From the IMG/VR virus record IMGVR_UViG_3300042901_002340: a stretch of 64,000 bases of DNA; one strand, written 5' to 3'. The position numbers were made by a program, and so were the translations under genes. This DNA comes from a virus. Its lineage: Duplodnaviria > Heunggongvirae > Uroviricota > Caudoviricetes. Positions 1 through 64,000 of the stretch are shown piece after piece; position 1 is the first letter of the stretch; each line of letters begins with the position of its first letter. The notes beneath the pieces are model-generated. The model saw only the letters and a program-made list of their open reading frames with translations, ran no database searches and was not told where the DNA came from.

Positions 1-3000
1 TTTTGAATATACTACAAGATCCAGTTTGATCTTTTCCAAACTGCCAAGTAACGGTCGGACTCTGACCTGCAGTTATTGTAGGTAGGATTGAAGCAGTAGG
101 AAGTCCGTTAGCGCCAAAGTCAACATAACCACCATATCCATCACAGGTTTTATAGAAAAGCCTTGGGCTTCCAATATTTGCAGTGCTTGTTTTAGAAACC
201 CACATAAGATCCACATACTGACAACCAGTTGCTCCAGTTGAGGTATTAGTAATAGTTCCACCAGAAGAAAGGATCTCGCCGGTTGAGAAATTAATATAGG
301 AGGTCACTGCTGTCGGCAGTCCTGTATCAAAAACAAGTCCTCTTATATAGCGAAGTTTTGGGTTATCTGAGCGATCATTGAGAAACACCCTGTAGTTTGT
401 TGTTGTACCGTCAGTATAAACTGGAATATAATCACGTGATAATGATGATGGAACTTTTAGATAAACAGCTCCAGCTGACAGTGGGTCAGGAAATACGGAA
501 TTTAAAAATCCACCAACATAAGTAATGGTATAGTTACTTGATATGTTAAATCCATATATTTTTTTAACAAGACCAACGGAGTATTTATATGATGGTACAA
601 TTGTCTCTGGCCCGATTATATTATGGTATATCGAAGCAGTAGAATCTATACTTCCGTCCGTATTAAGTCTTATAATACCTGGACAGGTGATTCCCTTATA
701 TCTACTAAACCTTCCACCAACATACACCTTATTTGCAAAACCAGGAGGAGTAATTGGGCTATAAATATCATAAACTGTATCATTAAATCCATTAGCATCT
801 CTAAAATTGGTATTAGCAAATGGCGATAACTGATGTCCTCCACTCGAAGTATTATCATAAAAAGTAACAATCCTTCTAAAAAAGCCACCATTTATCTCAA
901 TAAAATTACCGCCAGCCCAATAACTGCCTGTGGCAAAATTAAATCCTACTGTCATGAAAGCAAATTCAGCTAGGCTTGTGAGGGAATACGTAACGGTGGA
1001 AAATCCAATTGTAGTAATCTTAAGTCCTGTAGTTGAATCTATCTCTATCATGTGTTTGATTGGGAAATCTGTAGCACCTGTGGTATTCCTATATGCCGTG
1101 AAAGTACCTCCAACCATCAAATCACCAGTATTTCCGAAACACAAACAATATGGTTGATGATTGGGTCCAACAAAACCCGGTCCATTAGCGGTAGGGGTTA
1201 ATGACGGGAATGTACTTACACATTTACCTATATTACTTCCTCTCGCATGAATTTTTATAATTTTATTTCTAATTCTTGTAGTACTAGGCATCTCTTCATA
1301 TGTGGTAAAGGTACCAACAGCATATATAGAACTATCATCATCATATATAGCATTAAATACCGTTGAATTCGCAGAAAATCCAGACCTTTGATTAGCGCTA
1401 AAATTAAAGTCTTCCGTACCAAATAGTGAATCCAGACAAACGATTCCATATCGATTTAATCCGGGTGAAGTAATCACACTTCTCCATGCAAAGTTTCCAT
1501 ATACAAAAATTCTATCATTGTTACCATCATAAAGTATACCATTAACAGAGTTGACGTAACGCACATTCAATTGTGCAAGGTATCCTCTGAATTCCAAATC
1601 CATCTCTCCCGTTTGGTTAACCTTACATATACCTAGATTAGCCGTTGGATTTATCCCGACAGGAACACCATTATAATATTTAAAATTACCAACGAATATC
1701 ATACTTCCATCGTTTGTTTGTACCGCGCCATTTACAACAGCATTAAAACGATCATTACCCGTTAGAGAATTTGAAAATCCACTACCAAATATATTTAACG
1801 CTGATAAATAATCAAGACTCATATCAACAGCACCAACTTTATAACTACCTATAGTATCATCAGAAGCGCTACTATAAGCGGTTGGTGTTGCAATTATCAT
1901 ATCATTCTCCCAAACCGTATTTGAGGAAATATCAAAAACATCCCTTAGAGTTTCGGGTGCAAGAGATGTTCTATATTTTCTGGCGCTCAGACTCGTTGTT
2001 GGTTGTCTTACCTCATTTACTTTTCTAACGTGATAAGAAAAAGGTCCACCAGTTCCGCCTGTAAATCCTCCACTTGTACCAAAAACTGTCTGAGCCATAT
2101 TTCCACTGGAAACAGATCCCGACGGCTTTCCATATAAAACTGGATTTCCTGTATAATCATTAAATTCAAATGTTCTTATTGCATTAGAGGTTGTTCTAAT
2201 TGATATTCCATTCTCGTATGAGGGTGAGGTAGGATTTGAAGTCAATATGTACGTTGATGTTAGAGGGGAAGTTATGGTTACACCTCCCGTGTGATTAAAT
2301 GAACTACCATTTATCCGAAGATTCCCTGTTGCTACATCCAGAATACCGCCAACTCCAATACTTACATTACTAGAAAATACAAAATCTCCATTTCCATAAA
2401 TTCTAAAATCCCCCTGATTGTTTCTAAATGTGCAATAATCCGATGAAATAATAGTTCTAGCAAGACCACTATCTATTAGAAAATCATCATTGGCTGTTAT
2501 ATAGAATGATCCACCACTATCGAATTTTAATCCTGGATTATTACCAGTTGAATTCCAATAGAATGATGGGACATCACCAGAAATTGCTCCATTTTTGGAA
2601 AATGCCATCACTGGTCTATCAACCTGATCCAACGTTGAAACCAAAACCTTGGAATTATTAGGATTTGATTGTGAAGGGATAAGATCAATATCATTTATCA
2701 GAAGTGAAGTATTAGATGCACCTGTTATACCACCAGGATTCTTGAATCCTATGACGGACTTGTCATTTATACCACCAGGTCCCAGTATATTTGAATAGGA
2801 TTGGAAATATCTGGAATTTAAAAAAGAATAACCAGTATTAACCCAATTTAAGCCATCATAAATTTTTATATCACCATCACTTACCGAGTTATCTATCCAA
2901 ACATCATTTATAAATCTGATTGGTTCGGTTGGTTGTTTATACCACTGGGAAGCTCTGGATCCAGTATTACCCATTGCTCCTCTTTTACCTGCAGGTCCAT

Positions 3001-3142
3001 ATATGCCAGTTGCACCTCTAGGACCAGGATGTCCATCAGGTCCTATCGCAAAAGATAGAATCTGATCAAAATTATAATTGATTTTTCCTATTATCTCCTT
3101 CTCGGTGTCACCCTTAAATATGTATTTAGTATTAAAATGCAT
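1..3142 (-). CDS. Putative tail fibre/baseplate-attached protein (>1047 aa, runs off the left edge): gp9/gp10-like N-terminal anchor, short collagen segment, delta-60-like beta-propeller repeats
   Basis: Absent from the ORF track, consistent with no stop before the window edge. Hand translation from ATG at 3142: MHFNTKYIFKGDTEKEIIGKINYNFDQILSFAIGPDGHPGPRGATGIYGPAGKRGAMGNTGSRASQW. The same frame gives AVQTNDGSMIFVGNFKYYNG near 1730 and is still open at position 2. Paralogous to the next two genes. Confidence 0.85.
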   Translation of the reverse strand, partial: MHFNTKYIFKGDTEKEIIGKINYNFDQILSFAIGPDGHPGPRGATGIYGPAGKRGAMGNTGSRASQWYKQPTEPIRFINDVWIDNSVSDGDIKIYDGLNWVNTGYSFLNSRYFQSYSNILGPGGINDKSVIGFKNPGGITGASNTSLLINDIDLIPSQSNPNNSKVLVSTLDQVDRPVMAFSKNGAISGDVPSFYWNSTGNNPGLKFDSGGSFYITANDDFLIDSGLARTIISSDYCTFRNNQGDFRIYGNGDFVFSSNVSIGVGGILDVATGNLRINGSSFNHTGGVTITSPLTSTYILTSNPTSPSYENGISIRTTSNAIRTFEFNDYTGNPVLYGKPSGSVSSGNMAQTVFGTSGGFTGGTGGPFSYHVRKVNEVRQPTTSLSARKYRTSLAPETLRDVFDISSNTVWENDMIIATPTAYSSASDDTIGSYKVGAVDMSLDYLSALNIFGSGFSNSLTGNDRFNAVVNGAVQTNDGSMIFVGNFKYYNGVPVGINPTANLGICKVNQTGEMDLEFRGYLAQLNVRYVNSVNGILYDGNNDRIFVYGNFAWRSVITSPGLNRYGIVCLDSLFGTEDFNFSANQRSGFSANSTVFNAIYDDDSSIYAVGTFTTYEEMPSTTRIRNKIIKIHARGSNIGKCVSTFPSLTPTANGPGFVGPNHQPYCLCFGNTGDLMVGGTFTAYRNTTGATDFPIKHMIEIDSTTGLKITTIGFSTVTYSLTSLAEFAFMTVGFNFATGSYWAGGNFIEINGGFFRRIVTFYDNTSSGGHQLSPFANTNFRDANGFNDTVYDIYSPITPPGFANKVYVGGRFSRYKGITCPGIIRLNTDGSIDSTASIYHNIIGPETIVPSYKYSVGLVKKIYGFNISSNYTITYVGGFLNSVFPDPLSAGAVYLKVPSSLSRDYIPVYTDGTTTNYRVFLNDRSDNPKLRYIRGLVFDTGLPTAVTSYINFSTGEILSSGGTITNTSTGATGCQYVDLMWVSKTSTANIGSPRLFYKTCDGYGGYVDFGANGLPTASILPTITAGQSPTVTWQFGKDQTGSCSIFK

Positions 3143-3150
3143 CTTTTTTA

Positions 3151-4833
3151 TTAATTTGCTATTGAATTATAAGTTGATATAACCCCACATTGTGGTGCGT
3201 TTAAAGTTCCTCCCCATGCTGAATAATAAACTCTGAACCATCTATTAGCAATAGACGTACCTCCAGATCCGGTCATATTTATTAAGGTTATATCAATATT
3301 TGCTGCATACCCATTTAATATCACTTCAGATTGATATCCTAGTGTTGAAGGAGGGGTTTGTTCCAGGTAATCAGTATTTAAGCCTATATATTTAAAGCAA
3401 CTTCCCGTTGCTCCTGGATTATCACTTCTAACAGTAAAACTTATAGCCTCGTAATTATCCAAAATATTTAACCATCCACCATTTTCACCACCAAGATAAC
3501 CACCGGTAGATGGGGTGAATATGGATATTCCTCTATTTCCAGGGGATGCAGACGGGGATTTTCCTATTATATAATCAGCACCATTATTAACATAAAAGCA
3601 TCCATTAATAAATCCGGTCGATGTTATGGATGGCACAATTGAAACCCAATTAACTGTACCTACTGATGTTGAACTACTTCCACTCTGTGTTAATTGTTGA
3701 GGTACCTGAACTGGTTTAACAATCTTATCCATATATGTTACACCATCACCGGTAACAGTAAATAGCTGATAATATGGTGAGTTTTGATATACATTCATAA
3801 GAACCGTATCTCTGACACCGGGTGAATTGTAGACATATCTAAGATTACCAGAATTTGTATCGCTCGAGATCAAATCCAAAGCATATCGACTCTCCGATGA
3901 TCTTGTTGTTACGTTTAATGAGGTATTTAGATAAAATCTATTAACATTCCATGCTACGTTTCTGGTTGAAAATAGGGCTTTACCTGTTCCAAGATCAAAA
4001 ATTATATTTTCCTTGGAGGTAAAACTTACCACATTTGGGGATGATGAAAGATAATTGAAACCAATCGAATTTATTAAGAATCTACCGGTGTTAGATTTTA
4101 TAGAGAAATATCCATTTGATGTCCCGGTTCCTCTTAGATTTATGTTAAGATAATCATTCTTCCATAATAAACCATAGGGTCCTCTTTCCGCGGTTGGTCC
4201 AGGATTCCAAAGAATTCTAGGAGTTCTTGCAGTGAAATTCGCATCACCTGCATAATCACCCTTGCTAAACTCCAGAAGATTCTTAGATGTATTGAGACTG
4301 TCTGTCGCAATTACGAATTTGGAATACTGAGGATTTGCATAGGAATTTTCCGAACCTGGTGAACCACTGGATAGATCAGTATCACTTATAACAACAGTAC
4401 AGCTAATTGGTGTTTGTGATGATATAAAATACCCCTTAAACGCACTTATTCCGTTTAAAGTTGATAATGGACCAAAAACGTCAAACAAGTCGGTTGATTT
4501 TATATTAAATCCGTAGTAATTCCACCCGGAATTTGATGAAAATTGATAAACAAGATTTTCGTCATTTACATCAAGCCAATAGTCTCCATCTATGGAAGAT
4601 GATATTGATGGCTGGCAAACACCAACGGTCCATATGGTTCCTCTGATACCCGAATTGCCATATGACCCAACCGGTCCAGGTGGTCCTTTTGGTCCAGGTG
4701 GTCCTTTTGGTCCAACCCTACCATATGGACCTCCACCAAAGGAAACCAATCTTTCAAAGTTGTAATTTAGCTTATCAGTTAGATTTTTTTGAGAATCACC
4801 GTCCTCTATTCTTAATAGTTTTATGAGAGCCAT
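3151..4833 (-). CDS. Putative tail fibre/baseplate-attached protein with short collagen segment
   Basis: 560 aa. GD..KLNYNF anchor motif resembling the T4 gp10 N-terminus, 11 Gly-X-Y triplets, then an RGT.W...GDYW module. Confidence 0.7.
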   Translation of the reverse strand: MALIKLLRIEDGDSQKNLTDKLNYNFERLVSFGGGPYGRVGPKGPPGPKGPPGPVGSYGNSGIRGTIWTVGVCQPSISSSIDGDYWLDVNDENLVYQFSSNSGWNYYGFNIKSTDLFDVFGPLSTLNGISAFKGYFISSQTPISCTVVISDTDLSSGSPGSENSYANPQYSKFVIATDSLNTSKNLLEFSKGDYAGDANFTARTPRILWNPGPTAERGPYGLLWKNDYLNINLRGTGTSNGYFSIKSNTGRFLINSIGFNYLSSSPNVVSFTSKENIIFDLGTGKALFSTRNVAWNVNRFYLNTSLNVTTRSSESRYALDLISSDTNSGNLRYVYNSPGVRDTVLMNVYQNSPYYQLFTVTGDGVTYMDKIVKPVQVPQQLTQSGSSSTSVGTVNWVSIVPSITSTGFINGCFYVNNGADYIIGKSPSASPGNRGISIFTPSTGGYLGGENGGWLNILDNYEAISFTVRSDNPGATGSCFKYIGLNTDYLEQTPPSTLGYQSEVILNGYAANIDITLINMTGSGGTSIANRWFRVYYSAWGGTLNAPQCGVISTYNSIAN

Positions 4834-4857
4834 CTATACAGTTTAATTATCTTAGAC

Positions 4858-4865
4858 TATATATC
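4858..4865 (-). promoter_or_regulatory. GATATATA putative late promoter
   Basis: About 25 nt upstream of ATG 4833. One of 9 such gene-proximal copies. Confidence 0.6.
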
Positions 4866-6462
4866 AAACTGTGAAAGATCCTCCAGAAGATCCTCCAGTT
4901 GGTCCAAATTGACCATAAGCCCTATAATAAACTGTTGTGGTACTTCCAGTTGCTCCTTTAATTATTGTGAAATCCACAGAAGTAGCTGGATTGTTACTCA
5001 TATCTACCTTTAAAACCACACCCGATGTTGTACCAACTCCAATCTTAGTAAATAAAGTATTATTACCGCTATTATACATGCCGTTATAAATCGGTATGTC
5101 AGGACTAGCATATACACTTATATCTATGGATTGTCCATTTTCAATTCCTCCTGGACCCCATAGGGATGATGATGGATCACTAAATAAACCAATTCCCCTT
5201 CCGTTATATCCTGATCCTAAAGATATTATGAAAGTGTTACCATTTCTAATAACAGAAGATTGAACTGGTCCTCCAGGTCTGGATATGAAATACCATTGTG
5301 AACCTGAACCATCAGGAAGGCCTCCAGAGTTCTGAAATGTGGGACTTTGATAACTTTGATATGTTACTCCACTTTTAATTTTTTTTGTTCTTATTTTACC
5401 CTTTGTGTTTATATAGAATTCTCTATCAGTTGCTGTTTCAAGAGAAACGTTATAAACATTTTTTGATATCGTATTAAATGTGTCAGCGGTTCTTTGTGTC
5501 CTTAACCCTGCAGTACCGCCAAAATTAATATCCACCGAAGGAAGGTTTCCAGTTGGATCTCCATTTACATCAACAGTACTTTTAAATGATGCATGGCCAC
5601 CCGTTATGCTTATATTATCACTAAGTATATTAAAATCGCCAATAGCTGGGGTTAATGACTGCATTTTAATTCCACCAGTAGCAGATATACCGGATCCTGA
5701 AGTAGCCCCATAATTTATATCAATTCCCGATCCAGTAGAAACATCGAAATTTTGGGAGCTGGAAGAAAAACCACCAGATGCACCTACTAGTAGTGAGCCA
5801 CCGGGAACATCAAACTTTAAACCATTGTCGGTTGGTGCCGAACTGGACCAAGAAAAAGTTGGGTGTAATGCATAATTACCAGGGTTAGCCAATATGATAT
5901 CACTTTTCATAAATTCAAGAAGCGCAGAAGGGTCCCCAGCACTATCAGTTGATATTAAGAATTTTGCTAATTTTTCATTTATTATACCAGACTCTGGAGA
6001 CCTATCAGAAATTATAAAAGTACAATTTTCTGGGGTTGGTTGATCAAATTTAACAGAAATTCCAGTTCCCCCGTTGGTAAAATATGAATCTACGTCATTG
6101 AATATGTTACCTGAAGACGATAAGCTATACCCACTATCGATCCATCCGGATGGACCAAATTGATAGATTTGGCTATCTGTATTATTTACCCAATAATCCC
6201 CGTAAACAACGGAATTACCTGATCCAAAAGGTGAAGATGGAGCTAAATCCTGTATAAACCATCTTGTTCCTCTAGGTCCATCATTACCAGTTGAACCAAT
6301 TGGCCCATTACTTCCAATTGCTCCTCTATCCCCACTTGGTCCAGTCTCACCAACTGATCCCCCATGAGACTCGACAATTTCGTCAAAATTGTTATTAATC
6401 TTATCTATAGCAAGATTCTGGCCGTCGCTATAATTTATAAATCTTATATTGGTTACTGGCAT
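4864..6462 (-). CDS. Putative tail fibre/baseplate-attached protein with short collagen segment
   Basis: 532 aa. KINNNFDEI anchor, 11 Gly-X-Y triplets, RGTRW...GDYW module. Paralog of the two genes to its left. Confidence 0.7.
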   Translation of the reverse strand: MPVTNIRFINYSDGQNLAIDKINNNFDEIVESHGGSVGETGPSGDRGAIGSNGPIGSTGNDGPRGTRWFIQDLAPSSPFGSGNSVVYGDYWVNNTDSQIYQFGPSGWIDSGYSLSSSGNIFNDVDSYFTNGGTGISVKFDQPTPENCTFIISDRSPESGIINEKLAKFLISTDSAGDPSALLEFMKSDIILANPGNYALHPTFSWSSSAPTDNGLKFDVPGGSLLVGASGGFSSSSQNFDVSTGSGIDINYGATSGSGISATGGIKMQSLTPAIGDFNILSDNISITGGHASFKSTVDVNGDPTGNLPSVDINFGGTAGLRTQRTADTFNTISKNVYNVSLETATDREFYINTKGKIRTKKIKSGVTYQSYQSPTFQNSGGLPDGSGSQWYFISRPGGPVQSSVIRNGNTFIISLGSGYNGRGIGLFSDPSSSLWGPGGIENGQSIDISVYASPDIPIYNGMYNSGNNTLFTKIGVGTTSGVVLKVDMSNNPATSVDFTIIKGATGSTTTVYYRAYGQFGPTGGSSGGSFTV

Positions 6463-6464
6463 AA

Positions 6465-9400
6465 TTATATTTTAGTTATTGCTAGATTAAATATTAATGA
6501 ATATAGATAATTATTATCAAGATTATATTCGAATGTATATATTAGATTACTTGATTTTGTTAATCTAAAATCAGACTCCTGATAATACTCATCCTCGTAT
6601 TTGGATGATGTTGTTATGTCACCTCTAACTAATAAAACATTATTAATTTGTTGCGCATTATTGACTGCCTCCTTTTTGCTATATAGATCCATATTTTCTC
6701 CCATATATAACGGTGAAACATTATTCATTATATAATCGGTAACATCATCGTCTATGGAATCAGGATTGCCAACACCAAATTCTGATATAATATTATCTAT
6801 AAAAATTTGTTTTATTCCGTCGTTAATTAGGTATCTAGTAAGCATCCTATCTAATCTTATTATACCTCTGACCTTATTTATATCAGGAAAATACTGCCAA
6901 ACTAATTCAGCATTAGGAAAAAGATTTAGATCTAGCTTATCATAATCTACCCCCGATGAATATGGATCAGGTCTTCCTATTCCGGTTCCAGAATTTGTAG
7001 TATCTATATATTGAACAGGTTTTATATATGAGTCTATCTGTGAATTTATAAGTGCAACGTCGGATGTACCATAACCTGATCCATTTCTAACTATCTCAAG
7101 AGTTATATAATTATCAAACTCTAAAGAATCCGGGGTTTTCATTATTTTTGATCCTAGAAATCCTTTATATTCCTTCATTGACCTGGTTCCAGCAACTCTC
7201 TCATACACGGTTGGACCTGTGAATCTTTCATAATACCCAGGATCCCAGGAGGAAGAGAAAACATTAAAATCCTTTCTCCATATCGGAGATTGTCCAACAA
7301 GTGGATAAACTGGACCTTCCGGTAGGTTCTGACTCAATGATAATATATTCTGATCGTTTGCAACCTTAGTAAAGGAAAGATTTCTAGATATACCAAAGTA
7401 TCTCTTATCCGGTGCAAAGTTACAATTTCTGAAAGATAAATCAAAAAAAGACGGATCATAGGAAACCTGTGATATTGTATCTGATTTATCCCTATCGAAA
7501 TGTATTATTTTTCTAAAGATAGGCTCATATCCACCAGAATATCTAAGAAGAGTTGATGGCAGATTCAAATTGGATTGTATAGTATATGCGGTAGGAACCG
7601 ATTCTCCTAGAGTTTGCGGACCTCCGTAATATTTACTTGATTTGGAACCTTTAGATTTTACTATTCTTGATGGTTTATCCATGCGTAATTCAAAATCATT
7701 ATAAATAATACCGCTGTCCTTGTGTGTTTCATATTGAATATATGATGATCCAGAATTTATTCTGGTAGAAATACCAGAAAGGGATATTCTCTGCAATATT
7801 GAACTATAATAACTAAACCCACCTGCTTTCTGAAAAACTGGTTTATTCCTGTATATTGACTGAGGACCAACAGGTATTATAACAGGATCAACAGCAGAGA
7901 AGCCCACAGTAAAGCTATACTCAGGTTTATATGGAGGGTCCGAACCAAAAATAGGAGTCTGTGGAGGAACTATTTTAGCAAAATCTAAATAATTTGGACC
8001 AACTCCAATCGGCCAAGGATATGTTACATACGGAGTAAATTTGGTAATATAAAAGCTAGCAGGTCCCGTAGCCGATGGACCCACAGTAGCGTCTGATGAA
8101 TTTTCACTATAGAATGTATGTATTTCTTCCCTTAAATCTGTGTCATATGTCGAACTTGGGATTATATTTATTCTTCCTCCCGTTGTTGTATTAACAACCG
8201 AGCCGGAACCAACAGAAAGATCCAATGCTGAACTTAATTTAATATCAGATATTTCATATAATCTAGAACCGCCAACCATAGGATACACCAATTTCTCCTT
8301 ATTATTAACTGAGTAAAGTAGAGTATAATCCAAAATTGGATCACCACCGGTTCCACCTGTGTAACCAACTCCCAGAGATTTATAATCTCTCATAACAATA
8401 TCACAAACAAATAGTATAAATCTTTGGCTCTGATTTTCTATTATTCTATATTTAACAGGATCCTGTATATTATCATCATCCTCCGATATTGGTCTTAATA
8501 TCGCAGCAAATTTATAATCCTCATAATTTCTATATTTCGGAATATATTTATCCAACGAATCTGCGACGCTATTAGAGAGATTTGACCTTTTTTTAAGAAT
8601 AATCTTAGCTCCCCTGAAAAGAGTCTCGTAGAAGCCACTAGATTTGTTATACGTGAACGTAGTAAACAATTCTTTGGTGTATGATCTATCATCTCTAAAT
8701 TCTTCAGGATAATCTGATGGTTCCACCGTAAAATATGATGCTAAATAATTGCCCGGACCCACAGCCTGTTCGAGATCTATCTTTCCGGGAAGATAACTAT
8801 TCTGATTCTTCATATATTCAATAGGAAAATTCCTAGGTGGCTGTTCAAGTAAAAACCACTCATGAGTAAGATATCTAGAATCGGCAATATCCTTATCAAA
8901 ACTTGGAGAAAAATTAGTTGGCGAAAAGGCAGGACTAGAATTCAATCTATACTGATTTCCTCTTGCGTCTATTCCATCGCTATAAGCCCACTTATTAATA
9001 AATGGAACTATCCTGGAAACATTAGATATATCAGGGCTGTAATTTTCATTGAGATACTCATACTCGGTCCCAAGTTTACCTCTATTAAATATTTCTATTT
9101 TTGATGCACCTGCACTGACAGGGTTTGGTGAGATGTCCTGGATTCCTATAAATCCATTGAATGTATCCAGGTCCCTATTGTATCCAACAGGACTTCCAGT
9201 AGCACCACCGTATATAATACTCGAACCTCTTGATGTATCTGATTGTGGAATATAAGAAATATCTGAGTACTCTGCGGGAATAACTACGAGCTCCTTAAAT
9301 AAATCAGGTCTAGCATTTTTTATTGATGTATATCCACTAGCACCATAAAAAAGATTGGAAGTTACCACAACTCCTGATTCTGCCTGTTGAGGATAAATCT

Positions 9401-12053
9401 GATCAGCATATTCAACCTGTCCTTGCTTAACTATATATGGCACATTCTCTTTTATAATTCCGGTTACACCCACCGGTATCTGGTAATATTTATAAGTCTC
9501 CGGAGTTGGTGCATAACCATACTCGGAGCTCCAAAAATCAAAATCAAATTCCTTCACATCAAAAAATGTAAAGACACCTATATTCATTTTTGCTGATTTA
9601 TAGACATTAAATGATCTATCATATCCCAAATCAATCTCTATATTATCATCTATATTCAGAACACTGCTATATGTGAAGTTTTCAAATCCTGTTATTTTTC
9701 CAATTATTGGATCACTTTGCGGGCTATCAACATATTTAGTTAACGAATTTACTTTAGTATATCCAGCTTTGGTGTTTATGAAATCACCAGGTTTTATAAA
9801 ATCTAAATATTCACTAGGGAATATTAATCTACTATTTGCTGTTTTAGTACCACCGATGAAATTAACAGATCCATATAATGTTGACGCATCAGAGCCATTA
9901 ATCTGAACATATCCACCACTAGAAACGGTATAATATGGTTCCCAATTAGTGGGATTATCGGAAAATATAGGAGGATCGTATGAGGGTGAAATTGTAGAAA
10001 TAGCACCATAATAATTTCCCATATATGCAACAATATCTGACGGAAAGTATGTTTCGCTGTTTGACCATACACCTCTAAATTTGGAAGTGAAATATTCATA
10101 ATCATCAAATACTGCGATGGAGTACGAATCATTTCCATATGTCCCAAAATCTCTAAGACGAATAACGGTGGAATCTAAATTTACCCCCGCATCCCAAGTT
10201 ACACCATCAACATCATTAATGGCACCAGCAAAAGCGCTAGCAACCTCACCAGTTTCACCCATTGATGCATTAAAGTAAAATGAAGACCCGGTAGAATAGT
10301 AAGATCCGTCTATCCAAACAAGAACAGCTGCAAGATCAGCTGATTCTATAACATCATATCTTCTGCTACCTTCCTTATTACCACCATTCGGCCAGTATAA
10401 TCTAAAAGTTAATGGCTTTGGTTTATCATAAATTTTAAGGAATCTAATTTCACTATATGCCCTACCTGGGGTTGTTGCATAATCAGAAGGGATCGTTGAT
10501 ATCTTTTCAGTTATTCCAGTAAAATCCAGAATATCAATTTTAGTATTTTGTAAAACCAAACTACCAGTCGTGGATGTAAAATTAGACCCAGTTGTGCCAA
10601 AGGTTTCCGTTAATGCGTCATATGGTCCGTAAGAATATTTTGGAGAGTTTCCACCAAAATTAATATATCCTTCATCCCTCTTAAGACTATAGAAATTACC
10701 ATTCTTGTCAGTCACATAATATAATTTATTGGAATCAAGTATATTAACGTTATCAGATCCAGGCAAAAGACCAGGCGTATAAACACCGGAAACATCCTTC
10801 TCGTAGAATAATCTAACTCCGGAATCCGCTGTTATCCCATAAGATTCGTTACTATAATAGTACCCAAATGCATCTCTAGTTGGCTTTGGTAAATTTTCAT
10901 TACCATCGAGATCTCTAAATTTATAATAAAACTCACCATTAGATCTCAATTCATTAAGGTCATTTCTAGAAACATACATCCCAAAATATCTATTTATAGA
11001 ATACTCGTCAGCATCGTCATCATCAAAAAGAAATTCTAGATTTAATATATTTGGTGGAATTACACCGTTTCTTGAAAATCCATTGGTCATATAGGTTTCA
11101 AAATCAATCATCCTATCAGAGGAATCACTTGAAAAATATCCGGAAAGAATCTCACCCTTTCTTGTGTATATTCCTTCAGCAATCGAGGCACCATTATAAT
11201 ATGTATATGAATTTGGACCCCAGCTAACATTAATCGGAGAATCTGTAAAATTCTTATCAGATACTATATTTCTTATGTATTTACCAATCTTGGAAGATTT
11301 AGTAAGATCAAATGTTTTAATAGCTAAACAATTTGGTAATATTTTATTCTTAAAAGTTGAAGCTACGTCATCAACCATATTAATATTGTGTAGCTCATCG
11401 AAGATACAAACTATACCATTTCCACTAACAATTTCATAGGACTGATATTCACTAGAGCCTGTAAATATAGATCCGCTATTTATGAGTATTGGCTCACCTG
11501 CTCCAGTTTTACCGTAAGATATTACAAAATCACTATCACTATCGTAATTCTTTACAATCTTATATTTAACATCTGGATTTATTACGGTTTCATTTTTTGA
11601 ATAAATATAACTTAAGGGGCCAGGTATCTTAAATATAACAAAATAATCCGGTATCTCACTTTTTATCCAAAGGGGAGCAAAGTAACTAAAAGACTCATCA
11701 TAATTTTTATCAGCAAGAGCTGATGCACCACTAGCATAGAAAAAGTCATACTGCCCGGAAAATTTTTTGGAAACCTCTCTATCTCCTCTAGTAAATCTTG
11801 CAGTATCAAATATTATGTTATTAGAAAGCTTTCCTTTATCAAAAAAATTAAAAATGTCAAGAGCAAATGAATTTTCACCAGTTATATTAAAATTCTTAAA
11901 TCTATCATTACTAAGAGTTTGATTTGCATTCATGGAATTAAACGAAACCCCGTCGGAGGAATCCACTGTTATTCTTAGATTTCCAGTTATTCTTGGATTC
12001 GTTCTTATTACTGAAAACGAAGAATTATAATCAAAAAGTTTTGATTTGGACAT
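6465..12053 (-). CDS. Very large putative virion structural protein
   Basis: 1862-aa ORF within the structural cluster. Contains a carbohydrate-binding-like W.....Y..SDIVAY.GNYY segment. No enzyme motif recognised. Confidence 0.6.
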   Translation of the reverse strand: MSKSKLFDYNSSFSVIRTNPRITGNLRITVDSSDGVSFNSMNANQTLSNDRFKNFNITGENSFALDIFNFFDKGKLSNNIIFDTARFTRGDREVSKKFSGQYDFFYASGASALADKNYDESFSYFAPLWIKSEIPDYFVIFKIPGPLSYIYSKNETVINPDVKYKIVKNYDSDSDFVISYGKTGAGEPILINSGSIFTGSSEYQSYEIVSGNGIVCIFDELHNINMVDDVASTFKNKILPNCLAIKTFDLTKSSKIGKYIRNIVSDKNFTDSPINVSWGPNSYTYYNGASIAEGIYTRKGEILSGYFSSDSSDRMIDFETYMTNGFSRNGVIPPNILNLEFLFDDDDADEYSINRYFGMYVSRNDLNELRSNGEFYYKFRDLDGNENLPKPTRDAFGYYYSNESYGITADSGVRLFYEKDVSGVYTPGLLPGSDNVNILDSNKLYYVTDKNGNFYSLKRDEGYINFGGNSPKYSYGPYDALTETFGTTGSNFTSTTGSLVLQNTKIDILDFTGITEKISTIPSDYATTPGRAYSEIRFLKIYDKPKPLTFRLYWPNGGNKEGSRRYDVIESADLAAVLVWIDGSYYSTGSSFYFNASMGETGEVASAFAGAINDVDGVTWDAGVNLDSTVIRLRDFGTYGNDSYSIAVFDDYEYFTSKFRGVWSNSETYFPSDIVAYMGNYYGAISTISPSYDPPIFSDNPTNWEPYYTVSSGGYVQINGSDASTLYGSVNFIGGTKTANSRLIFPSEYLDFIKPGDFINTKAGYTKVNSLTKYVDSPQSDPIIGKITGFENFTYSSVLNIDDNIEIDLGYDRSFNVYKSAKMNIGVFTFFDVKEFDFDFWSSEYGYAPTPETYKYYQIPVGVTGIIKENVPYIVKQGQVEYADQIYPQQAESGVVVTSNLFYGASGYTSIKNARPDLFKELVVIPAEYSDISYIPQSDTSRGSSIIYGGATGSPVGYNRDLDTFNGFIGIQDISPNPVSAGASKIEIFNRGKLGTEYEYLNENYSPDISNVSRIVPFINKWAYSDGIDARGNQYRLNSSPAFSPTNFSPSFDKDIADSRYLTHEWFLLEQPPRNFPIEYMKNQNSYLPGKIDLEQAVGPGNYLASYFTVEPSDYPEEFRDDRSYTKELFTTFTYNKSSGFYETLFRGAKIILKKRSNLSNSVADSLDKYIPKYRNYEDYKFAAILRPISEDDDNIQDPVKYRIIENQSQRFILFVCDIVMRDYKSLGVGYTGGTGGDPILDYTLLYSVNNKEKLVYPMVGGSRLYEISDIKLSSALDLSVGSGSVVNTTTGGRINIIPSSTYDTDLREEIHTFYSENSSDATVGPSATGPASFYITKFTPYVTYPWPIGVGPNYLDFAKIVPPQTPIFGSDPPYKPEYSFTVGFSAVDPVIIPVGPQSIYRNKPVFQKAGGFSYYSSILQRISLSGISTRINSGSSYIQYETHKDSGIIYNDFELRMDKPSRIVKSKGSKSSKYYGGPQTLGESVPTAYTIQSNLNLPSTLLRYSGGYEPIFRKIIHFDRDKSDTISQVSYDPSFFDLSFRNCNFAPDKRYFGISRNLSFTKVANDQNILSLSQNLPEGPVYPLVGQSPIWRKDFNVFSSSWDPGYYERFTGPTVYERVAGTRSMKEYKGFLGSKIMKTPDSLEFDNYITLEIVRNGSGYGTSDVALINSQIDSYIKPVQYIDTTNSGTGIGRPDPYSSGVDYDKLDLNLFPNAELVWQYFPDINKVRGIIRLDRMLTRYLINDGIKQIFIDNIISEFGVGNPDSIDDDVTDYIMNNVSPLYMGENMDLYSKKEAVNNAQQINNVLLVRGDITTSSKYEDEYYQESDFRLTKSSNLIYTFEYNLDNNYLYSLIFNLAITKI

Positions 12054-12073
12054 ATGTCATCTATTATTTATTA

Positions 12074-15000
12074 TTAATTACTACTAAGTCCGCTATCGAA
12101 ATTAGGTGCAACCAATGTATCATTTTTATAAGATCCAGTAACTTGTATATCAAACGAGAATGAATCCTCATTTTGAACCTGCAGATCAATACCAATTTTC
12201 TTTGTGTATGTCACATTGGATAAATTTCCTGATTTTCTCCATCCTCCTATAAAACCAAGTTTATCTACTGCTCTAAATTGAAATATTATAGGAACGTTTA
12301 TGGCATTAGTTTCCCCTGTTCCTAGAGAAAGTGTGGACAGAGAGGTTGTTCCTGAAACCTGAATTGCAGAACCTGACTGTGGAGCAATGTACAAATATGC
12401 ACCACAAGAATATTTACCTATAAGAAATTGGTCATTAACAGTAAATCCGAGCTTATCTGGATACATCGAATCCGTTCTTGTCACAGTTGAGCTTATAGCA
12501 AAAGGACCGGGTTGTCTATATGATTGTTGAACCCAATAATAATTAAGAGTCGTATCACCCCAGAAAGTTTGGGTGTGTCTAAAGGGAGGATAAACCTTAC
12601 CACCATCAACAAAAGGTTTAACCATATCCTGATAATTCGTATATCCATCAGTATTACCTACAACAAGTAAATATGGATGGTCTTTATGGATACAGAATTC
12701 AGTTATATAGCCTCCACCCTGAGGAGATCCGCCGGTTACACCTGAATATGAACCATTCCATATTGCACTATTAGTGGACCCAGATTCTGGTGGGGGAGTT
12801 GGAAGTTGAGGATTATACGGTATCATAAATGTTCCACTTTGAGGATATGTCGAGGTAACTCCATCCTTAGTAATACCAAAATTTGTTGCATTAACATCAC
12901 CATCATATATTGGACTCTCAGCAGGAGTATTGAAATAGGTACCAAATAAAGTGGGATCACTCTGGTATAACGGAAGATCATACCCAACAGTTTTAAATCT
13001 AGGATAAACATATTGTGAATATGCATTTGCAGAAGCAAAAGGAGGTGCCTGTCTAAACGAAGTATTGTTTACTATTGATTGATCAGAAAGGGTTAATGAT
13101 GTTAAAGATATAGGGCAGTCACCATATCTAAGATTTTCATTATACCCAACAGGGAATGATGAACTTACACTTGAAGGTGCTCTTTGAGCTAAACCCCCTG
13201 GTATAATGGAAGCAAGTTCAACACTGGAAGCCTGCTGGTTAAAAAGCTGAAGATTATATGTAAATGAAGCTGTTCTACCTGCATCAAATCCAAGCGGATC
13301 AGAGAATATATCCGAATAAAATCCTGCTGTGATCTTAACAGTAGATCCTTTAGAAACTTTAATCTTATTATTATTAGAATCCAGAATGTAAACCTCAAGC
13401 ACACCTCTAGCATTAGAAAGCTGAGCAGTAAGTAGGGTTATCTGATTCTGTAAATCTGTTATTTTATCAAAAAGATTTATAACAGTTCCGCTGCTAGTAA
13501 AAAATCCACTAGCTATACCTTTTGTGTCGTGATAGTAAGTATTTTCTCCTGATGTAAATTGCTGAGATAAATGAGAAGGTAAACCTTGTGAATCAAGGGC
13601 TCTCTGCATTTTAACTACCGCAGCATCCTGGGTGTTTGCATTCAACGTATCAGCAACTCCAGTTACAGATAAACTATCCGGAAATTGTATAATAACGGAA
13701 TCAGAAAAATCAGAAACCAAAGGATTTTCTGGCCATCCTGCCTCGGATATGGAAGAAATTTGTATTTCCACTCTTTCACCCTTTGTTATCGCTATATCAA
13801 GTTGATTAACATTCTGGACATTAGCATCGGAGGTAACCTCCGCTGACCAAACGTAGATTCCTCTAGTTTCATCATATACTTTTTTTCTAATGTCAGTTTT
13901 ATACTCAGTCCAGTTTGAAAATGCAGCATTTTTCTTTACACCGTCATTATCAACAAATTCTATCTGTTCTGCAGGCTGAGAAGCTCCGCCGTCACTAAGA
14001 TATCTGTACCTAACATTAAATTGGATAACCTCCTGAGCACCTGTAGTCGGATCAATCTTAGGAGCAGGAAAAGGCCAAAATCCTCTGACTCTATATTTTG
14101 GAGCTTCTATTATCTGCGGAACATCCTTAACCAGAACATTGACCTCGTCAACAAGAGAAGCATACAATTGAGCTTTCTTTGTTCTTTCATCAATTAAACT
14201 GTTTAGACTTGCTCTTATTGAAGCAACATCAGTTCCAGGGGGAGAAGTTATATTACTATTTGTTACAATATTATCATAATTTCTATTAGGAACATTTATA
14301 CCATTATCGTTATCACCACCGAATTGAGTGGAATCACTTATGGAAGCTCTAGGTGTTCCAGAACGGGTAACGTTTCTAGATAAACCTGCATTTAATTCGA
14401 GTCTTGTCTCAGAGATAGCTTGATCTAATGCATCAATCTCGCTTTTTAGAGTTGTTTTAAGGTTTAATTTATCTTCAACAACCTTAACTGATGTTGAATC
14501 AGTAACCTGCTTGTTTATCTGAACCACCTTAAAACTATCAAGAGTTACTAGAGGTGCATCTGGTATAAGTCCCTGTATAGCTGGTATTTTATTTTCCTTA
14601 GCTGTACCAAGAAAAACCTTACCCAGATCAGAAACCTCATTAAGATAGTAGGTTTCAAGAGTTACTAATTCACCATTTGAATTTTTAGTTTTTAATTCAT
14701 TGCTCCAAAAAACAATACCAGTTGACCAATCAGCACTTACTATATTGAAATTATCATCAATTGTTTTAAAGAATACACCTTGTCTTTCATTATAACCAAC
14801 ATTTACTTGAACATATCTAGGTCCAAAGTCAGTGGATGAAATTGATATACTATTTGCACCAATCTGAATAGGTTGGTATCCAGAAACTCTTTTAGCCTGT
14901 ATTGATGCTTGATCTCTATTGACAGATGTTATCTGATACAAACTTCCATCTTGAGTTGAAATTTTATCACCTACGTCCAGACTCTTTCCATCCTTTATAT

Positions 15001-15760
15001 TTGTTAATGTGTCAGTATATGCTATTTTATCTAATTTGTAATTTCTTCTAGTCTCTTGAAAGGAATTACCATTCTGATCTGTTGATGTAATTGAATCATC
15101 ATAATAACTTATAACCCCAAAATTTCCGATATATCTTATGGTTCTTAATGGAAGTTGAACTATATCCTCATCAACAAAATATCCGATTCCATTATCGCCT
15201 AATAGACCAAGATATTGGTTATAAGTTAGATCATTTCTACCTTTTATGCTAGAATCAAAATATGCTTTCTGCTCATCGGTTTGAGTGTTAGCTATTACTC
15301 TTTTAACAACTATTCTGTCTGCACTCTCTGATATTTGACCCGTTACATTTATATTAATGTAAAGTAATGGACTTAAAAAACTTTCAAAAAACCAATTATC
15401 CTTAACTGAAAATGTACTAGGAACAGCAAGATTTGATAAGCTAGGAGGATTTTTTAAAGTTTCAACCTTAAAAACTTGGGAATATGTTCCATCTGGATTT
15501 CTAACTGTTGATGAAGAATCACCTATACCAGCAAGGGATTTTATATTATTATCCAATCTGTCTATTTCTCCTCTAAGAAATCCATAGGAAGGTATATTCG
15601 CAGTTTTAGGTAAACCCTGTTCATCAAGAACTTCTATCGAAACGGTATCATTTGTTGACACTGCAACCTGATTCAATCCATTAATTATCTCAAGAGAATT
15701 TTTTTGAAGTCTTAAAAACTGAGCTACTAAAGAACTTATTGTATTTTGTGTTCCGGCCAT
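12074..15760 (-). CDS. Large putative virion structural protein with coiled-coil segments
   Basis: 1228-aa ORF with heptad-like segments (LKSEIDALDQAISETRLEL; ITDLQNQITLLTAQL), in structural context. Confidence 0.6.
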   Translation of the reverse strand: MAGTQNTISSLVAQFLRLQKNSLEIINGLNQVAVSTNDTVSIEVLDEQGLPKTANIPSYGFLRGEIDRLDNNIKSLAGIGDSSSTVRNPDGTYSQVFKVETLKNPPSLSNLAVPSTFSVKDNWFFESFLSPLLYININVTGQISESADRIVVKRVIANTQTDEQKAYFDSSIKGRNDLTYNQYLGLLGDNGIGYFVDEDIVQLPLRTIRYIGNFGVISYYDDSITSTDQNGNSFQETRRNYKLDKIAYTDTLTNIKDGKSLDVGDKISTQDGSLYQITSVNRDQASIQAKRVSGYQPIQIGANSISISSTDFGPRYVQVNVGYNERQGVFFKTIDDNFNIVSADWSTGIVFWSNELKTKNSNGELVTLETYYLNEVSDLGKVFLGTAKENKIPAIQGLIPDAPLVTLDSFKVVQINKQVTDSTSVKVVEDKLNLKTTLKSEIDALDQAISETRLELNAGLSRNVTRSGTPRASISDSTQFGGDNDNGINVPNRNYDNIVTNSNITSPPGTDVASIRASLNSLIDERTKKAQLYASLVDEVNVLVKDVPQIIEAPKYRVRGFWPFPAPKIDPTTGAQEVIQFNVRYRYLSDGGASQPAEQIEFVDNDGVKKNAAFSNWTEYKTDIRKKVYDETRGIYVWSAEVTSDANVQNVNQLDIAITKGERVEIQISSISEAGWPENPLVSDFSDSVIIQFPDSLSVTGVADTLNANTQDAAVVKMQRALDSQGLPSHLSQQFTSGENTYYHDTKGIASGFFTSSGTVINLFDKITDLQNQITLLTAQLSNARGVLEVYILDSNNNKIKVSKGSTVKITAGFYSDIFSDPLGFDAGRTASFTYNLQLFNQQASSVELASIIPGGLAQRAPSSVSSSFPVGYNENLRYGDCPISLTSLTLSDQSIVNNTSFRQAPPFASANAYSQYVYPRFKTVGYDLPLYQSDPTLFGTYFNTPAESPIYDGDVNATNFGITKDGVTSTYPQSGTFMIPYNPQLPTPPPESGSTNSAIWNGSYSGVTGGSPQGGGYITEFCIHKDHPYLLVVGNTDGYTNYQDMVKPFVDGGKVYPPFRHTQTFWGDTTLNYYWVQQSYRQPGPFAISSTVTRTDSMYPDKLGFTVNDQFLIGKYSCGAYLYIAPQSGSAIQVSGTTSLSTLSLGTGETNAINVPIIFQFRAVDKLGFIGGWRKSGNLSNVTYTKKIGIDLQVQNEDSFSFDIQVTGSYKNDTLVAPNFDSGLSSN

Positions 15761-15773
15761 TTTTGGTTATTTT

Positions 15774-17990
15774 TTATTGATTATTTGTTAAGCTTTTTCC
15801 TATTACATCAACCTGAAATTTAAGATTAGCCTCGTCTATACAGACGATATCAAAAACAGGTTCGTAATCATGTACAGCAAATATATCCTCGGTCAAAGAT
15901 ATTATTATCGTTGAATAAGGAGAAGAAGTTGGATTAATAATAGGATATTTACCAAGAGAATTAGTTAAAACCTTTATTATATAATTGCCTGGATATATCT
16001 TATCACCAAAGGATAATCTAAATCTTTGGCCATTTTTCCAATTTATCGTTCCGTCATTAATTCTTATTGTCAAATCACCAGTCAACGTCAGAGGATTTGA
16101 ATTATTCACATGTTTATAGTAATTAGAAAAATCAAGGAGATTGATTATATTATCACCGTTCTGTGTAAACGTTCCAACACCAAGAGTATCTAACATATTG
16201 AAATCCTGACTTGAGTTAACAACAGTAACTTGGTTAGGTGTAGATCTATCAAGAATAACACCAGGTCCCTGTTTTAATAAATCCAGATTATATGAAACTT
16301 CCACACTCGTCTGATTATTAATAATGGCCCTTACTAGATCATAGTTTTGATTTATAAGTCCCATTACAGCCTGAGTGTTATTAAAAAGTGCTTGATTAGC
16401 TGCAAATGCTTGCTCCAGCTGAGTTATTCTTCTATCTATATTTGTCGACGTTGAAGATGATAACGTTATATTTTCCAAGCTAGTCACTCTATTGCTTAGA
16501 TCTATAAATTCCGTTGCAGCATTATTTAAAGTTGAGCTAGCATCCTGTAGAACGTTCATAGAGTCCATAAACATCGACAGCGAGAAAGGAGAATAGTCAT
16601 TTATCGCTTGCTCAACCCCGGTTTGATCTATATCAGTATCAAATTTAAGATTTATCTTAAATCCATAGGAGTTACCATTTAATTTTGTTACTGGATTGGG
16701 TCTATGTTTATCTAATCTAGGTATAAAAACATCACCACTTGAAATATTAACATCATCCAAGAATAAAACGCCATAGAGATTCGTTGCAAAGCTCGATGGT
16801 GTAGCAGGATCGTACACGTCATAATATATAAGAACCGCATTAAATTCAAAATCCTTAGAATCCGCAGTTGCGTTAAATTCCTCAAGAGTTGATATATTTG
16901 GATTACTAATTATTCCTTGATATGAGTTTGGATCGAAATCTATACCTATAGAATCAAGTTTGCTTCTAACATAATTGACATCAACAAGACCATTAGTTTT
17001 ATTTATTACGTAATTAGACGGATCTGTAAATGATGATTGTGAATCAGTAAAATAAGTATTTGCAGTATCTCTCGGTGAGTACCAATTACCAGCATAGCTT
17101 GTACCTGTGTATGTGTCAATGTAAGAAGCTATAGGAGATCCCAAGACATCGTCATCAAATATGGCAAGATTAGTAAGTCCACTTGGATTTGTCTCATTGT
17201 AATTTCTACCAAATAGATATTCGTCATTCAGCGGATTTGGTGGATTGTTAGTCCATTGGTAATCTGGATAATAGTTAGTATCTACTATATTTTTAAATAA
17301 AACTGTTGGTGAATTACCATCCTTTGTAGGAATATAAACATAAACCTCAGAATATGTGTTTGTTGAATTTTTAACTGAGTTAACTATGTCAAGATTACCA
17401 ACATACTGTACAACTCTACTATATTTAGCTCCAGTCATTCCATAGGAACCAGTGGTGCCTATTGGCTCATCACCTTCAACATATCTTTTTTGTGTTATTG
17501 GCAAACCTGCAGAATCGTAGGTTACATTTATTTGATTAAGAGCGCCGGAAACCTCGCTGGAATTTGCATTCCTCCATCTCATTGCTCCAATTTCTTTTAG
17601 CCATTTAAAGAAAACTCTTTCAGAAACATTCTGTTTAAGAGAGGAATCATATTCATCAGATCCTGTTATAGTTGATTCCACATTCAAACAATAACTCTGA
17701 AAACTCTGAGAAAAATCTATATTTCCATTCCCAGTTATGATTATACCAGCACTAGTTGCGTAATCAAGAAAAGCACTATCCGGTCCATTAAGTTTAACAT
17801 AATTGGAAAATGCTCCAGTTGTTCCTGTACCATCATCAAAGTCGGGAATATTAAGGAGCGCAAATTTAGAAAATCTAAATTTATTAGATGTGTTATTGAA
17901 TGTAAACGAAAGATCTTCTGCCGAGGAAGAGAATGTATAGAAAGTTCCACCCTGTACCTGCAAAGGTCTAATAAATGGGGTTTTTGCCAT
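15774..17990 (-). CDS. Putative virion structural protein
   Basis: 738-aa ORF with a coiled-coil near the C-terminus, co-oriented with its neighbours across short spacers. Confidence 0.6.
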   Translation of the reverse strand: MAKTPFIRPLQVQGGTFYTFSSSAEDLSFTFNNTSNKFRFSKFALLNIPDFDDGTGTTGAFSNYVKLNGPDSAFLDYATSAGIIITGNGNIDFSQSFQSYCLNVESTITGSDEYDSSLKQNVSERVFFKWLKEIGAMRWRNANSSEVSGALNQINVTYDSAGLPITQKRYVEGDEPIGTTGSYGMTGAKYSRVVQYVGNLDIVNSVKNSTNTYSEVYVYIPTKDGNSPTVLFKNIVDTNYYPDYQWTNNPPNPLNDEYLFGRNYNETNPSGLTNLAIFDDDVLGSPIASYIDTYTGTSYAGNWYSPRDTANTYFTDSQSSFTDPSNYVINKTNGLVDVNYVRSKLDSIGIDFDPNSYQGIISNPNISTLEEFNATADSKDFEFNAVLIYYDVYDPATPSSFATNLYGVLFLDDVNISSGDVFIPRLDKHRPNPVTKLNGNSYGFKINLKFDTDIDQTGVEQAINDYSPFSLSMFMDSMNVLQDASSTLNNAATEFIDLSNRVTSLENITLSSSTSTNIDRRITQLEQAFAANQALFNNTQAVMGLINQNYDLVRAIINNQTSVEVSYNLDLLKQGPGVILDRSTPNQVTVVNSSQDFNMLDTLGVGTFTQNGDNIINLLDFSNYYKHVNNSNPLTLTGDLTIRINDGTINWKNGQRFRLSFGDKIYPGNYIIKVLTNSLGKYPIINPTSSPYSTIIISLTEDIFAVHDYEPVFDIVCIDEANLKFQVDVIGKSLTNNQ

Positions 17991-18007
17991 TTTTTTCTTT
18001 TTTTATT

Positions 18008-18913
18008 TTATAGTATCATATTGCTATTACCCAGAACCACCCAAGAACCATTTTGTGTTGCCTGTCCCAGACCTACTCTAGGTTCCCATTGCAATGTTAT
18101 TGAGGATCTATAAGCTAGTCCTGCAGAAGCAGTTATACCAAGGGTGTCAAAGCCACCTACTAAGGAAGCAGTATTAAATCCAGTGTAATACGAGGGAGAT
18201 CCTGTTACACCAGTTACTATTTTAGCTGCTCCTGATGTTGTATTGATTATTGTTATTCTTGTTCCTGGTGCTATACTTGGAACTGTACCTCCTACTGGAG
18301 ATACACCGTCACATACCTTCATATAAAAACCAGAACTGGAACAATTTGCATAGATAACATCCTCCAGACCAGTTATTGCATAGGGTGAATTTACCGATGT
18401 AGCTACACCACCACCACCTAATGAAGCGGAAGGAAATGCTTGTCCAGCAGTAGCACCATTAACATAGGTTGTATTTTGACTCATAATTCTACCCTGAGGT
18501 CCAAGAGAAATAGCACCATTTGCTCCCAATTGGCCATTAAAAGAAGCAGTTCCACCAGAGGTAAAGCTAGATCCAGCTCCAAGTGTTATTGTTCCATTTG
18601 CAACTAAAGCACCAGATGCAGTGAAGGTTGTTGTTTGTACACTAGCGAATGTTGCTGCTCCTGCAGCACTAACTGATGCTGTTGCTGTTCCGCTAGAGGG
18701 AAGAGATAATGAATCAAATCTACCAATTTTTGCCTGAACTTTCCCAGTGGAAGCAGCAGAAAGATCCAATATTCCATTCGTTGTGTCTATTCCAAAAACA
18801 CTAACATAACCATTTATCCAGTTTTGGAGTATAAGAAAGTTAGAATTTATGGTTACTCTGGATCCCGAAATAGAATCGGATCCTAAGATTTCATTAATGT
18901 TTACTGTAGCCAT
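18008..18913 (-). CDS. Gly/Ala/Ser/Thr-rich putative fibre/baseplate appendage protein
   Basis: 301 aa. N-terminal SD...SRVTINSNF anchor-like motif and small-residue-rich body. GATATATA motif upstream. Confidence 0.55.
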   Translation of the reverse strand: MATVNINEILGSDSISGSRVTINSNFLILQNWINGYVSVFGIDTTNGILDLSAASTGKVQAKIGRFDSLSLPSSGTATASVSAAGAATFASVQTTTFTASGALVANGTITLGAGSSFTSGGTASFNGQLGANGAISLGPQGRIMSQNTTYVNGATAGQAFPSASLGGGGVATSVNSPYAITGLEDVIYANCSSSGFYMKVCDGVSPVGGTVPSIAPGTRITIINTTSGAAKIVTGVTGSPSYYTGFNTASLVGGFDTLGITASAGLAYRSSITLQWEPRVGLGQATQNGSWVVLGNSNMIL

Positions 18914-18942
18914 TTTTCTTTTTATTTGTTTTTTATGTGAAA

Positions 18943-18950
18943 TATATATC
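18943..18950 (-). promoter_or_regulatory. GATATATA putative late promoter
   Basis: About 30 nt upstream of ATG 18913. Confidence 0.65.
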
Positions 18951-19023
18951 TATGTTCAAATCAACACTACAAACCTCAGTGTTATTTGAAAAAGTTCTTA
19001 TTAATTAAATAAAACAAAAACAA

Positions 19024-19797
19024 ATGCCAAGAAAAAAAGCAAAAAACGAACCAATTCCGATCAAAACGGAGAAAAAGCAACCAAAATCAACAAAAACTTC
19101 AAAGGTTGACAGCTTACCAAAAGGACCAATTCTACAAAAAGAGGATTTCAATCACATTAAATTTACTGATTCACAATTGAAATTTTTCAAAACGATCGAA
19201 AATAATTTTCTAACAGTTTGCACTGGACCAGCGGGTACTGCAAAAACTTTCGTGGCATGTTACGCAGCACTGGATCTCATAAGAAAGGGCGAGCATTCAA
19301 AAATAATATTAGCGAGACCCGCAGTAGAATCGGGAGAAAATCTAGGATTTCTACCCGGATCTGTTGACGAAAAAATAGCTCCATATATGGAAGGATATAT
19401 TTCCAATATGGAAAAAATATTAAAAGCCAAGGAAAAAATAAAACTCATGACAGATACAAAAACTATCGATATGCAACCATTAGCTTTCATGAGAAGTAGA
19501 ACATTCGATGATACCATACTAATTCTAGATGAAGCCCAAAATGCAGATCTCAGACAAATAATGTTGGTTGTAACCAGAATGGGTCAGAACTCAAGAATAA
19601 TTATATGTGGGGATGTAACACAGTGGGATCTCAAGGCAAGGAAAAAAGATCTACTCACATTTTCAGAAAAAATAGCAAAAGGGGTAGATCAATGTGGTGC
19701 TTTCGTTTTCACAAGGGAAGATATAGTTAGAAATCCTATACTCATACAACTCACAGATAACTACGAAAAATACAAGGAAGAAAATAATCTAGATTAA
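19024..19797 (+). CDS. phoH: PhoH-family ATPase
   Basis: GPAGTAKT Walker A, ARPAVE..E.LGFLPG, PLAFMRSRTF, ILDEAQN, TRMG, GDVTQ.D and DIVRNP motifs. Confidence 0.95.
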   Translation: MPRKKAKNEPIPIKTEKKQPKSTKTSKVDSLPKGPILQKEDFNHIKFTDSQLKFFKTIENNFLTVCTGPAGTAKTFVACYAALDLIRKGEHSKIILARPAVESGENLGFLPGSVDEKIAPYMEGYISNMEKILKAKEKIKLMTDTKTIDMQPLAFMRSRTFDDTILILDEAQNADLRQIMLVVTRMGQNSRIIICGDVTQWDLKARKKDLLTFSEKIAKGVDQCGAFVFTREDIVRNPILIQLTDNYEKYKEENNLD

Positions 19798-22700
19798 TTA
19801 CCCATCCTTTCTAAATGTTGCGTCCGGGTTATTATAAACAATAAATCCGGAAGAAAAAGGAATAGTTTCACTTCTTAATATAGCAGCCTGCTCTTCTGCA
19901 AGATCCTTAGATAATTTATCAACCTGATAATCTCTACCAGGAAATACCTCAGGCTCTCCATAATCAAAAGAGTTAACAAAATCCGGACGTCTATCGTCCG
20001 GATTTTTTTGTTTATGATTAATAACCTCAATGTATCCTGGATTGGTTCGTACGTACACGTTACCTGCCGCGTCTTCCACGCTATTGTAAATTGTATAGTT
20101 ACCAGGGGCTGTAAAAGTATAGATGAAATAAGGGGTGTCTTTTACGTTTAAGATCTCCTCCTCTGTTATGGAGTTACTAAGTATCCATTTATTATTTTTC
20201 TTACCATATATGTTTGAAGCGTAATTATTAAAAACAACCGTTGTCATAAGTGGTATCTGCATACCACTATCAGTCGAGTGAACATCACACCAAGTCCATG
20301 CACCAGATCCAGGTCTAGATATGATTTGTCCCATATTGATTCCAAGATCCGCTTTATATCTTTTAGATAATACACCAAATCCAGTACCATTTTCTATAAA
20401 TATATACGAATCCCCATCAGCATCGGTTGAAGGATTTGAATAATAACCTCCCATAAATAAGTTTCCGTCATCATCAGAAGTCATAGTAAAAGTATTTATT
20501 GATGCACTACCAAAATTAATTGTGGATAGAACCCTTCCACTAAGATCCGTTTTAGAAACATAATTAAATGGTGGATCTATAAAATTTCTGGAAGATTTCT
20601 TATAGCTTATATAATATTGATCAGATAAAGATAACTGAACATCGCTTAAAGATGTCGCGGAGGAAGAAAGATTAAATGATGATTCAAAATATGTTTTAGG
20701 AGTTCCCTGTTCAGTTAAACCAACAGTAAGAAAATAAGTTTTTAATGCCGAATCAGCAACAAAATTATTTCCGAAATAATTACCAGATTCACCAAAAGTA
20801 GTTGTTAAATAATACATCGATTGATTGTTCGTAGCTTTTGGGATGAATGAATTACCTGATTTTCCACTCAGATACCCGCCAGCTATACCAACGCCTCTAT
20901 TGTCAACTATAAGATAGAATTGTTCATATAAGCTCTCCGTAGTGGAAGGAAAGTATACCCCACCCATGGTAAATGTTCTATTTGAATTTCCTGTTATTAT
21001 AGTACTAGAATCATTATTCATAGATTTACAGCTACCTATATTTTTAATAGATTGTGTGGATGAACCAATCTGTGAAGTTGTTGAATTAATAGTAGCCATA
21101 AGCGAAAGATCATCCGAGGATAACCTAACATAAGAAAGTACGGAGTCACTACTCCATGTTTGTGATATCGGATATGTAGTACCTAATATTACATCGGATG
21201 TATAATAGCCGTCATTTGTTCTATTCCATAAATTTTTTAATGTGGAAACATCGGCAGTTTTTATAACTGATCTATTTGAAGAAAGGTTAACCGCTGATTT
21301 AACAGTTAAATCTATCGAATATTTGGTAACATCAAGTTTTGTTTCCTTTATATCCCCTCTTGTGGACATATATTTTGCAGGAAAATGTCTAAAACCAAGA
21401 CCTCTATAAGATTTTCTAACATCACTAATATAATCAGATCCGTTCCCTCCAAGACCACTAAATGATGTTACACTACCCAAATCTCTTCCTATTTTAGCAA
21501 CAAATGGACTATTACATAATATTCTATTTGTATTCCAGTATTGGGTTCTGGAATTAATTCCCCTAATCCCAGGGAAAACCCCAATTTTAGTCTCATTGAA
21601 TGTAAAATTACCGGTCTCTCCATCATCCAATGGGAATGGACCAGTAGTTCCAGTTGCATATTCTACAAAAAATTTAAGGCCCGATAGATTGCTTAAATTC
21701 TCTATATCTGTTATTATATAAGACGTATTAAAAGAACCGCCTGTTATATCTATAACATTCCCAGTAACAATCGACTGAAGAGTTGAAGTTTGATCTCCGT
21801 TAATATCACCATAATTAAAAACAAAATATTCAGCATTCTCCAATAAGGAATTAGATCCAAAATCAGCATAAAAACCAGGATCAGTTGGCGGCGAAGATAA
21901 CATATATTCCCACGCACCTGTTCCTATAGTGTTATTAGCAGAGACCCATGGAAATTCAGATAAGTTCTCATTGTAATAATTAACATTGGTTAATCCAGCA
22001 GGAGCTCCTGTCGGACCTCCTCTTAATGCATTCTCACTTTCAAGGGAGTCCCAAATATATGGTCCATCCTCGATATATCTAGAAAAGTAACCAGACACTG
22101 CAACAAAATTATCGTCCTCCGAAGGAGCAATATCCTGAACATATGTTCTATATCCTCTAAAAGGTATTATAGCTTCAACCGAGCCATATTCACTATAACT
22201 AACAACAAATCCCATGGTATTACCATCACGAGAATTTGAAGGGTAATTGGAGTAATTTATAGATCCACCAAAAGTGGGATTTAGATTCCTTATACTTGCA
22301 ACATTGCCCACACTATCATAACCAAAATTAGCCTCAACATTACCGGTTAGAAATCCACCAAGATAGTATTTTATACCATTCCTAGTTTTTATTGAAGTTG
22401 AACATGTTACATTAATACTACCTGAAGTGTTAAGTGGAGATAATTGTGTTAGAGTTATTATATCTCTGAAATATGTTGACTGTATCAAATTTGACTCCTG
22501 CTTATCATCAAAAGTTTCAATTGGCCAATTGTTCCAATATTCTTGCTTTCCAGCTCTTCCATCAGCAATATCACTTAGCTTAGTTGTAAGAAAAAGATTT
22601 CTTTCATCCAATCCAGGAAATCTACTAGCCAAATAATCATCCTGATATACTCTCCATTCTGGATAAGACCATGTGTATTTATTAACCTTTGGTAAGGGAA

Positions 22701-23907
22701 TATTATTTAATCCTGCGGTCTCATTAAAATATGTAAAATTCCATCCGGTCGCACCAGCATGTTTAGAAGATGCGTATATATGAGGTTGATCATAATTAAA
22801 GGAGGATAGAGCATTATAACATAGTACCCATAACGAATTCTCATATAGAGTTAAGCTACCCTGCTTTACATTATTTTTTATTAATTTAATATCGAGAACA
22901 TCATTATTCTCTATATAGGTTTGGCTCGAGCTCGGAAGTCCTGTTCCATCTGTAAATCGATCAAGGGTGGTACCATTAAAATGCCAAAATCCACTACCCT
23001 GACGTAATTCTCCATCACCAAAAGTTAAAAAAACGTGACCATTAGGTCTAGACACAACCTTAGTTACAGGCCCAGCAAAACTCTCAGTACCATCAGGAAA
23101 AAAGAAAGAATTTGGGAAATTCCAGAATTTTTTACCATTGAAAAAAGATAGACCCTGATCCGTACCTATCCACAGGTTACCGTCCTCATCAAGATCTATG
23201 GAATATATGTTATCAGATAGTATTTCTGATGTTTTTGTATTATAAACCTCAACCTGCTCTATAATTTCTCCCACACCTCTAAGATACTGAACCTCTTGAG
23301 TTCCCTGTGGCATAATAAATAGTCCTTCAGATGTTGCAACATAGTAAAAGTAATCCTTTCCCTCATATCCTTTAGCCTTTATGTCATAAATATGTGGCCA
23401 AGTATAACCAGGAACAGTTTCTTGCCATTTGTCAATTTCTTTAAGATAATAGAAAAGCCTACCACCAGTAACACCGTTAATTTCGGTGTACCCTGTAGTT
23501 CCTGTTCCACCTATACCATTAAGAGGTGTTGAAAATGCAAGTATATCGTCACCGAAAGGGCACGCATACACTAGCGATATTTCTTGAGGTTCATTGAAAA
23601 CCCCAAGATCGGAGAATTTCCAATTTTTACCTATTGATACATCGTTTGTATCCATCGAAAAAACAGCAAACTCGTTCAAACCTGCAACTGGACCTTGAGC
23701 AACACCGCACCATAAGAAATCATCCTTATCAATATCTATACTTCTGGTATCTAAAAAATATGGAAATCCACTAGGCACTGCGGAATTAGTATAATCATAA
23801 TATTCCCACGCTTCACCATTAAATCTTCTAATGTCCTGACCACAGCCCCAAACATAAGATTCCCTATCCAGAGCTATTTGATTCATTATTAAACCGTAAC
23901 TTGCCAT
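19798..23907 (-). CDS. Large putative virion protein with Reg_prop-like beta-propeller repeats and a C-terminal PKD-like domain
   Basis: 1369 aa. LSDNIYSIDLDEDGNLWIGTDQGLSFFNG is a two-component-regulator propeller-type repeat. C-terminal YTFTAPGNYTIYNSVED is PKD-like. Confidence 0.6.
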   Translation of the reverse strand: MASYGLIMNQIALDRESYVWGCGQDIRRFNGEAWEYYDYTNSAVPSGFPYFLDTRSIDIDKDDFLWCGVAQGPVAGLNEFAVFSMDTNDVSIGKNWKFSDLGVFNEPQEISLVYACPFGDDILAFSTPLNGIGGTGTTGYTEINGVTGGRLFYYLKEIDKWQETVPGYTWPHIYDIKAKGYEGKDYFYYVATSEGLFIMPQGTQEVQYLRGVGEIIEQVEVYNTKTSEILSDNIYSIDLDEDGNLWIGTDQGLSFFNGKKFWNFPNSFFFPDGTESFAGPVTKVVSRPNGHVFLTFGDGELRQGSGFWHFNGTTLDRFTDGTGLPSSSQTYIENNDVLDIKLIKNNVKQGSLTLYENSLWVLCYNALSSFNYDQPHIYASSKHAGATGWNFTYFNETAGLNNIPLPKVNKYTWSYPEWRVYQDDYLASRFPGLDERNLFLTTKLSDIADGRAGKQEYWNNWPIETFDDKQESNLIQSTYFRDIITLTQLSPLNTSGSINVTCSTSIKTRNGIKYYLGGFLTGNVEANFGYDSVGNVASIRNLNPTFGGSINYSNYPSNSRDGNTMGFVVSYSEYGSVEAIIPFRGYRTYVQDIAPSEDDNFVAVSGYFSRYIEDGPYIWDSLESENALRGGPTGAPAGLTNVNYYNENLSEFPWVSANNTIGTGAWEYMLSSPPTDPGFYADFGSNSLLENAEYFVFNYGDINGDQTSTLQSIVTGNVIDITGGSFNTSYIITDIENLSNLSGLKFFVEYATGTTGPFPLDDGETGNFTFNETKIGVFPGIRGINSRTQYWNTNRILCNSPFVAKIGRDLGSVTSFSGLGGNGSDYISDVRKSYRGLGFRHFPAKYMSTRGDIKETKLDVTKYSIDLTVKSAVNLSSNRSVIKTADVSTLKNLWNRTNDGYYTSDVILGTTYPISQTWSSDSVLSYVRLSSDDLSLMATINSTTSQIGSSTQSIKNIGSCKSMNNDSSTIITGNSNRTFTMGGVYFPSTTESLYEQFYLIVDNRGVGIAGGYLSGKSGNSFIPKATNNQSMYYLTTTFGESGNYFGNNFVADSALKTYFLTVGLTEQGTPKTYFESSFNLSSSATSLSDVQLSLSDQYYISYKKSSRNFIDPPFNYVSKTDLSGRVLSTINFGSASINTFTMTSDDDGNLFMGGYYSNPSTDADGDSYIFIENGTGFGVLSKRYKADLGINMGQIISRPGSGAWTWCDVHSTDSGMQIPLMTTVVFNNYASNIYGKKNNKWILSNSITEEEILNVKDTPYFIYTFTAPGNYTIYNSVEDAAGNVYVRTNPGYIEVINHKQKNPDDRRPDFVNSFDYGEPEVFPGRDYQVDKLSKDLAEEQAAILRSETIPFSSGFIVYNNPDATFRKDG

Positions 23908-23927
23908 TTATCTATTTTTATTAATTT

Positions 23928-25850
23928 TTATAATGATCCGCCAATTTTCCAACCTCTAAAATAATTGTTATGAGAAGAGGAAGGAACAGTTATTTTGGAA
24001 GGAAGTCCTGTCCAGGATGCCATACCTGAACCAGATGCATTTATATCAGAAGCAAATTTGGAAGTTGGAAATTGGCCAGAATCCCTTCTAACATCATTCA
24101 AAAAATCCTGCATTTGTGAACCCCACATTATCTCCATGGAGTGTATATAACTATTAGAATATGTTGAACTAGTCAGTGGATCCTTTATCGACATCTTAAG
24201 TCCTCCAAAAAATTGATTATACACATAAATACCCTCAGCCCCACCATTGTAATAGGGAGAAAGATTAAAATCAACTTCAAATATTATGTTATCTGAGAGA
24301 CCACCAGGTCTTGCTGCTATACCTGCATTAATCAAAGTAGCTATTCCTGAAAAATTTCCGAATTCAGTGTCACATGCACTTATCATATATAAATCGGGAG
24401 TATTTCCAGTATTACCAGAAGAGGAAACGACAGATTCAAATTCAGTTATTGTGGATCCATCTGAATCACTTAGTATTATTCTTACATCTACATTTACCCC
24501 TCCCTGTCCATACGCCTCCTCGATGAAAGCGCTTGTTGGTATACAAATTCCATGATAGAAATCAAGAGAATCAGCATATCCATCTTCCTCTGCCCATCCG
24601 CCGTCCCATAGGTACCCGAGATATTCGTTCTTATAACCTATACCTGAAGCAAGATCAGCAAATGGGGGTCTTCCACCTCCACTAAAGGTCTTATAATATC
24701 CACCAAGTTCTATAAATTTGCTTGATCCAGAAAGATAGTATTTATTTTCTATAAAATCATTAACAGCAAGTGTATTCCATTCTCTTAGACCGTCGACTAA
24801 TCCAGTAAATGTATTACTAGCTAGATTATCACTCATATAGAATCTATTGTTAAATTGGGAAGAAACGTCACTAGGTGCTATATAATTACCCGTCATAATT
24901 CTAGGAGATGCAGTGTATCCCCCAGTCATGCCAGCGGAGGATAAAGCGGAACCGCTGAGTATAATATTTGTCTTTATTGGTGAATACGTTTTAGATATAT
25001 CTGGACTATTTGGCCAAATATAAACAGCCTCTTGGGTCGAATGAAAACTTGTATTATTCCATCTTGGTGAATATGGACCAAAATCAATTTTAAATACTAA
25101 AGAATTCCCACCCAAACCTAATACTGATGTTCTCTGTGATAACGTCGAAACATTGTAGTATTTACCAGAAGTTGCATATGTCCCAGATGACCTATAATTT
25201 ACTGACTCCTCCACACCAATCTTTCTAAAATTAACATTACGTCCTAATGATACCGCGTTACCCACCGTTGATGAAATTTTAAGTCCAACGGCTACGACAT
25301 AGGAAGAATTCGGAGCTCCCAAATAAGTTCCAGTCAATGTATACCAATCCGTACATGCATAACTTACTGAGGATAAAGTTGTTCCTGAGGTTAGACCAAG
25401 CTGAGGTATCCTCCAATTGTATGATGCATATCCACTACTTGCCGATCCACCAGCAGCGTACGTCAGGGTTCTTCCCATTGGGCTATCTGGCGTACTAGTG
25501 GAACCAGGGGAACCTATGGCACCATAACCACTTCCTGACCCGCCAGTTATTACTATGGCAGGATTAAATATTTCGGGATAAACGACAATTATATTTGGTT
25601 TGTATGCAGCAGCAGTTATACCGCCAGGTCCTGTTATAACAAGTCCAGTGCTATAGCCGGTATAATTAACACCATAGTATCTTATTTCTGGTCCATATAC
25701 GGTACTGGTATTAGGTGTTCCACCTTGGAAGTTCCAAGTTCTGCTAACCCCACCCGTGCTAAGATCATAATAATAAACACGGTCACCCTGATTTATACCT
25801 ATTTTCTCATAATAAATAATATCCACCTGATCTATACCTATTCGCGCCAT
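23928..25850 (-). CDS. Putative virion protein with N-terminal PKD-like domain
   Basis: 640 aa. DLSTGGVSRTWNFQGGTPNTST..GP.I.Y PKD signature. GATATATA motif about 20 nt upstream. Confidence 0.6.
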   Translation of the reverse strand: MARIGIDQVDIIYYEKIGINQGDRVYYYDLSTGGVSRTWNFQGGTPNTSTVYGPEIRYYGVNYTGYSTGLVITGPGGITAAAYKPNIIVVYPEIFNPAIVITGGSGSGYGAIGSPGSTSTPDSPMGRTLTYAAGGSASSGYASYNWRIPQLGLTSGTTLSSVSYACTDWYTLTGTYLGAPNSSYVVAVGLKISSTVGNAVSLGRNVNFRKIGVEESVNYRSSGTYATSGKYYNVSTLSQRTSVLGLGGNSLVFKIDFGPYSPRWNNTSFHSTQEAVYIWPNSPDISKTYSPIKTNIILSGSALSSAGMTGGYTASPRIMTGNYIAPSDVSSQFNNRFYMSDNLASNTFTGLVDGLREWNTLAVNDFIENKYYLSGSSKFIELGGYYKTFSGGGRPPFADLASGIGYKNEYLGYLWDGGWAEEDGYADSLDFYHGICIPTSAFIEEAYGQGGVNVDVRIILSDSDGSTITEFESVVSSSGNTGNTPDLYMISACDTEFGNFSGIATLINAGIAARPGGLSDNIIFEVDFNLSPYYNGGAEGIYVYNQFFGGLKMSIKDPLTSSTYSNSYIHSMEIMWGSQMQDFLNDVRRDSGQFPTSKFASDINASGSGMASWTGLPSKITVPSSSHNNYFRGWKIGGSL

Positions 25851-25870
25851 CTATTAATTTTTATTCAGAT

Positions 25871-25878
25871 TATATATC
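25871..25878 (-). promoter_or_regulatory. GATATATA putative late promoter
   Basis: About 20 nt upstream of ATG 25850. Confidence 0.65.
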
Positions 25879-25899
25879 TAAATAAAATAGGTACAAAAA

Positions 25900-26862
25900 C
25901 TATTGAGAATTTCTTTTTTCTCTTGCGTATAATATTGCCTGGACGTAGTTATATGAATTGTGATTTTTGTCAATCCCACTAAAATCATGGTCCCATGGTG
26001 CAGTGTTTATAAAATCTCCCTTATAAAAAACTTTTCCGTCCATATTATTAGTAATACCTGCATTATGCATGATTTTATATTTATACCATTCTGTTGTTCC
26101 ATATGAGCTACCCCAACTAAAGCCAAGTTCATCAGATATTCTAACATCATTACCCCTTTTAATCCCACACCATAAAACAGCCCACATATCAGCACACCAT
26201 TTTTGTATTGGATTATAATCTTTAAGATCCGAATCATCCAATGTACTTCTTTCAATTTGTTCCCGATCACTCATATACTTATAGAGATCGAGAGAAAGAA
26301 ATTCAACCTCCTTCCAAAAATCGCCATCTATCCCCTTCATAAGATATTGAGCACCTCCAGAGTTTTTATTATTTTCGGAGATGATATCCGGATCAACCCC
26401 GGCGATTTCACACATTTCATTAAAGAGATCAACGGATTTACTTTTTATATAATCTGAACCTATATAGGAAACAGTATCACTAAGATACCAAGTTTTATCT
26501 CCGGTTAATATATCAAAGTTTGGTAGCTCCCTGAATATTATATCTGAATCATGGTAGAATATATTTTCATCAGATAGCTCCGGATATCTAGTAAAATGTT
26601 TATAAAGTATATTTGGTCTTACTATCGGGATGTATCCGTAATTTTCGATTGCATCCTTTTTATAAAAGAAAACCCTGACATACGGGTATTTTTTAGCCAA
26701 GTTCATTCCCTCGCGAGATGGAGAATTATCATATCCAAATATTATTTCTATCCAGTTTGGATTTATCCCACTTTTCATTGCATTATGTATGAAAACCTCC
26801 ACTTGCCAATGAAAATATGGCACGTCAGGCTGTGCGCAAATGAAAACAATCTTATTCTGCAT
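25900..26862 (-). CDS. GT-A fold glycosyltransferase resembling plant peptidyl O-glycosyltransferases (HPAT/GT95, SERGT1/GT96)
   Basis: Motifs YFHWQ, Y.P..RP, YHDSDIIF (DxD), GGAQY, WCADMWA and HNAG occur in the order of the HPAT/SERGT motifs as recalled. The ATG at 26862 is preferred over the TTG at 26865. Confidence 0.75.
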   Translation of the reverse strand: MQNKIVFICAQPDVPYFHWQVEVFIHNAMKSGINPNWIEIIFGYDNSPSREGMNLAKKYPYVRVFFYKKDAIENYGYIPIVRPNILYKHFTRYPELSDENIFYHDSDIIFRELPNFDILTGDKTWYLSDTVSYIGSDYIKSKSVDLFNEMCEIAGVDPDIISENNKNSGGAQYLMKGIDGDFWKEVEFLSLDLYKYMSDREQIERSTLDDSDLKDYNPIQKWCADMWAVLWCGIKRGNDVRISDELGFSWGSSYGTTEWYKYKIMHNAGITNNMDGKVFYKGDFINTAPWDHDFSGIDKNHNSYNYVQAILYAREKRNSQ

Positions 26863-26878
26863 CAATCAAATTTTAATC

Positions 26879-26907
26879 ATTATAGAATAATAAATTTAAT
26901 TTGTTTC
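26879..26907 (-). promoter_or_regulatory. GAAA-N19-TATAAT putative early/middle promoter (glycosyltransferase)
   Basis: The - strand reads GAAACAAATTAAATTTATTATTCTATAAT, a near copy of the site at 56488-56516. Confidence 0.45.
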
Positions 26908-27833
26908 TAAGAACATCCAATATATTGGTTACCCTCAGTTTTGAAATTTAGAAATATTGCACCATCACCATCAATTGCTCCTCTACTATATGAAAATGGA
27001 CCGACAAAAGCAGTACATGATGGGTAATTCACATTAGAGGTAATACTAGGATTACCACAATATGCCATAAGGTTTAAACAAGTTGTTTCTATTCCAGTTA
27101 GTGCTGCACCAAAACTAATTCCTTGAAGCGAACCAGTAAGATAAGCACCAATCCATAGGGTATTTCCATTTGGAACTGTAATATTATATTGGTTAGCCGA
27201 ACTAAAGGAAGTTCCCAAAATAGCACCATTGACAACCACTTGCCAGGTTGCTCCAAAATCCTCACTTTTTACAATAGTAACATTGGAATCACCAGGTGAG
27301 GAAGAAATAGATCCTGATCTCTTAGCGTATATGGTTACATTCCTAAGATTGTCACATGGACTATCGTAAGCGAAATCCCCAGCACCGTCCCAGAACCAAA
27401 TACTTGTTCCGTCGGAATAATAACCAGGCTCAGCAAAATAACCAATCCCACCACAAGGATCAGTAGGTTCATAAATATAGAGGTTTGTACCACCAAAATA
27501 ATAATCGGTAGGTGCAAAGAAATAATTATCACATGCAAGCTGAGGTTCAGATGGATCATATCCATAAATTACTCCTGAACACCCTAGGGTTGTTGTTGTT
27601 GTCGTCGTCGTAGTTATACCAGATATTGGTATTGTTATCTGATTTGTACAATTAGTGGTGTTTGATTTTACTACAAAACTAGTAGCTGCATCAGGAACAA
27701 CTATGGGATACCCACTTAGTAAGGAAGCTCTACTAACACCAGTTACAATGGGTGTAACCAAATCAAGATTTGTAAAAATCGAAAAACTACCTGTGTCTAT
27801 ACCAGCTGTTGTTAATTGTATTGTTACTGTCAT
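26907..27833 (-). CDS. Cys-containing putative virion decoration protein with a poly-Thr linker
   Basis: 308 aa. N-terminal beta domain, then a T9 run (27588-27614), then Cys/Gly/Tyr-rich domains. Confidence 0.6.
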   Translation of the reverse strand: MTVTIQLTTAGIDTGSFSIFTNLDLVTPIVTGVSRASLLSGYPIVVPDAATSFVVKSNTTNCTNQITIPISGITTTTTTTTTLGCSGVIYGYDPSEPQLACDNYFFAPTDYYFGGTNLYIYEPTDPCGGIGYFAEPGYYSDGTSIWFWDGAGDFAYDSPCDNLRNVTIYAKRSGSISSSPGDSNVTIVKSEDFGATWQVVVNGAILGTSFSSANQYNITVPNGNTLWIGAYLTGSLQGISFGAALTGIETTCLNLMAYCGNPSITSNVNYPSCTAFVGPFSYSRGAIDGDGAIFLNFKTEGNQYIGCS

Positions 27834-27846
27834 TTTTTATTACATT

Positions 27847-30800
27847 TTAAGTTGATACTGTTATTGCATATGAATACTGAATTTGTCCTGGTGCAGCATT
27901 AAGAGTTGCCACATATACTGGAGCTGCGTACGTAAAATTAACAGGACCAATAAGACTACCACCACCTAATGAGGCTTTACTAAATGTACCTATACCTGTA
28001 CCCTGAAACCTAATAACGAAATTACCACCGGTTGTTGGTAAAAAATTACTATTCATAGGAAGTTCAACAACCCCATTATTGGGTATTGTTGCAAACCCAG
28101 CTGATATATCGCTACGAGGAACGGATTCATAGAAAATCTGCCATGTTCCAGTCACAGTATTACCAGTCGTGTTATAAACAGTGAATGTTCCGAAAGGAGA
28201 TACAGTAGTGGTTGTTGTTGTTGATGTTGTTGTCGGATAATTAACAACAGCAGTACCTGATAGGATACAATCAAAAGGAGGAGCAGTCGTGGTGGTTGTT
28301 GTAGTAGGGGCCAACGTTGTCGTTGTTGTCGTACTAGTCGTTGTTGTCGTTGTTGTAGTACTAGTCGTTGTTGTCGTACTAGTCGTTGTTGTTGTTGTCG
28401 TAACAGGAGAACCACCAGTGTAACCAAAATCAGGAATTAATAACGCACTACCACCAATCAATGAAGGTGGCGCATAATATGGGCCATTGACTAGAATTGC
28501 ATTATTCACAGCAGTATTTATAGGACCCACAGTGGCTAATAAAGATCCAGCATCATTAGGTATTACCCTATAATGGAAATTTCCTATATTTTCGAGACCA
28601 GAGTTATTAAGTTGTGATGCTGCAGTAGCAAGTGTTAACACACGGAATTTACCAAGGCCAAAGAAAATAAGGGTTCCTGGGAATGGATAAGTTTCGTTAC
28701 CTGTTGATATTTTTAGAGTGTCAAGATTTCTCAGAGAGTGCAATTCATATCCACCCAACCAATCATTATTAAATTCATAATCGTACCAGGAATGTGCATA
28801 CCCATCATCCCATGTGCTTTCGTTGAATATCTGCCAGCATAATCTTTTTGTTCCCCAATATTTAAGATTAGGATTCGGATATTCCTCGATATTCTCATCC
28901 CAATAAACATAGAAATCCTCAGAATTAACTCCACCAGTAAGAGATGCTGAAACCGAAAGTATATTAATAGATCCGCTCTCCTCAACCCTTAGAGGAACAC
29001 CATTCTGATCAGCACCAAGTTCACTTGGTGCATATATTGTAATAGTAACAGGATCTTCCTGTGGGTTTTCACACGAAGCAAAGTAATCAGGATATGTTCT
29101 AAGAGAGTTTATTGCTGATGTTATTTCATTGGCACTGTTGTACAGACTATCGCCAGTCTCGCTATATCCTATAAGTCTATCACCTACATAAACTGATAAA
29201 TTTCCACCACCAAGGATCCTTTGTGATCCATAGATAGAGGTATCGACATAAAGCTTTTGCGGAGATATGGTTTGTAATAAAACACCACTCCATATGGATT
29301 CTAGAGTTATTGGTATATAAAATGTAAATTCATCAACGACCATTGCGTACCATCTCCCATTAATCTGTGGTATACTTCCAGTGATGGTTACTTCGTCACC
29401 ATCGGAAAGATCATGGAATATAGTTGTTGTAACGTTTGCATATCCATACTGACCTGTGGTAATCTCCAAAGATTCAATAGCGGATACTGTAAGTGTTTTC
29501 TGATTCAATGTTATGGTACCATACGCCCCGTTTGGTGGTTGTGTCGTTCTAACATAAACATCCTGTCCGTCGTCAGCCTTATTACCATACGTAGCAAAAT
29601 CAAGAATCTCGGATGGTATTGCCTTTTTAAGTTCATCCATCGTAGATCCCTCGGAAGGGTATTCCCATATTGAGTCATATTCTCTCCATTCCCTATCAAC
29701 ATTGTTCCAAAGATAATTTTCAACCTCTCTATATCTAGCCCAAGAATCAATATCAACCGTTTTTGGATCGACAAAAATTGAAGAGTTTTTAATAACACTA
29801 GTCTTTGCATTAAAAGCGTCATACGTGTTGCATATGACTTGATATTCTCCAGTGTAAGGTAAGAAGTGGGCTAGCTTATAATAATCAACTATGGATCCTC
29901 TAAATTCGAAATGATACGGTGTACCTGATTGGGTAGCAGATTTATTTACAATCCATTCAATTTCCATCATATTGGAGAAATCCACGTTCTTCCAATTTAA
30001 CATGGAATAATTCTGAACGTCCGAATATAATTCAGTATCACCAAAAATTCCAGTTGTTGAGTCATCGAGTGCTATCTCATAATCACCACTACTATAATAA
30101 ACAGCTGTAACTGTACCGAATATTCCGGTTGACTTAACTCTCACTCTGTCTCCTGGTCTATATGTGGGTATTAGTAGGGCATCCCAATCTATATTCAATT
30201 CATCCCATTCCCATCTATCTGGGGAAAGCTCCAGTATTACTGGCATTCCAACAGGGGTTTCGTACATTTCTCCAGTTACTGGATCCGTATATGCGGGAGG
30301 ATCTAGTTTTCCATCACCAAGCTCTATTATCTTGCCATTTTGCTTAAGATTGTAGAATTCAGCAATAGCAGATAGGAGAGATTCGTTTTGAACCGGTGTG
30401 TAATTTTGTTGAGAATCCAGGGGGTTTATAATATTACCGAGATCCGACAATGTTGCAGGAACTATTTGTATTAGACCCGACATCGATGTTGGATTTGTTT
30501 TGGAATAATATCGTATAGTACCAGATGCCTCAGGAGCTATGTACCACTGCATAGAATATCCACCAGTTGCTCCATTATTAACTATACCAGTAGGAACATT
30601 AAGAGGCCACTGTAGGGGTGAATTTGGATAACCGGAGAAAGATGTTATATTGAAACTAGCTCCAGTTGAATTGGGATCCTTAACATTGAAGGTGTAGGAT
30701 TTTCCAGCTTGCAATTTTAGAATTGGATTATCTCCAGTAACACCATATGGTATATACCCATTAAATCTTATAGCACTCCCAGTACCACCAGGGAAAGAAA

Positions 30801-32619
30801 CATCCAAGGAATACGAATTATCATACGTGCTAGGAATCTGTATATAATTAGGATTGGGTCTTATATTAAAATTTCTAAGATCCTCTATGAATCCAAAATC
30901 TGGATTTGGGAAGAAATCAAAATCATAACCTATGTTTATATCAGATCTTAACATCTGATCAGTCCAAGATCTTGTGTTTTGTATCATGAAATAAACACCC
31001 TCACCAGTAATGTCTATTATCCTAGCATTTAAAGGTAAATAGTCTCTCTTTAATCTTTCCTTTAAAGCAAATATTTTTATAAGTACTTCCTCTTGTGTAA
31101 ATTTAAAAGCATCAACAACAACAGGGTAACCATATTCGTCAGTGTCACCAGTAACCTTATTAAGATCGTAATAAAGGCCAAATAATGATGTTTTCTTTAT
31201 GGATTTACTAGGAAGTTGTGAATTTTCCGAGGTAACATTAAGAACATAATTTCCCTTCCCGTCAGGCCCGTATGTCTGTGTAAGCTTATATTTACCAGAA
31301 TTTGGATTATCTAATACGTCCCCGATATTATAAGACTGCGAATATCCATTCTTAGATTGCTCAGTTTTTATTTTATTAAGAAAAGATTGATTCTGTTGTA
31401 GAGGCGATTCTAATTTTAGGTTTTTATAGTTTAGATTTAACCAGTATTCCTTTATCCTCATGTCCTGATATCCGAAGAACTTAAGGGCATTAATAAGACC
31501 TTTATAACTACCTATATAAGGAAATATATCCTCGCCAGCTATAAGTAGCTCTTTTCTCTTTTCATTGATCTCTAGAAAGTTTGGAACTGGTTCAGCAGGA
31601 TCATGATCCCTAAGTATCACAGAATCACTATTATAAAAAGATCTCCCTATATTCTCCAGAAGAACCTTAAATCTTTCATCCTCACCTATAGTTTGTCCAT
31701 AGAAATCAACCTCCATAATCTTCTGGGGAGTTCCTGTTGTTATGTCCTCTACGATAAGTTTTCTTTCATAGACATTGTCCAAATCATCCGGTGAATTTAA
31801 GGCAACGTTTATTGCTACTGCATCGGAAATAACATTCTCAGTAACTATTAAACCATTAGAATAGTAGTCATTAATATCGGAATCTATAGGAATTACCATA
31901 TTCGGATAACTAATAATCAATGGCTCACCATCTCCTCCAGGCAATTGATCTTCTATGGTATATGTGAATATTATTTCGGAAACGTCAACATCGCCATAGT
32001 TATTGTTATACCACCTGGTTCTCCATCTTGCCCCTGTGGACCCAATATTAGACGTGTGAGGTAACCCATATTCAAGATCACCTGAAGGTGTTAAAAACTC
32101 CTGAACCACAAAAATCTGTTGGTTCTCATACAACCCAGTAGAAATTGGATCGAAATAGATATTACCTTTGAAATATCCACCGGGTCTATTCTCATAACTG
32201 GTTTCAAAATAAACCTGAGTATCATAGCTTATAATACTCTGTCCGAGAAAATAACTCTTAGGTAGAACAACAGTAAAAGTCTGATTCACATTAATTGTAA
32301 TTGATCCTAACTTACATTTGAAATTGGTATTTGCAACAGGAATATGACCAGTTAAATATATGGTTGCACCCTTATCCATAAAATCACCAGCTTCGACACA
32401 CCATCTAGATAAATTTGTATTGTTTACATCATCTATATTTAAAGTAAGAGTATAATCATCAGGATTTTCTACCCATTGGAAGTAACCAGCAGTAGTTGCA
32501 GAATCACTAAGAATATGTGAAAATACAGTATCAAGAGGTGTTGGACCAGTTGGTCCTATGTAATCAAAATTTAACGGATTACCATTTTTGTTATAAAAAT
32601 TAAGATTTAGATTTGCCAT
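27847..32619 (-). CDS. Baseplate wedge-like (gp7-type) large protein with a mucin-like poly-Thr C-terminal extension
   Basis: 1590 aa, two genes downstream of the gp6-like gene. IGSYKGLINALKFFGY wedge-type motif. C-terminal T/S runs. Confidence 0.6.
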   Translation of the reverse strand: MANLNLNFYNKNGNPLNFDYIGPTGPTPLDTVFSHILSDSATTAGYFQWVENPDDYTLTLNIDDVNNTNLSRWCVEAGDFMDKGATIYLTGHIPVANTNFKCKLGSITINVNQTFTVVLPKSYFLGQSIISYDTQVYFETSYENRPGGYFKGNIYFDPISTGLYENQQIFVVQEFLTPSGDLEYGLPHTSNIGSTGARWRTRWYNNNYGDVDVSEIIFTYTIEDQLPGGDGEPLIISYPNMVIPIDSDINDYYSNGLIVTENVISDAVAINVALNSPDDLDNVYERKLIVEDITTGTPQKIMEVDFYGQTIGEDERFKVLLENIGRSFYNSDSVILRDHDPAEPVPNFLEINEKRKELLIAGEDIFPYIGSYKGLINALKFFGYQDMRIKEYWLNLNYKNLKLESPLQQNQSFLNKIKTEQSKNGYSQSYNIGDVLDNPNSGKYKLTQTYGPDGKGNYVLNVTSENSQLPSKSIKKTSLFGLYYDLNKVTGDTDEYGYPVVVDAFKFTQEEVLIKIFALKERLKRDYLPLNARIIDITGEGVYFMIQNTRSWTDQMLRSDINIGYDFDFFPNPDFGFIEDLRNFNIRPNPNYIQIPSTYDNSYSLDVSFPGGTGSAIRFNGYIPYGVTGDNPILKLQAGKSYTFNVKDPNSTGASFNITSFSGYPNSPLQWPLNVPTGIVNNGATGGYSMQWYIAPEASGTIRYYSKTNPTSMSGLIQIVPATLSDLGNIINPLDSQQNYTPVQNESLLSAIAEFYNLKQNGKIIELGDGKLDPPAYTDPVTGEMYETPVGMPVILELSPDRWEWDELNIDWDALLIPTYRPGDRVRVKSTGIFGTVTAVYYSSGDYEIALDDSTTGIFGDTELYSDVQNYSMLNWKNVDFSNMMEIEWIVNKSATQSGTPYHFEFRGSIVDYYKLAHFLPYTGEYQVICNTYDAFNAKTSVIKNSSIFVDPKTVDIDSWARYREVENYLWNNVDREWREYDSIWEYPSEGSTMDELKKAIPSEILDFATYGNKADDGQDVYVRTTQPPNGAYGTITLNQKTLTVSAIESLEITTGQYGYANVTTTIFHDLSDGDEVTITGSIPQINGRWYAMVVDEFTFYIPITLESIWSGVLLQTISPQKLYVDTSIYGSQRILGGGNLSVYVGDRLIGYSETGDSLYNSANEITSAINSLRTYPDYFASCENPQEDPVTITIYAPSELGADQNGVPLRVEESGSINILSVSASLTGGVNSEDFYVYWDENIEEYPNPNLKYWGTKRLCWQIFNESTWDDGYAHSWYDYEFNNDWLGGYELHSLRNLDTLKISTGNETYPFPGTLIFFGLGKFRVLTLATAASQLNNSGLENIGNFHYRVIPNDAGSLLATVGPINTAVNNAILVNGPYYAPPSLIGGSALLIPDFGYTGGSPVTTTTTTTSTTTTTSTTTTTTTTSTTTTTTLAPTTTTTTTAPPFDCILSGTAVVNYPTTTSTTTTTTVSPFGTFTVYNTTGNTVTGTWQIFYESVPRSDISAGFATIPNNGVVELPMNSNFLPTTGGNFVIRFQGTGIGTFSKASLGGGSLIGPVNFTYAAPVYVATLNAAPGQIQYSYAITVST
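28205..28402 (-). repeat. Thr-codon (ACN)n microsatellite encoding mucin-like tracts
   Basis: The + strand reads gtt/gtc runs with recurring gtactagtc blocks. Protein: TTTTTTTTSTTTTTSTTTTTTTTSTTTTTTLAPTTTTTTTAPP...PTTTSTTTTTT. Confidence 0.95.
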
Positions 32620-32625
32620 TTTAAA

Positions 32626-33156
32626 TTAGAAAACTCTTTTATTGTTTCTTTTAACCGTATAATTAACAAAGTTTTTTATTCCCTTTGTTGATTCAATCAA
32701 TCCGTATACTACTCTTTCAAAATAGCTAAGAATTCCCTCCTTGACAGGATCCCTATATATAACATTAGACAAACTTCTTCTAAGAATCTGATCCCTATAA
32801 TCGAATCCATTATATAAGTTATCGTTCTGACTATCCCTTACGTCATATAGATTCTGACCTGGATCAAAATCATAATATCTTCTATCAACATTTTCAACCG
32901 CCATCTCCTTCATTATTTTTTTATATTCTTCTGATGATGAACAAGGTCCAAACATATATGTGCCGTTAGCATTTGTAGTTATTGCACGATATCCGGAGCA
33001 CCCTATATTATAAGCTCTATTAGTAGCAAGCTCTACTGTACTATAAAGGTCCTTAGAACTATAAAAAGTTGTATTTTTCGTTTTCGGTGTTATACCCTTA
33101 GTCGTATAATCAATCTTAAGAGTGTCGTCAGGAAAAAACGGTGAATATGATTGCAT
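32626..33156 (-). CDS. Hypothetical baseplate-associated protein
   Basis: 176 aa, tightly packed between the gp6-like and gp7-like genes. Contains a RAY.IGCSGY...GPC mini-domain. Confidence 0.5.
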   Translation of the reverse strand: MQSYSPFFPDDTLKIDYTTKGITPKTKNTTFYSSKDLYSTVELATNRAYNIGCSGYRAITTNANGTYMFGPCSSSEEYKKIMKEMAVENVDRRYYDFDPGQNLYDVRDSQNDNLYNGFDYRDQILRRSLSNVIYRDPVKEGILSYFERVVYGLIESTKGIKNFVNYTVKRNNKRVF

Positions 33157-33161
33157 TGCTA

Positions 33162-34886
33162 TTATTTATTTTGAGCTGCTAATTGTGTCTTAAGTTCGGA
33201 AGTTAGATCACTTCTGAAATTCTTAGGTACCAGAGAAGCAACAGTTATATTAAGAGGTCCAGGTTTACCTGCAACTATACTATCAGTAAAGAATGTTCCG
33301 TTCCTATCAGACCACCCACCTCTGAGTATAACAAGTTCATTTCTTCCTATTAATATATCACCAAAATTATCCATTCCTATAACCTCGTTATATTGGGAAT
33401 CACTAACATTAGAAAGATTCTTTATCGCTATTTGATTGGCTTCGTTTTTCTGTCCTATGAAAAATAAAGAAACTGAATCAACCCCAGCTATACCTTCAAC
33501 TACTGCTATGAGATCAGATTTTGGTATCTTATCCCTTCTTTTATTACCAAGCATATAATCAGAGAATCTTTTTCTTATAGTTTGTTTTATAGTTTCGGGA
33601 TCATAACCTTCAAAAATAGAAATTACGACATTAACAACATATCTTGTTATTATTGGCTCAACTATTTTAACAACAGTTGTTGCTATCATAGATCCAGAGT
33701 CCTGAATCATGTTTATTATTTTTGTTTTTTGTTGCTGTGTCAATAGAAAATCAGCATCGGACACACTGAAGTAATCCTCATTAGTTGTTAAATTTAGAGT
33801 GACATCAGGAACTAAATAAAGGTAAACTATATTATCATCATCCAGATAATCATCATCAAAAGTTGAAAATGCCTGGATTTGAGAGAAAACACCAAATTTG
33901 GTCAAGAATATCTCATAGTTTACTGGATTTGCAAAAACAAAAGATCTACTTGTTTTAGGAGCAACCAATCTTATAAGAGATATACTTTCGGGATTGGTTC
34001 CGAAAGTTGGGTCTATGTTATTCTTAATATCTATATAAAGATTAAGATCAACTTCACCACCAAAAAGATCAGTACCAGTAGTCACAAATTTATATGTAAG
34101 TGGTGTTTCTTTTGTAGAATTTGCATTACCACTTATTCCGCTTGTTTGTAGATATTCAACTCTTATAACAGATCCAGGCGGAGGGACCATACCAAAATTA
34201 GAATTACCAAAATAAATATCAATGCCCTCCTGTATTCCACTTCTAACTAAATATCCCTTACCATTAAGAGGTACGTCATAGAGTGAATCATATCTTTTCC
34301 AAGTTTCCTCGTTAACATAAACATCTATATAAAATTGATCTATATAAGATCCTGCTGTTGAAGGAAGATTATAACTTTGCAAGGCAACACCACTTCCTGT
34401 TAATGTTGCGCTCTCGAAATTACCCTGTACTATTTTTGCAGCTATAGAATTACCTCTTACTAAGGGTATAGTAACTTCGCTACTGCCAAATCTAAGAGAA
34501 TATATTTTACCATTTTGTAGGCATCTTATTTGAGAATTACCTTTTATTATGACAGCACCTCCAGAAACGTCTCCCTCCCTAGTGTTCCAAGATATAGAAA
34601 CCTCGCCCTGAGCAGCGGCTGCCCTACCTGGATCATATCCAGCTATTCTAGCTAAACTTCTCACCGAATAGTCCCTAGTTGCTTCCTGCATATTCAATTC
34701 AGTTATGGAATCCTCAATAAAATATAATATAAGCTGGGAAAGATTCTGAAGAACAAAAAGTATTTGTCCCCATGCAGAAGCAACAGTAAATACGTTTGTT
34801 GTTTGATTATATGTACTTTGGAGAAAAGAAAAAGTATCTCCTAAAAGTCCATCAATAAGTATGTTATTTTTCTTAAATATATTCAT
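33162..34886 (-). CDS. Baseplate wedge protein, T4 gp6-like
   Basis: SV..LARIAGY.P, IYFGNSNFG.VP..GS.I.VEYL.TSG..GN and ESISLIR..AP motifs. Directly follows the gp25-like gene. Confidence 0.85.
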   Translation of the reverse strand: MNIFKKNNILIDGLLGDTFSFLQSTYNQTTNVFTVASAWGQILFVLQNLSQLILYFIEDSITELNMQEATRDYSVRSLARIAGYDPGRAAAAQGEVSISWNTREGDVSGGAVIIKGNSQIRCLQNGKIYSLRFGSSEVTIPLVRGNSIAAKIVQGNFESATLTGSGVALQSYNLPSTAGSYIDQFYIDVYVNEETWKRYDSLYDVPLNGKGYLVRSGIQEGIDIYFGNSNFGMVPPPGSVIRVEYLQTSGISGNANSTKETPLTYKFVTTGTDLFGGEVDLNLYIDIKNNIDPTFGTNPESISLIRLVAPKTSRSFVFANPVNYEIFLTKFGVFSQIQAFSTFDDDYLDDDNIVYLYLVPDVTLNLTTNEDYFSVSDADFLLTQQQKTKIINMIQDSGSMIATTVVKIVEPIITRYVVNVVISIFEGYDPETIKQTIRKRFSDYMLGNKRRDKIPKSDLIAVVEGIAGVDSVSLFFIGQKNEANQIAIKNLSNVSDSQYNEVIGMDNFGDILIGRNELVILRGGWSDRNGTFFTDSIVAGKPGPLNITVASLVPKNFRSDLTSELKTQLAAQNK

Positions 34887-34891
34887 TTCTG

Positions 34892-35263
34892 TTATGTTAA
34901 TTTTAGTGTTACTAAAGGACTTAAACCTCCATCGGATTGTATATTAAAATCAAGAGTTGCTATATCCCTTTGAGTACCCTGGTAGAATTTCAATTCATAA
35001 GTTCCACCCAATGACGCAAAAAGAGGAACATAGACCTTAAGATTAAGATCAAGTTCCTTTTTTATACTGTATTCAGAAAGTTCCAGATTGAAAATAAGAT
35101 CCTCTAAATTTAAACCGAATTTAGGATCACCCAAAACTTCGCCCTTGTTTGTAAGGAGTAGCATTTTAAGTTGGCCTGTACAGACTTCTATTGGATCTGT
35201 TACCTCTAACTGATAAGGATTGTACTTTGGATCGTCAGGATCTCTATTATATATTTCTCTCAT
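34892..35263 (-). CDS. Baseplate wedge subunit, gp25-like
   Basis: LLLTNKGEVLGDPKFGLNLEDLIF matches the gp25 T..GE....P.FG..L..LLF signature. Confidence 0.85.
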   Translation of the reverse strand: MREIYNRDPDDPKYNPYQLEVTDPIEVCTGQLKMLLLTNKGEVLGDPKFGLNLEDLIFNLELSEYSIKKELDLNLKVYVPLFASLGGTYELKFYQGTQRDIATLDFNIQSDGGLSPLVTLKLT

Positions 35264-35280
35264 AGGGAATTAATTCATCC

Positions 35281-35288
35281 TATATATC
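35281..35288 (-). promoter_or_regulatory. GATATATA putative late promoter (gp25 operon)
   Basis: About 18 nt upstream of ATG 35263. Confidence 0.65.
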
Positions 35289-35332
35289 AATAAAATTTGA
35301 CGATGATAAATTAAAATAATAAATTCAAATAT

Positions 35333-35340
35333 GATATATA
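35333..35340 (+). promoter_or_regulatory. GATATATA putative late promoter (endonuclease)
   Basis: 18 nt upstream of ATG 35359, divergent from the 35281 copy. Confidence 0.6.
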
Positions 35341-35358
35341 GAGAAAACACACCAAGAT

Positions 35359-36690
35359 ATGAAAAATTTAGAAGAATTAATAGACAAGGAGAAAAATAAG
35401 GAAACCAAAGTTTTAGGTCCATTCCTTAATAAAATGAAACGGGATTCCGGATTGATCTCAGAATTGGAGGAATCAACACGATACCTGGACACAGAATATG
35501 ATAATGTGTCTATAGGACAAAGATTCTATCATGTATGGTTTAATGAGCACAACATAATAAAATGTAAATACTGTGCAAGAAATGCCAAATTTTCAGTGTA
35601 TGATAGATTCTCGGATAAGATTGATAAAAAGGATTCAAACTATTACACACATTGCGGTTCAGTTAGCTGTCTAATAGATGACTTTAAAGAAAGAGGCAAT
35701 AGTAAACAGGGATATGGTTCGCTAATAGGAAAAATATCAGGAGACACAGATACTAGAAATGAACTGCTTTCGCTGACTAGCTTCCTGGATGAAGAATATA
35801 CAAACATAAGTGATTCACAAAGATTCTATCATGTATTTTTTAATAAAATGGAGTTGGAATTGTGTGAATTTTGTGGGAAACCAAGGAAATATGGCTTTAT
35901 GAATAAATTCTCAGAAATACGAGATAAAAGAGATTCGAACTATTGCAGGACATGCATCGAAAAAAAATGTTTAATAATGGCAAATATTAAATATTCCAAA
36001 ATTGGATTAATGAATAATCACGGGGTTCAAAATCAATGGGATATACCAGGATATAGGGAAAGTATAGAAACGACGAATATGGAGAGGTACGGGAATAAAT
36101 ATTATACCACCACAAATCAATTCAAAGAAAAATGTACAGAAAAATACAATCTAGATTGGAACGGGAAACATCCAACAAGCCACCAATCAACAAAGGATAA
36201 AAAATATAAAACCAATCTTGGGAAATATGGGTTTAAGTGCGCATTAATGGATAAGGAGCTTATGAAAAAATCAATGCTTGAAAAGTACGGTGTTGAACAC
36301 AATATGAGGATCCCAGAAATACACGAAAAAGCAATGGTAACAATGAGAAGATATTACGATTATACATTACCGAGTGGAAAAATCATAAAACTTCAGGGTT
36401 ACGAAAAGTTTGCAATGGATATATTATTGACCCGATTCGAGGAGAATGATATACTTACAGATATGCATGATATATCAAATATAACCGGCCAAATAATATA
36501 CAATGGTGGAAATAGATATTACCCAGATATCTATATAAAATCAATAAATAAAATATTGGAAGTTAAAAGCCCATATACTTATAAAATGCACGAAAATAAA
36601 AATATAATGAAAATGCAAAGATGTCTCGAAATGGGTATGGATTTTGAATTCATGATATTTGATAGCAAAGGTAATCTAGTAAATATATAA
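35359..36690 (+). CDS. Free-standing putative homing endonuclease: duplicated Zn-binding modules, T..(E/K)YG repeats, C-terminal PD-(D/E)XK nuclease
   Basis: Two ~100-aa repeats with CxxC...CxxxxC; TNMERYG/TNLGKYG/SMLEKYG repeats; LQGYE...YYPDIYI...ILEVKS nuclease motif. Inverted relative to the operon. Confidence 0.75.
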   Translation: MKNLEELIDKEKNKETKVLGPFLNKMKRDSGLISELEESTRYLDTEYDNVSIGQRFYHVWFNEHNIIKCKYCARNAKFSVYDRFSDKIDKKDSNYYTHCGSVSCLIDDFKERGNSKQGYGSLIGKISGDTDTRNELLSLTSFLDEEYTNISDSQRFYHVFFNKMELELCEFCGKPRKYGFMNKFSEIRDKRDSNYCRTCIEKKCLIMANIKYSKIGLMNNHGVQNQWDIPGYRESIETTNMERYGNKYYTTTNQFKEKCTEKYNLDWNGKHPTSHQSTKDKKYKTNLGKYGFKCALMDKELMKKSMLEKYGVEHNMRIPEIHEKAMVTMRRYYDYTLPSGKIIKLQGYEKFAMDILLTRFEENDILTDMHDISNITGQIIYNGGNRYYPDIYIKSINKILEVKSPYTYKMHENKNIMKMQRCLEMGMDFEFMIFDSKGNLVNI

Positions 36691-36744
36691 AAATAATTAC
36701 ATTATTAACAATATTTCTACAGTATTATTAGAAATACCGTTAAA

Positions 36745-37533
36745 TTAATTCCATTGCAAGAAATAACTTGCGGTTGATTCCCCATTTATCATGTCCATTA
36801 CCTCCTGAAGCTCGGTAGTTCCCTGATTTCCTATCTCGCCAGCGTTTATAGTAACACCACCAGGAAGATTATATGTGAACACACTAAGCATTTGGGAAAG
36901 AGCTATCTTCGATTTGGCTATGCAATATCTCACAAAAAGTTCATCATCAAAAAGATATTCGTCAGGAATAGCAACGTGACATCTAACAGAAACATCAATA
37001 CCACCAACGCCGAATCCTTGGGCAAGTTGACTTCCCTGTCCACTCTTTCCTGATCTATTAGGATCTCTACCCAATATGGTTAAGGCTTTTGTGTTTTTGT
37101 TGTATTTATAAGCAAACGTGTTTAGCAGGTATGCTTTTGCAAGATCGAAATATGAGTACATAACTGTTCTATAAACCATATTATCTCCCATAAAGGGCGA
37201 AAGTAACAATTCAGAACCAAGTAATTTCGAATCACCAAAGTCTCTATCTGGGGTTCCGGACAAACCAGACCCACCAAGTTCTCTAACCTCATATACACCA
37301 ATTATGGAAGGGGGAAGAACTATTTGTCTGGTTCTTTTAAACTCCGGATGTGCAAATATGCTATTGGCTATAACAAAAACTCTATCCTCAACCGCATATT
37401 GATAATTGTCATAAAACCAAGCTTTAGCTCTTTTTATTATCCTCTCAATCTCGGTTGCATTCAAGCTATATGGTAATGCACAACTAAAATTTAATGCATC
37501 CTCGATTTCCTGTACTAATTCTTCCTGTGTCAT
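36745..37533 (-). CDS. Neck (head-tail adaptor) protein, T4 gp13-like
   Basis: C-terminal LPGGVTINA.EI...G..EL signature; N-terminal helix ending WFYDNY. Confidence 0.75.
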   Translation of the reverse strand: MTQEELVQEIEDALNFSCALPYSLNATEIERIIKRAKAWFYDNYQYAVEDRVFVIANSIFAHPEFKRTRQIVLPPSIIGVYEVRELGGSGLSGTPDRDFGDSKLLGSELLLSPFMGDNMVYRTVMYSYFDLAKAYLLNTFAYKYNKNTKALTILGRDPNRSGKSGQGSQLAQGFGVGGIDVSVRCHVAIPDEYLFDDELFVRYCIAKSKIALSQMLSVFTYNLPGGVTINAGEIGNQGTTELQEVMDMINGESTASYFLQWN

Positions 37534-37547
37534 TTTGGGTTTTTATT

Positions 37548-38954
37548 TTAATAGTTCATGTTTCCAAACTTGGAACCACCGTAACGATCATTAAGATTTT
37601 TAAGTCTACTATCAGTAACAAATCTAGTCATTCTAATATCTTCGGGGGCTTTGACCTTCATGGTTTCCTTACTAACATCAGAATTATCCCCAAGTATTCC
37701 TCCTCTAAAAACACCACCAACTATTTTGCAGTTTATGTTTTTATTTTCACAATCTATGAAGCAATCTTTTAATTCATTACTGAAATCAACTATCGTTGAT
37801 TTAACCTTAGATGCTATAACCTTTGTTCCACCGAAAATGACAGAATCTTCAACACATGATTTTTTTATAGAACAATTATAGATGTTACAGTTTCTAATCG
37901 TAGCATTTTTTATATCACACAATATGAGATCAACCCCATCAATCTCAAATGCACCTCTACTCCTAGCTTCCTTAACTTGTGATCTACCTGTGGTTGTATC
38001 ATAATTGAAATAACATGATGTTATATTTCCATCAACTATTAAATCAAAGATTTTATCCCTTATAGCAAAGAAATAGGTTTTAATATTTTCATCCCAACCT
38101 TTAAGATCGACAAAAATATGAAAATCAGGATAGTTTCTAAAAAATATATCGGGATCGCTGAAAGATCTAACAACCTTAGCATACCTATTCATCATGGATT
38201 GCAAAGTAGCAAGATCCTGTTTTGTGTACCCAGATATTCTTCCACTTAAAAGATCATATAAATAAAGAATAATATAATCTATTATTTCTCTTATATCCTT
38301 TATTTTCTTTTGATAATCCCTATTACCGAGATATCTGAATTCTATGTAGCCCTTTGGTATTTTTGTAAAATTCACACCATAATATTTGTCCTCAGGTACT
38401 CTGTACATTTTAGGATCTATAGTGGAAATGTTTTCAAGAACGGAAAATCTATTTCTAGGAAGTACTTTTTTTACAGATTTTGCATAGACGTTTTTTTCTC
38501 TTGAACCAAACTTAGAATATATTAGGTCTTCATCAAGACCTAATATAAACTTAAGCTTATCTATGGTTTCAATTTTATTCTTTACGTCTTTCCTGTTCTT
38601 ATCGAAGCTTACTGAGAATTGGAATGCACATCTATCATTAGTCCATCCATTTTCATCTATCCATTTTAATATCTTTATTAAAATTGGAATTGCCTCCATG
38701 TAAGGAAGTGGTCCGGTGATAAGCTCAACCATTTTATTACCCCCAGAATAGTCTGGTTCGAGTTTAAAGTTGTTTGAATCAACCGGTGTTTTTGAGTGAT
38801 ATTTTTCGGAAACTATAACTTTCTTTTTGACAAGTTGGGATAATGCTTCAGCAGCCTTACCTTTTAAAAGGTCGGTGTAAAATTCAAATTCGAAACCAAT
38901 TACCGCTGAACTAAGTGCATTAAGCTTATCAAAATGTGTTCTATTATCCGACAT
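37548..38954 (-). CDS. Putative amidoligase (COOH-NH2 ligase, glutamine-synthetase-like fold) with a C-terminal beta-helix-like tail
   Basis: IGFEFEF, EPD.SGG..MVELITGP, TNDRC.FQ, KYYGVNF and YIEFR motifs. C-terminal I.N..I.N pentapeptide-like repeats. Confidence 0.65.
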   Translation of the reverse strand: MSDNRTHFDKLNALSSAVIGFEFEFYTDLLKGKAAEALSQLVKKKVIVSEKYHSKTPVDSNNFKLEPDYSGGNKMVELITGPLPYMEAIPILIKILKWIDENGWTNDRCAFQFSVSFDKNRKDVKNKIETIDKLKFILGLDEDLIYSKFGSREKNVYAKSVKKVLPRNRFSVLENISTIDPKMYRVPEDKYYGVNFTKIPKGYIEFRYLGNRDYQKKIKDIREIIDYIILYLYDLLSGRISGYTKQDLATLQSMMNRYAKVVRSFSDPDIFFRNYPDFHIFVDLKGWDENIKTYFFAIRDKIFDLIVDGNITSCYFNYDTTTGRSQVKEARSRGAFEIDGVDLILCDIKNATIRNCNIYNCSIKKSCVEDSVIFGGTKVIASKVKSTIVDFSNELKDCFIDCENKNINCKIVGGVFRGGILGDNSDVSKETMKVKAPEDIRMTRFVTDSRLKNLNDRYGGSKFGNMNY

Positions 38955-40104
38955 CTACTACTTTAACATATATTTTTCCCGAGATTGTTTCAACCTCATA
39001 AGGAATAACAGTAACGTCGTCACCAACTCTTATGTTATTTCCCTTTCTACCAAGTTTATCCTGTGGTATTAATGCCAAAAGACCAATTTCCTGAAGCTCC
39101 ACTAAAGCCCCATTTTTTCTTTTGTGTTTAACCTTCGCTTCCATGGGTTCAACGGTTCCTTCATTTACCTGAGATTCAAGATCCTGAATAATTACATTTC
39201 TTTCCAACGGCTGATCCAGCGTAAGAGTTAATCTATTATTGTCTTTTATTTCCTTAACGTAGAATTCAATTTCTATACCAGGAGAAAGAGCTGCTAGACT
39301 ATTACCCTCTGCAAATTCGGTTTTGTGAATAAGTCCAGTGTAAACATCGTCCCACTCAACAAATACTCCAAAGTCACTAGTTCCAGTAACATATCCTCTA
39401 TACTTCTTAGTAAGATCAAGTTCCTGTATTTTGGAATCCATGATTCTATTAAGATACTTCTTATATGATACAATAAATATATCTTTAGCTTCAACATAGC
39501 CCTCTATCATAACGTGCATTTCCTTACCGATGTATGATTCGAAATCCGTTATCTTGTTTGCAGCTGCAAGTGATCCTGGCATGAAACATTTAATACCCGA
39601 TAATTCAGCAATATATCCACCCTTGTTTATACTAACAATTTTAACAAGATAAGCATTACTTTCCTTTTTAATTTGCTCGAATAACTCAACTCTAAGGCTG
39701 TGTATATAATATTCTATAATTGAACCGGAATAACTTCCGTTTATTTTTCTAACTCTTGCTTTAAGTTCTTCACCAGGATAGAAACCTATTCCCGTTATAT
39801 TCAGTTTTTCAGCATCTCTTCTTTCTCTCTTGAGATCAATATAGATTGTCTGACCTGAATTGGTCTGAGCTAAAGCCTCGTCAGCTTTAACGCTTATAAT
39901 TGTACAAGGATAAACCCCTCCATCGGTAAGATCTTTAGATCCACCATCAAATTTATCATTACTTGTAAAATAAAGTTTCGCTAGTTCCTCAGCGTAAGGT
40001 TCATGGCAATATATTTTAGATCCTGCCGGGGATTTGATTTTAGAATTGATAGATAAACCATTTGGTAAATCCCATTCGAAGTTTTCTAGTGAATCAAAAT
40101 TCAT
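38944..40104 (-). CDS. rpsA: Phage-encoded ribosomal protein bS1 homolog (about 4 S1 domains)
   Basis: KGGYIAELSGIKCFMPGSL...DFESYIGK (domain 2-like), GYVTGTSDFGVFVE...GLIHKTE (domain 3-like), plus a further C-terminal S1 repeat. Confidence 0.8.
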   Translation of the reverse strand: MNFDSLENFEWDLPNGLSINSKIKSPAGSKIYCHEPYAEELAKLYFTSNDKFDGGSKDLTDGGVYPCTIISVKADEALAQTNSGQTIYIDLKRERRDAEKLNITGIGFYPGEELKARVRKINGSYSGSIIEYYIHSLRVELFEQIKKESNAYLVKIVSINKGGYIAELSGIKCFMPGSLAAANKITDFESYIGKEMHVMIEGYVEAKDIFIVSYKKYLNRIMDSKIQELDLTKKYRGYVTGTSDFGVFVEWDDVYTGLIHKTEFAEGNSLAALSPGIEIEFYVKEIKDNNRLTLTLDQPLERNVIIQDLESQVNEGTVEPMEAKVKHKRKNGALVELQEIGLLALIPQDKLGRKGNNIRVGDDVTVIPYEVETISGKIYVKVVDVG

Positions 40105-40147
40105 TTTTTTTAAGTTTTAGATGATTATACATTACTATTAATTATAC

Positions 40148-40155
40148 TATATATC
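40148..40155 (-). promoter_or_regulatory. GATATATA putative late promoter (bS1 gene)
   Basis: About 44 nt upstream of ATG 40104. Confidence 0.55.
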
Positions 40156-40187
40156 ACATCTTTAGTTCCTTTAAATCGCGGAATTTT

Positions 40188-41999
40188 TTAATAAACCAAA
40201 GGCACGAATCCTATCATCGGTATGGGACCATTTGGTCCAGGTATACCACCACGATATATGAATTTTAATTCAAGTAAATGCATAGAAAAAGAATAAGCAA
40301 GCGCTGAAGCTATCATTTTGGCAGCAATTTGTTTTTCCGGTGGTTTAGTAAATCTTTTTCCAGTATTGAATGCTCTCTTTATATTATTACCAAGCATCGT
40401 CTGGCTACCATAATATATCGGAGTATAAAGTCCACCCTGAGGTGCGGAGATCACACAAGGCGGAGCAGCAGGTTCATTCCTCAGTGGCTGTTGAACACAC
40501 GATTTCCAATAATCAATTACACCTTTAGCCATTACATTATAACCATCCTCTGGCTTATTAGGATCCTCATTTTTTCTTGCTGCCTCAGCTATCTCGTTTA
40601 TCCAACGTATTCTAAGATTCCTGTATCTTTCCTCCTCCTGTGCATAAGCTATAATTTTTCTTGCATTACGCTGTGCTCTTATAATTCGTAGATTATAGGA
40701 GTTATTACTACTACCGAAACCATTATTAAATCCACCGATATTTGACGATCCGATGGATCCTATATTACCACCAAAAATGCTATTAAACCCACCGGAATAC
40801 GAGGGACCAGATGAATCCCTTATGGGGTTTCTAGAAAACAATCTAATAATCTCATTACCATATTGGAAATTTTCCTCAAAATCAATCTCTGCTTGATCTA
40901 TTAAGGTATCCGAGAAATTTTGTTGTCTTAACATCTCTCTGAGATATCCACTATCAGCGTTAGTGTATGTGAAATTAATTATAAAACTTGAGGTCAGATA
41001 ATCGGGAATTTTATTAGGATTACTTCGATGCTGTTCCTGAAAAATCCGATCCGTTATGCTAACGGAAGGCAAATTATCAGTTATATCCTTAATGGCAATC
41101 TTACGATTAACAGTATCTGGCATTAATTCTTTAATGAATGTCCTATTATACTGTTTACTAAAATATGAAACCATTATTTTCTGAACACCTCTGGACGTAG
41201 AAACAGAGACTACCTTACCATTTATCAAGTCGCCTTTCCAAAATCCATCACGTTCAGATCTTGATGTCCTTTTCTTATAAGTATCACTATATTCATCGGT
41301 ATTATCAACATTAATATCACCCTTAATGGACTCAAATACATCAGGAGAAAAATTGGATGTTTCCGTTTTGTTTCTATATTTAGCATAGCCTCTGACAGTG
41401 TCCCCAGGCTGAAGTGGTCTATCAACCTCAATTCTTAAAATTTTAATAACCTCGTCCATTATTAGGTTTCCCCAGTCTGAATAAGAACCTGTTCTTAATG
41501 AATACATCCACTGTAAATATGAGGATTCACCATTAAATTCATGCAATATCTTTCTTGCAATTTCAATAGTAGATTGTTTTTTATTCTTTGGAAAATTTGG
41601 ATATTGTGAAAAAAACTGTGAATAAACAAAAGGTGGTATGGTTGCCTTATTTTCCTCCGTCCAATCTCTAAAATCTAAATCGACCTGATCAGCAGCATCA
41701 GACACATCGATCGTTGGTGGCTGAACATCAAGATCCGCATATGCAGGACTTGTTTTTTTATCTTCAAAAGTTAAATCCCCACCTTCGTAAAGTATTTTAA
41801 ATCCTTTCCTAAATCCATCAAACATGATATTATCACTTCCACGAACATGTGTCTGGCCATATGGTGATGCTGCTTTACCAACAGTCGCGGAAATATATTC
41901 CATTCTAAGGAAATCTGCCATTTCCTCATATGATCCAATGGATTGGGACGTTAGTTTGTCACTAACTTTGGTTATAAATGTTCCCCAGTCTGCTGCCAT
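40188..41999 (-). CDS. Hypothetical protein, probably baseplate/tail-associated
   Basis: 603-aa ORF starting 2 nt downstream of the gp5-like gene. Confidence 0.5.
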   Translation of the reverse strand: MAADWGTFITKVSDKLTSQSIGSYEEMADFLRMEYISATVGKAASPYGQTHVRGSDNIMFDGFRKGFKILYEGGDLTFEDKKTSPAYADLDVQPPTIDVSDAADQVDLDFRDWTEENKATIPPFVYSQFFSQYPNFPKNKKQSTIEIARKILHEFNGESSYLQWMYSLRTGSYSDWGNLIMDEVIKILRIEVDRPLQPGDTVRGYAKYRNKTETSNFSPDVFESIKGDINVDNTDEYSDTYKKRTSRSERDGFWKGDLINGKVVSVSTSRGVQKIMVSYFSKQYNRTFIKELMPDTVNRKIAIKDITDNLPSVSITDRIFQEQHRSNPNKIPDYLTSSFIINFTYTNADSGYLREMLRQQNFSDTLIDQAEIDFEENFQYGNEIIRLFSRNPIRDSSGPSYSGGFNSIFGGNIGSIGSSNIGGFNNGFGSSNNSYNLRIIRAQRNARKIIAYAQEEERYRNLRIRWINEIAEAARKNEDPNKPEDGYNVMAKGVIDYWKSCVQQPLRNEPAAPPCVISAPQGGLYTPIYYGSQTMLGNNIKRAFNTGKRFTKPPEKQIAAKMIASALAYSFSMHLLELKFIYRGGIPGPNGPIPMIGFVPLVY

Positions 42000-42001
42000 T
42001 G

Positions 42002-42679
42002 TTATTTAGTTTTTGATACTTGACTTAAATGCTGCGGATCGGTCATGGGAACTATGGGGGTTCCGGATGGACCAACCCCAGTTGGATGTGTATGAGAATT
42101 GAAATAAGTTAAAAATGTGCTACCCTTAACAAGTTTTTCAACTGCCCCCTCACCGAGTTCTATATTGTTACATTTTACTATAACTTTGCTTTGTTCCATT
42201 CTTATTTCGTCCTCTCCCATTTTTACAACTATTCTAAGCTCTCCACCATTCTGAGTATCTAATTGAACCTTAGCGTCTCCGAGTGATATAACAAGACCTT
42301 TTTTTCTTGTGTATATTATTTTAAGTGCTCCTGGTAGTGCCTCGCCATCATAAACAAGGGATTGAGTACCCTCATAAGAATTTTCCTCCTGAAGCTCAGC
42401 AAGAATATCCTGTGATTGTTCCTTTATATACTCATATGTTATTTTATAGTAATTTTCACCTTCAAAATGTACAGATACAACTGCACCCAATCTAGGAACC
42501 GTTATATTACCACCACCATAGTTTGCACCAAAAGATAAACCTGGCATCTGCTCAGCCCATGGTATATTCTCAACTGGTATATCATCAAAAATCCCAAATA
42601 CAGAAACTTTAGCTCTCCCCTTCTTAAGAGGATCGTTAATATCTACTATCCTTCCAAGGTAGGTTTTTTCACTAGCCAT
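42002..42679 (-). CDS. Baseplate central spike (gp5/gpV-like): OB-fold plus short beta-helix with HxH tip
   Basis: G.IVDINDPLKKGRAKVSV.G...IPWA and VPRLGAVVSVHF OB-fold motifs; C-terminal FNSHTH. Confidence 0.85.
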   Translation of the reverse strand: MASEKTYLGRIVDINDPLKKGRAKVSVFGIFDDIPVENIPWAEQMPGLSFGANYGGGNITVPRLGAVVSVHFEGENYYKITYEYIKEQSQDILAELQEENSYEGTQSLVYDGEALPGALKIIYTRKKGLVISLGDAKVQLDTQNGGELRIVVKMGEDEIRMEQSKVIVKCNNIELGEGAVEKLVKGSTFLTYFNSHTHPTGVGPSGTPIVPMTDPQHLSQVSKTK

Positions 42680-42681
42680 AA

Positions 42682-45201
42682 TTATACAAAGTCATTTTTA
42701 TCAGAATTAAGTCCATCGGTACTTATATTATATTTAGTATTAGGTTTTAGGTTTCCAAGATTTTTAGGTTTTTCTATTGCAAAATCTCCACTGGTGGATG
42801 GATAAACTTTATCAAGATCACCTCTAGATATAGTATTTGTATTAATCGGAGGTGCTGAATATATGCTTCCTGGTGGTTGCTGAAAATTATTATTCGTGTT
42901 TATTAATTGTCCACTATTGGAAACCACGCCCTGATTTGGGTAGACGTTTTCATTAACCCCACCGTATGCTCTATTAGGAAGTCCAAGATCATTCCCAGGG
43001 ACTCCAGAATATTCATCACCAGAGGGGTCAGGATATATTCTACCCGGTGCTCCGAGATCATTTCCGGGGACTCCAGAATATTCATCACCAGAGGGGTCAG
43101 GATATATTCTAGCAGGAGTTCCAAGATCAGGTCCTGGCGAGGTTGGGTATTCGTCACCACCCGGTGCTGGATAAATTCTATTAGGAACTCCTAAATCTGG
43201 TCCTGGCGAGGTTGGATATACATCACCAGTGGTTGGAGGATAAACCCTGTCTGGAGCTCCAAGATCTGGGCCTGGAGAGGTTGGATACACATCACCAGTG
43301 GTTGGAGGATAAACCCTGTCTGGAGCTCCAAGATCTGGGCCTGGAGAGGTTGGATACACATCACCAGTGGTTGGAGGATAAACCCTGTCTGGAGCTCCAA
43401 GATCTGGCCCAGGAGAAGTTGGGTATTCGTCACCACCTGGTGCTGGATAAATTCTATTAGGAACTCCTAAATCTGGCCCAGGAGAAGTTGGGTATTCGTC
43501 ACCACTTGGTGCTGGATAAACCCTGCCGGGAGCTCCAAGATCCGGACCTGGCGAGGTTGGATAAGCATCACCAGAAGGTGCATTATAAATTCTATTTGGT
43601 AAACCAAGGTCACCACCAGGAGATGTTGGATAAGCATCACCAGAAGGTGCATTATAAATTCTCTGTGGCAAACCAAGGTCACCACCAGGAGATGTTGGAT
43701 AAGCATCACCAGAAGGTGCATTATAAACCCTATTTGGTGGACCACCGAGACCCATAGATTGCGGATTTGGTAACTCAGTTTTCGTTATTCCTATATTTGC
43801 ACCGCCTAGTTGTGACAGAAAATCTTGTGCAGTATTAAAAGATAGGTTAGATAAAAGCTCACTTGGATTGAAGCTGTATGCGTTACCAAGAACTGCTTTA
43901 TCTAGACCCTGAAGATTCTTTGCAAAATTTGCAACTCCCTCATTTATAAGGTCATTTAGTGAATTACTAACGAAATTTGTTAGTAACTCACCACCTAAAC
44001 TTAGTATGTCGTTGCTATTATCCGCTGGATTTGCCTGAACTGACGATCTAGCAGCATCCCAACTATCACCAAGGATTAAAGGTTTTCCATCCAATCTTAT
44101 ATTTGGGTATTGGTTTCTCATTCTAACCCTACCTACATGTATCTTGAATTTTTGTGACTCTGGAGTTGCACTTCCCGAAGCAGTACCTGCATAAAGTTCA
44201 CTTTGTATAGGAGTACTTTCCGTAAAATCAAATTCGCAATTTTTACATTCAAAAACAAGCATAGGTTTTATTCCTGACTGATCCTGCTGATTTTTTAGAA
44301 GTGAGAAATCATTATCAAGTCCAGCCTGATTAAATATATTACCGACAAAAGAATTAAAAGAACTTGCTGGATTAATGCTACTCGAACTTCCATTACTAAA
44401 ATTACCATTTTGTTGGTCTGCAACATTAGTAGCAGCAGCTATGCTACTCCCAGGATTATTTCCGGAGCCCAAAAGAGAAGAAAGATCATCAATAGCGGTT
44501 AAAGCTGCGGACGATCCAATAAGTCTAGAGGTCTTAAAAAAGTTTCTTATCTCAGAAACGAATATGTACATCGTAAATTTTCTAAGATTTCTAGGAACTA
44601 ATTCTCTCATGTAATCATAGTCAAATGTTGCTTGATTATAAAGATCCGCAAGAGCGGTAACCCTAAGGTTCATGGATTCAAGAGTATTAAACGTTAATGT
44701 CTTCCCAGCGGTTCTCTGTGAACTGAAAGTTGAACTTGCTTCCGTTTGTGTTTGATATCCACCTCTTGGTACCTTCATAAGATCATCCAGTCCACCTATA
44801 GATTGAATAAACCAGGGTGAATTTGTTAGTAAATCATTGAAAGTAATTCTAAATTGTCTAAGCATATCCGCTCTTTTCTTACCGTATGGAAAATCAAATT
44901 CTCTCTCCTCCAAATAACGGGAAGCACTATAATAACTAACTGCTCTTTGAGTTCTGAACTCATACTGGGGTTGTCCAAAAGGATTGCTCGCGAAAAAGTC
45001 ATTCCCAGCACCTATTTCATAATTGGTGTCTCTGAAAAGTGGACTTGGTGGTAATCCATCCTCCGGGTTGATAGGAAGTGTACCAAAATCTATAACGATT
45101 TTAAATCCAAGATATGTTGGATCCTCGTATTGACCCTGTTTGGAAAGCTTAAATCCTTTTAGAAATAAACTTCTTTGTTTGTCTGTTGCTCCTAATGACA
45201 T
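42682..45201 (-). CDS. Tail/baseplate-hub-region protein with C-terminal 23-aa Pro/Gly-rich tandem repeats
   Basis: 839 aa, between the hub-like and spike genes. Globular N-terminus (EDPTYLGF, PWFIQSIGGL) followed by a repeat array. Confidence 0.6.
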   Translation of the reverse strand: MSLGATDKQRSLFLKGFKLSKQGQYEDPTYLGFKIVIDFGTLPINPEDGLPPSPLFRDTNYEIGAGNDFFASNPFGQPQYEFRTQRAVSYYSASRYLEEREFDFPYGKKRADMLRQFRITFNDLLTNSPWFIQSIGGLDDLMKVPRGGYQTQTEASSTFSSQRTAGKTLTFNTLESMNLRVTALADLYNQATFDYDYMRELVPRNLRKFTMYIFVSEIRNFFKTSRLIGSSAALTAIDDLSSLLGSGNNPGSSIAAATNVADQQNGNFSNGSSSSINPASSFNSFVGNIFNQAGLDNDFSLLKNQQDQSGIKPMLVFECKNCEFDFTESTPIQSELYAGTASGSATPESQKFKIHVGRVRMRNQYPNIRLDGKPLILGDSWDAARSSVQANPADNSNDILSLGGELLTNFVSNSLNDLINEGVANFAKNLQGLDKAVLGNAYSFNPSELLSNLSFNTAQDFLSQLGGANIGITKTELPNPQSMGLGGPPNRVYNAPSGDAYPTSPGGDLGLPQRIYNAPSGDAYPTSPGGDLGLPNRIYNAPSGDAYPTSPGPDLGAPGRVYPAPSGDEYPTSPGPDLGVPNRIYPAPGGDEYPTSPGPDLGAPDRVYPPTTGDVYPTSPGPDLGAPDRVYPPTTGDVYPTSPGPDLGAPDRVYPPTTGDVYPTSPGPDLGVPNRIYPAPGGDEYPTSPGPDLGTPARIYPDPSGDEYSGVPGNDLGAPGRIYPDPSGDEYSGVPGNDLGLPNRAYGGVNENVYPNQGVVSNSGQLINTNNNFQQPPGSIYSAPPINTNTISRGDLDKVYPSTSGDFAIEKPKNLGNLKPNTKYNISTDGLNSDKNDFV
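42955..43752 (-). repeat. 69-bp tandem repeat, about 11.5 copies (GD[AEV]YPTSPGPDLG.P.R[IV]YP.P.)
   Basis: Eleven full 23-aa units plus a partial unit. The three PDRVYPPTT units are nearly identical at DNA level. Confidence 0.95.
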
Positions 45202-45210
45202 TCTGTTATT

Positions 45211-46749
45211 TTATTTTTTTATTACACTATTGGGGAAAGCCTTAGGTGCTGCACCAGAAGAATTAGCCTGCCATGTTCTTTTAGATAATATAAGTTTTTC
45301 TCTCATTCCACCCGTACGAGTCCAATAAACATCCATACCCATAACTACATAGTTTCCAGAAAGAAATGAATCAAGGGTTGGTTGCAAATCTGTATTTGCT
45401 TTATTATTTGGTGATTGCCCAGCATTTTGCTGACGATTTCCACCTTTACTGATGTATATTGCAACAGGTATAACCTGACCTCTTATTATTCCCGGATAAT
45501 ATGTTGATAGCTCAACCTCCAGTGTTAATTTAGTTACGTCATTAATATTTATAAGATTCTGATATTTGGCATGCAGATAATTCTGGTGAACCCCTGATCC
45601 GTCCGAGAATCTATTAAGTACACCAAGCCATTCAGTTCTTGTTTCATCCTTATACTCATCACTTCTAACTCTACCCTTCTGTAGCATCGTCCCAGTCGAT
45701 ACATTATCTGTTGTTATAGATTCAATATCATATTTGACGTACTTTTCAGAAGGATTTTCTGGATTATCCACATCATCATAAAATCCTATATTAGTTATGT
45801 AACCCATTTGATTAGAATTGTTACCTGCTCTAGAAGTTAATGTATAACCATTTATGAAGAAAGGAGTTACTTGAGATCCAGCAAAATTAGTTAGAATCAG
45901 CGGAACTGATGTTGTTTCTGGAGTAGATGTTCCAGGAATAGTATCAACCTTGGGACTTTTTGGTGTATAGCCAGGAACAAAATATCCAACCTCCTTAGAT
46001 TGTCCTTCAAATGCAAACTGACTACCCAAATTTACAAAATTAAGATTGTAGTATGAATCTATCCAACAATCATAAAAGCTTGTCTCGTCGTCTTTATATG
46101 CTCTCAACGAAATCTCCTGTATAAAGTCATAATACGAATAGTTTGGACATATCCAAGACATTAGATCGTTTGTTGAATTATCGTTCGTAGAAAAGCCTAA
46201 ATTGATGTCCTGCGAAACTTCTAACAATGTATCAACCGAAGTCATACTTGAAAATGCCTTTATTCTTTGTTTATACAATCCAGGTATATAGCATTCCGCT
46301 ATAACGGTAAACTTAAAATATTCACCCTCAGGATCAGATCCCTCCTTAGAATAGTAACTTGATACATCACCTACAACACTGAGAATAAGAAAATCCATTC
46401 TAAATGGCTTATAGTAATTATCCGCAGATCTTATATAAACAGAAACTATATCACCATCCTTTGGGTAATTCACTGACATAAATATAGTATCAGCAGCAGC
46501 AAAGGTAAACCTGATAACAGGAATAAACCCAGAAAGATCCAAACTAAAATTACTCATAAATCTGGAAACATTATATCCGTTTATGGAGACATACGGGGAA
46601 ATAAGACCAGTAGATTTCTCCTCGGATGCATTGGTTTCCCTTTGTACGGTTTCATCATTAGAACCCTCCGCATTATCAACCTTAATTAATTCATCAAGTT
46701 TGATATTATTGAGTGCTATTGAATTTATTTTTATATCATTAGCTGTCAT
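45211..46749 (-). CDS. Baseplate hub protein, gp27/gpD-like (tentative)
   Basis: 512 aa, between the gp53-like and spike genes. W.CPN..Y..FI, WIDSYYNLNFVN and LSGNYVV.G motifs resemble hub proteins. Confidence 0.55.
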   Translation of the reverse strand: MTANDIKINSIALNNIKLDELIKVDNAEGSNDETVQRETNASEEKSTGLISPYVSINGYNVSRFMSNFSLDLSGFIPVIRFTFAAADTIFMSVNYPKDGDIVSVYIRSADNYYKPFRMDFLILSVVGDVSSYYSKEGSDPEGEYFKFTVIAECYIPGLYKQRIKAFSSMTSVDTLLEVSQDINLGFSTNDNSTNDLMSWICPNYSYYDFIQEISLRAYKDDETSFYDCWIDSYYNLNFVNLGSQFAFEGQSKEVGYFVPGYTPKSPKVDTIPGTSTPETTSVPLILTNFAGSQVTPFFINGYTLTSRAGNNSNQMGYITNIGFYDDVDNPENPSEKYVKYDIESITTDNVSTGTMLQKGRVRSDEYKDETRTEWLGVLNRFSDGSGVHQNYLHAKYQNLININDVTKLTLEVELSTYYPGIIRGQVIPVAIYISKGGNRQQNAGQSPNNKANTDLQPTLDSFLSGNYVVMGMDVYWTRTGGMREKLILSKRTWQANSSGAAPKAFPNSVIKK

Positions 46750-46751
46750 CC

Positions 46752-47345
46752 TTAATTGGTAGGTTTATTAAATCCTCCACCCCCTGCACTAGGAGCAAAT
46801 ATAAGATATCCGTTCTCCTTCAATATTGTTTTATCTTCCGGTTGAAGTACGTTGGGAGGAAGAACGATATTAGGTTGGTTCTTAATTTTTTGTTCAAGAA
46901 ATTTTCTTCTAGAATCGCTAACCTTAAATTTCTTACTTTCCTGATTTTTCTTAAATTGTGTGTTGGTGTTAGTGTTTGTATTGTTACTAGAAAGAGCCTG
47001 TGCTTGACTTAATTTTTTTCTGGTGGAAAAAGAATCTTCGATCGATCTAGAATTTGGTATTAAAAGAACATTTCCTTCCATTATAGAAAATGGATTACTT
47101 ATCCTATTAAACTTTAAGAGAGATCCAACCATTCCCTGATCGCCATATTTTATAGCAGCAATAATATCAGGTCTCATCTGATAATATTCAGTAACAACAA
47201 AGAAATCATCAAGACTCATCCCGCTTGCGTAATTAACAGAAGATTGGGTAAGATTCCATATTCCAAATCCATTAGAATTTTCAGATGGGTTTGGATTGAA
47301 TATCGTTTTATTTCTCGATAATGTATCTATAAGAAAACTAGACAT
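46752..47345 (-). CDS. Baseplate wedge protein, gp53/LysM-like
   Basis: RPDIIAAIKYG......LLKFNRISNPFSI.EG.VLLIP motif. Confidence 0.75.
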   Translation of the reverse strand: MSSFLIDTLSRNKTIFNPNPSENSNGFGIWNLTQSSVNYASGMSLDDFFVVTEYYQMRPDIIAAIKYGDQGMVGSLLKFNRISNPFSIMEGNVLLIPNSRSIEDSFSTRKKLSQAQALSSNNTNTNTNTQFKKNQESKKFKVSDSRRKFLEQKIKNQPNIVLPPNVLQPEDKTILKENGYLIFAPSAGGGGFNKPTN

Positions 47346-47361
47346 TTTAAATTATTTATTT

Positions 47362-49218
47362 TTATCCACCAGGGGATGCCTGGTTATTTGCAGAAGTTCC
47401 ATACGACTCCTGGTTAAAATATGAATTAACAGCATTTTTAAGATTCTTACCATCGACTGTTGCAATCGCATCATAGGATTGAGCATTGGATGTTGTCGGC
47501 ATAGAAGATTGATACAATCTACCATCACCTCTATTGAAGATGCTTTCTATCTCCCCTCTTTCTCTATCTCTTCCGTGTTTTAATGTGAAAACAGCCTTGA
47601 TCGAGGTCGGAAAATCATCAGGTCCTAATGCTTCACCAAAATCTATTTTAACACCCTCGCATATAAGATTCCCTATCATTGCTATGGGATTGCATGGATT
47701 ACCGACAACAAGATGCCATTCTCCTATTGGTGCTCCCGTTAGAAGACTCGCAGGAAACTGATAGTTCTCAAATAATGTAGGAGTTAAAGTTAATTGTAGT
47801 AATCTATCAGCAGCATCACCAAATTCTTTTTTTAAAGAATCAACTATGGCTGATGGACTAGCTCCACTTTTAGTTAACATTTCCATAGAATTTCTGAGTT
47901 TATCGGTATCGCCCGTATCAAAACTACCCCTATTCATATCAGAAGCTGCTGATTTTGAACTCTCAGCTGGATTAGCTAATTTTGTACCAAATTCTGTTAA
48001 AAATTTAAGAGGTTCTTTGAAAAACATTTCATAACCTCTATTACCACCAGGAAAACCAAAAGCTGGAAAGTTTGCATTATATCTAAAATCTGGAGTTAGA
48101 AAGGATCCATAATTTGTGCCTATACTTAATAAATTACCCATTATATCAAGCATCGAAGCTTTAGTATTTACCTCACCAACCGATGTTAGATCGTACTCAA
48201 ACGTTACTGATATAGAACCAGCATTACCCCAGGTGAACGGCAATCCCACACCTCTAATGTGAGTAGTGTTAACAACATCAACAGAGGTCCAGATATATTC
48301 ACTGAAAAGACCAGCGCCTTTCATACTTGGATCCTTCATCATGTCCCTGAATTTCATGTATTTTGTATTTTCTATGCTCGTATTATTTGGATCCGATGCT
48401 ATTGCTACAGCCTCTAGTATTGCTTTAGTATTCTTAATTGCATCAGTATCACCAAGTCCACTGAAAACATCACCAAATATATTTGATGCGTCCTGGATAA
48501 AACCCTGAGTCATAGATTGCTGATTCAAGACAGACTCCTGTTCCTTGGTGTTCCATTTTATACCAGCACTAAATGATAAGATGTCATTAAGTTTGTTACC
48601 GGTATTACCACCAAACCAGGTCACGGCTTGAGCGACCGGTCTTCCCGCACCCTCGACATTGAACGAACCACTACTTTTAATCGCTCCCGGCACGGAAAGA
48701 TTGTCAAGCGTGGGAGTAGGAAATCTCCTCAGAGTTATCATATAATTGTTTGGTATGGTTGCATAATATTTACAGAAAAGAAAATCTTTCCAGTAATATG
48801 GTGCTGCAAGTCCACCTATTATACTTTTCTCGAAGTTAGAAGTGAATCCATTTAATATGCTGTCACAGTTAGCAGATATAGCCTCAAGAGCAAAGGTTTC
48901 TCTAACTAGATGTCCAGCCGATGGATTTTTAGATTTTCTTGATGATATTGATCTGTTATATTCCCTATTTTCAGATCTGTAATAGGCATCTATAAAATTA
49001 TTTTCATGATTACCTAGAGAGTAGAATAAAAACTGACCATATTTACCAGGTCTTCTTTTACCAGCTTCATAAAAAAGAGTTCTCGCGGTTGGACCTTTGA
49101 AGACGTTACCCGAACCTATATTACTCCATCTCTGTACTAGGTCATTTACTACTCCCTTACCTCTTAATTCCTCAAGGGCAGGAGCGCTAGTTCCAGTATT
49201 TATTATAGAATTTATCAT
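47362..49218 (-). CDS. Putative tail-tube initiator/baseplate protein (gp48/gp54-type position)
   Basis: 618 aa, immediately upstream of the gp53-like gene. C-terminal GNP.NPI..IGNLIC..V.I.F...LGPDDFP beta-rich segment. Confidence 0.45.
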   Translation of the reverse strand: MINSIINTGTSAPALEELRGKGVVNDLVQRWSNIGSGNVFKGPTARTLFYEAGKRRPGKYGQFLFYSLGNHENNFIDAYYRSENREYNRSISSRKSKNPSAGHLVRETFALEAISANCDSILNGFTSNFEKSIIGGLAAPYYWKDFLFCKYYATIPNNYMITLRRFPTPTLDNLSVPGAIKSSGSFNVEGAGRPVAQAVTWFGGNTGNKLNDILSFSAGIKWNTKEQESVLNQQSMTQGFIQDASNIFGDVFSGLGDTDAIKNTKAILEAVAIASDPNNTSIENTKYMKFRDMMKDPSMKGAGLFSEYIWTSVDVVNTTHIRGVGLPFTWGNAGSISVTFEYDLTSVGEVNTKASMLDIMGNLLSIGTNYGSFLTPDFRYNANFPAFGFPGGNRGYEMFFKEPLKFLTEFGTKLANPAESSKSAASDMNRGSFDTGDTDKLRNSMEMLTKSGASPSAIVDSLKKEFGDAADRLLQLTLTPTLFENYQFPASLLTGAPIGEWHLVVGNPCNPIAMIGNLICEGVKIDFGEALGPDDFPTSIKAVFTLKHGRDRERGEIESIFNRGDGRLYQSSMPTTSNAQSYDAIATVDGKNLKNAVNSYFNQESYGTSANNQASPGG

Positions 49219-49234
49219 ATGTCACTAATCTTTT

Positions 49235-49561
49235 TTAAAGATCGTGAATAGCATACTGTATTTCTTCGTGGTGTTCGTCTAATAGATTTTCAAGATTCTC
49301 TATGAAATCCTGATTTATATTCTTATAGCACACAAGTATACCATCACACTTTGTACTATATATTCCTTGTAGTATTTTCTTTCGAATAGTGTAGTTTATT
49401 ACAAATTCGGATTCTCTAGTTAAATTATCAAGTTCATAGCCAAGATCCCTTATTATTTTGGATATATCCACAACATAGAAATCAGAACCGATGGTAGATC
49501 TTTTTTTGGCTTCCTTCGGAGAATATTTGGATAAATAAAAATTTACTTTAATTTCCTGCAT
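49235..49561 (-). CDS. Hypothetical protein
   Basis: 108-aa ORF overlapping the upstream gene by 14 nt. Confidence 0.6.
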   Translation of the reverse strand: MQEIKVNFYLSKYSPKEAKKRSTIGSDFYVVDISKIIRDLGYELDNLTRESEFVINYTIRKKILQGIYSTKCDGILVCYKNINQDFIENLENLLDEHHEEIQYAIHDL

Positions 49562-49838
49562 TATTATCTTTTGATTCTATGGTATCCCAATCTTTGTTGA
49601 TCAGCATGGATTGGAATGAGAAATATTCAGAATCCTGTTGTCTGTACATAAAGAAATTATCACCAGAATCTTCCACATTTTCTTTTTTTAATTGGTCATT
49701 CTTAACCTTTTGCAAATGAATTCTATGTTTATTTTTTCCCTCCTCTATTTTTGCTTTATTGTCAAAAGGATCTTTTTTAGATATATTTAATAGACCCATA
49801 GATTTTAAAATCTGTCTTCTTTGTCTTCTGTTACTCAT
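49548..49838 (-). CDS. Small basic hypothetical protein (NRRQRR N-terminus)
   Basis: 96-aa ORF with operon-like packing. Confidence 0.6.
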   Translation of the reverse strand: MSNRRQRRQILKSMGLLNISKKDPFDNKAKIEEGKNKHRIHLQKVKNDQLKKENVEDSGDNFFMYRQQDSEYFSFQSMLINKDWDTIESKDNNAGN

Positions 49839-49849
49839 GGAATAAATAA

Positions 49850-50434
49850 TTAAATTTCAACGTCTTTGAATCCACTCTCCTCGCCGAAAACGGAATCTTC
49901 TCGGTTATATAAATCCATACCAACTACAAACTTGAACAATTTTAAAAATAATCCAGGAATAAATATATCCTTGGCCTTAACTACATCGTTGGCTGGTATG
50001 AAATGAAATACTGCATTTTTTTCTTGTTCGGATCCATCCCCCTCAGCCTTCCCTTTCTCAATCCCAGTAACATCAACTGCAAATGCTGGATACTCCTTAT
50101 CCACAAATTTATTACCAGAAACTGTACCTAAGAAATACCATTTTTTGCTATCCTGTATATCGTAGCCTGACTCCTCCAATAATTCTCTTTTAGCTGTTGC
50201 TAAATAATCAGGATCCTCCTCGTCACAGGTACCCGTTATTAAGCTTTGTGCATTTCCACCATCTCTAAAAAGATTTTTCTCCTTGAGAACACCGATCATC
50301 AAAGGAAGTCCCTGATCATCACTTATGAAAGGTAATATCATAACGGTTTCAACCCTCGATACAATACCTGGTTTTTCTTCCCTCTCGACAACGTCGAATT
50401 TTGGAGTTTCTAGTAATATTTTTTCTTTATTCAT
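49850..50434 (-). CDS. Nudix hydrolase
   Basis: Nudix box variant GTCDEEDPDYLATAKRELLEESGY. Confidence 0.85.
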   Translation of the reverse strand: MNKEKILLETPKFDVVEREEKPGIVSRVETVMILPFISDDQGLPLMIGVLKEKNLFRDGGNAQSLITGTCDEEDPDYLATAKRELLEESGYDIQDSKKWYFLGTVSGNKFVDKEYPAFAVDVTGIEKGKAEGDGSEQEKNAVFHFIPANDVVKAKDIFIPGLFLKLFKFVVGMDLYNREDSVFGEESGFKDVEI

Positions 50435-51083
50435 TATTTTCTTTTTTATTTGACTGGGATCTAGGAGATTTTACAGTTTCTTTCTTATCCGAAAGGTAGT
50501 ACGTTTTTCTTATAGATTCAGAGAGAGATGCCTTTATATCATCTATATCAACTCCACATAATACAAAATCTATTATCTCCTTCTCCGCGTCATCAAAAGA
50601 AGTCGATAAAACCTCATACAACTCCTTCGAAGGTAGATTGAGTTTAATTTTTATACCAACTTCAACAGCATTCTTCTTTTGTTTTTTTAACAGTTTATAT
50701 ATCGGTGATTCATCTTCACCATTTTTAACTGTAGGGTCACTATAAATGATAGAGGTTACACTAGATGGCTTTGATACCTCGATAAATTCAGCCCTTATAC
50801 CTAGATCCTGTTTAGGCGGAGCTGGATAGTACATAAGAAATTCATCAATAATATTAATATTCATTCTTTTACCACTAGCGAATTCAACAAAAAAGTCGCT
50901 ACCTGATAACGAGACGTTTTTATAATTTTCAATAGATCCAACGTCATCACCTTTAATCCATTGAAACTCCATGTTGCTATACATAGATTTTAATTCATCG
51001 ATGCTTTTAATTTCAGCTAAATTCATTCTTTTCGGTTTTTTATTTTTTGACGAAAAAAGATTTGTAATATTGAAGTTTACCAT
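50427..51083 (-). CDS. Hypothetical protein
   Basis: 218-aa ORF overlapping the Nudix start by 8 nt. The start may instead be the ATG at 51026. Confidence 0.6.
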   Translation of the reverse strand: MVNFNITNLFSSKNKKPKRMNLAEIKSIDELKSMYSNMEFQWIKGDDVGSIENYKNVSLSGSDFFVEFASGKRMNINIIDEFLMYYPAPPKQDLGIRAEFIEVSKPSSVTSIIYSDPTVKNGEDESPIYKLLKKQKKNAVEVGIKIKLNLPSKELYEVLSTSFDDAEKEIIDFVLCGVDIDDIKASLSESIRKTYYLSDKKETVKSPRSQSNKKENNE

Positions 51084-51123
51084 TTGTATTTTCTTTTTCC
51101 TTTTCGAGTCTTATCCATACAAG

Positions 51124-51163
51124 AACTCCATTACATAAACATTGTAGATTATATAATGGAGTT
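51124..51163. promoter_or_regulatory. 15-bp imperfect inverted repeat overlapping a GAAA-N20-TACAAT site
   Basis: aactccattacataa-N10-ttatataatggagtt, with one mismatch. Confidence 0.5.
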
Positions 51164-51181
51164 TTGTTTCGTTATTTATGA

Positions 51182-52144
51182 CTAATTTACTAAGTTTTTT
51201 GGAAATATTTTTATTATTTTGTCTTCAGTAGTAAAAGTGTTTGCAATATTTCTAAGATCCTTCAGTTTCTTTCCGTCCTCAATTCTAGATTTTTTAATTT
51301 CTGGACTTAAGTTTTCGCCATTCTCATTTTTAAAAGCAGAAGATCTTTTCTCAAAGTGATCATAGAAATTCTGTCTGTCCTCAGAATCATCAACACCTAA
51401 TGATTTCTTAAGAAGGAAATATAATCTATGATTTTTTTTAACGTCACTCAGATCAGATTCATCCTCAAGGTTTGGTAGATCTTCATTATAAAAATAGAAA
51501 TTATGTTTACCATCTTTGCTTTTTATCTCCACTGAAGGCGAGGTTTCACCATTATTTCTGTACATCTTGAAATTACCAAGAAGCTGTTTAGATGATTTTT
51601 TATTCACATCTATAGAAATACCATTATCAAGTAGAACCTCATATTCATTATCACCTGTCATCTTCTTAACATCCGATATCTCACACGGTATCCCTATTAT
51701 ATCCATTATATGATAGATATCATTCCTTATGGTGTCGACAATGTCACCGGAATATAGTTTGTCTCTCATCTTGCTATTGTATAGATCCTCTATAAAATCC
51801 TCAAGCTTTGCCCTATTTTCCTCTGTGTTCAACCAATTACTTTCACCGGATATCGTAATCTTGCATGATTCATCACTGGTATTCTTTATTTCGCAGTGTT
51901 CCTTGGGTATCCACAGATCCTTCATTTTTTTACCCATATAGTTATGAAACGATAATCTAACATTTTTTGGGGAATCCTTTGTAAGTAAAATTTTTCCGAA
52001 AGGTGGATCCATGTTACCATCATCAAATCTTTCAGCCTCTAATTCATACCCATCATCGGATATCGAATTTACACCTGGAATTTCCTCGTAGATTTGGGAA
52101 GTACCCTCATTTAGGATAAAATCTTTAAATTTTAAAAATCTCAT
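51182..52144 (-). CDS. Putative internal head protein
   Basis: N-terminus MRFLKFKDFILNE resembles the T4 capsid-targeting sequence followed by a protease site. Confidence 0.55.
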   Translation of the reverse strand: MRFLKFKDFILNEGTSQIYEEIPGVNSISDDGYELEAERFDDGNMDPPFGKILLTKDSPKNVRLSFHNYMGKKMKDLWIPKEHCEIKNTSDESCKITISGESNWLNTEENRAKLEDFIEDLYNSKMRDKLYSGDIVDTIRNDIYHIMDIIGIPCEISDVKKMTGDNEYEVLLDNGISIDVNKKSSKQLLGNFKMYRNNGETSPSVEIKSKDGKHNFYFYNEDLPNLEDESDLSDVKKNHRLYFLLKKSLGVDDSEDRQNFYDHFEKRSSAFKNENGENLSPEIKKSRIEDGKKLKDLRNIANTFTTEDKIIKIFPKNLVN

Positions 52145-52152
52145 ACTTTTAG

Positions 52153-52599
52153 TTAGGATCCGAAGACCACAGTTATTTTGAAATTTCTAGCTTCCGTTGA
52201 TTTACTCATATCAATAGAAATAGATTTAGGGTAAGTAGGTATAAGTACCTCCCCCTTTTCAATCAATATTTGGTTATAATCTATAGTCCTACCTGGGATT
52301 AGATCCATGTCAAATTCTTTAGATTCGTTAGGATAATCATCAACCTCGAAATCAAGTTCCATTGAATTAACGGTTATATCCATGCTATCAATTCCTGATT
52401 TTTTTATAACCAGATTAACAGAATAATCTATAAAAATTTTAGCATCGGAAATATCATCATATTCCTCAGGTCTATTTACTATATCTATATCAGTGTATCC
52501 CAATTCGATACCAAAAGTGTAGTCATTTGTATTAGCTGGCTTCTTGCTATCATTAAAAGCGGAATAATCGTAAATTCTTCCCTCGTTGATTCTTTTCAT
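52153..52599 (-). CDS. Putative internal head/virion protein
   Basis: N-terminus MKRINEGRIYDYSAF. GATATATA motif about 20 nt upstream. Confidence 0.5.
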   Translation of the reverse strand: MKRINEGRIYDYSAFNDSKKPANTNDYTFGIELGYTDIDIVNRPEEYDDISDAKIFIDYSVNLVIKKSGIDSMDITVNSMELDFEVDDYPNESKEFDMDLIPGRTIDYNQILIEKGEVLIPTYPKSISIDMSKSTEARNFKITVVFGS

Positions 52600-52618
52600 T
52601 TATGGAATTCTTTTAAAG

Positions 52619-52626
52619 TATATATC
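52619..52626 (-). promoter_or_regulatory. GATATATA putative late promoter
   Basis: About 20 nt upstream of ATG 52599. Confidence 0.65.
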
Positions 52627-52684
52627 CATTTAGAAAAAATTAGAACGTAAATATATAAGGAGATCAAACTTTTAAAAGTTAAAG

Positions 52685-53410
52685 ATGAAAAATTTAAGCA
52701 CCATTTGGTTTATAAAGGAACCAATAGACACAGAGCACAAAGAATACGTTCTCTTAGATTACTTGAAATCGATAAGTAGAAACATAAATTCAAAAAATTG
52801 CTATCCCATATTAAGGTCTGTTTCAAAAATAGTCAAGTCGCTCAACGAGTTTAAAAAAAATAGTTCAATAGGAGCTGGAATAATCTCTCAATTAAACGAT
52901 GACGAAAAGGAGTATATAAAAAACTTTGACTTCAACAAGTTAGAAAAATCCAAGAGGGATATAATAATAGCCATAATAGAATCCTCGCTAGAAACACTAT
53001 ACGAATATTCGGAGATATTTCTTGATATGCTGAAGGAAGAGGAATCTAAGATAAAGATATTCAAGGTACAATCCAAATTTAATTCTGAAAAAGAGGAACC
53101 AGCGAATTCTGGTATATTGATAATCAGAAATATGGTGACTGATAAAATTATACCATACTATTGGCAAGGATCAGTTACTCTAAAAACGGAGAATGGTAAT
53201 AAACAAATATGTGTATTGAAAAAAATAATTCTTAGAAATTCTAGATATTCTATGAATTATGAATTTATATACCATGAAATTCTTGATGAATTTTCAATAG
53301 AAAAAAACGTATCTCCCGAACTTTTCGTTATAGAGATCTACGAGGATTTCGACGAAAATTCTGACATTTACAAATTAGCCAAAGAAAAATTCATAGAAAC
53401 CATCACATAA
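52685..53410 (+). CDS. Hypothetical protein
   Basis: 241-aa ORF that fills the gap and ends at a bidirectional terminator. Confidence 0.7.
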   Translation: MKNLSTIWFIKEPIDTEHKEYVLLDYLKSISRNINSKNCYPILRSVSKIVKSLNEFKKNSSIGAGIISQLNDDEKEYIKNFDFNKLEKSKRDIIIAIIESSLETLYEYSEIFLDMLKEEESKIKIFKVQSKFNSEKEEPANSGILIIRNMVTDKIIPYYWQGSVTLKTENGNKQICVLKKIILRNSRYSMNYEFIYHEILDEFSIEKNVSPELFVIEIYEDFDENSDIYKLAKEKFIETIT

Positions 53411-53439
53411 AAAAAGAGAGCAAATGCTCTCTTTTTTTT
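53409..53439. terminator. Bidirectional intrinsic terminator
   Basis: A-run-GAGAGC-aaat-GCTCTC-T-run between convergent genes. Confidence 0.85.
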
Positions 53440-53452
53440 ATTGTATATGATT

Positions 53453-53788
53453 TTAGAAATCTGATAATTTCTTAATGAAGCTATCATTATTTTCAGATTC
53501 GCTTGTATTAAAAGCAGTACCAAATGATCCAGCATCAGCCATTCCTGATTTTCCATCAACATCAACTCTATATCCAGGTACATCTATTTTAGATTGGTTC
53601 CCAAACACTGCATCTGCATACCCAACGAAATCATATCTGGGTTCTCTTTTTATTTTTGATAATCCATTAGCATCATTACCATTCGTTTGGTTTGCTGGTG
53701 CAAATGGTTTATATTTGTCATCATGAACTTTTGTTAAAAATTTATCAAAGTCCAATATATCCCTTTTGCTTACGTCTTTCTGATTCAT
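53453..53788 (-). CDS. Small putative internal head protein
   Basis: 111 aa. ILDFDKF near the N-terminus and IKKLSDF at the C-terminus. Confidence 0.5.
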   Translation of the reverse strand: MNQKDVSKRDILDFDKFLTKVHDDKYKPFAPANQTNGNDANGLSKIKREPRYDFVGYADAVFGNQSKIDVPGYRVDVDGKSGMADAGSFGTAFNTSESENNDSFIKKLSDF

Positions 53789-53803
53789 TTCCTATATTTT
53801 ATT

Positions 53804-54460
53804 TTATGCTACTGATGCTACCGAGTTATTACCGCCTAACAATCCGCCTAATATATTACCAACGAAAGATTCTCCACCGTCTGATCCTCCACCATCCTGT
53901 GGTTTATAATCTGTTCTTTTACCGGCTACCTTAGAAAGAGCATCACTAAATTGTTGTTTGTCTTTCTTATCCAGTGATGAAATCAGATTACCCCCAACGT
54001 TTTCCTCACCAAAAAGATCAAAAAGGAACTTTTCGATCCTTTCTTTTCCTGTTGCCTTATCTTGTATAGTATTTACTATCGTTCTTACTATCAATCCATT
54101 GGGTTCAAGACCAATAGAATCGGTAATTCCCTCAAATCCCTTTCTTTCTAATGTGAATTGTATGGCTTCTGCAATTTTAGGGATGAAGAATTTCATATTT
54201 CTATTATCACCACTAAGTATACCTGGCCATTCTTTCATATCTATACTAGAAACTACCTGTTGTAAAAACTCAGAAGCAATAGATTTTTCTCTTATCCCTA
54301 GCTTTTCCATAAGCATAGCGACGAATTTTTGTTTTATCGTATCAATAAAACCATCACCTAAATATCCAATGGTTTTACCTAGTAATCCCATTACATCAAA
54401 GTCTTCATGAATTTGTTCCTCATTAGAGAAAGAATCAAAATCTTTAACTATTCTTGTCAT
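53804..54460 (-). CDS. Putative internal head protein (start corrected to ATG 54460)
   Basis: MTRIVKDFDSFSNEEQIHE N-terminus. The track's TTG start at 54490 lies just upstream of the GATATATA motif (54480-54487), so that reading would run through the promoter. Confidence 0.6.
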   Translation of the reverse strand: MTRIVKDFDSFSNEEQIHEDFDVMGLLGKTIGYLGDGFIDTIKQKFVAMLMEKLGIREKSIASEFLQQVVSSIDMKEWPGILSGDNRNMKFFIPKIAEAIQFTLERKGFEGITDSIGLEPNGLIVRTIVNTIQDKATGKERIEKFLFDLFGEENVGGNLISSLDKKDKQQFSDALSKVAGKRTDYKPQDGGGSDGGESFVGNILGGLLGGNNSVASVA

Positions 54461-54479
54461 TCTTAGATTTTTATTTATG

Positions 54480-54487
54480 TATATATC
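54480..54487 (-). promoter_or_regulatory. GATATATA putative late promoter
   Basis: About 20 nt upstream of ATG 54460. Confidence 0.65.
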
Positions 54488-54511
54488 CAAGAAGATTCAG
54501 ATTAATAAAGA

Positions 54512-55918
54512 CTATGATTTAGATAGAAATAAATCAACAGCTTTTTGTCTATAAGCCAATTTATCCTCCTTTATCTCTGGATTTTTCAATGCTTCTTTCC
54601 TTCTATTAACAACAGAATCAGGAAGCATAGGACCGAAGGTGTCCTTAAGTATTTTTTTGTCGGTTCTCCATTCCAATGGAAGATGCATAGCAAATCGAAC
54701 TATATCATTATTCAAAAAGGGTGATCTTAATTCAAGGGTATGTGCCATTGACATTTTATCTAATCTAGGAAGGTGATAGAAACTAAGTTCCTGGAATATA
54801 TCAGATTTCTGTGAATCGTACTCGTGTATGCGAGAGTACCCTCCGAATAGCTCGTCAGATCCATCCCCACTGATAACTATTCTATAATCTGTATTTTTTC
54901 TAATGGATTCAAATAAATGATATTGTGGAATCACAGAGCCAAGATCTATTGGTGATTCGTTCCATTGAGCGTATATAAGAGCATTTTTTTCCGGATCCAT
55001 ATCATATTCTAGAAAATTTGTAGAAGTGCCTAAATGAGCTTCTAAATCATTAACAAAGGGGGTTTCTCCATTCTCTATGCTGAACCATTTGACATCAGCA
55101 CCAGTTTCCTTAAGAATTGCTGCTATTATTGCGGAATCAAGACCACCAGAGACCAATATTGATATTGGATAGTTTCTAGAAACAAGTCTATTATTAACAC
55201 TTTCGAACATCTTGTCCCATAGCCAATCCTTATGCGTTTCGTAATCCTCACCAACAAGTTCAGGTATAGGGGTATCCCAGATTCTATAGTATTCGTTATA
55301 AGTCTGCTCAAACATAGGGGATTCCATATTCCAGGAATATATTGTATTTGGCAACAATCTTTTTATGTTTGTGTAAGAAGTCCTATTATCGGTATTATAA
55401 CCAAATTTTCTAACAGTACTTATGAATTTTTCATCTATTCTGGAGTTATTTGTATATAGGCCCTTAATCTCTGAGCAAACCTCACCAAGCTCATTTTTAT
55501 ATAGACATTTCTTTCCGAGAGGATCAGTAAATGCTATAACTTGTCCAGTTACTGTGCTGTATAAAACTATTGACCAGAATCCATCCCATGTGCAAATATG
55601 CGGAATGTACATTGCGGAAAAGAATTCAAGGTAAGTCCCACCGAGTTTAGAAAACAAATTACAAAGATATTCTGTATCGGAAGAAAATAGATTCCGATCA
55701 TAATTAAATATCTCACCGTTAAACATCATATAGATATCCTTAGAGACATTAATCGGCTGACCCCAATCATCACCATCCAAAGTTTGAATTGGTAGTCTAT
55801 GATGACATAACGTCACATTACCGAAGGTCTCGGTATGACTCTCTATACCTCTATGCTTTATAGAATCTAATATTTCGGGATTTGTCTTAGCCCCAGTAGT
55901 TAATATTATACCGCACAT
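54512..55918 (-). CDS. Asparagine synthetase B-like glutamine amidotransferase
   Basis: N-terminal MCGI (Ntn Cys), HHRL.I, FNGEIFNY, SGGLDS PP-loop, SGDGSDELFGGY, DKMSMAHTLELRSPFL. Confidence 0.9.
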   Translation of the reverse strand: MCGIILTTGAKTNPEILDSIKHRGIESHTETFGNVTLCHHRLPIQTLDGDDWGQPINVSKDIYMMFNGEIFNYDRNLFSSDTEYLCNLFSKLGGTYLEFFSAMYIPHICTWDGFWSIVLYSTVTGQVIAFTDPLGKKCLYKNELGEVCSEIKGLYTNNSRIDEKFISTVRKFGYNTDNRTSYTNIKRLLPNTIYSWNMESPMFEQTYNEYYRIWDTPIPELVGEDYETHKDWLWDKMFESVNNRLVSRNYPISILVSGGLDSAIIAAILKETGADVKWFSIENGETPFVNDLEAHLGTSTNFLEYDMDPEKNALIYAQWNESPIDLGSVIPQYHLFESIRKNTDYRIVISGDGSDELFGGYSRIHEYDSQKSDIFQELSFYHLPRLDKMSMAHTLELRSPFLNNDIVRFAMHLPLEWRTDKKILKDTFGPMLPDSVVNRRKEALKNPEIKEDKLAYRQKAVDLFLSKS

Positions 55919-55928
55919 ATATTTCTAT

Positions 55929-56483
55929 TTAATCGTTTATGTAAATTTTTAATCTCTCGACACTATCATCATCGAATTTATTCTCAAATATCTTTATGTT
56001 TTGGAATCCAAGTTCCACGAATTTAAAAATAACAAAATTAAAAGCGGATCTCTCTTTATCGTCAAATTCTGCATAATCCCACTGATCCTTGTTTCTGTCC
56101 GATTTATCCGGATTATCACCCTTTATGTAAATAACGGTGATTTCTGACATAAGATCATGTTTCTTAATGTATTCAATTTGTTTTATAACATCATCCTCAG
56201 TTATTCTATTCTCCGATAAACCCCAAGCTAAAACTGTCAATATTCCTCTATCGTGTATATAGTCAGGAAGAGATCTTTTAAGATCCCTTGCTATTTGCAT
56301 TATCATAAGTTCTTTACCCATAGAAAATGAGTGGGCTTCCCTGTTATCCTTACTCGACAATTCTAACATATTAAAGTAACTACCAAAATCAAATTGAAAT
56401 CTTGGTATAATTAGATTTGTCTCCATTGCTTTGGAAAGATAACTCTTTCCAGAATTTCTAGGTCCTTCAAATACGTATATCAT
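55929..56483 (-). CDS. P-loop nucleotide monophosphate kinase (dTMP/dNMP kinase-like)
   Basis: IYVFEGPRNSGKS Walker A and YIHDRG (DR) motif; 184 aa. Confidence 0.75.
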   Translation of the reverse strand: MIYVFEGPRNSGKSYLSKAMETNLIIPRFQFDFGSYFNMLELSSKDNREAHSFSMGKELMIMQIARDLKRSLPDYIHDRGILTVLAWGLSENRITEDDVIKQIEYIKKHDLMSEITVIYIKGDNPDKSDRNKDQWDYAEFDDKERSAFNFVIFKFVELGFQNIKIFENKFDDDSVERLKIYIND

Positions 56484-56487
56484 AAAT

Positions 56488-56516
56488 ATTATAGAGGTAA
56501 AAATTAATTTGATTTC
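56488..56516 (-). promoter_or_regulatory. GAAA-N19-TATAAT putative early/middle promoter (kinase-AsnB pair)
   Basis: The - strand reads GAAATCAAATTAATTTTTACCTCTATAAT, ending 4 nt before the ATG and just downstream of a terminator. Confidence 0.45.
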
Positions 56517-56534
56517 GACCCTGTAAAATTACAC

Positions 56535-56565
56535 AAAAAAAAGGAGGATTTTTAAGATCCTCCTT
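56535..56565 (-). terminator. Intrinsic terminator after the 838-aa gene
   Basis: The - strand reads AAGGAGGAT-cttaaaa-ATCCTCCTT followed by a T-run. Confidence 0.85.
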
Positions 56566-56587
56566 GATTAATTTATTTAACTGTGTA

Positions 56588-59104
56588 TTATTTTACCTCT
56601 ATACATTTGTTTGGATACACCTGTGGGAAATTCTTAAACTCGGTAGTATTTACTCTTTTGCAAAAGGTTGAAACTGCCGGATAGATTGTTTTTGTGATTC
56701 TTCTAAGATTTAGTATAACTATACCCTTTCCTGTCTTCATACCAGTATTAGGTTTATACTTAATAATTGAATTAAAAGATGCTAAATCCCTTGCTGACTT
56801 AAATCCGTCCTCATTTTTCTTAAGGAGTATTGAATCTATCTCACTTCTCTTAGGAGCAATCAAGGTATCACCGCTAAAAGTTAATAGAACACCGTCCCTT
56901 GCTTGATCCTTAATAAGTCTATCGTCAGCTATTCTCTGACAAACATCCTCGGTTAAAACATTATCAGCAACCCATTTAATACACGGAATGAATTTTTTTC
57001 CATCCACGTCATAGGTTACGCAATTTGATATACCAACTAGAAGACTATTCAATAAGGTAAATTCATAAGTTCCCATATCCGGGTCGCTAGAGTCCACGTC
57101 TAGAGCAATATCAAATGCTCTTTTTACATCACCCTTCATATCATCCATAGATATAAAAGGAACCTCCTTATTTACTAGTATCGATTTCATCCTGGATGCT
57201 ATGTTTTTAAATGTATCTTCCTTTGATATGGATCCTATAAATTTATCCAGAGCATCATATCTTTTTTTATGGTTTATAAAACCAAGGGTAGCAAACTGAT
57301 TTATGTTATTTTTTATAAATAGAGTCACATCATCCTTCTCATCAACCTTCTCAAATTTGGACCAGTTCGATGGTGATTTTAGTGAAGTATCTTTGCTATT
57401 AATCTTATATAGTCCTCCTTCATTAAAGAAGTAAGTGAATTCCTTAGGCGAAGCTTCCACTCCTTCCAAAGCTTTCAACCACGCTTTTATAAATTTTGCA
57501 TCATACGATGGCTTAAGAGATCCATTATCTCTAGTAAAATGACTTCCCTCTACTTTTATATTATATACACTTCTAAGTTTTTCAGCAAGTTTATTTACAT
57601 CGCCCGAAGCTTTACCTGCTTCTACCTCATCATTTTCCTCACCTTCTTTTGGTGATTTACCTTTGTCTGTGGCAAGAGGCTCACTAGAAACAGTTTCCTT
57701 ATATTGGACATCCAATTCCTTCTCGAAATCATCATTGTTAATTACAATCTTTTTTTCGTTAATTTTATTGGAGTTTGCAAAATCACTAAAAGAAAAGACT
57801 GTAGATAGACCCTCATTCATTTTAACTTTAGCAATATCAAGTGCTTTATGTATTGCTTTTTTATTCTCATCAGAAACCCAATCGGATGAAAGTATATCTG
57901 AAAGTAATGCCTGATCTATTTCACCATTAACGTTCTTATTTCCCTCCATTTTTTGGATAGTTGAAATAACTGATTTTGTAGCAGGACCATATTTGCCATT
58001 AGGACCACCTTTGGACTTTATCAATTTTCCAGCTGCTGGTATACCATCACATAATGCCTTCTGTATAGCAAATATTAAACCGCTATCCTTGAATTTGTCA
58101 TCAGCGTCAGTATTACCTCTCGTTATAGGAAATAACGTTTTATTAAAAACTTCTTCCTTCTCCTTATGTTCGTCTTTTATAACTGTTAAAGCAGTAGCAT
58201 ATTGGGAATCTGCTCTTGTTTTTAACAATTTAGCTTCATCACAAAGTGTGTTAACGTCACCATAAGCTCCATTAAGTTCCTCGTCATTTGCTACTGCGGT
58301 TAAAGATTTATCGATTGCAGCATTGGAAGCTTTTATAAATTCAAGTCTATATTTATCTACTTGTTTTTCTAATTCATCAAGTGCTTTTTTGTCCTTCTCT
58401 CCGAATGCACCCTTTGATGTATCCAGGGTTTTTCTTTTTTCGTCAAGATCAATAAAAGTCGTTTGCCAGTCCCTTCCGTATCCATTCTTTGATGTCTTAT
58501 CCTTAGATGATAATATAAGATTAGCCAATATCTTTCTAAGATCCTCGACTCTACCTTTATAACCAGTAAATATACCGCTCTCATAAAGTGCTGTAAGCTC
58601 GCCGTTAAAATAGAATGATTCAGAATCATTTATTTTTGCATCATTTTCCTCCTTAGCAGATTTTGCTAAATATTCGGTTGTTCTTTGTTTAACCTGAGCT
58701 CCCGCCTTTATGTAATCAAGTATAAATTTTTCATTGGCTTTATTTATTTTACATGCACTTATTAGAGCCTCTGTATATTTCTCAAGAGCCTGAAGATATA
58801 GATTTTTACTATCAGCATAGGAAGGTGTCTTAATCCCAGCCTCCGCTGAATCATTTCTAAGAACCGCAACAACGCTCTCAATATCATTAGCATCGATAAG
58901 AGGAGAAAGTTTAGTTCTTGTTCCCTTCGGATTTCTTTCCCTGTTTGGAGCCATATCAAAAACAATTTTCTGATATATGTCAAGGCAGGCATCAGAAATT
59001 GTTCTTAAAACGCCATCAACTGCTTCATTTTCAAATAGTCTCCCGGTTCTATCGCTTTCGAATATTGCTCTAGCTACTGGATTATTTCTTAAATATTGAT
59101 TCAT
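56588..59104 (-). CDS. Large putative internal head/ejection protein with a peptidoglycan-binding domain
   Basis: 838 aa. IFAIQKAL...NGKYGPATKSVISTIQ...NGEIDQ is a PG_binding_1-like motif. Several [ILM]xE sites. Confidence 0.55.
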   Translation of the reverse strand: MNQYLRNNPVARAIFESDRTGRLFENEAVDGVLRTISDACLDIYQKIVFDMAPNRERNPKGTRTKLSPLIDANDIESVVAVLRNDSAEAGIKTPSYADSKNLYLQALEKYTEALISACKINKANEKFILDYIKAGAQVKQRTTEYLAKSAKEENDAKINDSESFYFNGELTALYESGIFTGYKGRVEDLRKILANLILSSKDKTSKNGYGRDWQTTFIDLDEKRKTLDTSKGAFGEKDKKALDELEKQVDKYRLEFIKASNAAIDKSLTAVANDEELNGAYGDVNTLCDEAKLLKTRADSQYATALTVIKDEHKEKEEVFNKTLFPITRGNTDADDKFKDSGLIFAIQKALCDGIPAAGKLIKSKGGPNGKYGPATKSVISTIQKMEGNKNVNGEIDQALLSDILSSDWVSDENKKAIHKALDIAKVKMNEGLSTVFSFSDFANSNKINEKKIVINNDDFEKELDVQYKETVSSEPLATDKGKSPKEGEENDEVEAGKASGDVNKLAEKLRSVYNIKVEGSHFTRDNGSLKPSYDAKFIKAWLKALEGVEASPKEFTYFFNEGGLYKINSKDTSLKSPSNWSKFEKVDEKDDVTLFIKNNINQFATLGFINHKKRYDALDKFIGSISKEDTFKNIASRMKSILVNKEVPFISMDDMKGDVKRAFDIALDVDSSDPDMGTYEFTLLNSLLVGISNCVTYDVDGKKFIPCIKWVADNVLTEDVCQRIADDRLIKDQARDGVLLTFSGDTLIAPKRSEIDSILLKKNEDGFKSARDLASFNSIIKYKPNTGMKTGKGIVILNLRRITKTIYPAVSTFCKRVNTTEFKNFPQVYPNKCIEVK

Positions 59105-59114
59105 ATCTTATATT

Positions 59115-59375
59115 TTATGTTGTAGTAGGCGGTGCTACTGTTGTTTGTTGTTTCTTAATTTCGGCAGAAAGAGCTTTCATTGTGTTTGAAATCTGGATGT
59201 AAACGGCAGCTTGTTTATCAAGACTTGCTGATTCCGAAGCAGCATCTCCTTCTTTCTTAAGTGACTTAGCTTCCGTTATTTCATCAAAATTTTGAGATAA
59301 TTGTAATCTAAGTTGCTGAACCTTAGTTGCTTCAGACTCGGCCTCAAGCAATCTAAAAGAATTAAATGTTATCAT
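59115..59375 (-). CDS. Small helical putative internal head protein
   Basis: 86 aa with N-terminus MITFNSFRLLE. ATGA overlap with the upstream gene. Confidence 0.55.
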   Translation of the reverse strand: MITFNSFRLLEAESEATKVQQLRLQLSQNFDEITEAKSLKKEGDAASESASLDKQAAVYIQISNTMKALSAEIKKQQTTVAPPTTT

Positions 59376-60274
59376 CTTCTAACAATCGTTATTTTTCCTC
59401 TCAAATCCCTGATTTTATCCATGTACTTATCACGGATTTCTTTAAGTTTGGTTGCTGCACTTTCTTTTGTAGCTCCAGCACCCTGTTTTTTAGATATTAA
59501 TTCATTAAGAGCATCTCTTTCCGTATCCATCTGAACATAGAGATCATTTCTTTTTCTTATCAGAAAGGAAACAAGTTCTCTGATATCTCCCCTTTCCATA
59601 GTTCTAACTTCCTTAGCAAATTCTGTTATTTGCATGTTTATGAAATGTTCCATCTGTGAATCACTCAAACCTGTTGATCCTCCACCAGGAACCCTAGAGT
59701 TTGGCTCATTTTCACCGGTTCTACCTGTACCACCTATTAGATCACCATAAAGCTTTCTGAATTCAGAATCTTTTTCCTTAGCCTTTATAACGGTCGCTTT
59801 GTATTTATTATAAAGGGATTTACCTAAAGTTGCATCAGCCAGATTCTTTGCTCTCTTGTACATATCTTCAGCAACCTCTGCATCAACCTTTGTTTTATTG
59901 AATTCCCAATATTTCTTAAGTTTAGTATCGCCATTAATTTCCTGCTTTACCTTACTCATAAGCATATCTATTCTCTTTGCATGTGCCTTCTCACCAGCTT
60001 CGATTGCATGTGTATTTTTATCTATGAATTTTTCGATTCTTTTAAGCTCAGCAGGATCACTTTTTGTTTGACCTTTTTCAAGATCCAATTTATCTAGCTC
60101 ACTTTGTAGTTTCTCCCATTCATCAACATAATCACTTTCAGCAGATCTATATTCCTCTACGATATCGTCGATTTTACCTATAGGACCACCAAATTTGCTA
60201 CTAAACCAGTTTTTTACTTTGTCTATTATACTAGCCTCATTAATATGATCCCACTCTTTAAATTTTAAAGTCAT
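59372..60274 (-). CDS. Coiled-coil putative internal head protein (paralog of 60277..61431)
   Basis: N-terminus MTLKFKEWDHINE. Lys/Glu-rich and helical. Confidence 0.55.
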   Translation of the reverse strand: MTLKFKEWDHINEASIIDKVKNWFSSKFGGPIGKIDDIVEEYRSAESDYVDEWEKLQSELDKLDLEKGQTKSDPAELKRIEKFIDKNTHAIEAGEKAHAKRIDMLMSKVKQEINGDTKLKKYWEFNKTKVDAEVAEDMYKRAKNLADATLGKSLYNKYKATVIKAKEKDSEFRKLYGDLIGGTGRTGENEPNSRVPGGGSTGLSDSQMEHFINMQITEFAKEVRTMERGDIRELVSFLIRKRNDLYVQMDTERDALNELISKKQGAGATKESAATKLKEIRDKYMDKIRDLRGKITIVRR

Positions 60275-60276
60275 GG

Positions 60277-61431
60277 TTATTTATTTAATTTTTCTTTAAG
60301 CTTATCTATAATTCCAGTAGTTAGAACTCCAGATTTACCGATACCAACGGTAGAAAATGCATCTCTAAAGGCCTTTAATATCTCACCTTTTATCTGTTTA
60401 GCATTTCCTGCACCTTTGTTTATTTTATCAATAGCTTCCTTGAAATCTTTATTATTATCCAACGATTTCTCAATCTCCTCTGCATTTTTACCAAGATTTC
60501 TAAAAGTCAGCAATAGTTCTTTCTTGTAATCTAAAGATGTTGCCATCTCTATTAGATCAAGCTTGGAATTTTCCAGATATCTTTCAGTTAGAGGTTTTGA
60601 TGATTTTTTTATTTTATTTAAAATCTGATTTAATTTTCTCTCCATATCGGATTTAATATCAGCTATTTCTTTTTCCAATTCATTCTTCCTTTTGATGATA
60701 TCCCCGCCTTTTCTTCTGGATATAATCTTTTTCTCCCTCTCCACATCCATAGAAATATCAGCTTTAGGTTCTCTAGGTTCCTTTTCACCCTCCTCTTTCA
60801 TCTGATTCTCTATCTCCTTGGCTTTAGCCTCAGCTTCTTCTTTAGCTTTAGCCACTCTTTCTTCATAAGCTCTTAGTGCTGTTTGATCCTCGGATCTTTC
60901 CTTAGCTAATTTATATTCGAGCTCAGCCATTTCTATCTCATTCTCAGCATAACAAGAATCAAGATATTCCTTTCTTCTTGAATTGCCATTAACTATTTGC
61001 TTAACAAGATCCTTTGCCTTTTTAAGCTTAAGATTTTGAGCTTTTTCGTATGTATCAAATTCGTTGGTTTTAGCTTCCCTTTCCTTAGATACTGCACCAA
61101 TCTTATCCTTGTTTCCTTCCTTAGCTAATTGATCTATCTGTTCATCAAATTTAGCTAATTCCTTCTTGAAATCACTACCTTTTTTAATAAGGTCGAGTTC
61201 AAGTGCAAGTATGGTTTTAATTGCCTCGTCTATCATACCCACACCAGAAAAAGAACCAAGCAAAAATCTTGATAATTTATTGGTTAAAAAATTGGATATT
61301 CTTCCCTCATTTACTTGTGTAACATTTTCAGGTATTTCGATAGATCTTAGTTCCTTGAGTAGAGCAGGGTCAAGATTTTCTATAAGGCCCTCATATTCTT
61401 CAAAATCCTCAAAAGATGGAATAATTTTCAT
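60277..61431 (-). CDS. Coiled-coil putative internal head protein
   Basis: N-terminus MKIIPSFEDFEEYEGLIE...QVNE. First gene after the capsid terminator, with its own GATATATA motif. Confidence 0.55.
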   Translation of the reverse strand: MKIIPSFEDFEEYEGLIENLDPALLKELRSIEIPENVTQVNEGRISNFLTNKLSRFLLGSFSGVGMIDEAIKTILALELDLIKKGSDFKKELAKFDEQIDQLAKEGNKDKIGAVSKEREAKTNEFDTYEKAQNLKLKKAKDLVKQIVNGNSRRKEYLDSCYAENEIEMAELEYKLAKERSEDQTALRAYEERVAKAKEEAEAKAKEIENQMKEEGEKEPREPKADISMDVEREKKIISRRKGGDIIKRKNELEKEIADIKSDMERKLNQILNKIKKSSKPLTERYLENSKLDLIEMATSLDYKKELLLTFRNLGKNAEEIEKSLDNNKDFKEAIDKINKGAGNAKQIKGEILKAFRDAFSTVGIGKSGVLTTGIIDKLKEKLNK

Positions 61432-61453
61432 AGATTGATTTATTTTTATTATC

Positions 61454-61461
61454 TATATATC
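61454..61461 (-). promoter_or_regulatory. GATATATA putative late promoter
   Basis: About 23 nt upstream of ATG 61431, just past the capsid terminator. Confidence 0.65.
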
Positions 61462-61495
61462 CCAACATAGATTTTTTTATTTAAGCTTAGACCAT

Positions 61496-61525
61496 AAAAA
61501 AAAGTCCCAGATATCTGGGACTTTT
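61496..61525 (-). terminator. Intrinsic terminator after the major capsid gene
   Basis: AAAAGTCCCAG-atat-CTGGGACTTTT with an extended T-run on the - strand. Confidence 0.9.
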
Positions 61526-61547
61526 GGTATATTTGTTAATCTAAAGA

Positions 61548-63272
61548 TTATGCTAAACCACCAGCAGGTATGTTAACATAGAATGTTAAATACATAGTTT
61601 CAGGTAAGAAACCAGCTTCTACTAAAGCATATCTAGATTTAACTGCGATCTTAGGTGACATAGTACCTTCAGAGATTGTCTGAATAGACTCCGCCATCAT
61701 GTAAGGCATGAATTTTAATCCTGGTTCGTCATCACCACCTTTTCTTCCGATTAACACTCTCGTATCATTGTAGTTCATGTTCTGATCTACATATACTGTC
61801 ATACCAGCAAGAGAACCTACAGGGTATAAAGTACCGTTGTTTTGAGTTAATGTGTTAGAGAATGGTGCGAAAGTGAACTGAGAGATATCTTGAAGTGCAC
61901 TTGCTACTGCAGCGTTAGTAACAACGAAGTTAGCAGGACCTCTTCTACCTCTGTTAGCTACTACGTTTGCAGCTGCAAGGATTCTAGAGAATAATCTTCT
62001 TTGAAGAGTTGATAAGTTCTCATATCCACCTGATGCAGGACCATTAGGAATTGGCATAACAACACCAGTATTAGATTTATTTACGTATGCAGCAGTATTA
62101 CCAGCATTTGTACTACCTAAAACAAGGTTTAAGTTTAAGTTTTGTTGTTCAACATTGTTGAATTGAACGTGGTTAGACCAACCTAATGCAAACGCTCTTG
62201 ATAAGATGTGTTTGTTAATAGATTGAGATACCTCATTAACCAATGCGTTCTCGATCATTGAAATAACGTCGATACCGAATTGTTTGTTAAGGTCTTGTAT
62301 TTGCTCTGTTGTAACAGAAGCAGCTACTTGGAATGTCTCAGCTTCAACAAATTTAGTGAAAGTCGAAAGACCCATTGAGTTAAAGTAAGTAGACTCACCA
62401 ACTCCTCTTAACATAGGATCATAATTTTTAGTACCATCTACGTAAGGACCTTGCCAGTCATTAGTGTTGTTAAAACCAGCACCAGAGAAACCTTGGATGT
62501 GATCTTCTAAAGCTTTAACTAATTGAGCAGCAAATCCATTTGGAGAATAAGAAGCTCCAGTTGATAATGCAGGACCAGCAATACCGAAGTTAGTAAGTGC
62601 AGTTGGAGTACCATTGATATAAGAAGCAACGTTAGATCCAGCAGCCATACCCATTACTTCAAATATTGGGAAACCGTCAATTCTAGAAAGACCAACAAAT
62701 GTTAATTGTAATGTACCGATGTTACCAGTAGCACCAACAGTTGGGAATGAAGCTGCAGTAGCACCAGTAGCACCAGTAGCACCTGATCCAGTATAAACTG
62801 GGAATTTGATCATTGTAGGGGCAGTAGCTAATTGTTCAGCAGCCGTACCCGCAGCAGCAGCACCAATTTTACCACCAGCGTATACATAGTCTAAGTATGA
62901 TAAGATACCAGTTGGACCTGACATAGGAATAACAGGAACGATATCAAAACCGATTGTTTTTGCAGCAACTTGAATTGCTAAAGGTAATAAAGATGGGAAT
63001 TTATCTCCAGATCCTTGGTTACCAGTGTTATAGAAACCTGCATTAGCATTACCACCTTGGAATGAAGCCATTCCTGGATAAGCTGGGGGAGCAACGCTAC
63101 CCATACCATTAACAACACCTAAAGAGTTATAAGCTCCAGCAGACTCGTTTAATGAGTGATAGTGGCAATATTTAGTTAACCACCCTTTTTTTCCTTCATC
63201 TGTGATACCAGCTTTGCTCTCGATAAGCGGTGACCATGTATCGTAGATTTCTTGTTCGTTAATCAATTTCAT
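61548..63272 (-). CDS. Major capsid protein, T4 gp23-like
   Basis: V.V.PMSGPTG, T.EQIQDL....G.D, E....INK.IL, RRG.ANF.V, G.L.G..VY.D, MPY and PKIAVKSRYAL gp23 motifs. Followed by a strong terminator. Confidence 0.93.
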   Translation of the reverse strand: MKLINEQEIYDTWSPLIESKAGITDEGKKGWLTKYCHYHSLNESAGAYNSLGVVNGMGSVAPPAYPGMASFQGGNANAGFYNTGNQGSGDKFPSLLPLAIQVAAKTIGFDIVPVIPMSGPTGILSYLDYVYAGGKIGAAAAGTAAEQLATAPTMIKFPVYTGSGATGATGATAASFPTVGATGNIGTLQLTFVGLSRIDGFPIFEVMGMAAGSNVASYINGTPTALTNFGIAGPALSTGASYSPNGFAAQLVKALEDHIQGFSGAGFNNTNDWQGPYVDGTKNYDPMLRGVGESTYFNSMGLSTFTKFVEAETFQVAASVTTEQIQDLNKQFGIDVISMIENALVNEVSQSINKHILSRAFALGWSNHVQFNNVEQQNLNLNLVLGSTNAGNTAAYVNKSNTGVVMPIPNGPASGGYENLSTLQRRLFSRILAAANVVANRGRRGPANFVVTNAAVASALQDISQFTFAPFSNTLTQNNGTLYPVGSLAGMTVYVDQNMNYNDTRVLIGRKGGDDEPGLKFMPYMMAESIQTISEGTMSPKIAVKSRYALVEAGFLPETMYLTFYVNIPAGGLA

Positions 63273-63289
63273 GATTTATTTAATTTTTT

Positions 63290-64000
63290 TTATCTTGTTT
63301 GAAATTTTTTCTCCAATGCAGAAGCAATAGCATTCATATATTCATTAGAATAACCATTTGCTTGTGTATTAGGCATTGCGATATTTTCGCTCTCATCTAA
63401 TTTTTGAACTCCAACATTAGCAGTTCCTAGTTGACGTGTTGACCAGAAGTTTTTCACTTGGTAAGGTGTATCTAATCTATAGAAGCTACTCTGAGCAATA
63501 ATTGATTGCTTGTGTCCTTCAGTAAGTGATTCCCAAACTTGTGTGTATTCTTCAGGCATTGTATCAATAAAATAAAGACCTGTTTTGTTTTTGTTCTCAC
63601 CTTCGTTAAGAACTTCATCTGCCTTTTGTGTGTTGGCTGGTTGCCCCATCGATCTGGAAGCTTCGTTTATATTTGATTCAGTTTTTTGTGTTTTAACTGA
63701 TTCTATCAAACTATCTATTTTTGTTGTAAGATCCGTATAATCTCCAGCGAATCCGGATTCGTTTAATCCAGCTGAAGCTGAAAGATCTACGCTTTCTCTT
63801 AATGAATCTGTAGCTTTGTATTTACCAGTATTAACTGTTTCAGCTATATACTCACTATAAGAGATTGATTTTTTTAATTTTTCTGCTAGGTAATCAGAAT
63901 AATCTAAACCTTTATTAACATTTTCAGCTAAGTAATCGGAATATTGAATGTTTTTATTAAGATTCTCCGCAAGGTATTCAGAATACTCGATACCGTCGTT
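63290..64000 (-). CDS. Prohead core/scaffold protein, C-terminal part (gene starts beyond the right edge)
   Basis: The frame of track ORF 63290..63709 stays open to 64000: NDGIEYSEYLAENLNKNIQYSDYLAENVNKGLDYSDYLAEKLKKSISYSEYIAE. Directly upstream of the capsid gene, with many [IL]xE sites. Confidence 0.75.
   Translation of the reverse strand, partial: NDGIEYSEYLAENLNKNIQYSDYLAENVNKGLDYSDYLAEKLKKSISYSEYIAETVNTGKYKATDSLRESVDLSASAGLNESGFAGDYTDLTTKIDSLIESVKTQKTESNINEASRSMGQPANTQKADEVLNEGENKNKTGLYFIDTMPEEYTQVWESLTEGHKQSIIAQSSFYRLDTPYQVKNFWSTRQLGTANVGVQKLDESENIAMPNTQANGYSNEYMNAIASALEKKFQTR
63839..63985 (-). repeat. 14-aa (42-bp) repeats YS[DE]Y[LI]AE in the scaffold gene, at least 4 copies
   Basis: Hand translation of the window end. 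Confidence 0.9.

Follow-up and report, generated by a model that had tools for sequence, protein, structure and literature searches.

A candidate O-glycosylation cassette in a tailed phage: a GT-A glycosyltransferase encoded next to poly-threonine proteins of the structural gene block

Glycosylation of the virion alters antibody recognition in actinobacteriophages, and to our knowledge it has been experimentally shown only in a few of these phages. The phage-encoded glycosyltransferases (GTs) of Che8 (gp110), Corndog (gp38), and Myrna glycosylate the phage's own particle, and in mycobacteriophages the capsid and tail-tube subunits carry these glycans at their C-termini (Freeman et al. 2023, as excerpted in PMC12363180 and PMC12619734). 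In plants, HPAT1-3 (GT95, Pfam model PF23452) and SGT1 (GT96) are initiating enzymes, placing the first sugar onto hydroxy-amino acids of low-complexity peptide tracts, and HPAT carries a Golgi type II membrane anchor (PMC8012813). A GT-A-like fold has been predicted for GT95 (PMC8476585). We analyzed a window of 64,000 nucleotides (the whole stretch of DNA examined) from the 430,120-bp genome of a tailed phage. As in the mycobacteriophages, a phage-encoded GT is located next to structural genes. The features of this region are listed below by their positions in the window.

33162..34886, minus strand: baseplate wedge (gp6-like) gene, matching phrog_219 (5.9e-32)
27847..32619, minus strand: baseplate-side protein gene, 1590 aa
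28411..32619, minus strand: conserved core of the 1590-aa protein, residues 1 to ~1403 (alignment A4; phrog_28177, 3e-21)
27847..28410, minus strand: C-terminal ~190-aa extension of the 1590-aa protein, with three Thr/Ser runs between small domains; candidate glycosylated stalk
26907..27833, minus strand: candidate acceptor protein, 308 aa (N-domain, T9 linker, and distal domain)
25900..26862, minus strand: GT-A glycosyltransferase, predicted to be soluble, 320 aa from ATG 26862; phrog_4417
23928..25850, minus strand: 640-aa structural-block protein, 3' of the cassette (blastp synteny with relatives)

The genes of the 1590-aa protein, the 308-aa protein, and the enzyme are adjacent on the minus strand, with gaps of 13 nt and 41-44 nt, which confirms the three consecutive co-oriented genes described in an earlier note on this DNA. 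The enzyme ORF (25900-26865) contains 321 codons if translation starts at TTG, and the 320-aa form matches the length of database homologs. No terminator-like site was found in the gaps that separate these genes, and a promoter scan of the region was uninformative, with fewer promoter-like sites than in shuffled sequences. The 1590-aa protein itself belongs to no named family. Its gene is positioned after the gp6-like gene, and because that upstream gene matches a wedge family, the label "baseplate-type" used in the earlier note suits the context of the protein. Relatives of the core gene were found at 80 homologous loci (44-92% identity), and a megablast search of the region against cultured phages gave no match.

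The C-terminal extension of the 1590-aa protein contains Thr/Ser runs at residues 1407-1435 (28315-28401), 1439-1445 (28285-28305), and 1463-1472 (28204-28233). Together they hold 46 Thr/Ser residues, close to the ~45 counted earlier, all within the last ~190 residues. In the 308-aa protein, the T9 linker at residues 74-82 (27588-27614), also seen earlier, lies between a conserved N-terminal beta domain of ~73 residues (27615-27833) and a hypervariable Cys-rich distal domain (26907-27587). Alignment of 14 homologs of this protein shows that the N-domain is kept, the poly-Thr linker ranges from 9 to 20 residues, and the C-domains are swapped. Its AlphaFold2 (AF2) model has a pLDDT of 48 and is confident at residues 1-70 only. 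The Thr runs are coded by mixed ACA, ACT, ACG, and ACC codons, which argues against a simple DNA repeat and for maintenance at the protein level. Across the whole genome, a window with at least 8 Thr/Ser residues in 10 occurs in only 3 of ~545 ORFs, and the two strong cases are the genes directly upstream of the enzyme. This arrangement exceeds chance.

The AF2 model of the enzyme (pLDDT 94.8) is a single Rossmann-like alpha/beta/alpha domain, as expected of the GT-A enzyme that had been proposed. The DxD motif (D106-x-D108) is invariant in alignments A1, A2, and A3. Both aspartates and H267, located in an HNAG motif, are invariant in 56 members with a mean identity of 31%, and the other family-wide invariant residues are W20, Y78, Q173, Q221, W223, M227, and K282. 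From sequence alone, H267 is a candidate third metal ligand. The first beta strand begins at residue 6 and no hydrophobic segment is present at the N-terminus, and the enzyme is predicted to be soluble and cytoplasmic. It belongs to the unnamed family phrog_4417, and no second copy was found in the genome. Searches of Pfam, NCBIfam, and PDB sequences with the enzyme found nothing; in Pfam, no family reached E<=1, including GT8 (Glyco_transf_8) or any other GT model. The GT8 model also had no match in 49 and 56 relatives, and the likeness to GT8 is structural only. A PDB profile match to TAL-effector repeats, through the low-complexity segment NSGGAQY, was spurious and was rejected as chance. 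The model DUF7164 (PF23741) gave only a weak match (E 0.06), in another ORF of the same genome.

The family is large, comprising 965 clusters (50% identity) in a library of 1.8 billion proteins. A tblastn search of 50,697 phage records with the enzyme returned 77 hits at E<=1e-5. Carriers include jumbo phages as well as cultured and therapy-relevant phages that infect Enterococcus, Staphylococcus, and lactobacilli; laboratory carriers are the E. faecalis phage VPE25, the L. paracasei phages iLp84/PLE3, and the Chryseobacterium phage MA9V-3. Of the genera named for the 77 hits none is Mycobacterium, and the family probably differs from the mycobacteriophage GTs. None of the 120 relatives listed in a search with a Bacillota-phage profile has a precomputed Pfam domain.

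The earlier note aligned the enzyme with plant HPAT and SGT1. All of the quoted motifs are present, namely YFHWQ (17-21), YIPIVRP (78-84), DSD (106-108), and WCADMWA (223-229), in the order that the note gives for the plant enzymes, but membership in GT95 was not supported. The HPAT model PF23452 had no match in the phage's own genome at E<=10, nor in 5 cultured-phage homologs, 20 carrier phage records, or the 49 and 56 diverse relatives (105 in all), and it was absent from 5 Bacteroidota genomes with fused homologs and from 401 sampled Bacteroidota genomes. Atlas language-model features do link the enzyme to clusters with PF23452, which appears in 22 of 30 named look-alike clusters, on 10-58% of their members. 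We take this as a lead only, and kinship with HPAT/SGT1 is not confirmed. The plant enzymes also differ in being Golgi type II membrane proteins, whereas the phage enzyme appears soluble and cytoplasmic, and in their acceptor, which is Hyp or Ser in the plant enzymes and would be Thr here. The best structure matches are of several kinds. Among them, glycogenin, Gat1 (the Skp1 alpha-galactosyltransferase), UGGT, and GlyE (serine-rich-repeat adhesin glycosylation) act on proteins or glycoproteins, LgtC and WbbM act on LPS, and TarP is also found. Glycogenin, Gat1, GlyE, LgtC, and UGGT share 6-11% identity with the phage enzyme, and these retaining GT-A enzymes of GT8/GT24 type use acceptors as different as protein Tyr, glycans, and LOS. 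As these matches are mixed in acceptor type, the fold does not decide the acceptor.

Evidence on the acceptor comes from the gain and loss of the genes. The Thr extension and the enzyme could be scored for 64 homologs of the baseplate gene: 22 have both, 42 have neither, and none has the extension only or the enzyme only. On the tree of these homologs, 5 joint state changes are required, and well-supported branches carry at least 4; an independent-pairs sign test in this lineage gave 4/4 and is underpowered (p = 0.125). Border synteny, examined by blastp in the locus pairs L295/L296, L317/L341, and L305/L313, shows conserved flanking genes with the cassette either cleanly inserted between them or missing. 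In relatives without it, the 640-aa gene directly follows the baseplate-core gene and therefore marks the right border of the add-on. Together with the linker protein and the enzyme, the Thr extension makes up a portable cassette of ~2.5 kb. Since the enzyme travels with both the Thr runs and the distal domains in the baseplate lineage, the acceptor there could also be another part of the cassette.

The pairing extends far beyond this lineage. We dereplicated stand-alone and fused members of the family at 80% identity and looked for Thr runs on the same strand up to 3 kb away. A run was found near 61 of 72 stand-alone members, compared with 1 of 42 fused members; the other 41 fused members have none nearby. 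Some of the 11 stand-alone members without a nearby run are on short contigs. L071 has no Thr run within 10 kb, and the record of L025 has Thr runs 38 kb away. In the reverse direction, 118 IMG/VR loci were chosen solely by an (ACN)10 DNA pattern, which is read as Thr inside an ORF in 65 of them. The enzyme was present within the fetched locus in 8 of these 65, directly abutting the Thr ORF in all pairs with coordinates examined, and in 0 of the 53 loci where the pattern is not read as Thr in a called ORF. In 2 further Thr loci the enzyme is elsewhere on the contig and the Thr ORF runs past the locus end; 68 T10 loci fell outside this contig-level search. The co-occurrence called for in the earlier note was thus strongly positive. 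Most sampled phage contigs with a T10 ORF lack the enzyme family, so poly-Thr does not require it. This last observation favors the idea that the Thr runs are unmodified flexible linkers and that the enzyme is an unrelated accessory gene found by chance in structural modules. We consider this very improbable, given the joint presence and absence in the baseplate lineage with its repeated joint changes, the adjacency across phyla, and the difference between Thr-reading and other loci in the reverse test.

The proteins that carry the runs vary by lineage. Here poly-Thr is an internal linker on baseplate-side proteins, whereas in Bacillota phages and prophages the tracts are on the major head protein, phrog_749, and the major tail or tail-tube protein, with VPE25 and iLp84 as examples of Thr tails on capsid or tail-tube proteins. 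These are the two types of subunit that carry glycans at their tails in mycobacteriophages. The Thr run is therefore the sole common denominator. This argues against an enzyme that works on virion glycoproteins without initiating on Thr, either elongating a sugar placed by the host or modifying the distal domains of the cassette. Such a role would suit the many fold neighbors that extend existing glycans (Gat1, UGGT, GlyE, LARGE1, and XXYLT1), the fusion of the family in other genomes to further GT domains (GT7C, GT6, GT2, GT25, and GT32), and a separate glycan gene cluster in the genome of this phage. It would also need a cytoplasmic Thr-initiating enzyme in hosts from both Bacillota and Bacteroidota. 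Five complete cultured carrier phages have no GT2 gene and no GT1/GT4 gene, which fits an initiating enzyme. We therefore regard this alternative as unlikely.

The same placement bears on a non-protein target, such as a host envelope glycan, LPS, teichoic acid, or phage DNA, with an indirect link to poly-Thr, for example through a shared mobile host-range cassette. LgtC, WbbM, and TarP among the fold matches and the movement of the cassette as one unit in the baseplate lineage are compatible with this explanation. On the other hand, the enzyme gene is found in late structural operons of siphophages and myophages alike, it tracks capsid and tail-tube Thr tails that are unrelated to host-range cassettes, no DNA glycosyltransferase is among the 50 best fold matches listed, and cellular relatives are found in peptide clusters and not in polysaccharide loci. 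A non-protein target appears slightly less probable still than a role in elongation.

In many unrelated phages, the enzyme and the Thr runs appear and disappear as a pair, and thus the enzyme most likely sugar-coats the runs. We believe that it is probably the initiating enzyme for O-glycosylation of poly-Thr tags in the virion; these gene patterns support the earlier proposal that it acts on the neighboring tracts. As a GT-A glycosyltransferase of the cytoplasm, the enzyme would depend on a metal (DxD plus His) and probably be retaining, and it would be produced along with the late structural genes. Using a nucleotide-sugar donor of the host or the phage, it would transfer the first sugar to Thr hydroxyls in the C-terminal stalk of the 1590-aa protein and in the T9 linker of the 308-aa protein. 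The products may be extended, mucin-like linkers that keep the variable distal domains off the baseplate, and roles in stiffness, protease resistance, or mimicry are speculation. While glycosylation has been demonstrated in mycobacteriophages, here it is inferred, and the acceptor would be an explicit, genetically portable poly-Thr tag. In agreement with the earlier note, no account of an enzyme combined with poly-Thr proteins in such a module turned up in the literature searched on poly-threonine or glycosylated phage tail and capsid proteins.

The fused relatives of the enzyme are found in Bacteroidota peptide clusters with C39-ABC exporters. These clusters contain LanB, LanC, a C39-ABC exporter, HlyD, and a Thr-rich precursor, and in one case, a class I lanthipeptide cluster, the 81-aa precursor carries a T13 run. 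This setting suggests peptide glycosylation. Known RiPP glycosyltransferases, such as the SunS-type enzymes of glycocins and those of glycosylated lanthipeptides, resemble the family in this genomic setting, and the glycocin enzymes known so far belong to GT2. The phage members differ from them in being stand-alone, and would act on large virion proteins.

Tentatively, one soluble peptide O-glycosyltransferase family may read portable poly-Thr tags, with which phages of at least two bacterial phyla could coat capsids, tail tubes, or baseplate appendages in a mucin-like manner. Under this possible wider scheme, the fused Bacteroidota versions would glycosylate secreted RiPP/lanthipeptide products, this bacterial and viral family would be remotely related to the GT95/GT96 enzymes that glycosylate plant extensins, and a separate GDP-fucose, GT6, and GT7C gene set of this jumbo phage would build a complex glycan onto the first sugar. 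Glycosylated RiPPs that are so far unrecognized are suggested by the link to lanthipeptide clusters. If the proposed function is true, the enzyme and its tag would form a compact pair for glyco-engineering, a poly-Thr tag together with the enzyme gene would be a simple sequence rule predicting glycosylated virion proteins, and sugar-coated virions would be common.

The cassette lies in an IMG/VR phage genome of 430,120 bp that carries direct terminal repeats. It belongs to a long minus-strand structural block, which contains major head protein, sheath-like, hub and wedge genes. The genes around it, in gene order, are:

33162-34886, minus strand, gp6-like wedge gene
between the wedge gene and the 1590-aa gene, 176-aa gene
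27847-32619, minus strand, 1590-aa protein whose C-terminal end carries three Thr/Ser runs (46 residues in total)
26907-27833, minus strand, 308-aa protein with T9 at residues 74-82
25900-26862/26865, minus strand, the enzyme, after the 308-aa gene
downstream of the enzyme, 640-aa protein
19798-23907, minus strand, 1369-aa protein, second gene after the cassette

The three cassette genes are separated by gaps of 13 and 41-44 nt. A terminator scan found no terminator-like site in these gaps, which makes it likely that they are transcribed together with the late genes. Only 3 of the ~545 ORFs in the whole genome contain a T/S-rich window (at least 8 of 10 residues), and the two strong ones are the 1590-aa and 308-aa genes, whose Thr runs are encoded by mixed Thr codons. 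We note two further features of this block. The 1369-aa protein shows weak matches to the Reg_prop (two-component-regulator propeller) repeat (1.8e-4, slightly over the cut-off) and to PKD, and may be a beta-propeller fibre-like protein. Two plus-strand ORFs, 19024-19797 (257 aa) and 35359-36690 (443 aa), break the otherwise minus-strand structural block.

Sequence searches of Pfam, NCBIfam and PDB with the enzyme gave no match, and its match in phrog_4417 (1e-65) is annotated as of unknown function. An AlphaFold2 model built from an alignment of 27 homologs has a pLDDT of 94.8 and a pTM of 0.91, and the best 50 Foldseek matches in the PDB are all glycosyltransferases of the GT-A fold. The residues D106-x-D108 and H267 are invariant in 56 members with a mean identity of 31%, as are W20, Y78, Q173, Q221, W223, M227 and K282. 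The enzyme is a genuine GT-A glycosyltransferase. Its family, which is unnamed, has 965 clusters (50% identity, E<=0.001) among the 1.8 billion proteins of the library searched. The three-gene layout of Thr/Ser runs, T9 linker and GT-A enzyme described in the earlier note is confirmed. The enzyme has no hydrophobic N-terminal segment and is therefore cytoplasmic.

The earlier note also likened the enzyme to plant HPAT/SERGT enzymes. The motifs it quoted do occur in the sequence, but the Pfam HPAT model PF23452 gives no match in the enzyme, in 105 relatives or in 20 carrier records. The one positive sign comes from an Atlas feature search: of the 30 neighbour clusters with names, 22 have PF23452 on 10-58% of their members and 6 have DUF7164. 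HPATs, which sit in the Golgi as type II membrane proteins, start glycosylation on the Hyp of peptides, and GT95 and GT96 are related families (PMC8012813); a GT-A-like fold is predicted for GT95 (PMC8476585). The enzyme may therefore work in a similar way, and we regard its plant kinship as a lead only.

With the enzyme as tblastn query, 77 cultured phage records were matched, mostly phages of Bacillota (Lactobacillus, Enterococcus, Staphylococcus, Lactococcus and Clostridium), and the best match was Chryseobacterium phage MA9V-3. In siphophages the gene lies within the head-tail morphogenesis block at varying positions: it follows the capsid gene in VPE25 and iLp84 and is flanked by tail-tube and chaperone genes in phiCTP1. 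The gene is thus an accessory one, expressed along with the structural genes.

ORFs were called and Thr/Ser tracts marked in 167 loci around enzyme homologs. Poly-Thr tracts adjoin the enzyme gene in almost every phage context, irrespective of the neighbouring protein. Three kinds of protein carry these tracts as C-terminal tails in Bacillota phages and prophages: the major head protein (phrog_10), a ~106-aa protein (phrog_749) and the major tail or tail-tube protein (phrog_88, phrog_6686), whose gene immediately precedes that of the enzyme. The annotated major tail protein carries such a tail in both VPE25 and iLp84, as does the major capsid protein in iLp84. At first sight phiCTP1 seemed an exception, but three of its structural proteins have T6 runs. 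Of the 72 stand-alone members left when sequences were dereplicated at 80% identity, 61 have a same-strand Thr run no more than 3 kb away; a run farther away was found for only 10, despite the larger amount of sequence there. A T7-coding DNA pattern gave 133 matches in 20 carrier records, mostly less than 5 kb from the enzyme gene and on its strand, compared with 3 for the reversed control. The co-occurrence across phage genomes, proposed earlier as a check, is therefore positive.

In VPE25, a 45-aa Thr-rich tail is encoded, in the -1 frame, by the stretch annotated as "intergenic" that follows the major head gene (L003:7740-7885). Within the head gene this frame is open for the final 9 codons only; the gene ends in GCA AAG TAA, and slippage by -1 on A-AAG at the stop could yield a Thr-tailed capsid variant.

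The association was also approached from the opposite side by scanning IMG/VR for (ACN)10, with the enzyme not used in the choice. Among the 118 loci obtained, 65 read the pattern as at least Thr10 inside an ORF. The enzyme is within the retrieved locus in 8 of these 65, directly abutting the Thr ORF in every pair whose coordinates were inspected, and elsewhere on the contig in 2 more, whose Thr ORFs run past the end of the retrieved locus. In the other 53 loci, where no called ORF reads (ACN)10 as Thr, it is absent throughout. The family is missing from most poly-Thr loci and is thus not required for poly-Thr; the enrichment of the enzyme at poly-Thr loci over the family's overall rarity is very large.

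Alignment identified homologs of the 1590-aa protein in 80 loci (44-92% identity), and the 64 followed by 3 kb of sequence or more were assessed. The Thr-rich C-terminal extension and the enzyme are both present in 22, both missing in 42, and never found one alone. A tree of the first 1300 residues, excluding the trait's own columns, requires 5 state changes, at least 4 on well-supported branches, and extension and enzyme change together at each. Sister pairs show contrasting states, such as loci L295/L297 versus L296/L299; with 4 independent pairs, a formal sign test lacks power (p = 0.125). The cassette boundaries are clean by synteny: without the cassette, the baseplate protein ends near residue 1400 and is followed directly by the 640-aa gene. 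Proteins of the 308-aa family share a conserved N-domain of ~73 aa, followed by a Thr linker (9-20 residues) and by distal domains that are freely exchanged; this is how an anchored stalk with a variable tip is built. By eye, the distal domain in two relatives (L017:8744-9943 and L023:2214-3428) looks Hint/intein-like, with a Cys-led block near the start and a ...THNK end.

Cellular relatives occur as fused proteins of 450-590 aa with a second domain, on chromosomes of Chitinophaga, Pedobacter, Mucilaginibacter and Sphingobacterium. Only 1 of 42 fused members in the dereplicated set has a same-strand Thr run no more than 3 kb away. The enzyme tree splits fused cellular and stand-alone phage members into two groups, with weak support at the base. 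In Sphingobacterium detergens (L116:2253-15383), a fused 534-aa homolog lies inside a class I lanthipeptide cluster containing LanB in two parts, LanC, HlyD, a C39-peptidase ABC exporter and an 81-aa precursor with a T13 run. By blastp, a LanT-like exporter is found in 34 other fused loci of Bacteroidota and in two stand-alone Pedobacter loci, and three more loci have LanB and LanC too. The exporters beside fused homologs suggest glycosylated RiPPs, and this context lends further support to a peptide acceptor.

Five complete cultured carrier phages contain no GT2 or GT1/GT4 genes, which is compatible with a putative initiating enzyme using host sugar nucleotides. The present phage has other glycan genes:

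L287:2729-11571 (G000:C1:228728-237570 in the full genome), glycan gene cluster ~90 kb from the cassette, outside the window
in it, GT2, a HAD-phosphatase/nucleotidyltransferase fusion, GT6 and a GT7C-like glycosyltransferase
GDP-mannose 4,6-dehydratase (2e-118) and a GDP-fucose-synthase-like epimerase
two further proteins without assigned function, one with a weak DUF7164 match

GT7C, GT6 and GT2 domains are fused to the enzyme family in other genomes, which is no more than a hint that these genes and the family act in one pathway.

Mycobacteriophages Che8, Corndog and Myrna are established cases of phage-encoded virion glycosylation, in which the glycans sit on the C-termini of capsid and tail-tube subunits (PMC12363180, PMC12619734). 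By tblastn, the enzyme family shows no detected similarity to cultured mycobacteriophage genomes, and Mycobacterium is not among the genera listed for the 77 records. Our literature search found no paper describing the poly-Thr/glycosyltransferase family. Unlike the mycobacteriophage systems, the present family is paired with an explicit poly-Thr tag. The earlier proposal that the phage O-glycosylates its own poly-Thr stalks gains from the co-occurrence and from the joint gain and loss: on this comparative evidence, the poly-Thr tracts of virion proteins are probably the acceptor of the enzyme, and the best candidate for that role.
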